A stretch of 61,231 nucleotides of DNA, filler included, from Circinaria calcarea (lineage: Eukaryota), in assembly GCA_051942165.1 (NCBI GenBank). It is 10 parts of 10 records of this genome, joined end to end, with 100 filler letters (N's around TTAATTAATTAA, not from the genome) between each part and the next. Parts side by side here need not be neighbours in the genome. Positions count along the whole stretch, not along the records: positions 24,566 to 30,596 come from JAVECS010001694.1; 9 more parts are not named here. One strand, 5' to 3'. Positions 1 to 61,231 of this stretch are shown in pieces; the stretch's first letter is position 1, and each line of letters opens with the position of its first letter. The translations under genes and the position numbers were made by a program. The notes under the pieces were generated by a model. It was not told the DNA's origin. It worked only from the letters and a program-made list of their open reading frames with translations, and ran no database searches.

Positions 1-2422
1 CTGGGTAATCGAGTCCGGAATCAAGCAGCCTGCGTCGGATTGCTCGGATCAGGCGTTCAGCAAGCGAACGCCACAAAACGTGGTCGCGGTTGACCCTCAC
101 ACCAGATTCTGCATAAAGGCATGCCGCCGAGATCAGCTGCATGAGAGGTTCATAGAGAGTGGCAAAGAGGATGATGATGAAGGAAGCAGTCTGGCGGAAC
201 GTCGCTTGGGGAATTGCTGCCGAGTTGGAAGATGGTTACCATAAGGTTTGCCAGCAAGCGCAAATGGGACTGGGATGGTTTGATGACAATCGTTCGGAAC
301 TTCGGACCAACTGGACAAATACACAATCGCGGGTGGTGATTGGGTCTGGTAGGAAAAGCAGTCATTAGTAGCAATGAGAGTGAGTGCATGGCACAGCAAC
401 TCGAAGGTCTCCGTGATATGGAGTACGTGCAGATGCTCCGTATCCTTTATTTCCTCGATTGCATTGCCGCCAAAAGAAAGCAGAAGCGCTCGGAAGAGAG
501 CACCGGATGGAGAGAAAGTACCGGCACTAGCACTCTTCCCTCCACTCCCGTGTTACAGTCTACAAAGCAACTTTACCCCGATCGGTCAGTGCCATCCCGG
601 TCCTCATCCAACTCCTCTCGCGTTTCTCTTACGCCCAACGAAGTAACCCCATGTACATACGAGATAGCTTGAAGCCGTTGACACGGCTTCCGTCATTCCC
701 GCTGTGTTAAGGTCGGGTAAGTAGTAGATCCGCCGGATGGTTGAGCTGGCTTCGAATTAATAATAAAGTGTATCCTTATCGGGCGTCCGCCGTGAAAATA
801 GGCTGAATTGCTCACTGTTTGTTACACAAGCAGAGTAGACTCAGCTTATGGCAACGCCTTTGTCACAACACACTACTCAGACACTGCCCGTTGCCCAGTG
901 ACCGAGGCTAACAGGATATTCAGACTCAATCGCCATAGTGGTTCCATGCGCGTTCCAGGTTCCCATTCGAATTCTACTGATTGATTGACAAGGCCTATCC
1001 GTTCCTGGCAAACCTTGCCTTTCCTACACGTTTCACTCGGCGGCGCCATGCAAGCTGGTGGCGTACCCTGGGTGAAGATGGGACAGGATCATGGTCGACA
1101 TGATCTTCAAAGCTTCAAACCTCCAAAAGTTGCGTGATGACCGAAGAAGCTGGCGCTCCTGGTCTGACTGCAGCATGCGCAGCCTTGATGCCTTGAAAGG
1201 GAAGGTAGGTGCAGAGGTACGGATTTTGATGGTATCGATGCTATTCTTGTCGAGAGCGCCTTCATCCAGCCTGGTGGTTATTTTTGATCATCCGCCGTCA
1301 CGTTCAACGGTATAGTCGCGCTTTACGGTCAAGCTTTTTCAACAAGAACCTGGTTGCTTTGGGGGAGGGTGTGCTACAAGAACAACACTAGGTACCTTAC
1401 GATAATAGCACGTATCGGTCTTTAAATGTCTTAATGTCGAGCTGGGCCGAGAAGAGCAAGAATCCCGAGGTTCTAGGCGAAGGCTGAAAGGGACGATACT
1501 GTACTCGGACTAGTGGAAATCCTTATAGAACCCGCCCGTTCGGACCCTGCTAGTCATCTTCTCTACTCCGTACCTAGTCACCGCTTTCTTCCATCCCATT
1601 GTCGACACTGCCCGGGAGCAGTCGCCCTTTCGTACAGGGACGAGTCCGTATCGGCTCAAGGGGTGTCCAAGTCTCCCCCCCGTACCGGAGCGATACGCTG
1701 TGCGTGCTTCGAAGCCACGCAGTCGAAGGAGCCGGTTTCATCTCCCCCAACTCAAATCCGAACCTGTCGATTTCTTCCTCCCGCGCCATGGCATCATCTC
1801 ACCCCTCCACAACCGTTTATATTCAGGGGCTCGACGGCTACCAGGTGCTCGGGACTATGCCACACTCCCTCGTGCCAGTTTTTCCCTTCCTTCCACGTGT
1901 GCATACCCTCGGTGGGAAGAGGTATCCCCCGTGCTGCGCCAATAGCATCTGGCCGTACAAGCCCAATCGGTTTTTTGGCCGACACAATCGGGCAAGGGAC
2001 CCAACTGCTCGGATTGCGAATGAAAAAAGCTGTCTTTGCTGACCCTCTCCCTGGCCAGAATTTCTCTTTCGTCAACTCTGCAGATCAGTGATCTCGAATA
2101 CCTCGCCTCCACAAGCTGACCTCTTCACCTCCTCTCTCGACCGACTTTACTTCGGTACAGGGAGCAGCAGCGTATGATTGAATCTAATTCGATTTCGATC
2201 GTAAGGGTTGCCAGGTGCTGACCGAGAGCACAGCATCCTTGGGGACTTCTCTTCGTCTTGGATCGAGAAGGTTCCAGGCATCGAGTCGGTCTGGTAGCGA
2301 AGCATTCGTATTTGCCGGGCACCCATTTGACACGCGCGGAGTCTTCCAAGACTGTCGTGCCCCTCACTGTTGACCTCGGGGTCTGTTAGCGGTGATATAT
2401 CTACTCCTACATCTCCTGCATC

Positions 2423-5306
2423 ATGGCTACAACACCACCAGAGATCGGTAGTCGGCAAGAACATCGTCAAGGGACATCCCAGAGCTTTTCCTCGTCCTCA
2501 CAGCCACCTGCTGCCGCTTATCAGTCAATCTCTTCTCCAGCACAGCGTCGACCGTCTTCATCGCGTATCTCACCAGTCGCAACTCCATCGCCAGGACCTG
2601 GGGGGACACCACTCCCAAAACGTCGCGCAAGCTTCAAATCAATGGCACACGAGCATCGAGGTAGTAGTAGACCCTCACACGGTAGCTCGTCAGCAGTCGC
2701 ACCTGGTATTGTCGACCCCGACCATCCGGTTAGGCTCACTCCAGTTACCCATCGTGTGAGCAAAGCGAAGAAGGGCCTGAAGGTCCATGTTTGTGAGCAT
2801 GATGGCTGTAGAAAGGCATGACTCCACTTCAAATCCAAAGGATTGAGAAGCTGACCACTATCCAGGTCTACTCTCGAGCAGAGCACCTCAAGTAGGCTTA
2901 CCACTGACACTTCTCTAATATGACAATGCTAAACTCTGCTACAGACGCCATGAAGCAAACCATCGGGATGTACCCTTGCTCACGTGTGAAGTCTGTCAGA
3001 AGCCTTTCCAACGGAGGGACTTGCTGAGCCGACATTTAGAGAGGCAGTGAGTACTCCTCTTCACCGTATTAGCGGATGGTGCTAATCGAGTAGACACGAG
3101 ATGAGATCAGCAAGCGGATCGGCGAGTGGGCGACGTTCCCGTCGTCGTAGTTCTAGCCAAGCGTCTTCGGTGACAACGTCAAGCCAAGCCCATTCACCTG
3201 CACCTGCTACGGCTGGAGGTGGGTCACCAACCATGGAGATGACAGCCATCACACATCCCTCGACTTCTATGTCTATTCAGTCCATCATTGCGCCTAATAC
3301 AAATCTTGACTTCTCAACACCTTCAAATACAACGTGGGATAATAGAAGCTTCATGGGCATAGCACCTGGCCCCCACGACCTGATGAATCCACTCTACCCT
3401 CGTGACGACGACACCTCCTCTGACGGCAGTACCTACTCACCAGCCTCGGATGGTCTTCAGAATCGGATACAACCCCAGGTATTTCTGCCTCAATATTGTC
3501 ACACCGATCCTCGGTCAAACGCGCATCCGGAAGACTTTTCGATCCACGCACACCCTGCAGTACCGTTGAGCACGTCGAATTATCCGGACTGGAGCGACTG
3601 CGATATTAGTCAACCCTTCAATGGGTTAGATATCGGACTCGAAAGGCAGTTCTCTGCTTCAGTGGGTAATCCACCATTTGTTTATATAGCCCAAGAACCC
3701 TCAGTTGATACCCTGACAGACGCGCGCCCCCGAAATACCCTACCATTTATGGAGCGAGACGGACGGACTAGCTTACGGAGTGGATATACAAATGCGCCAA
3801 TCATGGTATCAGGGCAGGGACGCATGGTAGATATGGACGATGAGACTTTGCAGCATTACTATGAGTGTTACATGACCAGCTTTCATTCTATCTTCCCGAT
3901 TTTGCATCACTCGACTTTGAGGTCAATGAGTCCTCCACCTCTACTTAATGCGATGATCCTTGCAATCGGTACACAATTTTCTCCTCGTCCTGTTTCGAAG
4001 TGGCATTCGATATTACTGTTTGAAGCGGCCTCGAAACCTCTTGCAAATCTTGTCCCAACGGTGAGGGTTCAAGGATTTTGGGTCAATGACCAATACTTAT
4101 ACTTACAAGGATGCTAGATCAATCCTATCACGAGCCAAACTCTAAGCGACTTGCAAAGCATTTTTCTTGCAGAAGTCTTTTTGTTATATCGTTCGCGCTC
4201 GCCAGGCGTTTACCATTCAGCTAAGTTTGATGCATTATATTCAACTGTCTGTCATCCTGGCTAGGCACTGGATCATCCCGAGCTGACCTTTCAATTAGCT
4301 CCTGAACGACCCGGAATTGTTGAATCCTAATTCCCCTACGATTGAGCGTCTTGGCCAGACATCAAGCCATGAAATTCTCCAGACTTTGTATTGCCAATGG
4401 ATCAATCTCGAGGCCCGGCGGAGACTCTTACTTGCGGCATTCGTATTTGACACCCACAGCAGCATACTATTTTTCCAAAACCCCCGGCATATTTTCCCTT
4501 TCCCCGCGGGTCCTAACCTACCGCGATTATGTCCGGCAAAATTATGGGAATGTTCAGATCTTACGACTTGGCGTACTCTTGTTATTCGGTGTCCCGGCCT
4601 ATCGGTTACTTCAACACCGAGCGATCCGCCTCTTTCTCCCTTTCATCGCTCTATCCTACAATGCCTTACTATTCACTACGGCTCCTTGCGCAGTTCCACA
4701 TCCTCTCCTGCGCCACTTCTAAGGCTTTCACTAAGCGACTCCACCCACCATGCCCTTTTGCTTGCTACGCAGACACCGGTCCGCTCTCTCTTACTCGTCG
4801 CCGCCGAGTCGTGGCTCTTTGCACGGAAGGTCACGGATCCCACAGCATGGACAATGGCGAAAACAGAGCTGCGGATTTGGGTAGGGAGCGAGGCTGGAGC
4901 GAAGGCAGCTTGGCATGCGAGCCAGCTTCTTCGAAACGTGTTTGGCAATTCGAAATCGTCAGATGAAAACGGTACGGGCATGGGGCTTCATGAACAATGG
5001 TGTCTTTACCTCGCCGCCCTAGTCTGCTGGGCTTACGGATTCTCATCCCAGCATATGGAGGCGCAAAATCCTTGCTCATCCGATCTACAACAGCGAGAGG
5101 TGCTGTTGTGGAAGTATCTGAATCTAGTGGACGGGCAGAATTGGAGGCGGATGCAGGCGATGAGAGGGATCGGCTTGACGAGGGGTGTACTTGAGTGCGT
5201 GAGAGCTCGGATGGGGGGTGGTGCGCGGATGGGGAAGTTGGTGTGTGAGGGTAAGGATGTGTTGAGACGGTTGGTGGAGGGGAGGAGTCGGCTGTGCTGG
5301 TTTTGA
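2423..5306 (+). CDS. C2H2 zinc-finger transcription factor with C-terminal fungal-specific TF (Fungal_trans-like) domain
   Basis: Manual splicing (introns 2816-2865 GC-AG, 2892-2944, 3047-3093, 4061-4117, 4247-4298) gives two C2H2 fingers (CEHDGCRKVYSRAEHLKRHEANH; CEVCQKPFQRRDLLSRHLERQH), a Ser-rich linker, then YYECYMTSFHSIFPILH and WINLEARRRLLLAAFVFD motifs typical of fungal TF middle-homology regions. Confidence 0.88.
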
Positions 5307-5583
5307 TGGGAGTGTGGTGGGTATTCAGGGATGGAGGGGAAGAAAAGTTCTTGTCAGCCATTTGTACTTGTATCTTCGTTCAGTAATCAGCAATGGGTCA
5401 TGGTTACCGGATCGGCATGGAAACCGGAAAGAAGGAGGGGTAATGGGAGAAAACCTTGTACGCTTCTGGGAAAGAGTTGAGTAGCAAAATTTTCTGATTC
5501 GCTATAGTTCCATTTGTAGCCCACTCCTTTCTTGATGCCGTCTTTTTTTCGTTTGGTAGAGGAAGAGGGAGAGTTGGGTTGAA

Positions 5584-5626
5584 TTGGGTGTTGGGTATTG
5601 GGTGTTGGGTATTAGGTATTGGGTAT
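5584..5626. repeat. short tandem repeat (TTGGGTR) x~6
   Basis: ttgggtg ttgggta ttgggtg ttgggta ttaggta ttgggta. Confidence 0.7.
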
Positions 5627-6052
5627 GTCATGCTCTACGCTTACCATAGGGGGTGGCGAAACCTCGTTTTAACTAGCGTCTTGGCGTATGGTTTGAGAAA
5701 AACCTTTCACGCAACATAGTTTTTCCTCCTTGACGATTTAATTCTCCAATATACTTACTGCGTATAGCCATCGTATTGCTCACCACATACCTTGACCATA
5801 GATACTTTGTCAAGTAAAAGTACTTCTTCTACGACCTAACAGGGTAGGTATTAGGTCTTGGGGGATGAGCGGCAAGAAGGGGGGACTCTTCTGTCTCTCT
5901 CTCTCTCTCTCTCTCTTTCGTTGGCCTTTTGCCTTTTGCCCTTGCTTATCTTGCGGGGATATGCATGGATACCCTTTTGTGTTGTTTATTAAATTCGTAT
6001 TCAATTCATGCCAGATCGTACTTCGGACTCTATTTCCTGGGGGGAAGAGGGA

Positions 6053-6152
6053 NNNNNNNNNNNNNNNNNNNNNNNNNNNNNNNNNNNNNNNNNNNNTTAA
6101 TTAATTAANNNNNNNNNNNNNNNNNNNNNNNNNNNNNNNNNNNNNNNNNNNN
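6053..6152. other. artificial contig spacer N44-TTAATTAATTAA-N44 (also at 12195-12294, 18333-18432, 24466-24565, 30597-30696, 36726-36825, 42855-42954, 48983-49082, 55110-55209)
   Basis: Identical 100-nt linker nine times, with stops in all six frames; genes are truncated at the linkers. Confidence 0.99.
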
Positions 6153-6297
6153 TGTAACGAGCCTCGCGCGCCTCAGTAACGAGGGCCTAGGCGGCTTGAA
6201 GACGGGGTGGCGGTAGAAAACAGACCGTATGTAGAACGCTACTGTAAATAGGGTTGGATTGTTATTGCTGATGGTATAGTACAGTTGCCTTGCACGA

Positions 6298-9200
6298 TCA
6301 GTTACCAGCACCATATTGCACTGCTGCAATGCTGGCGCTCCTGAGCTTCTCTACCATCGACTCTACCTCCACGCCTAAAGCAGCCTCGTCACCCTCCCCA
6401 TTCTTAGTCCCCTTCGCCCCTTTCTTTCCAGTTGCCAACTTCTTCTTCTCTTCCTTTCCCTTCTCCTTCCTCTCCACCGCGAATGCTTTCTCCCTCGCAA
6501 CCGCCTCTGCCTTTGCCGCCTTTGCCGCCTCCGCCCGCTTCTTCTCCTCCGCCCGGTTCTGCTCTTTGGCTAGGCGCTTTTCCTCCCGCTCGTCTTGTTT
6601 CCGCGCGAGCATGTCCGAGGCGTGGCGGGAGATGACGTTGCGCTTTTGCTTCAAGCGCTGCGTGAATGTCGTGGCTGTCTCCTCATCGCCACTGCCGCCT
6701 TTTTCGTCTGAGTTCTCGGATATTGTTTGGCTGGGTATGCTTTTCCCATCGGGTATTTCTTCGCTTAGACCGATTCCCAGGTCTTTGGACAGTGTAGAAT
6801 TGGGCTGTGTTACAATAGCAGATTGGCGTGTAACCTGGCCTCCTCGACCTTCGGCCTTGCTAGGCACTTTTCCATTCCGCTCATTTCTATCCTCCTTATC
6901 CTCCTGGAGGCTCTCTGAGGATGCTTGCGTTTTGGAATCTTGCTTCGATATGCTTTCTGGGCCGTCTAGAAATACCCTTAAACCGTTTATTTTTAACTCC
7001 TGGCCTTCATCGGTCATAATCCATGCCTCATTCGAATTTTGCCTAACAGAATCGTCGGGCTCTTTTCTTACCCGGTGCTGGTCCTTTGTGGCTTTGTCGG
7101 CTTGGTCTTCGATTGTAGATTCGGCGATACCTGAGTCTTGTTTCCTGGGACTTTTCCGACGATAGCCAATTCTTTGCGCTACCGTACCCCATTTCTCATT
7201 GGTGCCACACTCTTTGATCCATTGCCACATAGTGGCAAGTCTCTCATCTTCTCCGAGTTCTTTGGCGTACACTTTGACCGACTGCGACACAGTCGCAAGC
7301 CCGAGGTTACCTTGGTGTTTGAGAAATTCAGCCGCCTTGACGTAGGAGTCATTGGAGCTAATATCGTTGAGCCAACCCTGAGTAAGCGAAAGGATATGCT
7401 GCGTCTCCTCCGTCTCCGCATCACCTATGACTGAAGGACTGTTGCTTCGCATTGGCGAGGCAAACGGAGTTGACATGGCGGAACCAGCCAAGGGACTCTC
7501 CGGATATTGTTGGAATCGGATCCACGTTTTTCCATTCTCGCACAACCTCCAGCCATCTTGTTTCTCGTTTGCAACCGCTCTCAGCTTTCGCTCTTGCCTT
7601 TTGACCCGTGGATTGGTCCACCATGTTAAACCGTCCCGGTGGTGTATAAAGTAGTGCCGACCATGTTTTGTCCACCGCATTTCCCACAGAGCCGGTAAAT
7701 TCTGTCTTTCCTTTTCATATGGATGCTGGTCGGAGTACGTATTCTCCCTGAAATTGAAATAACAAAGATCCCCGTTGGCTTTGCGTCGAGAAACCCACTC
7801 AGAGGGCAGGGGTTCAATAAACACATTGTCGAAGGAGGTAAGTTCTCCGACGGAAAGTTGTGGGTACTCTCGCACTTCGAAGCCTGCCGGATCATCAAGG
7901 TCAAACACTGGGATGCTGGTATGGGCAATATCTCCACCCTCAAACCATATCCACTCAATACCCTTCTCATCCAGCTTCCAGCCACATGCATTATTCTTCA
8001 AGGTGGTATTTTTCACGAGCTTATTGCGGGTCCACCACGATGATCCTCGTCCATGTTGAGAATGAATCCAGTACTGTCTAGCATTCTGAGTATATCTCAT
8101 TTCCCAAGCTGGGAGTAGTTTCCGCCTCTTATCGTTGTTGGGGTGGGTACTCCTTCGAATCTTGCCTTTTGCATGTATATATATCTTCTGCCCATCTTCT
8201 TCTATTACGAGCTCCCATCCTGTCGGAAGAGGTTCAATAAAGCTGCTCTGCGGTGGGGTGGCGGGGCATAGTGACGCCGTATTGTCTGGAGAGTATTTTG
8301 GTCCATCGCGTGCTTTCCATCGTATTTCTCCTGTCTGTAGATTTCGATATTTTTTCCCATGATCTTCATCCCATTCCACATTCCAGTTTTCCAATAGCAG
8401 AAGCCGACGTTCATCTTCGATCTCTTGTCTCGTGGGATGCATCGTAGTAGAAGTTGATGGTTCGACGTTGTAATTCACATAATATTTCTGGCCCTCTGCT
8501 GTTCGCCGTAGCTCCCAACCGTGAGGCAGGGGCATAATTGTGGATTTTACCCAATCAGCTGTCAGTCTTCTTTTAAGTGCCCATATCTCCTTTGTTCCAG
8601 GTCGAGTACTTCGTACTTCTCCATTGAGAACATTAACGTAAGACGTCACGCCATCTTCCTCCTGAACCTCTTTCCATCTTTTAGATATTGGGACGTCTGA
8701 GACCCTTAGATACATCTCTTGCTGATCTGGAGCATCCCAAGTTTGTGTCCCATGTATATGGTCGAGGAAATATGGTATACCACTGTCGGTTAATCGTCTT
8801 TCATACCTTGCCACAAGATGCTTCTCGATTGCCCGTACATTGGACTTAGATCTTTTTCTAATGCCGCTCCCGTCAAGGCACCTTGGCCTTGCGCGCTTTG
8901 GAGATGTGAATTCGGAGTCTAGCAGCTTGGGGGACGCACCTATAGCTACCAGCGACGCTTCAATGCCACCTTTGAGCCCTACATCGGCTTCCGAAACGAA
9001 GGACTCCATCATGCGCTGACTAGCAAGGAAAACGACCGCGAACGCCCATCGTGGCGTCCCAACCACGAAGCCAGCAGTAAGCCATGGCAAAGCCTTCAGC
9101 CAAACTAATTGATCACCGTCATCCCGTATTCCTTTCACCGCTTCCGCTACCAGGTCCATCTTGAGAGCCGGTTTTCCGTCTATCCCACGCTCGAAATAAG

Positions 9201-10119
9201 AAAACTCCGTTCTCTTCCTAAGAGACAGGGAAGATTCGAGGATAGAATAGCACCAATGGTCTTTTGCAACGCTCAATTTCCTCACGATACCCTTGACGCC
9301 GTCTATATCCTCCTTAATCCATCTCCGTTTAGGGTAGTGAATAGAGCGTGACGTCAGAATTTCAAGTGTATTTGTTAAAACCCTTTCGTGCTTCGCAATG
9401 ACCTCTTTGTCACATCCTCGTCGTTCATAGTACAGTCTTGTGATTACGAGCATCGATTCGCAGAAGAATTGCCGGGTCCACTCGGTCAATGATTTCAGAC
9501 CCGCTCGATACTGGGAGAGACCTCCAATGTCACGAAGCATATTGTCAACGGCCACTTGACAGTTGTTGGACCACACAGCGTATTTGTTAAGATGCATTCG
9601 ATTCAGTCTAGAGAATTGACTATCGCCGACTGCTTTGATTTCCTGATCGGTAAGAGCAGTCACACCTTGCAGGTATGTATTTATGATCTGACTTTCTTGT
9701 TCCTCGCTCCATTTGGACATCCGTAAGCCAGTGCGCGTAGGATCCGTGTGAGCCCGTTGAAGCTCGAAGTACTGGTCGCCGACCTTGATGGCCCAGTGCA
9801 TTGCCCACGATAGTTTCGTCTTACTTTTATCCGATGCCTGCCTCAAGAGTATCGCCCCCCGAGTCCCGCCTAGGGAAACTGCTGGGGTGGTCACAATAGC
9901 GATTTCGCGTACGTCGTCCCGGTTAGCAAGGCGTCTTTTCAGCCTCTCCTCTCGGAGTAGCATTTCTCTGACATTCGGGTCCAAAGAAGCATTCTCCCCG
10001 TCCCTGGTTACATCAAATTCCATCTCTCCTAGCTTCACGTCGAGGAGGTCTTCGTTGTCCAAAGCGTCCGTGGAAAAGCGGACACAGTCTAGGCCAACAG
10101 GGTAGTATAGTGTCTTCAT
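6298..10119 (-). CDS. 1273-aa protein: permuted papain-like (PPPDE/LRAT-type) peptidase domain + hydrophobic segment + ~8 WW domains + charged coiled-coil tail
   Basis: Uninterrupted 3.8-kb ORF; MHWAIKVGDQYFEL (His108) and KYAVWSNNCQ (Cys187); WW units such as PLPHGWELRRTAEGQKYYVNY, LPAWEMRYTQNARQYWIH and LPALWEMRWTKHGRHYFIHHRDGLTWWTNP. Confidence 0.85.
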   Translation of the reverse strand: MKTLYYPVGLDCVRFSTDALDNEDLLDVKLGEMEFDVTRDGENASLDPNVREMLLREERLKRRLANRDDVREIAIVTTPAVSLGGTRGAILLRQASDKSKTKLSWAMHWAIKVGDQYFELQRAHTDPTRTGLRMSKWSEEQESQIINTYLQGVTALTDQEIKAVGDSQFSRLNRMHLNKYAVWSNNCQVAVDNMLRDIGGLSQYRAGLKSLTEWTRQFFCESMLVITRLYYERRGCDKEVIAKHERVLTNTLEILTSRSIHYPKRRWIKEDIDGVKGIVRKLSVAKDHWCYSILESSLSLRKRTEFSYFERGIDGKPALKMDLVAEAVKGIRDDGDQLVWLKALPWLTAGFVVGTPRWAFAVVFLASQRMMESFVSEADVGLKGGIEASLVAIGASPKLLDSEFTSPKRARPRCLDGSGIRKRSKSNVRAIEKHLVARYERRLTDSGIPYFLDHIHGTQTWDAPDQQEMYLRVSDVPISKRWKEVQEEDGVTSYVNVLNGEVRSTRPGTKEIWALKRRLTADWVKSTIMPLPHGWELRRTAEGQKYYVNYNVEPSTSTTMHPTRQEIEDERRLLLLENWNVEWDEDHGKKYRNLQTGEIRWKARDGPKYSPDNTASLCPATPPQSSFIEPLPTGWELVIEEDGQKIYIHAKGKIRRSTHPNNDKRRKLLPAWEMRYTQNARQYWIHSQHGRGSSWWTRNKLVKNTTLKNNACGWKLDEKGIEWIWFEGGDIAHTSIPVFDLDDPAGFEVREYPQLSVGELTSFDNVFIEPLPSEWVSRRKANGDLCYFNFRENTYSDQHPYEKERQNLPALWEMRWTKHGRHYFIHHRDGLTWWTNPRVKRQERKLRAVANEKQDGWRLCENGKTWIRFQQYPESPLAGSAMSTPFASPMRSNSPSVIGDAETEETQHILSLTQGWLNDISSNDSYVKAAEFLKHQGNLGLATVSQSVKVYAKELGEDERLATMWQWIKECGTNEKWGTVAQRIGYRRKSPRKQDSGIAESTIEDQADKATKDQHRVRKEPDDSVRQNSNEAWIMTDEGQELKINGLRVFLDGPESISKQDSKTQASSESLQEDKEDRNERNGKVPSKAEGRGGQVTRQSAIVTQPNSTLSKDLGIGLSEEIPDGKSIPSQTISENSDEKGGSGDEETATTFTQRLKQKRNVISRHASDMLARKQDEREEKRLAKEQNRAEEKKRAEAAKAAKAEAVAREKAFAVERKEKGKEEKKKLATGKKGAKGTKNGEGDEAALGVEVESMVEKLRSASIAAVQYGAGN

Positions 10120-10886
10120 GATGGATACCTAAGTGTAATGAATGATCTCAGGAGTCAATACGGAGTCGATGGTAGAAAGAATAGCATCGAGTGTTGGCAA
10201 GTGCCATGTATAAGATGCATCAGCAGGTTTTGCTGCGGCAACTTACGGTGTCATTGTGAACTGTAAATGTCCTCTAATGTACTGCTCTCCGCCCCTGCGA
10301 GCTTGGCGGATAGTTTCCCGTGTACCACAAGGCTATGATACCTGAAACGGCCCCCATTCTGCGGACTCGGGTCTGAAGGAGCTCTGAGGGTGACTCGGAA
10401 CGGCCCTGATAGGTGGTGCCTTATTGCCAAGCCTGCTGTGCCACCGCCATTGAAGCTCCCTGCGCCCGTTTCAGGTTGGAATCCATGCAACGCGGAAAAG
10501 TCATGGCAGAAGGTGCTCGGATGTTGTGGAGGCTGATAAATGCCCCGAGAACCGCAGCTCCCTGCATTCGATCAACCACCATCGGCGCGGCGGACAGAGG
10601 ACAATTTTAGGACACGAGAACGAGCACTCGTCATTCGTGATCATAAAGACTCGGTTTTCTCCCCGATTGACCTACATGTGCGGTATTTGATGGTGTTGCC
10701 CAATCTTATCGAAATTGGATACACTCTTTTAGCCTTGGTTTATTATCCAGAACGGCCATGCTTCCGTTTGAACAAGGGGCAATAGATGGAGAGGCTTCGC
10801 GCCCTGATGGAGCCACTCCGGCAAATGGAGCTGTCTACGGCATCAATTGGGTGTATGCAAGAGTGTGCAAGGGCGTCTCCATAGCG

Positions 10887-11665
10887 ATGGCCCCATGGCC
10901 CTCAATGCACGATCCAATCAAATCTCTTCTGAACGCCGAGGGCAAGGAAGCTGACCGGTTGACTCTGAAATGGAAGGATGCAAAGCTCCAGGAACTCAAC
11001 TACGTCGGCATTACTGTAGGTAAACTTGCCTGTTGGGCGGCGGACCTTATGGGCGTGAGGTTATGGTAATAACGCGGGCGCTTGTCTAGGGGGCCCTAAT
11101 CACCGGCGCCGTCGTCGGGTCTTTCCAAATATATTCGGCTGAGACCGACCCGTGGAGCACGAATGCTCTCTGGGTAAGCGCCTTGCTGCTCTCATTGACG
11201 TCCATCTCCATTGCAACGCAACAGTGTATTGGCCTCAACCGTCTCAGCAGCTGTGAGGATGGTCCCGGTAAGATCCGTCTTCTCTTGGGCGAAGAGAACC
11301 CCAGATTCGACAAGCCTCACACAGCGACGTATACCGGCAGGAATGAAAAAATAACGGAGTACAGACTTCGCATGAGGAAGAGTCAGCTGTGGGTATGGCA
11401 AACGCCTGTCATGCTGCTCAACTTTGCCATTCTGTTATTCATAATCGGCCTCATGATAGTCGTCTTCAGCAGAGCAGTCAAGGCGCATGGCGACTGGTCA
11501 GCGGGAGACATAAAGGTACCCTACGCATTGTGGCGAGGAACCGCTGAACGTAGCCGCTGGCTGACACTATCACAGACTGCCATCCTCTTTGGCTGTGCAG
11601 CCAGCTTTGCAGGAGGCAACTATCTCATTAGCTGGTTATATTTGAATCGGCGGTTGCGAGGATAG
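10887..11665 (+). CDS. small fungal 4-TM membrane protein of unknown function (PGG/DUF6535-like topology)
   Basis: Introns 11016-11089 and 11516-11575 give MAPWPSMHDPIKSLL..WKDAKLQELNYVGITGALITGAVV..ALWVSALLLSLTSI..WVWQTPVMLLNFAILLFIIGLMIVVF..TAILFGCAASFAGGNYLISW, with four hydrophobic helices. Confidence 0.75.
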
Positions 11666-11912
11666 TACCCGAAAATTCAGAAATGTCCAATCTAGCAAAT
11701 GGTTTACATTGAAATAAGAAGAACCGAGAGTGGTGACCGGCTTTGTCTCTTCTCCGGATCCCTGAGCGCCCTCCCCCCAGAGACCTCTGCCCCAGGACTA
11801 TCTTATTATACACAGATCAAACCGACCTTTGAGGCAGTAGCTAAACGCTAGTCATGATGCACGCTAAATGTAGACCGGAACCAAAGGCAGGGAATATTTA
11901 CACCTGATAAGA

Positions 11913-12194
11913 TCAAATATAATCCCGGTTACTTTTCTGAAGCTCTATCAACCGCCATCCTCGGGTCTCTGGGTTATTGACATCCTCTGCCACACGAGTT
12001 ACACCGATAGCGTAGGTAACAAGCTGAACCTTGTCCTCCATGCCGGCTGCGAGCTCGTTGGTTTTGATCTGTCGATAGACATGGACTTCCTGCGTCCGAC
12101 ACGTGATGATGAAAACCGGAATCTCCCCAGGTTCGAGCATTCGAGCCGATAGGATATCCACGTGCCGTATATCGAGGATGCGGCCGTCCACCTT
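11913..12194 (-). CDS. TIM44: mitochondrial import inner membrane translocase Tim44, C-terminal fragment (5' truncated)
   Basis: GRILDIRHVDILSARMLEPGEIPVFIITCRTQEVHVYR..KVQLVTYAIGVTRVAEDVNNPETRGWRLIELQK. Confidence 0.92.
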   Translation of the reverse strand, partial: KVDGRILDIRHVDILSARMLEPGEIPVFIITCRTQEVHVYRQIKTNELAAGMEDKVQLVTYAIGVTRVAEDVNNPETRGWRLIELQKSNRDYI

Positions 12195-12294
12195 NNNNNN
12201 NNNNNNNNNNNNNNNNNNNNNNNNNNNNNNNNNNNNNNTTAATTAATTAANNNNNNNNNNNNNNNNNNNNNNNNNNNNNNNNNNNNNNNNNNNN

Positions 12295-13292
12295 GGTATG
12301 GTCCTTTCCATTTGACTACAGGAACTTGTGCTGACAGTGGAGGAAACAGCTTTTGACGAGGCTGTGAAATCCAACCCTCCTTTTGAAGCAGTGATTCATA
12401 CCGCTTCACCTTTTCACTTTAATGTAACAGACACCAAGAAAGATCTCCTTGATCCGGGTACGCTGGACCCTGGCCGTCTTTCACGCTTGTGGACATGGTG
12501 GCTAATTGCCATCCTTAGCAATCATAGGAACCACCGGAATCCTCAAAGCCATCAAGAAGAGTGCTCCCTCGGTGAAGCGGGTGGTAATCACCAGCAGTTT
12601 CGCAGCCATAGTAGACGGTAGTAAGGGAAATCGTCCTGGATACTTTTATTCAGAAGCCGATTGGAACCCAATCACCGACGAAGAAGCCGTTCAAACCCCT
12701 ATAAACGGATATAGGGCTAGTAAGACTTTTGCCGAGAAAGCGGCATGGGACTTTATCGAAAAAGAAAAACCTAATTTCACCCTCGCAACAGTAAGCTCCA
12801 CTCAGACCTTCCGAGACAAAGCAGTACTGATAACCATGGCAGTGCAATCCTCCCCTCGTACTCGGCCCTATAGTTCATTACCTGAACTCTCTGGATGCAC
12901 TGAATACCTCAAATCAAAGGATAAGAGATATCATGACCGGTAAGCAAAAGGACGGCCTTTCACCTACAGGAACTTTCCTTTGGGTGGACGTAAGAGACGT
13001 GGCCTTGGCCCATGTCAGAGCTGCCGAGTTACCTGAAGCCGCCAACAAACGCTTCTTTGTCACGGCTGGATATTTCAGCAACAAAGAGATTGCAAATATA
13101 ATCCGCGGGGCTTACCCGGAACTGGCGTTCAGAATTCCTGAAGGAGATGCACAAAATGGCGGAGACTATCCGGCAGAGGGTATTTACAAATACGATAACA
13201 GCCGGACCGTTGATATATTAGGTATCAAGTTCACCAGTCTGAAAGATAGCATCGTGAATACTGTAAAGAGCTTACAGGCCGTGGGGGCATGA
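12295..13292 (+). CDS. NAD(P)-dependent epimerase/ketoreductase, Gre2/dihydroflavonol-reductase-like SDR (5' truncated, spliced)
   Basis: VIHTASPF, RVVITSSFAA, catalytic YRASK, NPPLVLGP and WVDVRDVALAHV motifs. Confidence 0.9.
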
Positions 13293-13968
13293 AGTCGGTT
13301 TTTAGGATACAGAGGGTGATGATTATCTAGACGGTAATGAGGACAGATAGCTTGTAAAGGATAGACTCTAAGACATCCGGTGCAACGGCTATAAGGTTAC
13401 ATATTATTAGTAGACTAGTGAGTCGGCCGAAGAATTCCTTTTCTTCAAGAATCCACCATGATCGGTGTTTCTCATGGTAAGGAGAGTGCAGCAATCCAAA
13501 TTACAATCAAGGAAGCGATTAGGGTACAGAGAAGGGTATTGAAGCAGACGGAATCGTCGATCAAGACGATATTGATTTCATTAACCCCAAGTGAATGGGA
13601 GGAGGAAGTTAGGATGAGGAACCAGGACTGCATGATGACGAAAAGGAGTCAGAATCCTCGTGGAACTCCAATGATACAGCCTCGGACGGGGAAACCAATC
13701 CACCATCATCAGTGGTTCTCATGATAATGAGGGTCCCCCCGCATGTATGATGGCAATAAGCTTTTGCTGACCGGGAGGCGATCCGCCGACCGCCCGGGTC
13801 CGGGGGCGATTATCCGGGGTATTGGGCGTCGGGACACACGGCACTTTGGTGGCCCATGCTCAAGCCCTACAAGGACGCGATTCACCATATGTCAAGCAGA
13901 ATGAGGAGAAGCTTATCTATTCCTCCTCACTTTGGAAGTCTGGGAAAAAGCCATGATTCGCGCCCAAT

Positions 13969-14867
13969 ATGCCTCATCCGTGAGTTACATTCTTCCTGCT
14001 GACAAGCCTTAATTGACGGTTTCCACTAGATCCCATGACTGGTGTTCCTCTTGTGACCGTTACTTTGTCCACCGAGTTGCTCTTGAGCAACACTGGCTCG
14101 ATTCCAGTCAGCACGCATGGTGCCCACGATGCAACTGTTTCTGCAAAAGCCAGGAAAGTCTGGAACGGCACAAGGCCAGGTCGAACTCGCATTGGATCTG
14201 CAGGCGGTGTAACCTCGACTATTTTAGCCAAGATGACTTGTATGACCATTATCAAACGGATCTAGAGCATAACTGGTGTGAGACCTGCGAAACAGATTTC
14301 AATACCCCAAGTAATCTTCGCTCTGTCAGTATTGACCTTGTTCCTGGCCGGTGGGGGGAAGCCTCTGGGAGTCGCTAAGAGTGTTTACAGCATTCGGTAA
14401 TTCATCTTCCCAAAGATATCTCATGTTACGCCTGCGGAGATGATCGAACCTTCCGAACCAACTCTGCCATGCTAATCCACCTCGAAAACGGCTGCACAGT
14501 CAACAAGGAAGACCTAGACCGATACGCCCGGAGTTGCTTCCAATGGAGGCACTACGTCGTCGACGAATATTCTGATTACCTCCTGGATAGCAATCGGTAC
14601 GGCCCACAGGCGCGAGGGGATTACGACTACACTGTTGAAGCGTGGACATGCGATGAATGCGAGAGGGAATTCGACGATGAGACCTCGCTGGATAAACATC
14701 TCTCCTCCCCGACCCATCATCCCCTGGTCTACAAGTGTCCCGAGTGCGATGCTCGCTTTGCCGTGCTTAGCGCATTGGTGCAGCATGTCGAAAGTGATGC
14801 CTGCGGGGAGGAAATCGATGAGGGAAGTATTGGGAAGATGCTGAGGTATCTTTGGCGGTGCATTTAG
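13969..14867 (+). CDS. multi-C2H2 zinc-finger protein
   Basis: 11-nt first exon (MPHP), introns 13980-14029 and ~14325-14390; repeated WCxxCxxxF..L..H..S..H fingers and CPECDARFAVLSALVQHVESDAC. Confidence 0.85.
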
Positions 14868-15335
14868 CTAGGGGGGAAGGGGGGGAAGTGCAGCTGAATT
14901 GCTCCTGCTTCTCGAATTTCCCACTCTGCGACGCTACCCCGAAAACATACCTACTGTATCTGCAAGGCCAATGCATCTAACAATGTATAAACTCCAAGAA
15001 ATAAGTCAAATGTATCACAAATAGGTGCCCTCGACCACATTAGTTCCACCCTATACTCCCGCACGACAGGATCATGTCCACTTTGGTTGCTCGAAGCATT
15101 CCCGTGCAGTACACAGCTTTTCACCTTTCTTTACTCCTTCGCTCTCCATATGCCCACGGAACGGAAATCAGATCCACCCCTTCCAAACCTCCAATCGAAT
15201 AAACACACCGAACATCCCCCGTGTCGAGAGGGCTACCTCAATCGGCGAATTTAAATCCTCGTGACCTTTGCTGCTCGCGACATCGGAAATTCGTGAAATC
15301 CAGAAATTTTCATTTTTTATTTCTTGGTTAATCCT

Positions 15336-15571
15336 TGATGAAATGCCTATGGTCACGTTGTGCCTAAGTATTCAGAAGAGAAAATTGAATGGGTTAAAAC
15401 TATCGGTTTATAGTCGTATTTATGATAGTTATAACCCCCTGCAGCTTATCCACTTTTAAAAGCGGAGCGGCAAACATATAAACAATAGGGTTCAATGAAC
15501 CTCTGGGAGCAATTCTGCATGGAATGCGCGGGCGTGCAGAACTTCTGCACGCATATCCACACCTTCCAATA
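15336..15571 (-). mobile_element. solo LTR, family B (RIP-altered copy)
   Basis: Reverse-complement homologue of 23678-23920; termini TATTGGAA (from TGTTGGAA)...TTTCATCA; flanks ATCCT/ATTCT form a 5-bp TSD with one C>T change. Confidence 0.8.
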
Positions 15572-15879
15572 ATTCTAACCCCTAAACTCCCTTCTTTTTA
15601 AATCCTTAATTCCCCCCAAAAAAATAGTTTTTCTTCGACGAGAACGATATAAATTTATTTACTCCCCCTGGGTGGAATTTGATTTTTTTATCGATTATCA
15701 TCAGTGGCGGAATATAGTGTGTGGGAAAACTATTCTGTTTACTATGGTAGCGTGCTCTCTTTACTTGAATAATAATGAACGTCGTAATCACGGACCTTGG
15801 CTCGACTGTGTTTTCTCCGTGATAACCTGCTCCACCGTTTCAGATACTACCCCCGGTTGCAACCTGGGTGATCCCTAGC

Positions 15880-16950
15880 GATCGCGAATTTTGGCCCGCC
15901 TCCTCTATATCAATAGCAGCGAACTTCTGCGGCTATTTCCTCTGACAATCATTTTTGCGGAATTTTTCTGCCGGGCTTGTGGTAATGGTTTATTTTTGCA
16001 ACGCTTCTGGTAAGTGAATTGTGTTGTCGCTTTAAAATAACCTCTAGTCGTTCCCCAGATGAGTAATTCTCATTATTTATATCCTTGTGATCTAACCGTC
16101 ATTGATCATATCCTCGTGTCAGAACTGTGTTCGGCGTAGTTTGTCCCAAAATGCATGCTCAGAGAAATGCAAGCCTATTGTAAATTTTTTCGATTTTGAT
16201 CGCTTTCCTTAGGGGTTCTAATATAGCTTTCACCATATCTAAATGATACCGGGTAGGTGCGAACCAAAACGCTTTTTGCTCGGCAGTCGATAAGTTGAGG
16301 AATTTCCCGAATATTTCTACCTCGAAGTCGGTCACTTTTCGATCTACCTATTATATTGTTAATTTTGAAATGCGAGGCCAAATGCTTACTTTCAAACTGA
16401 AAGAAGTAGGGTGAGGCCCATATTTTGTTCTGCCAAGTGGTTTGTTTTTTCTCCGCCTTCTCAATCTCCCCTTCAAATCGCTCGGTTAACGATGGAATGT
16501 TGGTGTTGATAGTGATTTTGCTCTCCCCATTGCTGGCATTATATCTTTAGGAGTGAGCTGCCTACTATCTGATGGCTCCGGTGAGGTTTTTCTTTTTCTG
16601 CCATAGGTCTCGGGTTTCCTCTTGCACCACAGCTTCAGTTTGTTCGCTATTGGCATCTTTTACGACAGTCACATCTGCTACCAGCATCGAAGGTCAAGTA
16701 CGTTTGGTGATGAATTTGCTCTGGTGTCCCGATTACGTCTTCTCCCCCGAACTTTTCTCCTCGGGCTCTTCTTATTGAACACCTTAGGAAAACAAGGGGT
16801 AAGTATAGCCTCCTCTCCTGACGCTTCGGCAGGCTGAGAAGGCTGATAATATAGCTTCTGGTTGCTTTTATCAAGTGGACTTGCATCGGATAGAGCGTGC
16901 AGAAGAACCGAGGAAGCGGGCAGACGAGTTAAAGAACATCGAAAAAATAA
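15880..16950 (-). pseudogene. degenerate spliced gene of unknown family
   Basis: Protein-like frame (..ERFEGEIEKAEKKQTTWQNKIWASPYFFQFE / VDRKVTDFEVEIFGKFLNLSTAEQKAFWFAPTRYHLDMVKAILEPL..) with a GTAAGC..TTAAC..TAG intron and several TAG/TAA/TGA stops; boundaries approximate. Confidence 0.45.
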
Positions 16951-16963
16951 CTGGTCGAGGAAA

Positions 16964-17128
16964 TGTTGAGCAGTAATATGTATGGTGGCATTACTACCTG
17001 AGTGTGTAACTAAATAAGTTACTTATGCTACGAAAAACGCTTTTATGGGGTGTATGGAGGGTGTAGAGCATGGACCACGTATTACCCGCAGATAACACGT
17101 GACCCTGTAAGCCCTATGACTTCCAACA
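16964..17128 (-). mobile_element. solo LTR, family A (diverged copy, no matching TSD)
   Basis: TGTTG...CAACA termini; GTAAGCCCTATGACTTCCAACA end shared with 21430-21593 and 21966-22126. Confidence 0.75.
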
Positions 17129-17758
17129 TCTTGATTGAGTGTTGATCGGGGAAGGAGAAGAACTCATATATATTCACACCCTAACGGTGCCGGTTAAAAC
17201 GAAGGCATCGAGAAAATCAAGTCGTGAGGCCGTAGATAAGGATGTAGGTCCCGGGTTTGGTATTTATGAATGCATCTTGCTAGCAGTTCATTGTGACAAA
17301 GCAGGAATGTAAGAAGGGTTCTATCAAACAACGTAGTAGTTTGCAATTGAGGCTGGTGAAGGCTGATGAAAGCTGATGAAGTGTTAGCTTTCTGGGTTTC
17401 ATGTCTGAATTTACCGGTTGCAGGCAGAGTAAAATCCGTGGTACAATAATCATCAACCTCTCCATACCGCTTATTCATATATAATCGATGTTGAACGGAG
17501 GCTTCCAATGCATGCAGAATATAAAAGTAGCTTGAATTTCTAAATATGCGTGCTCGCCCTTTACGCTATGGCATTAAGGCCACATTATACCTATTCAGGT
17601 CTGCACGGGTGAATTCCAACAGGTTGTAATGAACTTCGGCACCTAGGTCTCAAAGAGAGGTTCTGTGTCCATGATAAGTTTTGTCCGATCCTTTTATAAA
17701 TCCCGATCCCGCCTGAGATACTTACAAAAGAACAACAGTGTCGTGAAGCCTGGTCAGC

Positions 17759-18332
17759 TTACTTCCTTGTCCCTTCCGGTCCCGCATAATAATACCCGGC
17801 CATAGGCGATGTGACATGCTTGCTGGAAAAGGAGCAATGCCCGACCCCACTTTCGAGACCCGGAGTTCGAACGACTCCCCATTGGACTGGATAGAAGGCG
17901 GCATCAGGTTCACCCTCAAGAACATGACAGGCCGCCGCGATGAGAGCACTGTTGCTTCGGACCAGTGGAATACCGGGTTTATATCGCCTTAGGCCGAGAA
18001 GGTTAGCGGCCACAATCATGAAAACTCCGAGAACGATCAGGACTATCATCGCTATAGGGCTGCAGCCACATGTCGTTAATGTCCGAGAACTGTTTCTCAT
18101 CCCATCTGGATCAGCTAAATCCCGCCGGGAAACCGAGACCCGCGCTAAAAAGATGCTTTGTGAGAGGAGCCAGTGTAAAAGGCCGGATAGCCCCAACAGC
18201 GGGATTGCATATTTGAAAGGTAGTTCTAAAAAGTAAGTCGATCTCTGGTCTTTCTTAGGATCCGAGACGCGAAGCGCTTTTCTTTGATATCCAAAGCGAT
18301 TCCATTCATCGGCAAGTAGCATGGCAGTGTAA
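17759..18332 (-). CDS. fungal multi-TM protein, DUF6536-like, C-terminal fragment (5' truncated)
   Basis: EWNRFGYQRKALRVSDP..QRSTYFLELPFKYAIPLL..LHWLLSQSIFL..SNSALIAAACH..VQWGVV..GHCSFSS. Confidence 0.8.
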
Positions 18333-18779
18333 NNNNNNNNNNNNNNNNNNNNNNNNNNNNNNNNNNNNNNNNNNNNTTAATTAATTAANNNNNNNNNNNN
18401 NNNNNNNNNNNNNNNNNNNNNNNNNNNNNNNNGATGATGACGACGACGACGATGATGATCATGGAGGGCATTCAGAGGTAGCTTCGAGGAACTCGGCAGA
18501 GAGCATGAGGGCTCGGTCCAAATGTCCATATCTCCCACTGATCTCAGATCTTTGTCCATGTGAACTTGAGCCATATACCCCAAACTTGGCAATACCTGTG
18601 TCTGATCTGACAGCATTACGGCACAGCATCCATTCCCCGCTCCCACCACACCCTCTCGTTGAATATCCTAGTCTGCGGAGCTGCCGCAATCCTCCCGCAT
18701 CTTACTCCGCTGCAGGGTGGATGATGGATTCCTACCTAGGCGTCCCTACTGCTATCATCTTTCCAGCATGCCCTTTTCC

Positions 18780-19400
18780 AGCATCCTAGAACCGGACTTC
18801 CTGGCTAATCTCTTCGCAGTATAGACCGCTCGCTTAGAGTATCATTTCGGCGAAAGCGGCGACTATTTCCGAAAACGTGCTTTGGAGCCGCTCCTCCTTT
18901 GCACTAAGGTGTCATTGACTTGCTGCAGCGCCCTCCATCTGTGGATGGCGAATCAGGCTCTGCGGGTTTGGACGGAAGCATCATCCCCTTGTATATTCAA
19001 TCTCAGGCTGTCGTTCCCGCCGGCCTGGCTTGCTGCTGATCGTATCAGCACCGGTGATCTCTACCACAACCCTCCTACCTATCTCTGTCTCGTCGCATTC
19101 AATAGGATTGAGAACAACTAAGGCGTCGATGTGTTGGCGGTGCAGAAGCTTCAGATCTAGCAAGAGACGTTCTACAGGTCGATTGGCCGCAACTGGGGTG
19201 CGAAGTTGGGGAAGGAATCATAAGGGAGTGATCCTTTGGAATTCATCCTGTAGGAATACTAGTTCCTCTACAGTCTACACGACCGTGCTTGCTAAGGCGA
19301 GCTGCCTGACGAGGGCACCCTGGTCAATATGTTCTTTAGGAACCGAGAGGCCACAGCCGCTTCGTGCTTATCTTGATGGACATGGACATGAACGTTCGCA
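18780..19400 (+). pseudogene. RIP-like degraded ORF, possibly retrotransposon gag
   Basis: One frame reads ..GVDVLAVQKLQI*QETFYRSIGRNWGAKLGKES*GSDPLEFIL*EY*FLYSLHDRAC*GELPDEGTLVNMFF.., with TAA/TAG stops as expected from CAA/CAG C>T changes. Confidence 0.35.
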
Positions 19401-20349
19401 CACCGCCAGTATTCATTCTTTCTTCGGTTTTACAGAGCCACTTGGCTCAATTGGACGATAGCGAATTCACTCATTCCTTTTCCTTCACCTGCAACACTGT
19501 CTCTCATCCGCACCAGTTCTATCATGTCGCAGAGTAACAATGAGCTTGGCGCATCCTGATTCCCTGAGTACGGACCTCTCTCCGATCATTCTCCCTTTAT
19601 CCGAGTGTCGGTGAAGTTGATGCACGGATACGGCGTGGAGAAAACCAACCCGTCGACGAGAAGTTAGACCCACAGATCCTTGCTGTATCGGCGAGTAGGC
19701 ATCACCTGCGTCTCCAAGGATCTTCAGCGGCACAACACTTTCAAATACGAAGTGTACTTTCAGCCTATAGTGGCGTAGGCAGGACCTCTTTGTTAACATG
19801 TATAATATTTGACTTGGGTCAAACGGGGCGCGACAGTGCTGACATCAGCTTACGGTGACCTTCAATTTCACAGACCGCACTTTCCAGTTCCACGCAAGAA
19901 GTATGTTGGGTTCTGTTGTGATTTACGATTACAATTTGTCGGTTATCTAGGGCCCTACTACGAAGCAACCTGTCATCTGTGTCCTTTGAGTCTCCTTACG
20001 ATCCTTCGATACGCCCCGTTCGTTGACCTAATAAGACAGTACGCGATCCACACCACTGTTGTGTAGAGTGACGGTAAGATACCCCCGGCCATTATCTACG
20101 CTAGTTGCTGTTATGGAACAACTCAGATACACGCTGGGCACATGCCAGTGGGATGGATGCTCTATGATAGACCATTGCGGGTTTCCATTTCCTGGTTTTT
20201 GGGACAGGACGGGAAAACTATGAACGGTATTGGGTTTGTTTCTTGTACTTCCTTACTAGAAGGCTTGCCTGTTATAGCGGTTACGTAGATAAGTGAGTAT
20301 AAAAGTGGAATTTTACATGGATAGTTGGGATAATCGAGCAAACTATGTA

Positions 20350-20564
20350 CTCATGGTCGCGGGCATAACAGATGTTAGCGTTGTCCTTTTGCAATAACTA
20401 TAGAAGGCCCACACGACAGTTTGCCTTCATATAGAAAGATAGAATATACACCGGAGGATGCCCTCCATATTACACCTCTTTTTAAAAGAATTTATCCAGC
20501 CTTTGCTGAGTACATCGGAGTTGATCGAAACCTACGTCAACATCTGTTATGCCTGCGACCATAG
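20350..20564. mobile_element. MITE (215 bp) with ~30-bp TIRs and TA target duplication
   Basis: ta|CTCATGGTCGCGGGCATAACAGATGTTAGCGT ... ACGTCAACATCTGTTATGCCTGCGACCATAG|ta. Confidence 0.8.
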
Positions 20565-20628
20565 TAGGTACGCAGTGTTTTTTTTTGCATTGAGTACCGA
20601 TCTGTCATGATGCGTAATGAAAGTGCCA

Positions 20629-21429
20629 TTATCCTAAATATCTCCGAAAAGAAGTTTTTTTTCTGCTCACTCGTCCATAAAAGATTTTCCATCTGCTGTT
20701 CTCTCGACGGTGTCTTCTTTCTGCCGCACCAGATCGCATTTCCGCCGCCTTAGTCGCCACCATCCTCCTCCTCCTCTGTTTCGGGCTCTCTTCCACTGCA
20801 TCTTCATCTAATTCTGCCGTCTCCAAACATAACCCTGCAGGCCCTGATCTTAATGGGTCGACAATACCTTCCCCAACTGCCACCTTTTTATCTCTACCCC
20901 AGTCCTCAAAGCGATGGATCTTTGCCTTCACTTTAGCGACTGCGAAATGAAACGGCCTTGTACTTGCGGAATTTTTATCGGATGTTCTTTTTGTGTCAAC
21001 TGTGGCAGAATCGTGAGTAACTCGACCAATCTGATGAGTTCGATACTCACCTCTGCAGGCTTGCCGCGACCTTTTTCCGTGACGGCTAGGCAGAACCATC
21101 AGCATTCTTCGCTTGGACATGCAAGGCAGGCGGCATAATTACATCTTTGTCCCAGACGGGGGCTTCCACCAATGTCTTAGGGGATAATTGGTACCATCCG
21201 TCAACTTTCACGGCAGAAATGGTTCGTTTGCCTGCAGTACTCTTGGGCTTGCGGTGCTCGAAAGTGACGTCGACGACGGCATGAATATATGTCCCCTTTG
21301 ATCTCGTCAAGTTTTGCCTTTCCACTGTGGCAATTTGGCTTGGTATTCTGCCATGGAACCGTTTCGTTGGTTCCTTCGCCGCTTGCCAACCATCCTTGCT
21401 TTGCAGTCTTGGGTATCTTAGGGAGCCGT
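20629..21429 (-). pseudogene. disrupted spliced gene remnant, truncated by the LTR at 21430
   Basis: Protein-like frames (..TYIHAVVDVTFEHRKPK..VKVDGWYQLSPKTL..; ..ELDEDAVEESPKQRRRRMVA..) and a GTGAGT..CTCAC..ACAG intron near 21000-21050. Confidence 0.4.
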
Positions 21430-21593
21430 TGTTAAACATGCAATAATGTGTGGTGGCATTCATGCTATGTACGAGTATGTAACTTGCTAAGCTATCTATG
21501 CAACGAAAAAGTGCTTTTATGGTGTGTGTAGGAAGTGTTGAGCATGGACCTCCTATGCAACACATGCCTCGGTAAGCCCTATGACTTCCAACA
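21430..21593 (-). mobile_element. solo LTR, family A (copia-like TGTTGG terminus)
   Basis: 164 bp, inverted copy of 21966-22126; TG...CA termini; flanks GCCGT and GAAGC. Confidence 0.85.
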
Positions 21594-21965
21594 GAAGCTT
21601 TGCTATATTGATTTTTCTTCAACGGCGAGGGCGCCAACTATCCCTTTCTAATTCGTGGCGGGGTTATCACGATATGGCTACAGTCTTAGAATAGCCTTCT
21701 TGTGCGCTTAATAGCTGTTGGCCTTTTGGGCCATTGGAGAAGAAGCAAACACTTTTCACACCCACGGGCCTACTGAATAAGCCGGCTCAAGCTGACAATT
21801 GGTAGCATTCCCACTGACGATGATGATTCTGCCGAGGAGGAGTTAAAAGACGACCATGACGCATGGGTCTGCAGGCAAGAAGCGGAAGGCTCCCACAGGA
21901 CCTTTTTCTGCCTCTACGAAAGCAAAGAAGGCCAGGACATCGGTAAACCTTTCTGCCCCTACGGC

Positions 21966-22126
21966 TGTTGGAAGTCATAGGGCTTACCGAGGCATGTGTT
22001 GCATAGGAGGTCCATGCTCAACACTTCCTACACACATCATAAAAGCACTTTTCTCTACGTAGATAGCTTAGACAATTACATACTCAGATAGCATGAATGC
22101 CACCACACATTACTGCATATTCAACA
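21966..22126 (+). mobile_element. solo LTR, family A (copia-like TGTTGG terminus)
   Basis: 161 bp TGTTGGAAGTCATAGGG...ATATTCAACA; flanks ACGGC and GCTTC. Confidence 0.85.
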
Positions 22127-23677
22127 GCTTCCACCTATCAGTACAATAGCCGTATAGTAAAATAAATAAAGCAGAAGCGAACCTAATTATATTGCTTCAG
22201 CTGCAGTGAAATATTTGCAATCGTCATGGCGTTTGTTATCGTATGCGGCGGCTTGCCTTGTTCATTTTGGTTCTTTAACTGTACACAGATCTATCGTTCT
22301 CGACATCTAAATTCCTCTCGGGTAGTCCGTTGTAGATTTCAAGACGTATGTCAGGATATTGAACCTCTCGATTTTGGTTCTGAAGACCACCCACATTTCC
22401 CTCCATGTGTCCCTCCCAAGTCGACCCAGGCATCTTTAGCTGTACGAGAGAGCATCGGAATCGAGGAACCGACCGCGGTCATGAGTCGTTGTAGCTACCA
22501 TAAATCTCTCGATATCTCGCCCGGTCGGAACGGTGATAGGATTAATAAAGCTGCTATGAGCTTTTATATAATCCTTAATCGAGACCATCGATTCCGGGAG
22601 GAGTTTATCTGTATTTTAACGTGTTGACGCAGAAACTCTCAAATCGACTCGACTATAAAGCTTGTCCTCTGACCGTTTTTGACGCCCCGTTGAATTAGGT
22701 GAGCTGCTTAAATTAGATCTTAATGCTAATTCGGTTTTTGATGACTCGGGCGGTCAGGAAAATAATACTTTCTTGCTCGAAATATATAAAAGGATTTAAT
22801 GCGGTAAATATCTCGAGGTCGGACGAGTTAAAATCATTATTTATAATAAAATTTATCTTTATCGGGGCTGGAGCAATCACAAGAGAAATCAGCCCGGATC
22901 CATGAAGAATTCCTATCAGCAGATACCACTCACGTTTTTAGTTACCTGTTCCGAAATCCAGCCGGTATTCAATCCGATCTAAGTCAATGGGATATGCCTT
23001 TCAGCCCATTTGTATGACAAAGCCCTCGTATAATCAGGCAGATATCCTTGACGCCGAAATATTTGTAAAGACAGTATCACAACTGCTTCGAATAGATGCA
23101 TATAAGCTTTCCCGATATCTGCCCTGAATTCAGCTATCACAGCAAGACGTATACTCACTCCGGGCTGAGTCACAGTTTGAGCGTGAGCGACGCCTCTTTT
23201 CTGGTAATATGCAATGCCCCCCGGGACCCTTGCAGCGAAGCCATCGAAAATATACCGTTATGCGTGTCCACAAGCCCCATCGCGAAAGCCTGTCAACTTG
23301 TATGTTCACGGCACTGTTAACGTAATACCTATATAAAATCTTGTCGGAAAGCTTACTCAATACGTCGACGTATTCCCCCCCAGGAATTGACTTTCCAATT
23401 ACCTGGCAGTCGTAGCAAGTCAGCTAGCTCAACCGTAGTTTGCCCGAGGATAAGCTGCACTGATAAGAGTACAGCCTGAAGGTATGTCTCCATCAAGAAG
23501 TCCAGTTCCACGTTCTTTAGAAATAGCCACCACTTGAATAAATCGGTGGTTACTTCTTAGCTTCATTACGACTTCCACACCAAGTCGTTGAACGCATATG
23601 ATTTCTTCTGGCGCCCAAGTATATAGGTCCCGAAGACGCTTAAGCTACACCTTCTTCGTTTCCCAGCGCATCGAACT

Positions 23678-23920
23678 TGTTGGAATGTGGCAGAAGGAGT
23701 GGTTTTCCGTGCAGAAGTTCTGCACATCTGCACATTGCATGCAGAATGCTCCCGGAGGCTCAATGAACCCTTTGTTTGCTGCTCCGCTTCTAAGTGGGCA
23801 AGCTACAGGGTCATGACTACCATAAATACTACTATAAACCCATAGTAGTTCGATAGCTTCATACCATCAATTGACCCCTCCAAAATGCTCTCTCACAACG
23901 TGACCGTAGCTATTTCATCA
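23678..23920 (+). mobile_element. solo LTR, family B
   Basis: 243 bp TGTTGGAATG...TTTCATCA flanked by a perfect 5-bp TSD GAACT (23673-23677, 23921-23925); internal palindrome GTGCAGAAGTTCTGCAC and TATA-like CATAAATA/TATAAA. Confidence 0.85.
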
Positions 23921-24565
23921 GAACTAGCCGTCCGCCCGACACGTGATACCTCCTTACCTGGCTCTTCGTTAGTAGTGTTAGGGGAGGTGGTATTGTGGCT
24001 TTTCTGGTGGTTCCACCGTACTTTCTATGGTCCACTGCCTACTTTCGATGATGAGGTATGCCGTTTTTCCAGCTGTGGTCGTTACTGATTTCGCATTTTT
24101 AGAAACTCTTCCAGGTGCTAGGTCCAAAATTCTGCCAGTTAATCTCGTGGTGGTTGGAAGTAAACCTCATAGTTCGCCAGCGCCCCCGTATTTGGGCGGA
24201 CCGGAGACATGTTTTATCGTTTTTTCCCCTGTAGTCTCGAATGGTATGATTACCCCATCGTACCAAGATGGTTCTGGGGCTTATTACCAACTATATATGC
24301 ATGTGCTGGTAGATGCTGAACTTGGAGCAGTTCTTTCCATGATTCAACTGCATGCTATACTCATCCAATTCTGCAGGCGCCCCCTTAATAAGGAGTAGTG
24401 AAAGCGCGCGGTGATATTAGTGGATTCGCCATTTCGGCCACTCTTGCGCACAAGACAGTGGTCATNNNNNNNNNNNNNNNNNNNNNNNNNNNNNNNNNNN
24501 NNNNNNNNNTTAATTAATTAANNNNNNNNNNNNNNNNNNNNNNNNNNNNNNNNNNNNNNNNNNNN

Positions 24566-25438
24566 GGAAAGTTACCGCTCATGTCGATTTGCACCAAGAC
24601 CTGCCCAGAGCAACCGTTGCCTGCGCCAATGCCTATCGTTGGAATCCGTAACTTTTCAGTCACCAAGCTGGCGACTTCGGCAGGTATTGCTTCGAGCACG
24701 ACCGCAAAACAACCTGCTTCTTGTACCGCAAAAGCATCTTCAAGCACTTTTAGTGCACTAGCAGTGGTTTTGCCTTGGACACGGAATCCTCCCAAAGCGT
24801 TTTGACGCTGGGGTGTCAAGCCGACATGGCCAAGGACCGGAATTCCTGCTCTGGTGATACGCTCAATGGTCGGTGCCATTTCAAGACCCCCTTCCAGCTT
24901 TATTCCTTGCACACGGCCTTCTTTGACAACTCTGATTGCCGATTCGAGGCCTTGCTCGGGGGCTATTTCGTATGAGCCCATGGGGAGATCACCAATCTAT
25001 CCGTCTGAATTAGCCTTCAGCGGGAATCGATGAGAAAGGGAAATGCTGTTTTACAGTAAACGCCGCTTTGGTGGCACGAGAGACACTCCTGCAGTGTAAT
25101 ATCATTTCGTCCAGAACCACTTCACTCGTGTCTTCCATGCCGAGCGCTACCATAGCTAAGCTATCGCCAACCAGAATCATGTCCATGCCGGCAGCATCTG
25201 CGACATGCGCGCTCGGAAAGTCGTGAGCTGTAATCATCGTAATCGGCTCTTGCTTCTGGTACAATGAACGGAGAGTATTGATCGTCACCTTCTTACGGGG
25301 AGGTATCGCAGGATCACCCATGGGAGAATGTGAACTTTGTCGGATTTGGCATTGCGACAATGGTTTCACAGAGAGTGAAGGAGTCCATAGTCGCGGGATG
25401 GACTGTAGAGGACTTAGTCGCATGAGTTTTTGAGACAT
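24566..25438 (-). CDS. ECM31: 3-methyl-2-oxobutanoate hydroxymethyltransferase (PanB), mitochondrial precursor (3' truncated)
   Basis: ITMITAHDFPSA, ILVGDSLAMVALG, GDLPMGSYE, GIKLEGG, GHVGLTPQ and TIGIGAGNGCSGQVLV; one intron near 25000-25055. Confidence 0.95.
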
Positions 25439-26203
25439 GGTACCGGTATGGGTCTTTTTCGCTGACGATCGTCGTGGACAGATGGATGAGAGGTGAAAGA
25501 CCACGTCTTCTCATAATGACCGAATCCATCGTGATTTAGGGTGATGGATGGTGCAGCGCACTCGCGATACTGTTCAAGTTGAGGTTTGTTTCTTCCTGGG
25601 TCGCAGGCATTTCAATGTTAGCGCGGTCTTTTCGCAACAAATCAAATAAGCCCAAACCACGAGCTCGAATCGTAACGAGAACAGGAGTAGGCACCGGAGG
25701 ATACCCTCAATGTTCAATGTTTTGTGTTTCCTCTCAAAGAACCTGTGCGGTCTCTTCGCTGAGGAGACAGGCCGGAGCTTTGGCCGGAAGCCTTAGGGCT
25801 GACATTTTATGCTTTCATGAAATGTGCATAACTCCCGAGTTTGCCCCGCTTGCGGTTTGCCCCCATTAACCCCATGACCGAGTCAACCTTCGTAAGCCAC
25901 GAGCAACTCTCTTATCCAAAGGAAAGGTACATCCCAAAGCCAGAACCTACGGACACTACCACTCGTGTGCAAGCTACCAAACACACACATACACTGGTCT
26001 GATCCAAATATTGAACAAAGCAAGCGTCACAGGATCTCTTTATCAGCAAGAGCTTTGGAGCGCCCGCCAACATTTTTTAGTCTTAGACCAGACAACAGGA
26101 AACGTCCCGGCTGTGCGAACTACGCCCACGTCTGAAAAAATAAGGACGGTCGATACCTTGCCTTCTGCTGTGGCATCACGATCCATCAACTAGACGCATC
26201 AAA

Positions 26204-27273
26204 ATGAGTAGCCCAAAGAGGAGGATAGAGACGGATGTAAGTGGCCGAGGAATAGATACCTAGAAAGAGCATGACTATAAAGGTAGTCGGTAAAGGAAAA
26301 GAGCTGACATTTGTTCTGCCGCGGCATTAGGTGATGAAGTAAGAAGACTCCGATCATCCTTCAAAGGGGCTTTCAGTACTGACATGGGGCCAGGATGTAC
26401 GTGGCTACCAAGACCCAGGACGCAATTCAATACATGCAATGCCTGGATATTGGGCTGATGGGAATCGGCATAGGATGATGAGTGATTATGAGGTCACATT
26501 GGTCAATGACAACAGTGAGTAAGAAGTTCGATCACTGCTTGATCCAGTGATGACGGGTGCAAGACTCGAGAAAGCTGACATATGGTAGTGTATGGAAATG
26601 ATCTTTGCTACGCTAAAGAACGGGAGTTGATTGAGGGACAGGCAGGAGTTCTACGTCCGTTTCAAGGGCCCAGAGGAAAGTGAGTAGTACGATCCCTCGT
26701 GAGTAAGCTTCATGGCTGATAGTCTGCTTGCAGCTCCGTTCCAGGGAGGTCTCTGGAAAGTCCATGTAGAGCTCCCAGATCAATACCCTTATAAAAGCCC
26801 AAGCATCGGCTTTGTGAATCGCATCTTCCATCCTAATATCGATGAATTGTTCGATGCCCCTTTCAACTTATATGGATGTCGACTCATGACTGATTAGATC
26901 CGGATCTGTTTGCCTCGACGTCATCAATCAGACTTGGTCGCCCATGTTCGACATGATCAACATCTTTGAGGTCTTTCTGCCACAGCTCCTCCGATACCCA
27001 AACCCAACCGATCCCCTGAACGGTGAGGCTGCCTCGCTTCTAATGAGGGAGCCAAAGAGCTACGATGCCAAGGTCAAAGGTCAACCACCTATTCTACAAC
27101 CATCTTTCGTGGGCCGTCAACTGACGAGAAGGATATTAGATTACGTTACAAAATATGCGAGCAGGGAGGCCGCCGACGAAGCAGGAGATGATAGCGAGTC
27201 AGAGGACGAGATGAGCTCTGTAGGTAGCTTTGAGTCTGGAGATGAGGAACCGGCCGGGCAGATGGAGGTCTGA
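26204..27273 (+). CDS. UBC8: ubiquitin-conjugating enzyme E2 (Ubc8/UBE2H), 9 exons including micro-exons
   Basis: Exons 26204-26236, 26331-26338, 26394-26396, 26474-26514, 26589, 26642-26679, 26734-26848, 26898-27079, 27140-27273 give [69 protein letters not shown] and an acidic tail. Confidence 0.93.
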
Positions 27274-28908
27274 CCAACCGGATCTATCAAGGGGTAATGA
27301 GGCGTTGAAATGGTTGAACTGGAATAGCATGTATGGGGAACGGGATCGGCCGGCGGTGAGATATTCGAAGGAACAGTTATCCCTTCGCACCATAGCAAAT
27401 GTCGAGCATATTTACCTTAAATGTAACCTGGGAATCTAGACTCTCTAATGGTCCCTGTATGCTGCCTTGGGTCCTGTAATCATCCGCTCGACCAACACTG
27501 CTGGAACGTCGCGGCCGAGAGGAAGGTAGGCGCAGACTCCCGCACTGATCTAGCGCTAACGGATCAAAACACATGGCAACCCTGAATGTGGAGCCTCTGG
27601 ACGCCATTCTGCAGTCCGTGGAGGGATGAGGTGCAGCCTATGAGAGGGTGGAAAGCTCCTTGGTGAACTTGTGGCGGATCTGGAACCTCCCTCAGATCGC
27701 GTGCACATTCTGCGCTCAGCCTTATCCAAATGTCCGTCCGTTGTAGACCCCGTATAGTCCGGGAGATTGCACGAAAGTGCCGACATTTCCATGTGACACT
27801 TCTATCCCGCTCGGGCTGCTGACGGTCGCGCATAGATTGCTGGGTCGGTTGGCTTGTATTGGAGGTTGATTGATGTTATCCAGTTGCTGGTTGCGTGTCT
27901 TTCTGCCAATTGCCATGCCACCCCCCTGTTTCCCGGAGCCGGCGAGATTGGACCAGGGATGGAAGAGGAGGAAGCGAGAGAAGGATGAGGAGGCTGGCCA
28001 CGTGCGATATGCAGAGACGAGGGGTGCCGTCGTTAGCCTCTGCTGGAAGCGGAGCCTTTAGATGCGTTTCAGACCTCGATGCTGACCGTGGAGAAAAAGA
28101 GCGCATCGTGTTCGGATGGTCATGCCTGTTGGTGGGTGGCTCCTTGCTGATCATTCCTTTTCATCTGTGGCCGGTATACCCTGACCGACAACATGTCATC
28201 CCAACCAGTGAAAATCCGGTCTCTGCAGGTCGAAAACGATGCGGGGGCACACACATGTTTCGATTATCTTACGATCGCGAGAGAAGGCAGACCCCTTCAT
28301 CAGAGTCTTCCGGACAATGTCCCGCACGTTGAGAACGACTTTTGGCTATGGAGGGATCGGTAGCTTGCTTGCTTTATTTAAACCTTCCGCTACTCTGTAT
28401 TGCCCTCACTGCAGCTTCTGAAACATAGAAAATAACGTGGCCGTAGGGTAGCAAACTGATTTGGTTACCTTAGATTCGACTAGTTATGCATGAATTCCCC
28501 TGTAGCGCAATAGACCCCTGTCATCCTCCGTGCGAACTTTTGTAAACGAGGACGGGGGTTGCCTGTGGTAAAGTAGTCCTGACCGTCGGGCCGCCTCGTT
28601 ACAAGGGATGTACAACTGTACATTGACTTATACACAAACATGTTGTTGCTTACAGGACTTGATTGATGAAGGTAAATGTTCCTTGTCCCCCCCTTTGTGG
28701 CCACTAAGTTGACTTCCACCGCCGCGGATTACTCATGGAGCCTTCAGTAGGAATTTCACCATCACGACAGCCCACCAACTGCGCCGCCTAACTCAATTCC
28801 CCTTATTTGGGATCCCATCTCACCGAGGCACGCACAATTCGTTTACGGTCCTTTCCATGTAACGGCGGAGTTGATGATTCATACTGTACATATCAAGCTT
28901 CAGCTACG

Positions 28909-30596
28909 ATGGGTAATACCACTGGCAAGCCAGTCGTCTTCACTGATGAAGGTAAGTAAGCCAATCGCTCATTTATATTAACACTATCTCCGTGTGTCTC
29001 CGTATCTATATCCTCTGCATGATTCCAGTGGTGATCAGTAATTTCAAAGGTCTTGTCGCTAATGTGGGCTTTTTACTCCAGTGAATCTCAATCATTTCCG
29101 ATTGTTGCGCGTGGTAGGAAAAGGAGCGTTCGGAAAGGTTCGCATTGTCGAGCGTAAGGACACTGGCTTGACGTTCGCATTGAAGTACATTCGAAAGGAT
29201 GAAGGCAGGCCATATGAAAACCCGATGGACGTGATCCCAAGGGCTAACGTCCTCGTGTATAGTGGTTCGTTCGGAGAGTGTGCGCAATATTATTCGCGAG
29301 CGAAGGATGCTGGAGCATCTCAACCACCCGTTCCTCTGCAACTTACGATATAGTTTCCAAGATATTGAGTATCTGTATGCCTACGTCCGCCATGGTCCAC
29401 CGATCACCTCACTGATCGCTGTCTCAGATACATTGTGGTGGACCTTATGAACGGCGGGGATCTACGATTCCATATATCACGAAAGACTTTTACAGAGGAA
29501 GCAGTCCGGTTCTGGATGGCCGAGCTGGCATGCGCTTTACGTTATATCCATGAGCAGGGGATCGTACATAGGGATTTAAAACCCGATAATGTCCTGCTGG
29601 ACTCGGAGGGCCATGTTCACCTTGCAGACTTTGTAGGTATGCCCGGCTGCCGGGTCCATAAGACGGCGGCTGATGTCCATAGAATGTTGCCTCGGAGTTC
29701 AGACGCGATAAGCAACTGCATAGTAAATCCGGGACGTTGGCATACCTTGCCCCGGAAGTATACAGAGGGACTGGTTATTTGGACGAGGTAGATTGGTGGT
29801 CTCTAGGGGTCACGTTCTATGAGTCCATCTACAATAAGGTTTGTCTACCGCCGATTGCCCAGACTTGACTTAATTGACCACCGTGCAGAGGCCTTTCGAG
29901 GCGAACAACCATGAGAAGCTAGAAAAAGAGATTTTAAAAGGAACCCCAAACTTCCCCAAAACAAACCCTCCAGTTTCGATGCCTTGCCTGCATGCGATCA
30001 GTTCATTACTCGAAAAGGATATTAAGAAGAGGATAGGGGCACTGGATTTCAACACGTTTACAGACAATCCATTCTTCCGCGAGATAGATTTTGTAGCATT
30101 GGAGCAAAAGAAGATCCCACCGGTCTTTATTCCATCCAGTGAGAAGACGAACTTTGATGCGACTTACGATTTGGAAGAACTACTCTTGGAGGAAGCGCCA
30201 CTCGAAGCACGAGCTCGAAGACAAAAGCCGAGGGCGCAGTTGAAGAATGATGCGACGGTTAAAGAAATAAGAGACGAGGAGCTACATCGGATGATTGAGA
30301 CACTCTTTGAGCCCTTCAACTACACTATCACATCGTGTGAACAGTTCGTACCATCCATTCATGTATTTCACGGCTGATTACTGAGCATCACTGTTCTTTA
30401 GCAGTCAAACTACCACGGATGAGACCCAGAACTCTTCAAATGACTCACCCCACGCAATCTCGAGTGCGCTTTCACCGTCAAAGTCTAGTATAGAGGACCA
30501 GGTAACCTCACCAACCACAGATGTCCCATCACTTAGAGGGACACCTCAATTTGACGATGTACAGCTTCAAGTCACGGCTGATACGCCCGTGGGACC
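28909..30596 (+). CDS. AGC-group Ser/Thr kinase, YANK/STK32-like (3' truncated, multi-exon)
   Basis: MGNTTGKPV.. (possible myristoylation), [37 protein letters not shown] and [18 protein letters not shown]. Confidence 0.9.
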
Positions 30597-31767
30597 NNNN
30601 NNNNNNNNNNNNNNNNNNNNNNNNNNNNNNNNNNNNNNNNTTAATTAATTAANNNNNNNNNNNNNNNNNNNNNNNNNNNNNNNNNNNNNNNNNNNNAATG
30701 ATCCCGAGTGAATTCGTAGGTTGCTGGTTTATAGGTGACTGGTGGTGTTGGAAGTGGGGTGGGCGTTAAGGCAAGGCGGTGGAGATACAAGGTACTCTAC
30801 CTTGATGATGGCGGGATCCCACTAGGGCCAAAGGGGCCACCGAGTTTATGCATCATTGGATATTGCACGTCACGAGCATTCATCAACTGCACATGTCAAC
30901 GTTGACTTTCCCTGGTCTGATTCGATAATCCGATGTCCCATCTATTCAAGGTTATCTCTATACGTTGATGACCACCTCGGAGATCGTTTCATCACGACAG
31001 GCAACCCCTATCCACTAGGAATATGTACAATTGGAAACCGCCTCTCAGCCCCCGACCCCGTGCTCTTCCATGTACCGTCAAACTCAGCAGCTAGAAGAAT
31101 ACTCGAATATATTTCCCTAAACTTCTGATAGCAAGGTTCAAACCGAGACAACTGCAAGCCTGGTAAAGCAGATATGCTCCCCGAGCTCTACAGGACCATG
31201 ATAAACTCCTCGTTACTTGCGGAGCTGTTTCAAGGCTTTGCTTCCTCTTCTCGTGCAGAGCGTAAGCCACCTAAACAATTGCCTAGGAATCTTTCAAGCA
31301 TACAACGATATTATTTCCTTTGCACATCAGATGTGGGCAGGACGTATCTTCACGATCAATGATGATGAATCTAGAACCCGATTCCAAGAGATAGGCGTGA
31401 TAGAGAGTGACCCCGGTGAAAGCCCACCGTAGTCTACCACCCTGATGAGCGATGGACGATTCCCTCGGGACCAATCTACTTGCGCCGTTCCCATCCACAC
31501 GTAATTCGTGATTCCCATCCAGTGATTTCTCGGTCTCGTCGTTGGTATTGTATGCTTGGCTTGCGGCCGCGCCTTCGAGCTCGTAATTCCCTCTTTGATC
31601 TGGTTGCCAAGAATCATCTAGATCGCTCTTCGAAGCAGAAGCTGCTCTTGGAGCTAGACAACCAAGCCGAAAACCTCCCACCTCTTCCCACCACACCACT
31701 GCCCACCGCCAACCTTGATCATCCTCCTCGATATACGGCTTCAGTTGAGGATATTGCTGAAAATATA

Positions 31768-33992
31768 ATGGCCCCAGTAAGCAGCTCAACAAGCTCCAAT
31801 AAGGGCCGGTTGTGCAACGGCTAACTGGTCTGATCCGCACAGTCAAAGTCAAAGAGGGCCAGGCAGGAGGCTGGAGAACAGCAATATGGTATACAATCTA
31901 TCGTCACCCTGGAATTCATTCACAGTACCTAGGCTAACATGGCACATAGGTTCCATTTTCTCCGTGTCTGGGTAGGTTCAACTTTTACAGAGGAAACATC
32001 CTTAAATCTAATCAAGATAAAGTCCCGTTATCGTGGCAGAAAACATGATTGGATGTGCTATGTACGAGCTGGTAGGTATTGAACCATATCAATGGGTCCT
32101 CAGGTATTGACTCAGAAACAGGTCAAAGTTGGGCACGACGAGCTTGTCGGAGAGGTTATTAGGCTTGATGCAGACAAAGCTACCATTCAGGTTTACGAGG
32201 AGACAGGTACTACTCATATCTAGAGATGGGTCTGTACTTGAGGCTGATTTCTCCACCACTTAGCCGGGGTTACTGTCGGCGATCCAGTTTTGCGCACAGG
32301 AAAACCTCTCTCCGTTGAGCTCGGTCCGGGATTAATGGAGACCATATACGACGGGATACAAAGACCACTCAGGTCGATATCAGAAGAATCAAATAGTATC
32401 TATATTCCTCGAGGTATCGCCGTGCCGTCGCTAAATCGAGAAACGAAATGGGACTTCAAGCCCGGAGATCTGAAGGTTGGCGACCATATCACGGGCGGCG
32501 ATATCTTTGGGAGTGTATACGAAAACAGTTTGTTGAACGACCACAAAATTCTCCTACCTCCGCGTGCACGTGGTACCATCACGCGCATTGCAGAAAAGGG
32601 TAGCTACACTGTGGACGAAAAGATACTCGAGGTGGAATTTGACGGGAAGAAGTCTGAATACTCCATGATGCACACATGGCCTGTTCGTGTACCCAGACCT
32701 ACCAGCGAGAAGCTTCCGTCGGACGCTCCTTTTATCGTGGGCCAGCGGGTGCTTGACGCCCTGTTCCCTAGTGTGCAAGGAGGAACCGTCTGCATCCCAG
32801 GGGCATTTGGATGCGGAAAAACCGTTATCAGTCAGTCAGTGTCCAAGTTCTCGAATAGCGACATCATTATTTACGTAGGCTGCGGGGAGCGGGGAAACGA
32901 GATGGCTGAAGTGCTGATGGACTTCCCCGAGGTAAAAGTTGTCCTAGTACATGATTTGAACACGACTAATCACCTTTCCAGCTTACCATCAATATTGACG
33001 GACGTCAGGAACCCATCATGAAACGTACATCACTCATTGCTAATACGTCTAACATGCCTGTGGCTGCACGAGAGGCGTCCATCTACACCGGTATAACGGT
33101 TGCCGAGTACTTCCGAGACCAAGGAAAGAACGTTGCTATGATGGCAGACTCAACATCTCGGTGGGCTGAGGCACTTCGGGAAATTTCAGGTCGCTTGGGA
33201 GAGATGCCGGCTGATCAGGGCTTCCCTGCCTACCTCGGAGCTAAATTGGCATCGTTTTACGAGCGTGCCGGCAAAGTAACAGCTCTTGGTAGCCCTGAGC
33301 GAGAAGGCAGTGTCAGTATTGTCGGGGCTGTCAGTCCTCCAGGTGGTGACTTCTCCGATCCTGTCACTAGCAGTACACTTGGAATTGTACAAGTCTTCTG
33401 GGGCTTGGACAAGAAGTTGGCTCAAAGGAAGCACTTCCCTTCCATTAATACTTCCCAATCATACAGCAAATATACCACCATCCTCGACAGGTTCTATCAG
33501 AAGGAGAGCCCAGAATTCCCTCGCTTAAGAGATCGTATCAAGGAATTACTATCCAATTCGGAAGAACTCGATCAGGTTGTCCAGCTCGTGGGCAAATCTG
33601 CTCTTGGCGATTCTGACAAGATCACGCTAGATGTTGCCACTTTATTAAAGGATGACTTCCTACAACAAAACGGCTATAGCGACTACGATCAGTTCTGTCC
33701 TCTATGGAAAACAGAATACATGATGAAGGCATTTATGGGCTTCCATGACGAAAGCCAAAAGGCAATCTCGCAAGGCCACAGCTGGGGTAAGGTCAGGGAG
33801 GCAACGAGTGACCTTCAGAGCCAGCTTCGGAGCATGAAGTTTGAAGTCCCAAATGAAGGGGAGGAGAAGATCTCCAAAAAGGTATGGTCTCCTTCGAATT
33901 ATATGCATACAGACCTAGAGCTAATAGGACTATAGTACGACGAGCTATTGCAGCACATGACTGAGAAGTTCGCATCTGTAATGGACGAATGA
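31768..33992 (+). CDS. VMA1: V-type H+-ATPase catalytic subunit A
   Basis: Several short 5' exons; Walker [34 protein letters not shown] and [11 protein letters not shown]; no intein at the YVG/C site. Confidence 0.97.
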
Positions 33993-34553
33993 CGGGAATG
34001 GTCCCTTGTGTACAGCGTTGGGACTCACTAGGTTGAGGATGGTGTAAAACCCGGTGCTGCTGTGTACGTTGTCTTTCAAATCCTCAAAGTCGTCGGAGCT
34101 GTATTTAGAACAAACGAGTGTTTACTACTAGCCTAAACGCCCGTGGAACGATCTGTAGAATCATAGCTACTTCTGCTCTCTTTCAGGGGTACCCCCCCCC
34201 TTCCCAAGAATGCCTTTGAAAAGGTAACGGCGCGCGGGATCAAACCTATATTGAAACAACCAATTAGTGTACCTTTAGCTTTAATTGTGATGTAGTTTAA
34301 ATACCTTCGTAATCTAAGAGAGAGAATTAGGCATCGAGATTGGAGCTGTTTTTGTGGCAAATAATAGATAGAGAAGTCGTCGTATGCTGGGCCTTGAAGA
34401 ACAACAAAAGCCTAAGTATACAACCCCAATAACCCCTGCTTCTCCCAACTTACGAGACCTGTCTACTTTGGAAATCCACTCAGAATACTGTTTGATAGCT
34501 AAAGGAAAGCTCCACTAGAAATTACAACAGAAACCACTGCGATTCAACCCGTG

Positions 34554-36725
34554 ATGGCCACGCAGCCTGGCTACTCGTGAGACTTGACGATATCGAAACG
34601 TTAACCGTTACTAACGGATGCGCAGGATCAATGTCAACGATCCCGGCCTAATCACACTCGTCAACAAGCTTCAAGATGTCTTTACTACAGTAGGAGTATG
34701 TGTTAAAGTTACAGCTGGTACAACTGGATCATCACGCTGACTGTTGTTGCCTACAGGTACAAAACCCGATAGACCTACCCCAAATCGCCGTCGTCGGTTC
34801 GCAATCTAGCGGGAAGAGCTCGGTCTTGGAGAATATAGTAGGGAGAGATTTGTATGTACCATTTACGAGGGCGAGGAGATCTCCGGAGATCTACCACGGC
34901 GCTGACAGGCCACATCTATAGCTTACCACGAGGGACCGGTATAGTCACGAGACGACCTCTCATCCTTCAGCTCATCAACAGGTCCTCGCCAGAACAACCT
35001 CAACTACTGAACGGAGTAAATGGGGATTCAAAAGGCTCGGACAAGGAAGCCAACTCGTTGGAGTGGGGCGAGTTCCTCCATATACCCGGTCAGAAATTCT
35101 ATGATTTCAACAAGATTCGAGATGAGATTGTCAAGGAAACAGAATCAAAAACTGGGCGAAACGCCGGCATATCACCAGCACCCATCAACCTACGGATCTA
35201 CTCGCCGAACGTCTTGACCCTTACGCTGGTGGACTTGCCTGGCTTGACCAAGGTGCCGGTTGGAGACCAGCCAAGAGATATTGAAAAACAAATCAAGGAT
35301 ATGGTACTGAAGCAAATCCAAAAGCCTAATGCGATCATCCTAGCCGTCACTGCTGCAAACACAGATCTGGCCAATTCAGATGGGCTAAAGTTGGCTCGAG
35401 AGGTAGACCCTGAGGGTCAGCGAACAATCGGGGTCTTGACCAAAGTCGATTTGATGGATGAAGGAACTGACGTTGTGGATATCTTGGCTGGGAGAATAAT
35501 ACCCCTACGCCTGGGATATGTACCTGTGGTCAATCGAGGACAGCGAGATATTGAGAATAAGAGAGCAATATCCTTTGCGTTAGAGCATGAGAAGAACTTC
35601 TTTGAAAATCACAAAGCTTATCGGAATAAGAGCTCTTACTGCGGGACGCCATATCTTGCCCGGAAACTCAACCTTGTAAGGGGGCCAGTGATTTGGTATA
35701 CTTTCGTCAGATTAGCTAATACTTGCATAGATTCTTATGATGCATATCAAGCAAACGCTCCCAGACATCAAAGCTCGAATAACATCGTCCTTGCAGAAAT
35801 ACACTGCTGAGCTAAACCAACTTGGTGATTCCATGATGGGCAACAGTGGAAACATCATCTTGACCATTATTACGGATTTCTGCAACGAGTACAGAACAGT
35901 GCTAGAAGGTAGCAGCCAAGAGCTTTCCAACGTTGAATTGTCAGGTGGTGCGAGAATCAGTTTTGTCTTTCATGAACTGTACTCGAACGGAGTAAAAGCA
36001 ATGGATCCTTTTGACCAAGTAAAGGACGTCGATATTCGGACCTATCTCGTCAATTCCTCCGGTCCCTCTCCAGCACTATTTGTTGGTACGACAGCATTTG
36101 AATTGATTGTCAAACAACAGATCAAGCGATTGGAGGACCCAAGTGTTAAATGCGTATCATTGGTTTATGACGAGCTCGTCCGCATCCTCGCGCAACTGCT
36201 CACCAAGCAAATGTTCCGACGATATCCATCCCTCAAAGAGAAATTCCACGCCGTTGTCATCAACTTCTTCAAGAAAGTAATGGAACCAACCAACAAACTT
36301 GTCAAGGACCTCGTAGCAATGGAAGCATGCTACATCAACACTGGTCACCCAGACTTCCTCAACGGGCATAGAGTAGGTGAAGTTTTCTCTCAACTCTACT
36401 CCAAAGGAGCAGATCCGTCATACACTCCCTACATTTCTCCATTAAAATCTAAATCACACACTATGCCATCTCCTGCAAAATCTAACTATTCAAACCTACA
36501 GGCAATGGCAATTGTCAACGAACGACATAGTGCCAGTAAGCCTACCCAAGTTGACCCCAAGACGGGCAAACCTCTCCCGCCGCAGATGCCACCGCGTGCA
36601 GCAAGTCCATCGATGGATACGCTAGCAGACAATAGTAACGCAGGATTTTTTGGGAGTTTCTTTGCACCAAAAAACAAGAAGAAGATGGCGGCAATGGAAT
36701 CGCCCCCACCAGTATTAAAGGCATC
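34554..36725 (+). CDS. VPS1: dynamin-like GTPase Vps1 (3' truncated)
   Basis: [38 protein letters not shown]; Vps1-type [10 protein letters not shown] and [17 protein letters not shown]. Confidence 0.95.
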
Positions 36726-39700
36726 NNNNNNNNNNNNNNNNNNNNNNNNNNNNNNNNNNNNNNNNNNNNTTAATTAATTAANNNNNNNNNNNNNNNNNNN
36801 NNNNNNNNNNNNNNNNNNNNNNNNNGAGGTCACCTGCCCGATGACGATGTTGTGGCAGTGGCCCAGGATGGAGACGTCGTCGCCGATGGCGTGGCGAAGC
36901 GATCGGCCTAATATGTCTGTCTTGCCGACAACTAAGGTTGTGATCGTCCAAGGGAAAGTCATGCTCTTCGAGGCGAAGTCTGGGTCCGGGGAACCGTGAT
37001 TCCCAAGGTGGTTCGCGAGCAGGGCGACGGTTGAAGGCACTTCGCTCCCGAGGAACTACTGAAAGGATGTTAGAATGCCTTTTGGGAAAGAAGAAAGAGC
37101 TCTTGTGAAAATGAAGAAGAGGCTTACGTTTTAGCCCGCCATGATTTCTAGGTGGTGTCTGATGTCTGGAGTTGGGGTAGGCGTAGCATCCATGCGAAAG
37201 GTAGGGGTCCTGATAAGCTCTCTCTCCTCTCAACATCCGCTGTCGGTATTCGGCAATATCTTTTAGCCCTGCTAGCTTCACAAGAGCATTGCCGAAGGGG
37301 ACCATGATTGAACAGCCGAAATGTAATGAAAGAGCTATCTGTGATTGCCACAAGTGCTCTAATGACCTTGTGTGTTTGTATCTGAAAGGTTTCCTTTTCG
37401 AGGTTCCTTGATCAGAAGACTTATGAAGAAAGTGATCTCGTGTACCGCCTTTGATTGCTTGCTATTCAGGACATAGGCAATGCACCAACATAATTTCGTA
37501 CTTGTACTTACCACTTTTGAGACTGGCAGATTTGCAGAAACCTCAGCTTTATAGTAGCACCAAACACCGGTGACTCACGCTGCTTTCGGCTTGATTGTTT
37601 GCTGCCTAAAGCGAAGCAAACACAGTCGCCGGCTAATGACAGCGAAGTAGCCGTTTAGCCACGAGCAATCGTATGTACAAGCTGTAGGTATATAGTCGGA
37701 TATGACGAGAAGATTTTATCCTCATTTAGATCAGAAACATGTGCTGGGGAATGAAACAAGCGATCGGTAAGCAAGTGAGATAGGAGACATGAAGAGTATA
37801 GGTCTAGATCCATGACCGATCCAGATGAAGATATCAGTTAAATGCGTACTCAAACCGAGATAGCCTATTATCCGTTGCAATAGGTATGAGAATACTGAAC
37901 AACCTGTAAAGGGCCTTGGAGAGGTTTAAGAAAGCTCTGGTCATCCGTGGCGAGGTGTCGGAGTTGATGGCTCTGCAGACACAGCACGAGCAGAGAGTAA
38001 CAGGTCTAGATTCATGAATGGCCTAGGACATCCTACCTCCCACATGCATGCTGCACCCAAGCGAGGGCTATGCGTGATTTCTAGACAATCTTGGGCAAGC
38101 TGTTTGATCGCACCAACATACCTCCCGGATGTTAATTCGAAATCTATTGTTAAACCTGTAGAGATGTGCTGTATTTCCGTATCCTTCGATGAGTTTTCAG
38201 CTCGCCGATCCAGTTTTCTGAAAGCATCACGTTGACACAGTCTTATCTTTCCATGAAGTACATGTTATGACAGCCTTCTGTGTTTCATCCTATCACCAAG
38301 TTTTCTTTGAAATCCTACAGAGAGGTTGGATCACCCACTTCAATGATCCTATCCCAGTGGTAGAACATGAGCTAGTCCGGCTCCTCGACGGGCCGTAGCG
38401 CCTCGCAGTGGCACATCGTGCCTAGATCAACCTGAAGAATACTGCGCTCACCGGACCCCTGGTTGTGTCTTTGCCATCAGAGCCGGATATCACATAATTC
38501 GGTCTATACGTAGTAGCTGTTATTGGTGTTACTGAACGGGAAGTAGTTTCTGATATCACATCAGCCTTCAATTCGTAATCTCCTTTACCTTTTCCCCAAG
38601 TCAGATCTCCGTTAAGGTTCAAGATAATATGTACTCTTGTTTCAGCTACAAATACACTACCTCGGGATTCCCAGTCAAACGGCTTCGGTCCATGTTCCGA
38701 GGTTCAATGACCAATCGACTCCCTATTCGACTTCACTCTCATGCTTTGGTAACCCCAGCAAGGGGTTGGGAGGAGGTTCAGACACTGGATATTCTCCTTG
38801 CAAATAGATATGAGGAAAAACCAAGTTCTGGGTCTCTGGGACTCGTTAATGTTTGCTTTTAGGTTCTTGTATGGTTGGGAGTCTATATGATACTGGCTTG
38901 CCTATATAGCGTTGAAATTCGGTGCCAAACCCTCCATGGCTATCAAGCTAGTATTAGCAATGTCCTCCAACAAGCATCTTATCAAGACTGATATAGCATG
39001 GTTGCTAGATTGACAGGCACGCCATCTCCAATGGTGATTGGCCTTGCTCTTGTTCTCGCCGTTTTACCCTGGCCTGTGGCTAAGCAGGTCATCATAAAGC
39101 CATGCTGTAACTGAGCCGGTTATGTTACGGAAGGTCGAGCATATGCATAGCCGGCTCGGTTCTGTTCTGCACTGGGGGGTTGTCGGCGGTTTAATAAGAA
39201 GATCCTATTTGGTAGATTCGTGAATGGAGTGTCGAGAGTAAATCGTCCTCACGAAGAACACGACAGGCACAAGGACTGTGTTAGCAACCACACAGGTGAG
39301 GCATGTAGGGGAGGTATTTCTTGAAGCACGCTCTGACGAAAATCCTACATGGCTTCAACATAGATTCAACGCTTGGCACTTTGAAGTATACTAGGTACAA
39401 TATCTTAGTTCGTTCACTCTGTAGCTGTTTATCATATGCCGTGATAGGGTATATAAGAGGCTAGACACATAATAGGCAGCAGTCAGTCTAGAGAAGGACC
39501 TAATATCTCGCAGCCTCGGGAACAAAGATGCTGCCGTCGATAGCCGCGAAGATTACACGATTCACTTACGATACAAGTGGAACCTGGACGGCGTCTGAGT
39601 CACAACACGGAGCGAAGTACTAAACTGGTGTATCATTATGAACTATCATTCGTGACAAATTCCCGTATGCTTGGAGTGGAGCCTCTCGCCTGCTCAAGCG

Positions 39701-39782
39701 GCACGCAACCACGGATTGTAATCCACACAAACTCACCACGGAAGAGCACTCATAATCAACACTTACAACTAGGAGTCACTCG

Positions 39783-42700
39783 ATGACCCCGTCCTTTAAA
39801 TCCTCAAGACGTTTGAAATCGGGGACGCCTCAAAGTAACACTACTCCCTCTGTTACCTCCAGTCATTCTGCAACCCCCGAATTTACGCCCTCCGTTACAC
39901 CGCCTCACGAAAAGCAGTCATTACTAGGGCATCTTGAGGACATCACAACGATGGACGAGATCAAAGAGAAGGCTTCGGAAACGAAGAGTGATACACTGCC
40001 TGTAGTTGCCGAGGACAAAGTTGACGAGGGTACAACAAATGTTGCGGAGTCAACGAAGAAAGTGAAATGCAAGAGACTTGGCTGCAAAGCTCACACGACT
40101 TCCAAGAAGCCATCCAAGTCAAAAAAGAAAGCTCCGTCGAATGATAGCTCAAGTTCCAGCTCGTCCTCGTCTAGCGATAGCGAATCTGATCAATCCGAAT
40201 CATCTTCAGAGGAAGACCGCAGAAAGTCAAAGAAGAAGAATCGGAAGAGAAAGGCCAGGTCGAGCAGAAAGAAGGATTCCAGCGAAGAGGAAACAGAGTC
40301 CAGTGACGAGACAAGCACAGACGAAGACAAGAAGAAAAAAAGGAAGAAGAGGAAGAAATCGAAGAAAACTCGCAAAACAGCGTCAAGTACTGAGGATGAG
40401 AATGAAAAAGATGACGACCCTGTTGCTCGTGCTCAAGCCCAGTTGGACGCGTTGAATTTGAGACGACGGGGGTACTTGGGCCATGGAGGTAACGTGAGGA
40501 TCGGTCAGCGTCAAGTGCTGGATGAAGTGAAGAAGCCTTCTGGGAGCAAGACCAAAACAACTGAAAAAAGGACAAAGGACTCCAAGCCGGCATATTTCCG
40601 TGTCGATCAGCTCTGGGATACAAGTCGACACAATTGGAACTTGACCCAGACCTCAGAGAAACAGGGTGAGGACGAATATGGCAAATACATCTTCCACGTT
40701 CGCCGCAAGTTTGACTGGGAAGGCAAATACGACAGCACTGTGGTCGATATCAAGTCAAAGGCTCTGAAGGAAGCTTTGAAGTCTGTTATGGGCGAATGCA
40801 AAGCTGTATCGCTAGAAGAGAAAACCCCCGCTATAGATCCGAACATGCTGTTTATGTATCTAGAAGAGATTCGTGCTCATATGAACGAGCTCACGGTCAA
40901 GAGCAAGAGTGAAGACAAGAAGAAGGCGAAGAAGTTAAAGGTCAAAGCATCTCATGTTAAGGTGCTTGTCAAATTCCTCGACAAAGACTACTCCGAGACC
41001 AAGAAAACGCTCTATCCTCTGCTTGAGGCCAACCTTATCACATTCGACCTGCTCTGGTTTCTTTACAAAAGCAATGAGATAGCGTACTGTCCTACATACT
41101 CCAACCTGGACGAACCTCGTGCCTTTAAGATTGAGTACGCTACGAAGGAGTCATCTTTTGTTAGGGGAACATGGTATAACATCGAGGGCAAATATTTTGA
41201 GTATGACGGGAAGACACATGGACGAGGTTCTTTGGAGGTCGAAGTAGAATCGTTCAAAGGACCCAAGCCCATAACGTCGTTGGCCTGCTATCCTTTAAAG
41301 TATCACAAGGAACCAGAACAGCTCCGCGAAGAACTGATTCAACGGGGCAGGAAGTTCCTTGCTCTAAAAGGCATGAACTATCGTTTCCACAAAGGAATGG
41401 CATTTTACAAGAAGAAGCGTCAAGTGATCAAAGTCAATATCAATGGGAGGATCATGATAGACCCTGCAGGGCATAGAAGGTATGGATAAGTCCACAATCT
41501 AATGACACTTGTAAAAGGTTATTGGCACTAATACCCGTCAAGAATAAACCCCAATTACCCAGTGTCGACGGTGAAGGCAGCAGACCCCGATATCTTGTCG
41601 GAAGAGGAGAATAGTGATGAGGACGGCTGCGGGTGCTGTCAGAGTGATGATGAGGGCGCCCAAAAGGGGCAAGACCCGTTAGCTGATGCAGACAAACCCA
41701 GAATCAAAATGAAGTTGGTCATGGATAAACAGAACCGTGCACATGTAGTTGAGGTGGAAGTCGACGAAAATGGCAACGAAATCAAACGAGAAAAAATAGA
41801 CCGTAAAACAGACCAAGAGGAGTTTGGTGAGGAGGACTTGCTTATTGCATCTCCAGTAGTTCTAGGGTTCTCGTTTTCAGAAAAGTGGGTCGAGGTACTG
41901 TCTGTCCCTAACCCCAAATCCTGCTGACATGTTCCTCAGACTCTGGCTTGAATTCACAGTATCCGGGATTAGCGATATCGAATGGAACGATCAAGCCTTT
42001 GAGTCGTTGCAACTTCCAGAAAACCAGAAAGCTATTGTCAAAGCTCTGGTGGAGTCCCATACCCAGCAGGCTAGCTGCAATATTGACGATGTTGTGCAAG
42101 GCAAAGGTCGTGGGCTTGTCGCTGTCTTACATGGTCCACCCGGAACTGGCAAGACGCTTACAGCGGAAGGAATAGCTGAACTGCTCAAGTGCCCGCTATA
42201 TATGGTAAGCCACATTTGAAATCATAGACTTGTGGGTTACCCGTCTGACAATAGCTAGGTCTCGGCAGGAGAGCTGGGAACGAATCCAAGGGAACTTGAG
42301 TTAGAACTCAACAAAATTCTGGAAATAGCGCATTCCTGGGGTGCAATACTTTTACTTGATGAAGCGGACGTATGTACAGCATTGGCGTCTTCTTCTCGCA
42401 ATCAGACATCCTAACATGTGCTGTAGGTTTTCTTAGAAAAGCGGACAATCCAAGGTAAGAACGGAGACGACACACATTTTCAATGCCGGTCCTGGCTAAT
42501 CGCGTGCAAAGATATTCACAGGAATGCCCTCGTATCCATATTCCTGCGGTTGCTCGAGTACTTCCAAGGTAATCTTTCCTGCTAGCCCACATCTACGAGT
42601 CTAAATTGATAACTTCACCAGGTATCTTGTTCCTCACCACCAACCGCGTCGAAACCTTCGATGATGCCTTCCAATCTCGTATCCATGTTGCTCTGCGTTA

Positions 42701-42854
42701 CGGTGAATTAACCATGAAAGCCAAGCGGGCGGTATGGCAGATGTTCATCGGCAAGGTGAAAGAGATTGCCGGAGTCGAGATTGCGGTCTTCAAGGAGTCG
42801 GACTATGATAAGCTGGCCAAGCATACTCTCAACGGCAGACAGGTTAGCAATTTT
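39783..42854 (+). CDS. fungal AAA+ ATPase with Ser/Lys/Glu-rich N-terminus (3' truncated, multi-exon)
   Basis: Walker A LHGPPGTGKT, Walker B LLLDEADVFL, sensor FLTTNRVETFDDAFQSRIH and LNGRQ; upstream ITFDLLWFL..ITSLACYPL..GRIMID region typical of this fungal family. Confidence 0.92.
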
Positions 42855-43728
42855 NNNNNNNNNNNNNNNNNNNNNNNNNNNNNNNNNNNNNNNNNNNNTT
42901 AATTAATTAANNNNNNNNNNNNNNNNNNNNNNNNNNNNNNNNNNNNNNNNNNNNTTCATCAAAACGAACCCCCCCACCCCCTCCCCCAAATTCGCATAGC
43001 GCAGATCCTCGGGTAACAAGTCCACGAATTCTCTTACCAGAATATCAGAACCAAGTCCTCCCAGAAAGTTTCTCCAAAAATTCCCTTTCCTAACCAGGGA
43101 CGGGAGGGGTTTTAAACATTTCCAGAGGCCGGGAAAACGAGGGAAAGAGAGGGGATGGGGACTGTTCTGCATGGAGTGATTTAGGGTAATTAATCGTATT
43201 CAATTCGCCTCCAAAGGGGGGGCGGAGGGGGCGTTTGGCAAAGAAGGGCCAAAAAAAAAAAGAACGAGGTGGATGTATAATCACGTTTCTCCAATTTTCG
43301 AATTATCCTGTCTTGAGTGACTTGTATATATATATATACGTAAACTAGTTTGACAGGATGAAATGATGGACTTTTGGCAGTTTGGTAAGGGAACCAACAA
43401 CCATCGAGGGTGCTACGAACCTGGTGGTCGGTGGGTGTTTCAGTGCGGTTGTAATGCAAGGGAAGTGGTAGATCGGTAGTCTCGCGTTTTTGAAACTAGA
43501 CTATCTGCATGTGCGACGAGTGCGTGGCTTCCATAAAGTACCTACCTAGCCAGCCGCGTGAACGATCCGCCTTTCGTAGCAAGAGGCAAGCGCCATCTCC
43601 CACCCACCAAATCATCCCAGGCAAGCCTATCAGATCCGTTCAGCAGCTATCATCCCTCTCTGATCTCCAGGTGCGCATTCATTGTCAAGACAGGGGGATA
43701 CCATATCCCGCAAAGCGCCTCAACCCTC

Positions 43729-45043
43729 CTAACCATCCAACCCCCAGTCGCTCCCCGACTCCTCCGCCTTCTTGTCAGCAGTACCGTCACAGCCGCCATT
43801 GTAAGCAACGCGGATGGTATCCTCGTCCAGTTCCTCTTCATCGGGAGTTGGGGTGCGAGCAGGAGCTTTACCGGGCATACCCTTCCAAGGGCTCTTGCTG
43901 ACAGTCTTGCCTTTCTTGTTGGGGGATTTTGCGGTATCCTCGTCGAGCTCATGTTCTTCGGATGCAGCGCCGACAGGCGTGACAGCTTTGGTAGGCCTGC
44001 TCTTCCCCTTTGGGGTGACGTTCCTTTCAACCTTTTTCGGTGGGGAGGCGGTGATGTCTTCATCGAGCTCCTCTTCTTCGGACCTAGCGCGAATAGGTGT
44101 TGTAGTTTTCGCAAACATTCCCTCTGCCTTTCTGGTAATGTTGTTCTTGGCTCTTTTGGTGGGAGACGCCACAATATCCTCATCGAGATCATCTTCCTCG
44201 GAAGCGGCGTGCACAGGTGTGAGAGCTTTAACGAATGTTCCGCTGCTCTTGGCCTTCTTGCTCGGAGATGACATAGTGTCGGAATCTTCGGTACTGAAGC
44301 TTTTGCGGGCTTTCTTGTTTCGGGTAGTCATAGTGGTGGTGGTGTCTTCTGCACCAGAGTGGACGCGTTTACGGCTACCGTTGCAGATCCCGGTGTTCTT
44401 TGTGGGGCTTGGGGTAACTTCTTCTTCTTCTTCTTCTTCTTCATCGTCGCTAGAAGTAGCTTCTTTCTTGATAGCAGCAGGGCGGCCACGACCACGCTTT
44501 AGGCCCGTATCATTGGCGGGTTCTTTGATGGCTCTCGGCTTTCGGGGATTAGAATTCGGAGCACGAGGATTAGCACCTTCTTTAGCTTCAACCTTAGCAC
44601 CTCCTTTGCCGACTACAAAATGGCTGGCGCCGTTTTCTTTGGCCATTGTCCGGATCTTGACTAAGCGTTCCTTCACGGCGCGGGCAGTGGGCATTTCACC
44701 CTTGTCAGCGGCTGTGGATTGCGGCGTTAGTAGATGGAATGAATAATTTAGATATCGATAAAAATGTGATGAACGAGAAGAAGGGTAAATAACTTACGCC
44801 AAGCGGCCGAGATAGCATTTGCATCGATGCTGACGTTGGATGTCTCAAGGATTTTCAACAAGAGCTGTGAAAAGTTAGCGATACTACAAGTAGTTAGAGG
44901 GGGAGGTGAGCCTAGATCGAGGTGAAGGGAAGTTGGCGCAAGTAATGTTCGTTGAGAGAGGATAAAGTTGAGGTGAAAGGGGAGGTGAGGTTACTGACAA
45001 GTTGGTCGTTCTCTGCCGTCCACTTCACCTTGGTAGTCATCAT
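43729..45043 (-). CDS. chromatin-type protein: N-terminal Myb/SANT-like helical domain, AT-hook, acidic tract and 4 x ~40-aa repeats
   Basis: Two 5' introns give MMTTKVKWTAENDQLLLLKILETSNVSIDANAISAAWPADKGEMPTARAVKERLVKIR; AT-hook KRGRGRP; repeats TPxxAxSEExELDEDxxxSPxKK. Confidence 0.75.
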
Positions 45044-47353
45044 GAACAAGTACGAGTGATAGTAATTGGAGTTGCTTGTGCGAAGAAGATTTGCGTCGTT
45101 GAGATTGAGTCAAAGAGGGTCAGGTATTGTAATTTGTATGGAGTGTAGTTGACGGGAAGAGAGCTCGGAGTAGCTTATGTTGGTCTAGCTACGGCTAACT
45201 CTAGATGAGAGTAGAGCGAGGTTTGATTTCGTTGAAGGTGAAGTAAGGAGAAGTGGTCGAGAGGAGTCGCAAGGGTATGGTAGAGGTTGGAAAGGAAGTC
45301 AAGGAATCTGGGGTGACCTAAGTGTGGATTCGAGCGATCGAAAGCGAGCATGGAACACTCAAGGCGATTCGAGCACGTGCTTTACAATGTCACCAGTTAC
45401 GAAGGAAATCATGCGAAGGATGCATGGTCACTGCAATGGCAAATCCTATATACATAACTCCCTATCTCAACCAATCCCCCAAACGTACATGGAAAAATGC
45501 CACTTAGCTGCAGGCATTCCGCATGGGCTCTACAGATCTCAACGCGGACTCCGAGTCACTACAGACTCTTTTGCATACTTGGGTGCAGATATTGCATACA
45601 ACGTGTCGTAACTCAACCCTGCAGCTTGTAATCATCTTGGAATCGAGGAGTTGCCATGTCGTTCAAGGATGAGATCTCAAGCTTATGATCTGCAGAAGCG
45701 AGGTTGCCGGCATTAGCGCCGCACCGTACAGGCGCCATACATCAGGAAGCTTGCTTCAAATATTCACATATCACATTTACAGCGTTCTGTAATGGTTGCC
45801 GATCCCAATGGTAGAGCGCCTCTAGGATTTCTCTGGCAGGGGAAAATAGAGAGTAGTACCGAAGAGATGACGGGAATAAACGACGTGCAGAATGAAAATC
45901 TGGGATGTCTGAGTGTCTGTCTACCTGCGGTTCGCCCTTGCCATACTCTGAGGCAGCAACTTTTCTTCGTCATTGTGATACGTAAACTTGATCAACCCTA
46001 GACTCCTTGATATATTTAGTGGTAACGGAGAGAAAAGACGGCTGCCACAGAATCCTGTGTGTCGGAATGCACCCTCCTGGAAATCCCCAGCCGGGAATAG
46101 GCTTTTTCTCTCGCTGGTGCAGGTCTTGTTTGTTTACGCGTTTTCTCCACTTTCTTCGAATGAGTGCGTTTTGAAGTGTCGGCAATGTCTAATGACTCAT
46201 ATCGGTACCTATGGAAATGATCTCTTTATGATGGAAGGGGGAAAAGGGAAACTGCGGTTATTCACTGTTTTAAACCAAGGACTTTGGCTACTTTACCTAA
46301 TCCTTAGAGAATGTTGGGATAAATGATTCTTCAAGTTCTGACAGGCCTGGCGATCTGCCAACGAGGCAGTTAATTCGGTTCTCATGATGCTTATCCAAGT
46401 TATCAGATAATACAAGTGTGGTAACTTTGGCAGTTTGTTTGGCAGCTGCTTAAGTCTGCACCTGTTGTGTTCCTACTGTGCATTCCCATCGAAATATCCT
46501 ACCAGCGACTCTCTATTGTTCAAGTAGTAGATACATTCTTCAACCCCAGTTTCAAACTGCCAATCGTCTCAAGACATTTGCAGATATCTCCTTCATATCC
46601 TGCTGGTGGGGCAATCGATTATGTACATCTTTTAAGCTGGGTTTACTTGCTTGAGTTATCAAGTATACTCTTAGCCCCGGAAGCAGTAAATGCCCTTCTT
46701 ATTATATGTGCGCTTACACACATCCATTGTCCGTTCTTTGAATATTATATCCTGCTGTTCATGAACTCAGTCCGCTTAGGGCTCTACTATCATTAAGGTC
46801 TCAACACGACACATGTTCGAATTCTAAATCGCCATCTCAACAAGTACGCGAAATGTAAAAATCGCCAGAGGCATGATAGTTAGCGGCTTGTGCTCTCGAA
46901 ATCCCTTCCAATCTCCTGGTGTATGGTTTCAATTTGACTCCGCATATCCGGTCTAAAGTCAGGCCGCGATGGCCTTTCATCAAGAAGCCGAGGAGGATAG
47001 TTGAGCTCCTGTGGGAGAAGAGGCGCCATATCCGGGCTCCGCGACCAGGTACCTCTCAACGTGTTTCTAAAGGAGCAAACCACAGCAGATCGATCTGACG
47101 ATATGCCTGGAAACAAACCAGGCACTCCTTCAGTACCGCCGGTAGATCTTTATCTACGAGAATCTCCACGTTCGGGCATGGGTCACAAGTGAGAGGCTCT
47201 CAGTCCAGGCTCGTCTTATATATGACATCTTCCTTTTCCATCCTTTTCGCCCTGAACGCCCAGAACCTGCCACAACCTCATCCTTTTGGTACCCCTACCC
47301 AACCACAAGAACCATTCTACTCCACGCTAACTCATTCCTCCAGCTTCGCCACC

Positions 47354-47746
47354 ATGTCTCGCGTCCGCGTCCGCGTGGTCAACGAGAACGTCGACTACGA
47401 TGCCCGAATGCTCATGGCCCTACTCCTCTACAGCCACATTAGGGTCGACGAAAAGAGCGCAGAGCAGATGGCTGCATATATGGGTCCGTAACACTTTCCT
47501 TCCCCCTATCTCCAACTTCTCCTGTTCCACCCTCAAGTCTCCATCAGATCCGCTTTTTTGATATCTCTACCCAACCCACTAACGGAGTCCCCATCAGGAG
47601 GAGGAATCTCCGCAGCGGACATGGCCTACGTGCTCCAAGTCCATACCAACCACCTCCTCCGGATCCAGACGATTGAAAGATATCCCTATCTCCGCGCTGC
47701 CGCGCTGCTACGTCTAGGATGTTACGAGTCGCCGTACGGGCATTAA
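47354..47746 (+). CDS. small (~92 aa) two-exon hypothetical protein, possibly Myb-like helical domain
   Basis: TATA near 47216, pyrimidine-rich leader, GCCACCATG start; intron GTCCGT..ACTAAC..CAG; MSRVRVRVVNENVDYDARMLMALLLYSHIRVDEKSAEQMAAYMGGGISAADMAYVLQVH.. Confidence 0.6.
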
Positions 47747-49082
47747 GACACCTAGTTGCCAAAGGTGGTGGGATGAATTCTAGGGGGGTTTGGGGAAGGT
47801 GTGTGTGTACAAGGTCCAGGGCATAACTTGGGAGGGACGATGATAAAAGGGAATTCCCGAATTGGTTTGATAACTCAGTTACCTGCAAGATAGCAATCAA
47901 CAAACAACCCATCCCCTCAAGCCGCAATCCATGAGAAGAATTTCATCCCCACCAAACCAGACAAAGCCCATCCCCAAATGCCCCTTATCCCCATTCCACT
48001 GCTCCAACAATACCCATCCTCCCCCCACAAACTCCGCAAGTCTTGCCTATTTACTCGCCTAACCCAAAACATCCAAATTCATTTCTCGCCCCAAACACCC
48101 AACACCCACCACCGCATAAGCCTCCGTCAAATTAATTCGTAGGTACCCTCAAGGCCCGGCATCCCACACCCGTCAGATCCTCGAGGATAAAAGCACGGAG
48201 AGGATTTGCATAAGCGCATCTGCAGTATCATTGGTCGAGTCTTTGCCTGCATTAGCGCCCGAGTCCCGGCCCCCGGGCCCCCTACCGCAGTGCTGCAAAT
48301 AAAAGTCAGCCGCGTCAATTCGCGGTTTTCAAACGCGACTGGGCTGGTTTTACTACCTTGTACAGAAAGGGCAGAGTTCAATATCAAGGTAGCCAGCTAT
48401 TGTGCTTGTGGGACGGAAAGGCTGACGAGAGGTTGTAGAATAAAGGGGGGCGTTTTGGAGTTGGGTGTTTGGTGTGATGTGGTACCGAGAGCGGGTGGTG
48501 ATGGATAGGGGCGAGAGATAAAACTTCTATTATCATATCGCGCAGACGGTAAGCTCAGGTAGAACTTGTCAGAATGACGCGCTACGGAGCACGCGAATAC
48601 AAGGGTTGTGTGCACAACATTCACACGATAGCAAAAATGCTCTCGAAACGTTTCCGGGGGAACCGGGATGCCGCATGGCACATGGCACAATCACACGATT
48701 GGAGAAAATCCTGGGCCGGAAGTCCCGAGACTGCATCCGTTGCGTCCCCCGAAAGAAGTAGCGATCAGATCGTTCAGGGATGAGTTGGAGTCTGCATGCG
48801 AGCTCTCTGAATTGTGTTTCTTCTTCCTTCCCCCTGGACCTGGAGAGCAGTTCCTGGAGGGGGCAAGAATGTGATAGATCGTGCTGGAGGGAATTGGTGG
48901 CAGCAAAAAGGGAACTGGGAGTCATGGGGTGCAGGTTTGCTATGGAGTAGGGGGCCGGTTGTGGAAAGGGATGGGTGGAGGGNNNNNNNNNNNNNNNNNN
49001 NNNNNNNNNNNNNNNNNNNNNNNNNNTTAATTAATTAANNNNNNNNNNNNNNNNNNNNNNNNNNNNNNNNNNNNNNNNNNNN

Positions 49083-49437
49083 TTCCTTGAAATACAGCAG
49101 TAACACGCATACCTTGAAAGCTAGATGTTCGAGGAAGTGTGCTGTGCCATTGGTCTTGTCTGTTTCTGCTCTGCTTCCCGCATCAATCCATACACCAACC
49201 GTCGATGTTTGCGCCCAAGGGGAGTGCTCTGTCGCGATCTGAGGGCTATGTCAATTGTGAGTACACAGACACAAATAATCAGCATACCGTCAAGCCGTTG
49301 GATAATGTTGTGCTCTCAGTCTTCGTTCCATGGCTTACAGGTGTTGCGAAGCCTCTTGCAATCGGCTGGACAGACTTCAGAGCCGTACGGCTTCTCAATG
49401 CCTGGTTAAGATTGAAGGCCAAGCGCCGTGATGCCAT
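49083..49437 (-). CDS. MAS1: mitochondrial processing peptidase beta subunit, N-terminal part (3' truncated)
   Basis: Spliced [67 protein letters not shown] with the inverted Zn motif HxxEH; absent from the ORF track. Confidence 0.93.
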
Positions 49438-49692
49438 GGCTTTGGGAAGAGGGAGACAGTCAAGGGAAACAGCAACTCTTCCTGAGCTACTATCAAGGGA
49501 ATGAGCCTACTTTTTGGTTTACACTAACACCTAAGAAGTATAGCTGCTTCCGTGTACTGCAGAATACGCCGAGCTGCGGTAAATCGTTAATCCCCGATCA
49601 TTACGTTCCCAAGGGTGCAGGGCTGACTGGACTTCATCATTAATTACAATCTCCGGTAAGGTAGAAGATCAACTTCGATACCTAACCTCAAG

Positions 49693-50570
49693 ATGGTTTC
49701 TTTAGTACGACCATTAATGCTACGGCAATTCTGTCCTTCAATGCCGTCGGGCATGAATCTCACAGTGAGGACCTTCAAAGCGCCTTCAGCTATCCAGTCA
49801 CAGAGATGTCGAAACCCCACCATAGCCCCCCAACTCCCCTTCTTTCGACCACAATACTTCCACGGTAACCCAGCAGCGGTCACTCGAATAGCCGCATTTC
49901 ACGTCAGTTCTCGAAAATCCATACTTCCCGCCCTTCCTCGTGAGTGTATACGTCTCCCTGTCGTTCCCCGGTAGCTGGCTAACTCGCCTTAGAGCACGTT
50001 GAAGGAACAGGTACGTCAAAGCTTCGACTTGTCATTTTCTACCATGCTTACCCAGTATTAGTCAACGATGCCGCTCCTGTCATTCCTGCGTAAGGTAGAA
50101 CATTGACGGGGTAGAGAACGACGCTGAGAAATGAATAGAAACCCGGCCCACGGAAGCTACCACTGGACTTTCGAAAGGTCAAGCGCTTCTCTATACACCC
50201 GTGATCTGAAGTTAACCCAGCTGTCTTGTAGAATCCTCTCTGCGACTCTCATCCCTCTGACGGTAGCTCCATTCGCGGCTGGGTCGCTAAATCCGATAAT
50301 GGATGCCGCCTTGTGCGCGGCTATCCTCATACACTCACACATCGGATTTGAGTACATTTGGCGTGGTGTAAACTTAACAGTCTCGATAGCTGACATGATC
50401 CCAGATCTATAATTATCGACTATATTCCAAGGAAACGTTTGCCAAAGACACGAGTATTATTCTGGTGGGGATTGCGGGCAGCAACCTTAGCGGTAGCTGT
50501 GGGTTTGTATGAGTTCGAAACGAATGATGTTGGGCTTACGGAGGCTATCAAGAGAATCTGGACTGCGTGA
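49693..50570 (+). CDS. SDH4: succinate dehydrogenase cytochrome b small subunit (CybS)
   Basis: Multi-exon; HGSYHWTFER, HSHIGFESIIIDY and GLYEFETNDVGLTEAIKRIW. Confidence 0.92.
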
Positions 50571-50978
50571 TACTATGAACGTTAGGTATAAGGTCTTATT
50601 TTCACTCGACCCTGTCTTCATATGCATAATGTTCACTTGGACTGGTGCAGGCCAAACATAGGGTGGTGCTTCTTTAATTCAGAGGTCTTTGTATGACAGC
50701 AATAATTGTAAAGTCCGCCACTGTCTGTTTACGTTCTTAACGACCGATGACTCTGTTCGCCATATCATCTATCAGCCCCAGATGGGGTCCAGGCTCATTC
50801 GAATGCATAATCACTGATAGCATCTATTGTTTCATCTACTGCCACCTAAGCCGAAGGTCCTTCGAGCTACTTTGTAAAGGTTTCAACTCGGCATAGAAGG
50901 TCAAATAAAGAAGCATTGACAATGTCAATGGCAATGAAGCCCTGGAGATGTTGCGTAATAGCAGTTTGCTAGATTCCT

Positions 50979-53068
50979 TCAAGTTGCTATGGTATCACTC
51001 ACGTCTACTTTCTCCGTCGCATCCGTTTCTGGATCGTCCACATCAATTTCCGCTTTGGCCCCATTGCAAATTCTCCTTCTCCGGTCGCACGACTCTGGTT
51101 GTCGCAATAGTCTTGTGGGTAAAGACCTGCAGACCGACAACACAAGCGGCACTCCAAGCACCTCCGCAGAGGTGTTGTCGTCCCCAGAATCGCTATCAGA
51201 TACCACATCTACATTGGATGGCTTATCAAGCCTGGGTGCATCATCTGCACCAGTGGGGGGAGTCTGGATGACGGGATTCTCCGCGTCCTTAGCCGATACA
51301 ACCGTCTCCGTATTAGCCTTCTTCTCTGCTCGCCCTTTATCTTTCTTGACCCTTTGATCGCCTTTCTTTTCGGGTTTTCATTTTACCCTTTGGCATGGGC
51401 GAGGCCGTATGAAATGCCAATACGAAGGAGTTTATCCCGGTGTGAGAGCCAGTTGTGCTTCACGACATCCTCTACCTTCGGAAGCCACGTGTAGCGGCGT
51501 CCGGAGATCTGGAACAGCATCTCATACTTACCAGCGTCAAGATCCACTTCAGTGGTAGCTTCCCGGTGGCCGCTGGAGTATCCGCAGACGAGATGGACGC
51601 TTTCGCGAGCTCGATGCAACCTGAACGCAAGGTCGAAGCTATACTGACCTGCTAACCCTTGAAACAGCAATCATCGAGTTGAGAAACTACTATAACAGCC
51701 CGGGTAGGCGAGAAAGGACAAATTCAAACTTGGTGTTATTATAGTCTCCGAACCAGGAGACCTGAATCGTTGCCCAGTTCTGCGAAACATTCCAGTCAGC
51801 CTGGTACATCAGATTCGGGCATATCTACGAAAGAAGTCTTCATAGGGGATCCAGAAAATACCGTCATCACTAAACGTGTAGTCAAGCTCCTTAAGCGCTT
51901 CGGCGGTCTCTTCCTTTGGCCCGTCACTCCACGGTCCGTTCCACTCATTTCTACCCCAAGGATTTTTGACCAGAAGAAGCCGTGTTCTGGCACATGCCGG
52001 AGCGTTCAAAACCGAGTAGGCGTAGCTATCCTCTACTTTGGTCGCATGGGAAATAATCCATAGCTCAGCACTAAATCACTAACATTTTTTAATGAATTTA
52101 CTGATCTTATTGGTAGATAACGAATCTCTAGCAGTATTTGGCATTGATCTACTAGCGCCGAGCTATGAATTATTTCCCATGCGACCATAGTATGCTTTGT
52201 CTACCTTTCTTGTCTTGGTCTGGATGCCAGTTATTTTTTTGGTAGCAGCTCCAAAGAAAAATTCTTTGTTCACCTGGAGTAGACCTTACATCCATAGCTG
52301 GTCCTTGTCAAGCATGTCACAATTTCGGTAGAGTCATCGCCGGTTAGGTCTTCAACGCCTCTAAAGCGCAATCATTAGGAATCATTCGGGACGGAGGGAG
52401 AAGAAGGTTGTATAATATATCCGGCCATCCTGCGTTGACTGCATTATAATCCCCATGAGCATTAGCAAATGCTTACTCAAGCAATGGTATCCATGTCTCG
52501 TCTGGGTGAGAATAGGATCCATAAAACAGAGCATCTAAGTTCTCTGAAAGGTCCTTCAATGCTCTTCTTCCTTCCCGAGAGACTTCGGGATCCAGGCGAA
52601 AGTGAGACGGATCCCAAACAGAACACCTCTTGCCATCACAGTCATCATAGTCCGGTGCGGAGAGATACAGTATCATCGATTACTTCTAAAATCCACTTGC
52701 CGTCTCAGTTGAACACAAAGCCATACATGTCGACCTTCTCGTCCCGTGCTCGTTCGGGACAGATCCTCGACCAGAAGCGGAAATCCATTGTCTACCCCTA
52801 TTGAATCTAAGAACGACAGAGACCGGCAATTGCCTCCTGCTCCTTTAATGAATATTTTTGATATTAGCACCGCCGCCGACATAGAACTTTGGGTTACCGA
52901 AGATGTCGCCGACCCGTTTGGCGCAGTCTGGTCGGGGTTCATATGCTGGTGATTGCTGTTGCGCGCTTGGCTGGCTGTCGCCTCAGAAAATAAGTCCTCC
53001 TGTCCATGTACCTCTTTGCGTGACATCATGTGTAACAGTGCGGGCTCCTTATTGATCGACAGGGTCAC
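50979..53068 (-). pseudogene. calpain-like (peptidase C2) pseudogene
   Basis: ARDEKVDMYGFVFN*DGKWILEVIDD (TGA at 52705-52707), GNCR for GDCW, YAYSV for HAYSV, RLLLVKNPWGRNEWNGPWSDG and DDGIFWIPYEDF; frameshifts and a MITE insertion. Confidence 0.85.
52036..52190. mobile_element. MITE (155 bp) with ~38-bp TIRs and TA target duplication
   Basis: ta|CTTTGGTCGCATGGGAAATAATCCATAGCTCAGCACTA ... TAGCGCCGAGCTATGAATTATTTCCCATGCGACCATAG|ta. Confidence 0.88.
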
Positions 53069-53577
53069 TCTGTGTCTGATTTGATGGAGGAAGGCTGAAG
53101 ACAGAAACTAAAGTTGTCCAAGTCAAAATGAGGGTTCGATATACTTTGTTTTGTTCCGTCTGCATTCTGCCACTACTTGGGCGACCTTGGTCTCACCAAT
53201 TATGACAGCTCCACATTCGGGGATGCAAACACGCGCAAATTGATGTAGCATGTATGAATGTACGTATAATTTAGTTCTCGGCGCTTATAAGGGGATTGGA
53301 AGCCTTAGAGTCGGTGTCACTAATCTCATATCTGACTTTATTTAATTATTCCACCTTAACCGCCACGACTATTTCTAGTTTAGTGGTAGAAGTCAGCGTA
53401 CTTGTAAAACTGTCGAATGGTTGCTGCATACAAAGATGAATGCACTAGAGCTCCATAGATTGTTGTGTTTCGCATATGATCAGCCCAGTTGAAAGTTTCT
53501 TCGTGATCATTTTCCTGTGGCATACATAGTGCAGAGGTATCATAACGCTATCAAGTCGTAGCCCTAACCTTATCATA

Positions 53578-54483
53578 TCACCTCTTTCTTTCTCGTACTT
53601 TCCATTTCAGCCCAGCCTTGGTCACCCCTCCAATGCTGGAGCTCATCTTCGCGCGCTGAAGCTCGAGCTCGTACTCTGCTGCCATCAGATCCTTCTCCCG
53701 CTTTCTTAGAGTTTCCAACTTTGCCGTCCTGGCTTCGTGTTGCTTTTTCCGCCGTTTTCGTATGGCTCGATTTGCCTTCAATAGCTGCGTCTGGGCCTCG
53801 GTGGACCTTTTTGAGTTCGGACGATGTTGTGCAGGGACGTCACTGTCATTCACGTCCGCCTCGCTATCCAGTGATGGCCCATCAAACAATGCTAAACTGG
53901 GTCTCCCGGGGGGAACGACCTTGGTTTCCCCTTCTTCCACCTGGCCGAGGTCAAATGCCTTTTGCTCTTCCCTACTTTTGACGAAACGTAGATGTTGCGG
54001 ACCCTTCACATCACATCGTTTCTTTGACAATGTCACGCTTTGATGTACGCCATCCCCCTGATCTAGAATAAATTCCTCCTCCAGTTTCTCTCTCGCCCTC
54101 CTAGTCTGCTGCGCCATAGTCCTTAGATATCCAGCGTCTTGGGTTTTGAGCAGCTTGACAGCTACCGTACTCAGAGACTTATTTCCACGGTCCGCAATCT
54201 TTCGGCCGCTCTTGTCGGTCTTGCTGCTCATCATTGCAAAGTGGAATTCATCAGGGTTCCGCTCCGCCGCTTTTTCTCGCAGGATTTTGAGACGCTTCTT
54301 CTTTTCATTATAATCTTTGGCACGCAAAGAATAGTCCTAGATGTTGTATTAGTCTAGAAGTCGAATATCCTCTGGTAAAGTGAGTACCCTGTGTTTCTCT
54401 AGAACACCCCATTTTTCTCGCTCTACCGGCTGGGCTCGCTCTTTATGATTGCGCCGCTGAACGGCATTACGCATAGAAGACAT
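53578..54483 (-). CDS. UTP11: U3 snoRNA-associated protein 11 (SSU processome)
   Basis: [26 protein letters not shown] / [39 protein letters not shown]. Confidence 0.95.
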
Positions 54484-54737
54484 TTCAAGACGCTAGACCG
54501 TCCCCTCGTAAATCCTTTTGGTCTCGTTGACTTAGGACGGGGCAGCTCATGAAATGCAGTATTCCAGCAACTGCAAATAGGCGGCGGAAAGCGTCGGCCC
54601 GACTTGATCCTGGTCGTCAAATCGTACCTCATTTGTTCACCTCCATGACTTGAATATTAAAAGCTGCCACGATGAGTGATGAACATACCAGGAGACGCGG
54701 TTCCTACACTGCGTCAAATTAATCCATTGCATTTGTT

Positions 54738-55109
54738 ATGATTATGGCAACGCCAAAAACAGGGGCAATACCTCTCCCGTCACGCAGTCCTCTTCCTCTA
54801 TCCTCCGCCCAAGAGGCTCAGGTGCGAGATCTATACTACAAAAGAGTACGGGGCTATTGTGCAAATGAAATCCGAGGTTAGATTATTCTCGAGGCAGTCA
54901 TAGCTATTGAGCACCAAAAATGACGTAAACCAGATTTTGCTTCCTGCGCCCTCAATCGAACCTTTAGCGCGACCTGGGCATGCCGGACAGAGCGATTTGC
55001 AATGAATTCTTGTATGATAGCACATGCCGGGCAGGAGGAACAGGATGCCGCGCGGGAGGAATGGTTCGCTACTGGAGACAAGCGCGCACAGGAGAGAGAG
55101 GTAAAGGAG
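54738..55109 (+). CDS. CMC1: COX assembly protein with twin CX9C motif, Cmc1 family (3' truncated)
   Basis: Intron 54877-54933; PSRSPLPLSSAQEAQVRDLYYKRVRGYC-ANEIRDFAS-C..WAC-RTERFAMNS-C..DAAREEWF. Confidence 0.85.
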
Positions 55110-55209
55110 NNNNNNNNNNNNNNNNNNNNNNNNNNNNNNNNNNNNNNNNNNNNTTAATTAATTAANNNNNNNNNNNNNNNNNNNNNNNNNNNNNNNNNNN
55201 NNNNNNNNN

Positions 55210-55561
55210 GTCCTCCTCCATCGCTTGCTCGACTCTGACTTCTTTGGCACTTCCTCCTTTGGCTCCCTCTGCATACACGTACGAAACCTTTGAGCCCTCT
55301 GCTATTGCAGCCCTAGACTCGGTGTCACGAATGTGGCAGAATACACTTGAGACATAGGGGTCAGCCGTTAGATGCTTGGATCATGTAAAAGTAGATACTG
55401 ATAAGTCATACTCAGGACCACCATCATTACGTCCGATAAAACCAAAGCCCTTTCCCTCTCGCCAAGTCTAATCATATGTAAGCTTGATGTGCAGACGCCA
55501 GAACGCTACGATCCCAGATTGAGTGGTTTACCTTGACGACTCCAAACTCCCGATCGCTCAT
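55210..55561 (-). CDS. cold-shock domain (CspA-like OB-fold) protein (3' truncated)
   Basis: Exons 55561-55532, 55467-55412, 55345-55210 give MSDREFGVVKTWREGKGFGFIGRNDGGPDVFCHIRDTESRAAIAEGSKVSYVYAEGAKGGSAKEVRVEQ; RNP1 KGFGFI and RNP2 VFCH. Confidence 0.88.
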
Positions 55562-56883
55562 GGCGGGCAGGAGATGTGGAGTCCGTGGTAAGCCTGGACC
55601 GTAGTTAAGCTGTGAAAAGAATGATGCGCCTATTCACAGGTGAGGAATGGGAGGAAGGTTTGTTGCGGTGATGAGAATTTTGATGTTGATGTATTTATCA
55701 GAAGGCTGATTGAAGTGAGAGCATCTTAAGACTGGCTGTAGGGGGCCGATGTGCTTAAGTTATGTCTTCCCTCTTACAACGGACAGATAGAGGAGTGAGA
55801 GGGTATCATCAAGGAAGTAAGTCTATTCCTTCGTTTACGGTAGATGGATGCTTGCATGCAGTTCAACTGGAAATGGTGATGCACTGTGTGCGGGAGGAAG
55901 TAGGCATACAAGGAAAGGGAACCCGCATAATATCCCGGCCCGGACAGTTTGCCGTGTTGATTGAGATCTCGGGTAATGAGGGTAAGAGATAGGATACTTG
56001 CTCCTCAAGATGTGGTGATTGATATAGGCCTCATTTGGACGCCCATCCACCTCCACCGTCATCTTTACTTAGTCTACACGATACTTGGCTCCTGCCTTAT
56101 CCTATGGGAAAGGCCTTCTTCGGATCAGTACTCTTTCTACTTGCTGCGTTTGCCTGGAAGCATCCTGAAGTTTGTGGGTTCCCCGTTCTCAACGCGTTAC
56201 CCGTCTGCCTTTGACGAAACGAGTATGGCGCGATTTCGGCAAACTATTTCCGCCATTCGGGCCCTAACACTCGGCGGCCCAGTCCATAAAGGCGAGACTG
56301 CTGGGCGAGCGACTATAATGTAGCCGGTGCATCGTGCTTCTGTCTTGATCGGTGGTCTCTGCTGCTCTCACAACATCTCCCTGTCCATTCGTGCGCTTCT
56401 CTTGACTATACATAAGGACCTGCAGAAGACATGCATGTCGCAAAATAGTACTTATTCCATCTTGCATTGTCTCTCCTGAAATAAAACTTCTGTATCCATC
56501 CTCGAGCCCATCATCTTCCCATTCTATTCCAAGGAGGCATATGTCCAACAAGACCTCTTCAAACTTTCCAATGACATGACGCCTAGAAGCTACTCGTTAG
56601 GGCTTCTTTGCCCAGAGCATGCTCATCTCATGGAGGACCCGCTTTCTTTCCTTGCTTGCTCTTCTTCGAGTAAGCTCCTTCCCATACAGACTTGACCGAA
56701 TACGACCGAGTACAGCCACATCAAGTAGTCAACAGAATCTATGCATTCCACTGCATTATGATGTAATTGAAATCGGAACCTCAATGTGCATAGCAGTGTC
56801 AGGTTTCTATTAAGCCTGTTCCTCTCCTCGTCCAACCTCGTAACGTCCTTGCTTGAGCACCTTGGGCTGCTATAAAAAATAAA

Positions 56884-58355
56884 ATGTCAGAAGTGCGGAG
56901 AATCGAGCTTTCATACAATGGCGAGGAGTCTGAAGCTTCGGCTAAGAAGATTATATTTACTTTGTTCCCTGACTGGGAAAATGACGATGGCGAAGTCAAA
57001 TTCAAGACCTTCACCGAGGGTATCACAAACACCGTACGCTGCATCATCACCAAGTTCTCAATCACATACTTAACTCGGGTTAGATGCTTAAAGTGAAAAA
57101 GCAACGGCCGGGCTGGTCTGAAGATCAGGTTGACAAAGATTCTATTGTCCTACGGGCTTACGGGAAAGGGACCGAGGTGCTTTCGGACCGAGAGAGTATG
57201 GATATAACCCCTATGTCGCAATTCTAAAGGTGTGTCGCACTGATATCACCCAGGGGAGATTGCCACCCACTTGGTACTCTCTATCCACAGCCTTGCTCCC
57301 AAGCCACTCGCGCGCTTCGAGAACGGTATGATATATCAATTCACGCCTGGACATGTCTGCAATCCAGAAGACGTCCGGAAAGAGGCTGTCTGGAAAGGCA
57401 TAGCGCGAACCTTTGGAAAATGGCATGCGATCCTCCCAACGGATCCCAAGACTGCACCGAATCTGGAAATTGAAAACAGCCAGGGTGAAGACTTGCACTC
57501 CTCGTCAGATTCACAAACAGTGCCGCCAGCGAAAGAAGTCGAGGCCGTCACCCCGGGTGAAATGGTACCAAACATCTGGACTGTGTTACGCAAATGGTGC
57601 TTGGCACTTTCCGACAAAACCCCTGAAGAAGCCAAGCTCAAGGACACACTACAAATGGAAATTGACCGAACCCACAAAGAACTAGGGGACTTACCTGGCT
57701 GGGATAGCCGCAAGGTATACATGCTCCTTATCTTATCCCCCAAAATCCTCCCGCATCATACTAAAAGGAAGCAAACCCCGCCCAGCTCGTAATGGCCCAC
57801 AACGACCTCCGCCCCAACAACATCATCATCCAAAACCCCTCGGCTCTCTCTTCCTCTTTATCCTCTACCCCAGAACCTCTCACCCTAACCTTTATCGACT
57901 ACGAATACGCCGCCGCCTCCCCCGCCGCTTTCGACCTCGCCCTACACCTCTCCGAATGGGCCGACTTGGACCTAAACTACCACCACATCCCCACCCGATC
58001 CGTCCGACGCGCTTTCCTCACCGAGTACATTCGTTCTTTCCAATCTCACCTCCCCTCATCCTCCGAATCCTCCGATCCCAAACCCAAATCCGAGGACGAA
58101 AACGAAACCGCGGCATTATTGGAAAACCTGATGCAGCAGGTCGACCGATACCGCGGCCTCCCGGGACTCTGGTGGGGTATCTGGAGTCTGCTGCAAGCCG
58201 AGACTTCGACCGAGGGCTTTGACTACGGCCGGTACGCGCACAAGAGACTGGGCGAGTATTGGGTCTGGCGCGGGGAAGCAGAGGCGGCAGGGAAAGAAGT
58301 CGGAACCGGTCAATCGGACCCGTGGCTGAGGGAGAGGCGGTGGATGGAGGAGTAA
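56884..58355 (+). CDS. ethanolamine/choline kinase family protein (4 exons)
   Basis: FTEGITNT, VLRAYGKGTE, LARFENG, Brenner motif HNDLRPNNI, FIDYEYA, AAFDLALHLSEWA and PGLWWGIWSLLQA. Confidence 0.9.
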
Positions 58356-58540
58356 AAAAAAAAAATCTCGAGAGGGGGATGGTAGTGGGTACTCGATGAG
58401 AAGGGCTACGGAGGTTGGAGAAGTAAGCATAGCATAGCGTAATTAAAAGCTTCTCGGGACCGGGGTTTTGCCGGAGCAGGTACCTAATCCCTCGATGCGA
58501 AACAAGCTACCCCCCGCCTCCTCCCCGGCTACCACAATCT

Positions 58541-58570
58541 CATCCCATCCCATCCCATCCCATCCCATCT
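58541..58570. repeat. (CATCC)n microsatellite
   Basis: catcccatcccatcccatcccatcccatc. Confidence 0.8.
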
Positions 58571-59500
58571 CATCCTCGAAAAAGGAGCCAGATCAACCGT
58601 TAACATCCAGGCGAGGATTCGAATAACGAAAAGAGGCCACTTACTCCGTACACGTCTCGGTGGAAACCCCCCCCCCAAAAAACATTTATCCATATCCTAC
58701 ATGATCTGGAAAATGTTATTATCCCCTTTAGCTTTTAACGAGACGAGGGGGAACTCACTTTCAGCCGAATTTCTGTAATCTATGGGCGATCGATTTGGGC
58801 TGGGTTTGCCTGTTGCAGGCCAAAAAAAAAAAAAAAAAAGATATTCGGTAAGGATCTTTTACGAATGGTGTAATGATCTTACGATTAAGGGTCGGTGAAT
58901 TGTGTGATAATGTGCTTCAACTGGTTCGTATAGCGTATAAATTATTGCTGGAGAATTCTGGTGTGCCGTAACGCTTTTGCGGGAAAACTTTCCTCGCTAA
59001 GCGAATACCTCGTGACCTTGGTGTATGGTATAGTTCACCCGTCGGGTTCGTAGGGGTTCTCTGGTAGAGGCCCGTGAGGCCCTTATACCACTACACCTTA
59101 GAATTACTGCCGAACACTTTTATTTTCTTCACCACACTTAGGGCTCTGCGTCCGGCAATCACCCCAGTTAACTTTCGTCATATTGTCTTGGCGTTATTCC
59201 GGTAGAGGCGAGGCTTTTGGAATTCTAACTAGGGCGATTGTGACCATATGGTAACCTCTCTATATCTCCGATCTAATCTGCGATGACGACAGAGAAGCCA
59301 GCTATCTATGGATGAAAAAACTCTTTTATGGTACCCACGAGTTTTTTAAAAAAACGCAGAATCCCTGCTCCTTCATCTCTTTTTCATTAATTTTTCCCCT
59401 GCCCGAGAGCGACATTTATTACATCCAAGCCGCTTTTTTTTCATCCATTCTTGTTTTTTTTTATTCGAGCCATCCATGCGTTTCGATAAATCCTAAAACC

Positions 59501-60277
59501 ATGCCCTCGGAAGCTAAGCCAGTGATTGTACCCGTTCACGGCGCCTGGCATGTACCTGCACACTACAACGACTTCATCCAGCAATTGCAGAAGGCGGGCT
59601 TTGCGGTATCATGTCCTCTACTGCCAACCTGCGACGAAACGAAGCGTCTGACCGCAAACATGTATAGCGATGCCGAGGCAGTGCGGAGCCTGGTCACTTC
59701 CTGGATTGACCAATCTCGTGAGGTTATCATGATTCTCCACTCATACGGGGGCGCTGTCGGTACAGAAGCTGTGAAGGGCTTGGCAGCTCACGAGCGTGCA
59801 GCGAAAGGGCTCTCTGGTGGCGTTGTACGCCTGATCTACATGTGCGGTTTCATGCTGCAGGTCGGTGAGTGTGTTGGCGGTGCCAGTCTTCCGCGACCGG
59901 ATCCCGAGCCGGTCGAAAGGGACGAGGCCACAGGAACAACTTTTCTCTGCGAGCCCCCGGTGAAACTCTTCTATGCAGATATCGAGCCGGAACATGCGAT
60001 GGAAATGGAGTCCCTGCTTGTCCGTCAGAGTGGAGCGGCGATGACCGACCAGATTACGTACCCTGCCTGGGAGTATATTCCCGTAACCTATCTGAGGACA
60101 CTGGAAGACCAAGTGCTGTTCCTGAACTGGCAAGACAGGCAGATCAAAGCTGTTGAGGAAAGGGGGGTTAAGGTTACGGTGGAAACTTTCAAGTCGAGCC
60201 ACAGTCCGTACTTAAGCATGCCCGGAAGGATGGTGGAAGCGGTAGAAAGGGCGGTTCGAGAGCACGTCGCTGTATAA
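59501..60277 (+). CDS. alpha/beta hydrolase (Abhydrolase_6 / methylesterase-like), intronless
   Basis: VHGAWH oxyanion motif, nucleophile HSYGG, EDQVL acid and SSHSPYLS catalytic His; the ATG at 59501 is preferred over the upstream T-rich ORF extension. Confidence 0.9.
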   Translation: MPSEAKPVIVPVHGAWHVPAHYNDFIQQLQKAGFAVSCPLLPTCDETKRLTANMYSDAEAVRSLVTSWIDQSREVIMILHSYGGAVGTEAVKGLAAHERAAKGLSGGVVRLIYMCGFMLQVGECVGGASLPRPDPEPVERDEATGTTFLCEPPVKLFYADIEPEHAMEMESLLVRQSGAAMTDQITYPAWEYIPVTYLRTLEDQVLFLNWQDRQIKAVEERGVKVTVETFKSSHSPYLSMPGRMVEAVERAVREHVAV

Positions 60278-60681
60278 AATATATATACTGATCGCAGAGG
60301 ACATCTATTCAAGAGGAGAGGAGAGGGATTGGGTGGGGGTTTCTAGCTTCAGGAAGGAGTGGGTGTAGGTACTTCGGATCACCAGACCTCGGATCACCAG
60401 GATTGATGAGCACATGGCTTCCTTGCCTAGTAAAACGGGGAAAGGGGAGAGTAAGAGTGGAAGGTGGCTTTGCAAAGAATGTATGCTTTCAATTTCAGGC
60501 CGTTAGCTACCTACCTAAGCTTGCTTGTAGACAATCTCCAGCAGAGTCTCTTGGTGCAGAGAAAAGACCAGGTCTAGTCCCCCATCACATTCCCCCTCCG
60601 TGCAGCCTACTTATTCCACCACCACTTTGATCCCCCCTGTCTCTCGATGAAATCCTCCATCAAGCTGATATCTCCTCTCTC

Positions 60682-61231
60682 CTAAAACGCATTCCTCGGC
60701 CCCTTGGAATCGTTCCTTGGGCCCTGGCGTTCCGCATTCTGTAATCACAACAATCCCAATTAGCCTGATCCCAACAAATGCCTCATCCCCAGTTCCCTCC
60801 CTCTTCCCCTTTAAACACTGGACATGATAAACAAACTTACCTCCGTCTCCTGGATCACGCCCCCCTCAAGAATCTTAATCAAGCACTCATCCTCATTCGA
60901 CGTGCCGAATTGGTTCTCCAGCGTGGCTTTGCTGGCCGTGTCGAGGACGCCTTGGGCGCCGTGCCTGTTGCGCGAAAACACAAGTCAGCAATTTCCGAAG
61001 CGTCAGCGAGGACAAAAACCTCCAAACTCCAGCGAGGGCGGCAAACGCAAGTGGGCGGAATGCCTCCCCCCCCCAGAAGAGCTCGATAGAAAAACATACT
61101 TGTGCGTCACAAAAATCTTAAAACCCGACACGACCTGGGCGAGCGGGATACTGCGGTCCTGGAGCCAGTTGCGAACCGCCTGGGCGTCGTCGACAAAGAT
61201 GACAAAGTCGTCGTCTTTGCCCGCCAGGTGC
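60682..61231 (-). CDS. RTC3: SBDS N-terminal domain protein Rtc3 (5' truncated)
   Basis: Spliced ..GKDDDFVIFVDD..WLQDRSIPLAQVVSGFKIFVTHKHGAQGVLDTASKATLENQFGTSNEDECLIKILEGG..ERQGPRNDSKG. Confidence 0.88.

Follow-up and report, generated by a model that had tools for sequence, protein, structure and literature searches.

Exons consisting of a single nucleotide have been described in plants and in fungi. For the single-nucleotide exon of Arabidopsis APC11, substitution of the base gave the proof (Guo and Liu 2015, PMC4674806), and 1-nt microexons in APC11 and VPS55 have been reported across land plants (Yu et al. 2022, PMC8831610). In fungi, a detailed description exists for one case, the Fusarium CYP621A P450 genes, with a one-nucleotide exon, a G, reported within Fusarium (Nelson and Syed 2026, PMC12940212); its authors suggest that a G makes rescue by a cryptic AG-G-GT easier. 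In addition, long reads revealed 13 1-nt exons in 13 genes of Coprinopsis cinerea (PMC12230235), and a text search of five supplementary files of that article did not return the term 'UBC8'. A regulated microexon is on record for Trichoderma Xlr2 (PMC11121469).

One-base exons are thus already known, with APC11, VPS55, CYP621A and the 13 Coprinopsis exons published, and an earlier note on the DNA studied here, which called them very rarely documented, somewhat overstated their rarity. The case in UBC8 is unusually widespread: the exon is found in most of the filamentous ascomycete loci examined and is wider in distribution than that of CYP621A. A literature search, which lay largely outside subscription journals, found no report of a one-base exon in UBC8.

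The UBC8 exon resembles that of CYP621A in several respects, since both lie in a fungal nuclear gene, provide the middle base of a conserved codon, are flanked by canonical introns, are missed by gene models and are supported by RNA. They differ in that the CYP621A base is a G and is reported within Fusarium, whereas in UBC8 it is a T in a housekeeping gene, apparently occurs in five classes and is one of three microexons. With APC11 and VPS55, UBC8 shares a constitutive, frame-determining exon that is conserved in a large clade, unannotated and secondarily lost via intron loss. Sequential removal by intron definition has been proposed for APC11 as well; there, however, the upstream intron is much longer, the A being located 333 nt after the previous exon compared to 74 nt in UBC8, and proof came from the substituted base in cDNA, whereas the UBC8 case rests on contigs and sequence comparison. 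The Coprinopsis exons likewise show that 1-nt exons recur in intron-rich fungi, in that case a basidiomycete. Stwintrons, known from filamentous ascomycetes, are similar in that two U2 reactions follow one another, each by intron definition (Fekete, Flipphi and colleagues; PMC6616335), but they leave no base in the mRNA and their external intron becomes complete only when the internal intron has been excised, whereas both UBC8 introns are complete and the T is kept. What UBC8 adds is its breadth, a T where CYP621A has a G, three microexons in a cluster and a testable pattern of signals from which a splicing order is predicted.

The UBC8 gene and the base at 26589

The window, that is the whole stretch of 61,231 nucleotides of Circinaria calcarea DNA that was analysed, contains a UBC8 gene with nine exons (Table 1). 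With T26589 included, the model gives an open reading frame for an E2 of 184 amino acids. Over 251 residues, the Utp11 frame of the window matches a protein labelled Circinaria calcarea with 100% identity. The genus Circinaria, lichen-forming fungi, belongs to the Lecanoromycetes. Both the HPN motif and the catalytic Cys are present in the UBC domain of the protein, and its nearest relatives carry the database names Ubc8/UBE2H and the Pfam domain PF00179, placing it in the Ubc8/UBE2H E2 family, whose partner in yeast and human is the GID/CTLH E3 ligase. When the full-length homologue P0074 was used as query in place of the window's own protein, the closest solved chains were the yeast 24-kDa E2 (8PMQ) and human UBE2H, and Met-Gln is present at the same spot in the solved yeast Ubc8 chain. 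Compared with its family the protein is ordinary; the gene structure alone is special, with three microexons of 8, 3 and 1 nt within the first 86 coding bases. The donors of introns 7 and 8 (at 26849 and 27080) are poor, yet both joints were confirmed by RNA contigs.

Table 1. Exons and introns of UBC8, in window positions
Feature	Position	Strand	Description	Evidence
Exon 1	26204..26236	+	33 nt, ATG at 26204	RNA contigs cover 26127-26238
Intron 1	26237..26330	+	94 nt, strong donor and branch site, before 8-nt microexon	RNA joint 26238-26474
Exon 2	26331..26338	+	8-nt microexon	RNA contigs
Intron 2	26339..26393	+	55 nt, strong branch site, before 3-nt microexon	
Exon 3	26394..26396	+	3-nt microexon	RNA contigs, 4/4 runs
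Intron 3	26397..26473	+	77 nt	RNA contigs, spliced alignment
Exon 4	26474..26514	+	41 nt, last base is A of split Met codon	Frame, RNA contigs
Intron 4	26515..26588	+	74 nt, GTGAGT...GCTGAC (26574-26579)...TAG (26586-26588)	
Exon 5	26589..26589	+	One-nucleotide exon T, middle base of Met29 codon	RNA joint, AG-N-GT uniqueness, conservation
Intron 5	26590..26641	+	52 nt, GTATGG (26590)...CAG (26639-26641), weak branch site (candidates A26616, A26630)	
Exon 6	26642..26679	+	38 nt, first base is G26642 of split Met codon	Frame, RNA contigs
Intron 6	26680..26733	+	54 nt	RNA joint 26677-26734, 2 letters between
Exon 7	26734..26848	+	115 nt, holds HPN motif	RNA contigs, translation
Intron 7	26849..26897	+	49 nt, donor GTTCGA	RNA joint 26848-26898
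Exon 8	26898..27079	+	182 nt, catalytic Cys region	RNA contigs, protein matches
Intron 8	27080..27139	+	60 nt, donor GTCAAC	RNA joint skipping 60 nt
Exon 9	27140..27273	+	Encodes acidic tail, holds stop codon; end placed to about one or two bases	RNA contigs, translation

Position 26589 is the only AG-N-GT site within 26515-26641, and the T is flanked on both sides by complete canonical GT-AG introns. The one-nucleotide exon and the coordinates of both introns had been proposed from the sequence by the earlier note; they proved exact and are backed by RNA contigs. The same note had claimed that skipping the T shifts the frame, and indeed a stop follows 24 codons on when it is left out; the T is thus needed both for the reading frame and for the conserved Met. 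Two features had been missed, the poor branch site of intron 5 and a cryptic in-frame donor, GTAAGA, at 26519 inside intron 4. Joined to acceptor 26641, this donor would yield a single in-frame intron of 123 nt, with the Met exchanged for Ser-Glu. Therefore, the frame argument alone is no proof of the exon, and RNA is needed. Other joins (retention of intron 4, acceptor 26626, donor 26519 combined with the T, retention of intron 5) were considered as well; each of them runs into a stop or shifts the frame.

Four metatranscriptome runs (X1-X4), all from one study, were compared with the window over 26050-27600. These data are contigs, not reads; their main source is a close relative and not the window's strain, about 93-98% identical in exons, and since contigs drop rare forms, minor isoforms are invisible in them. 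A one-base exon predicts that a spliced RNA skips 126 nt, compared to 123 nt for the single in-frame intron and 127 nt for exon skipping. In three of the four runs (X2, X3 and X4), 126 nt (74 plus 52) are left out at the joint over this position; these three joints bear on the exon through the length of the skip, the T itself being read in X1. The X1 contig leaves exon 4 at 26514 and continues with 18 loose letters that correspond to T plus 26642-26658, so that the cDNA reading predicted earlier was found, in the close relative. The T is thus present in this mRNA and derives neither from the neighbouring exons nor from the intron ends. Since the bases adjoining both outer exons are G, a single intron is unable to supply it.

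The runs contain, over the T26589 site, fully spliced contigs and one fully unspliced contig. The latter (X3 record 13, depth 3.8) spans 26490-26666 and is colinear over both introns; none of its 13 listed intron substitutions is located at the T or the flanking AG and GT (3 of its 16 differences are unlisted). The same four runs support the 8-nt exon, the 3-nt exon and introns 6-8, and in all of them the letters between the two sides of the upstream joint correspond to 26333-26338 plus 26394-26396. A joint from 26674 to 26899 in X2, with unknown letters between, was not accepted as exon skipping and probably stems from another fungus. Taken together, we consider it practically beyond doubt that T26589 is a real one-base exon of UBC8. 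It is a constitutive exon, around which two separate ordinary spliceosomal reactions take place.

Distribution of the layout and its record in databases

Metagenome contigs were scanned with exon 8, giving at least 439 relatives among the 585 pattern matches listed, and the best 80 of these were kept; 76 of them contain both flanking peptides and 4 are too short. Spliced alignment placed introns at the window's eight coding positions in these best 80 of at least 439 loci, with scattered losses. Both introns around a single T were found in 57 of the 76 loci, and 57 of the 66 intron-bearing loci thus share the one-base-exon layout. One locus (L030) has intron 4 only and none has intron 5 only; 8 of the 76 carry other introns but neither of these two, and 10 are intron-free. 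The base is a T in 57/57 related loci with both introns and, overall, in all 58 loci. Together with the window, the loci from the best 80 of at least 439 were sorted into 36 groups with less than 70% identity over the intron pair. AG-T-GT is present in 36/36 of these groups compared to 2.9 expected from shuffles, and it is kept although the surrounding introns are less than 70% alike between groups. The conservation of this motif, named earlier as a check on the exon, therefore holds. Removal of all 127 nt shifts the frame in 36/36 groups, and exon skipping or intron retention leads to an early stop in 36, 34 and 32 of the 36 groups. Introns 4 and 5 show no extra conservation, which might have pointed to a function, among the best 80 of at least 439 loci (37 and 36 of 45 groups, compared to 42, 42 and 39 for introns 6, 7 and 8).

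A second line of mRNA support comes from the loci themselves. The coding sequence of the intron-free locus L012 is 98.4% identical to that of the intron-bearing loci L026 and L028, with 0 mismatches to L028 over exons 1-6, including the 8-, 3- and 1-nt exons, and L012 looks like a transcript of the L026/L028 species or one near it. The pair L067/L068 (93.8%) behaves in the same way.

Best protein scores with wide margins place groups in the Sordariomycetes, Leotiomycetes and Dothideomycetes and the window in the Lecanoromycetes; such labels were given for large margins only, many loci are unplaced, and we take the organism names of the best-scoring proteins to indicate the class. L030 adjoins a gene nearest to Endocarpon pusillum (74%), with Chaetothyriales-type fungi among the named relatives. 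It falls in a clade (support 99/96) that includes L035, with both introns, and five loci from which all five 5' introns are absent. This clade is a probable fifth class, so that the layout apparently spans five classes. The presence of both introns in all other groups suggests that their absence in this clade is a secondary loss. A single origin of the layout, in an ancestor shared by most filamentous ascomycetes, is probable, with losses in some lines thereafter; the tree, which has weak deep branches and a midpoint root and leaves out L062, L076 and L079, was not used to date the gain.

Several loci deviate from the common layout. The Verrucariales-like locus L030 (intron positions 44, 85, 124 and 239) has kept intron 4 and is without intron 5, the T being merged with the next exon, and thus represents a natural one-intron control. 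L007, L025, L034, L042 and L057 form a probably Chaetothyriales-like clade without all five 5' introns and with introns 6-8 kept, which would fit a single cDNA-mediated loss. L011 and L021 are without introns 4 and 5 and keep one or three others; they may be partly spliced transcripts or independent losses. L053, L059, L060, L061 and L076 have the one-base exon followed by a Ser codon instead of Gln. The intron pair around the 3-nt exon is found at the same positions in 27/36 groups, and intron 2 is lost in 6/36, where the 8- and 3-nt exons are fused to an exon of 11 nt (both from the best 80 of at least 439 loci).

The expectation of the earlier note that gene predictors miss the exon was borne out. 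The 169 named NCBI fungal proteins that we inspected are cluster representatives together with up to 15 listed members from each of 10 clusters, and this sample is biased towards odd models. Only 12 of the 169 are correct at the junction; in 14 the Met is included with a run-on into other sequence, 60 have other wrong joins, 62 are missing the upstream exon, 15 start downstream and 6 use a donor of the 26519 type. Of the public Ubc8 models in this biased sample that reach the junction, 142/154 are wrong there, a practical concern for the cloning or modelling of this E2. As some public models are right, a few database records may contain the exon already.

Splice signals and the order of intron removal

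Our best overall explanation, to which we assign a probability of about 0.7, is a one-base exon whose flanking introns are removed sequentially by intron definition, usually intron 4 first. Intron definition is described as the default in ascomycetes (PMC6616335), and each UBC8 intron would be recognised as a unit over its full length. The same few bases belong both to the intron-4 acceptor and to the intron-5 donor with its U1 site, which argues that the two reactions are sequential, not simultaneous. This argument has also been made for APC11, for which removal of one intron after the other was proposed (PMC4674806). Of the claims made earlier, that of ordered splicing by intron definition thus stands as far as sequential intron definition is the best reading; the order itself is still deduced from the signals. 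We regard sequential removal by intron definition as very probable, and an upstream-first order as fairly probable, judging from the signal pattern.

This pattern was seen when branch sites were scored by a matrix for which the six other introns served as training set. The mean branch scores for introns 1-8 are 8.6, 9.0, 6.8, 8.3, 5.9, 7.1, 6.3 and 7.0. The strongest branch sites are thus those of introns 1, 2 and 4, each located directly upstream of a microexon (8, 3 and 1 nt), and the introns following the 3-nt and 1-nt exons have weak ones. In the groups from the best 80 of at least 439 loci, the score of intron 4 exceeds that of intron 5 in 31/36 and is lower in 5 (Wilcoxon p 1.5e-6, an optimistic value since the groups are related), and intron 2 exceeds intron 3 in 26/27. 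Control pairs without a microexon between them show no asymmetry (17:15 for introns 6 versus 7, 14:16 for 7 versus 8). The donor of intron 4 likewise matches U1 better than that of intron 5 in 19 groups, worse in 2 and equally in 15 (36 groups, best 80 of at least 439 loci). Sorted by set, with a rounded matrix that gives 30/36 overall, intron 4 scores higher in 7/7 Sordariomycete-like, 4/4 Leotiomycete-like and 9/11 Dothideomycete-like groups; the asymmetry is weak near the window in the tree (2/5) and in one mixed set (2/3). The window itself has a score of 8.9 for intron 4 and at best 4.4 (A26616) and 3.9 (A26630) for intron 5.

Thus, no good branch site was found for intron 5 in the window genome. 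GCTAAA at 26612 is doubtful, as three surrounding bases (two of them within the motif) differ in the relative's contig, and TTGAT at 26627-26631 is an equally weak candidate. The best intron 5 branch sites deviate from the CTRAY consensus (CTCAC, CTTAC, CTCAT, CTTAT) in 13 loci (L001, L004, L005, L018, L019, L029, L043, L048, L054, L066, L068, L071 and L072), and they are weakest in Leotiomycete-like loci (mean 2.4). Intron 5 ends in AAG in 5/36 groups (best 80 of at least 439 loci).

These signals suggest how skipping could be avoided. The strong, near branch site of intron 4 would capture the donor at 26515 before the weak, far one can do so, and intron 4, having the better donor and branch site, would usually leave first. 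With intron 4 gone, the bases preceding the intron-5 donor would read CAT or TAT instead of AGT, a better fit for U1, and intron 5 would then be removed with the improved donor. The calculated match of this donor to U1 rises from 4.9 to 6.3 of 9 once intron 4 is removed; the gain arises because an Asn codon precedes the Met and is hence no sign of selection. The pattern of a strong upstream and a weak downstream intron may therefore hint at how one-base exons in general avoid being skipped, and the two introns, with 126 nt in total and dozens of natural variants, provide a small test bed for splicing order and for the avoidance of skipping.

The alternative that survives best accepts the exon and assumes that intron 5 is removed first or that the order is free, branch strength differing for other reasons; we consider this rather unlikely, though to be taken seriously. 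The contigs of the four runs contain no intermediates with a single intron removed, as such an order would allow, but contigs drop rare forms and this observation is uninformative either way. For a 9-nt exon of potato invertase the downstream intron is reportedly removed first (cited in PMC4674806), and in the 5/36 groups mentioned above intron 5 outscores intron 4. However, the alternation of strong and weak signals follows all three microexons and not the position in the gene. Moreover, if intron 5 left first, loci in which CAG encodes the Gln (12/36 groups) would have another AG shortly behind the intron-4 acceptor, a possible out-of-frame trap. For these reasons we prefer the upstream-first order.

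A further-reaching version of the upstream-first order is tentative and, in our view, improbable as it stands. The 5' end of UBC8 could be a built-in relay of ordered splicing kept since early filamentous ascomycetes, in which each microexon would be protected by a strong intron ahead of it and a deliberately weakened one behind it, and in which the intron-5 donor would become functional only through the splicing of intron 4. If so, the weak intron 5 could be a held-back, rate-limiting step that sets Ubc8 levels, because in nearly all loci an early stop results when the exon is skipped or an intron retained.

Other readings of the T

It is very unlikely that there is no one-base exon and that a single intron of 123 nt, from donor 26519 to acceptor 26641, replaces the Met by Ser-Glu. 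In favour of this reading, the frame is maintained across the join, the cryptic donor has a score of 6.4 compared to 7.5 for the true donor in the window genome, and the 6 named database proteins mentioned above are built this way. The earlier note had singled out frame-keeping alternative splice sites in cDNA as the observation that would speak against the exon; the RNA joints, however, skip 126 and not 123 nt, which contradicts the 26519 donor as source of the main mRNA. In the relative's unspliced contig (one contig, depth 3.8) one base is missing at 26521, so that this donor is spoiled. A GT at the corresponding offset is found in 26/36 groups, but none of these scores up to the true donor and only 5 of the 26 lie above the 5th percentile of real donors. 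Among 79 environmental proteins, 29 have both flanking motifs, and these read MQ in 28 cases, MS in 1 and S-x-Q in 0. The 123-nt form may exist as a minor isoform in this one genome.

Little speaks for a T of other origin in the RNA, either an edited base or a contribution from an RNA donor with a different gene structure, and we give this reading a very low probability. The RNA does come from a relative and not from the window strain, but the unspliced contig of this relative runs collinearly through both introns, a single intron cannot give a T between exons adjoined by G on both sides, and AG-T-GT is kept while the surrounding introns are less than 70% alike. No process of G-to-U editing is known from fungi.

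A stwintron-like arrangement, as the earlier note had suggested, or a recursive zero-length exon, with the T being intronic, has a negligible probability: stwintrons are described in these fungi and the T abuts a GT donor after removal of intron 4, resembling a donor-disrupted stwintron, but by definition (PMC6616335) the internal intron of a stwintron sits within the donor, branch site or acceptor of the external intron, and the complete unit is spliced out, whereas in UBC8 neither intron interrupts such an element of the other, both are complete in the DNA with their own intact GT and AG, one base is retained between acceptor and donor (126 and not 127 nt are skipped), and removal of 127 nt would bring about the frameshift seen in all 36 groups.

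Elsewhere in the window, an open frame of 1276 codons at 6298-10128 on the minus strand encodes repeated tryptophan-rich units that, from reading the translation, resemble WW domains. On the plus strand, two frames located side by side at 32248-33935 and 34842-36777 resemble, by eye, V-ATPase subunit A and a Vps1-type dynamin.
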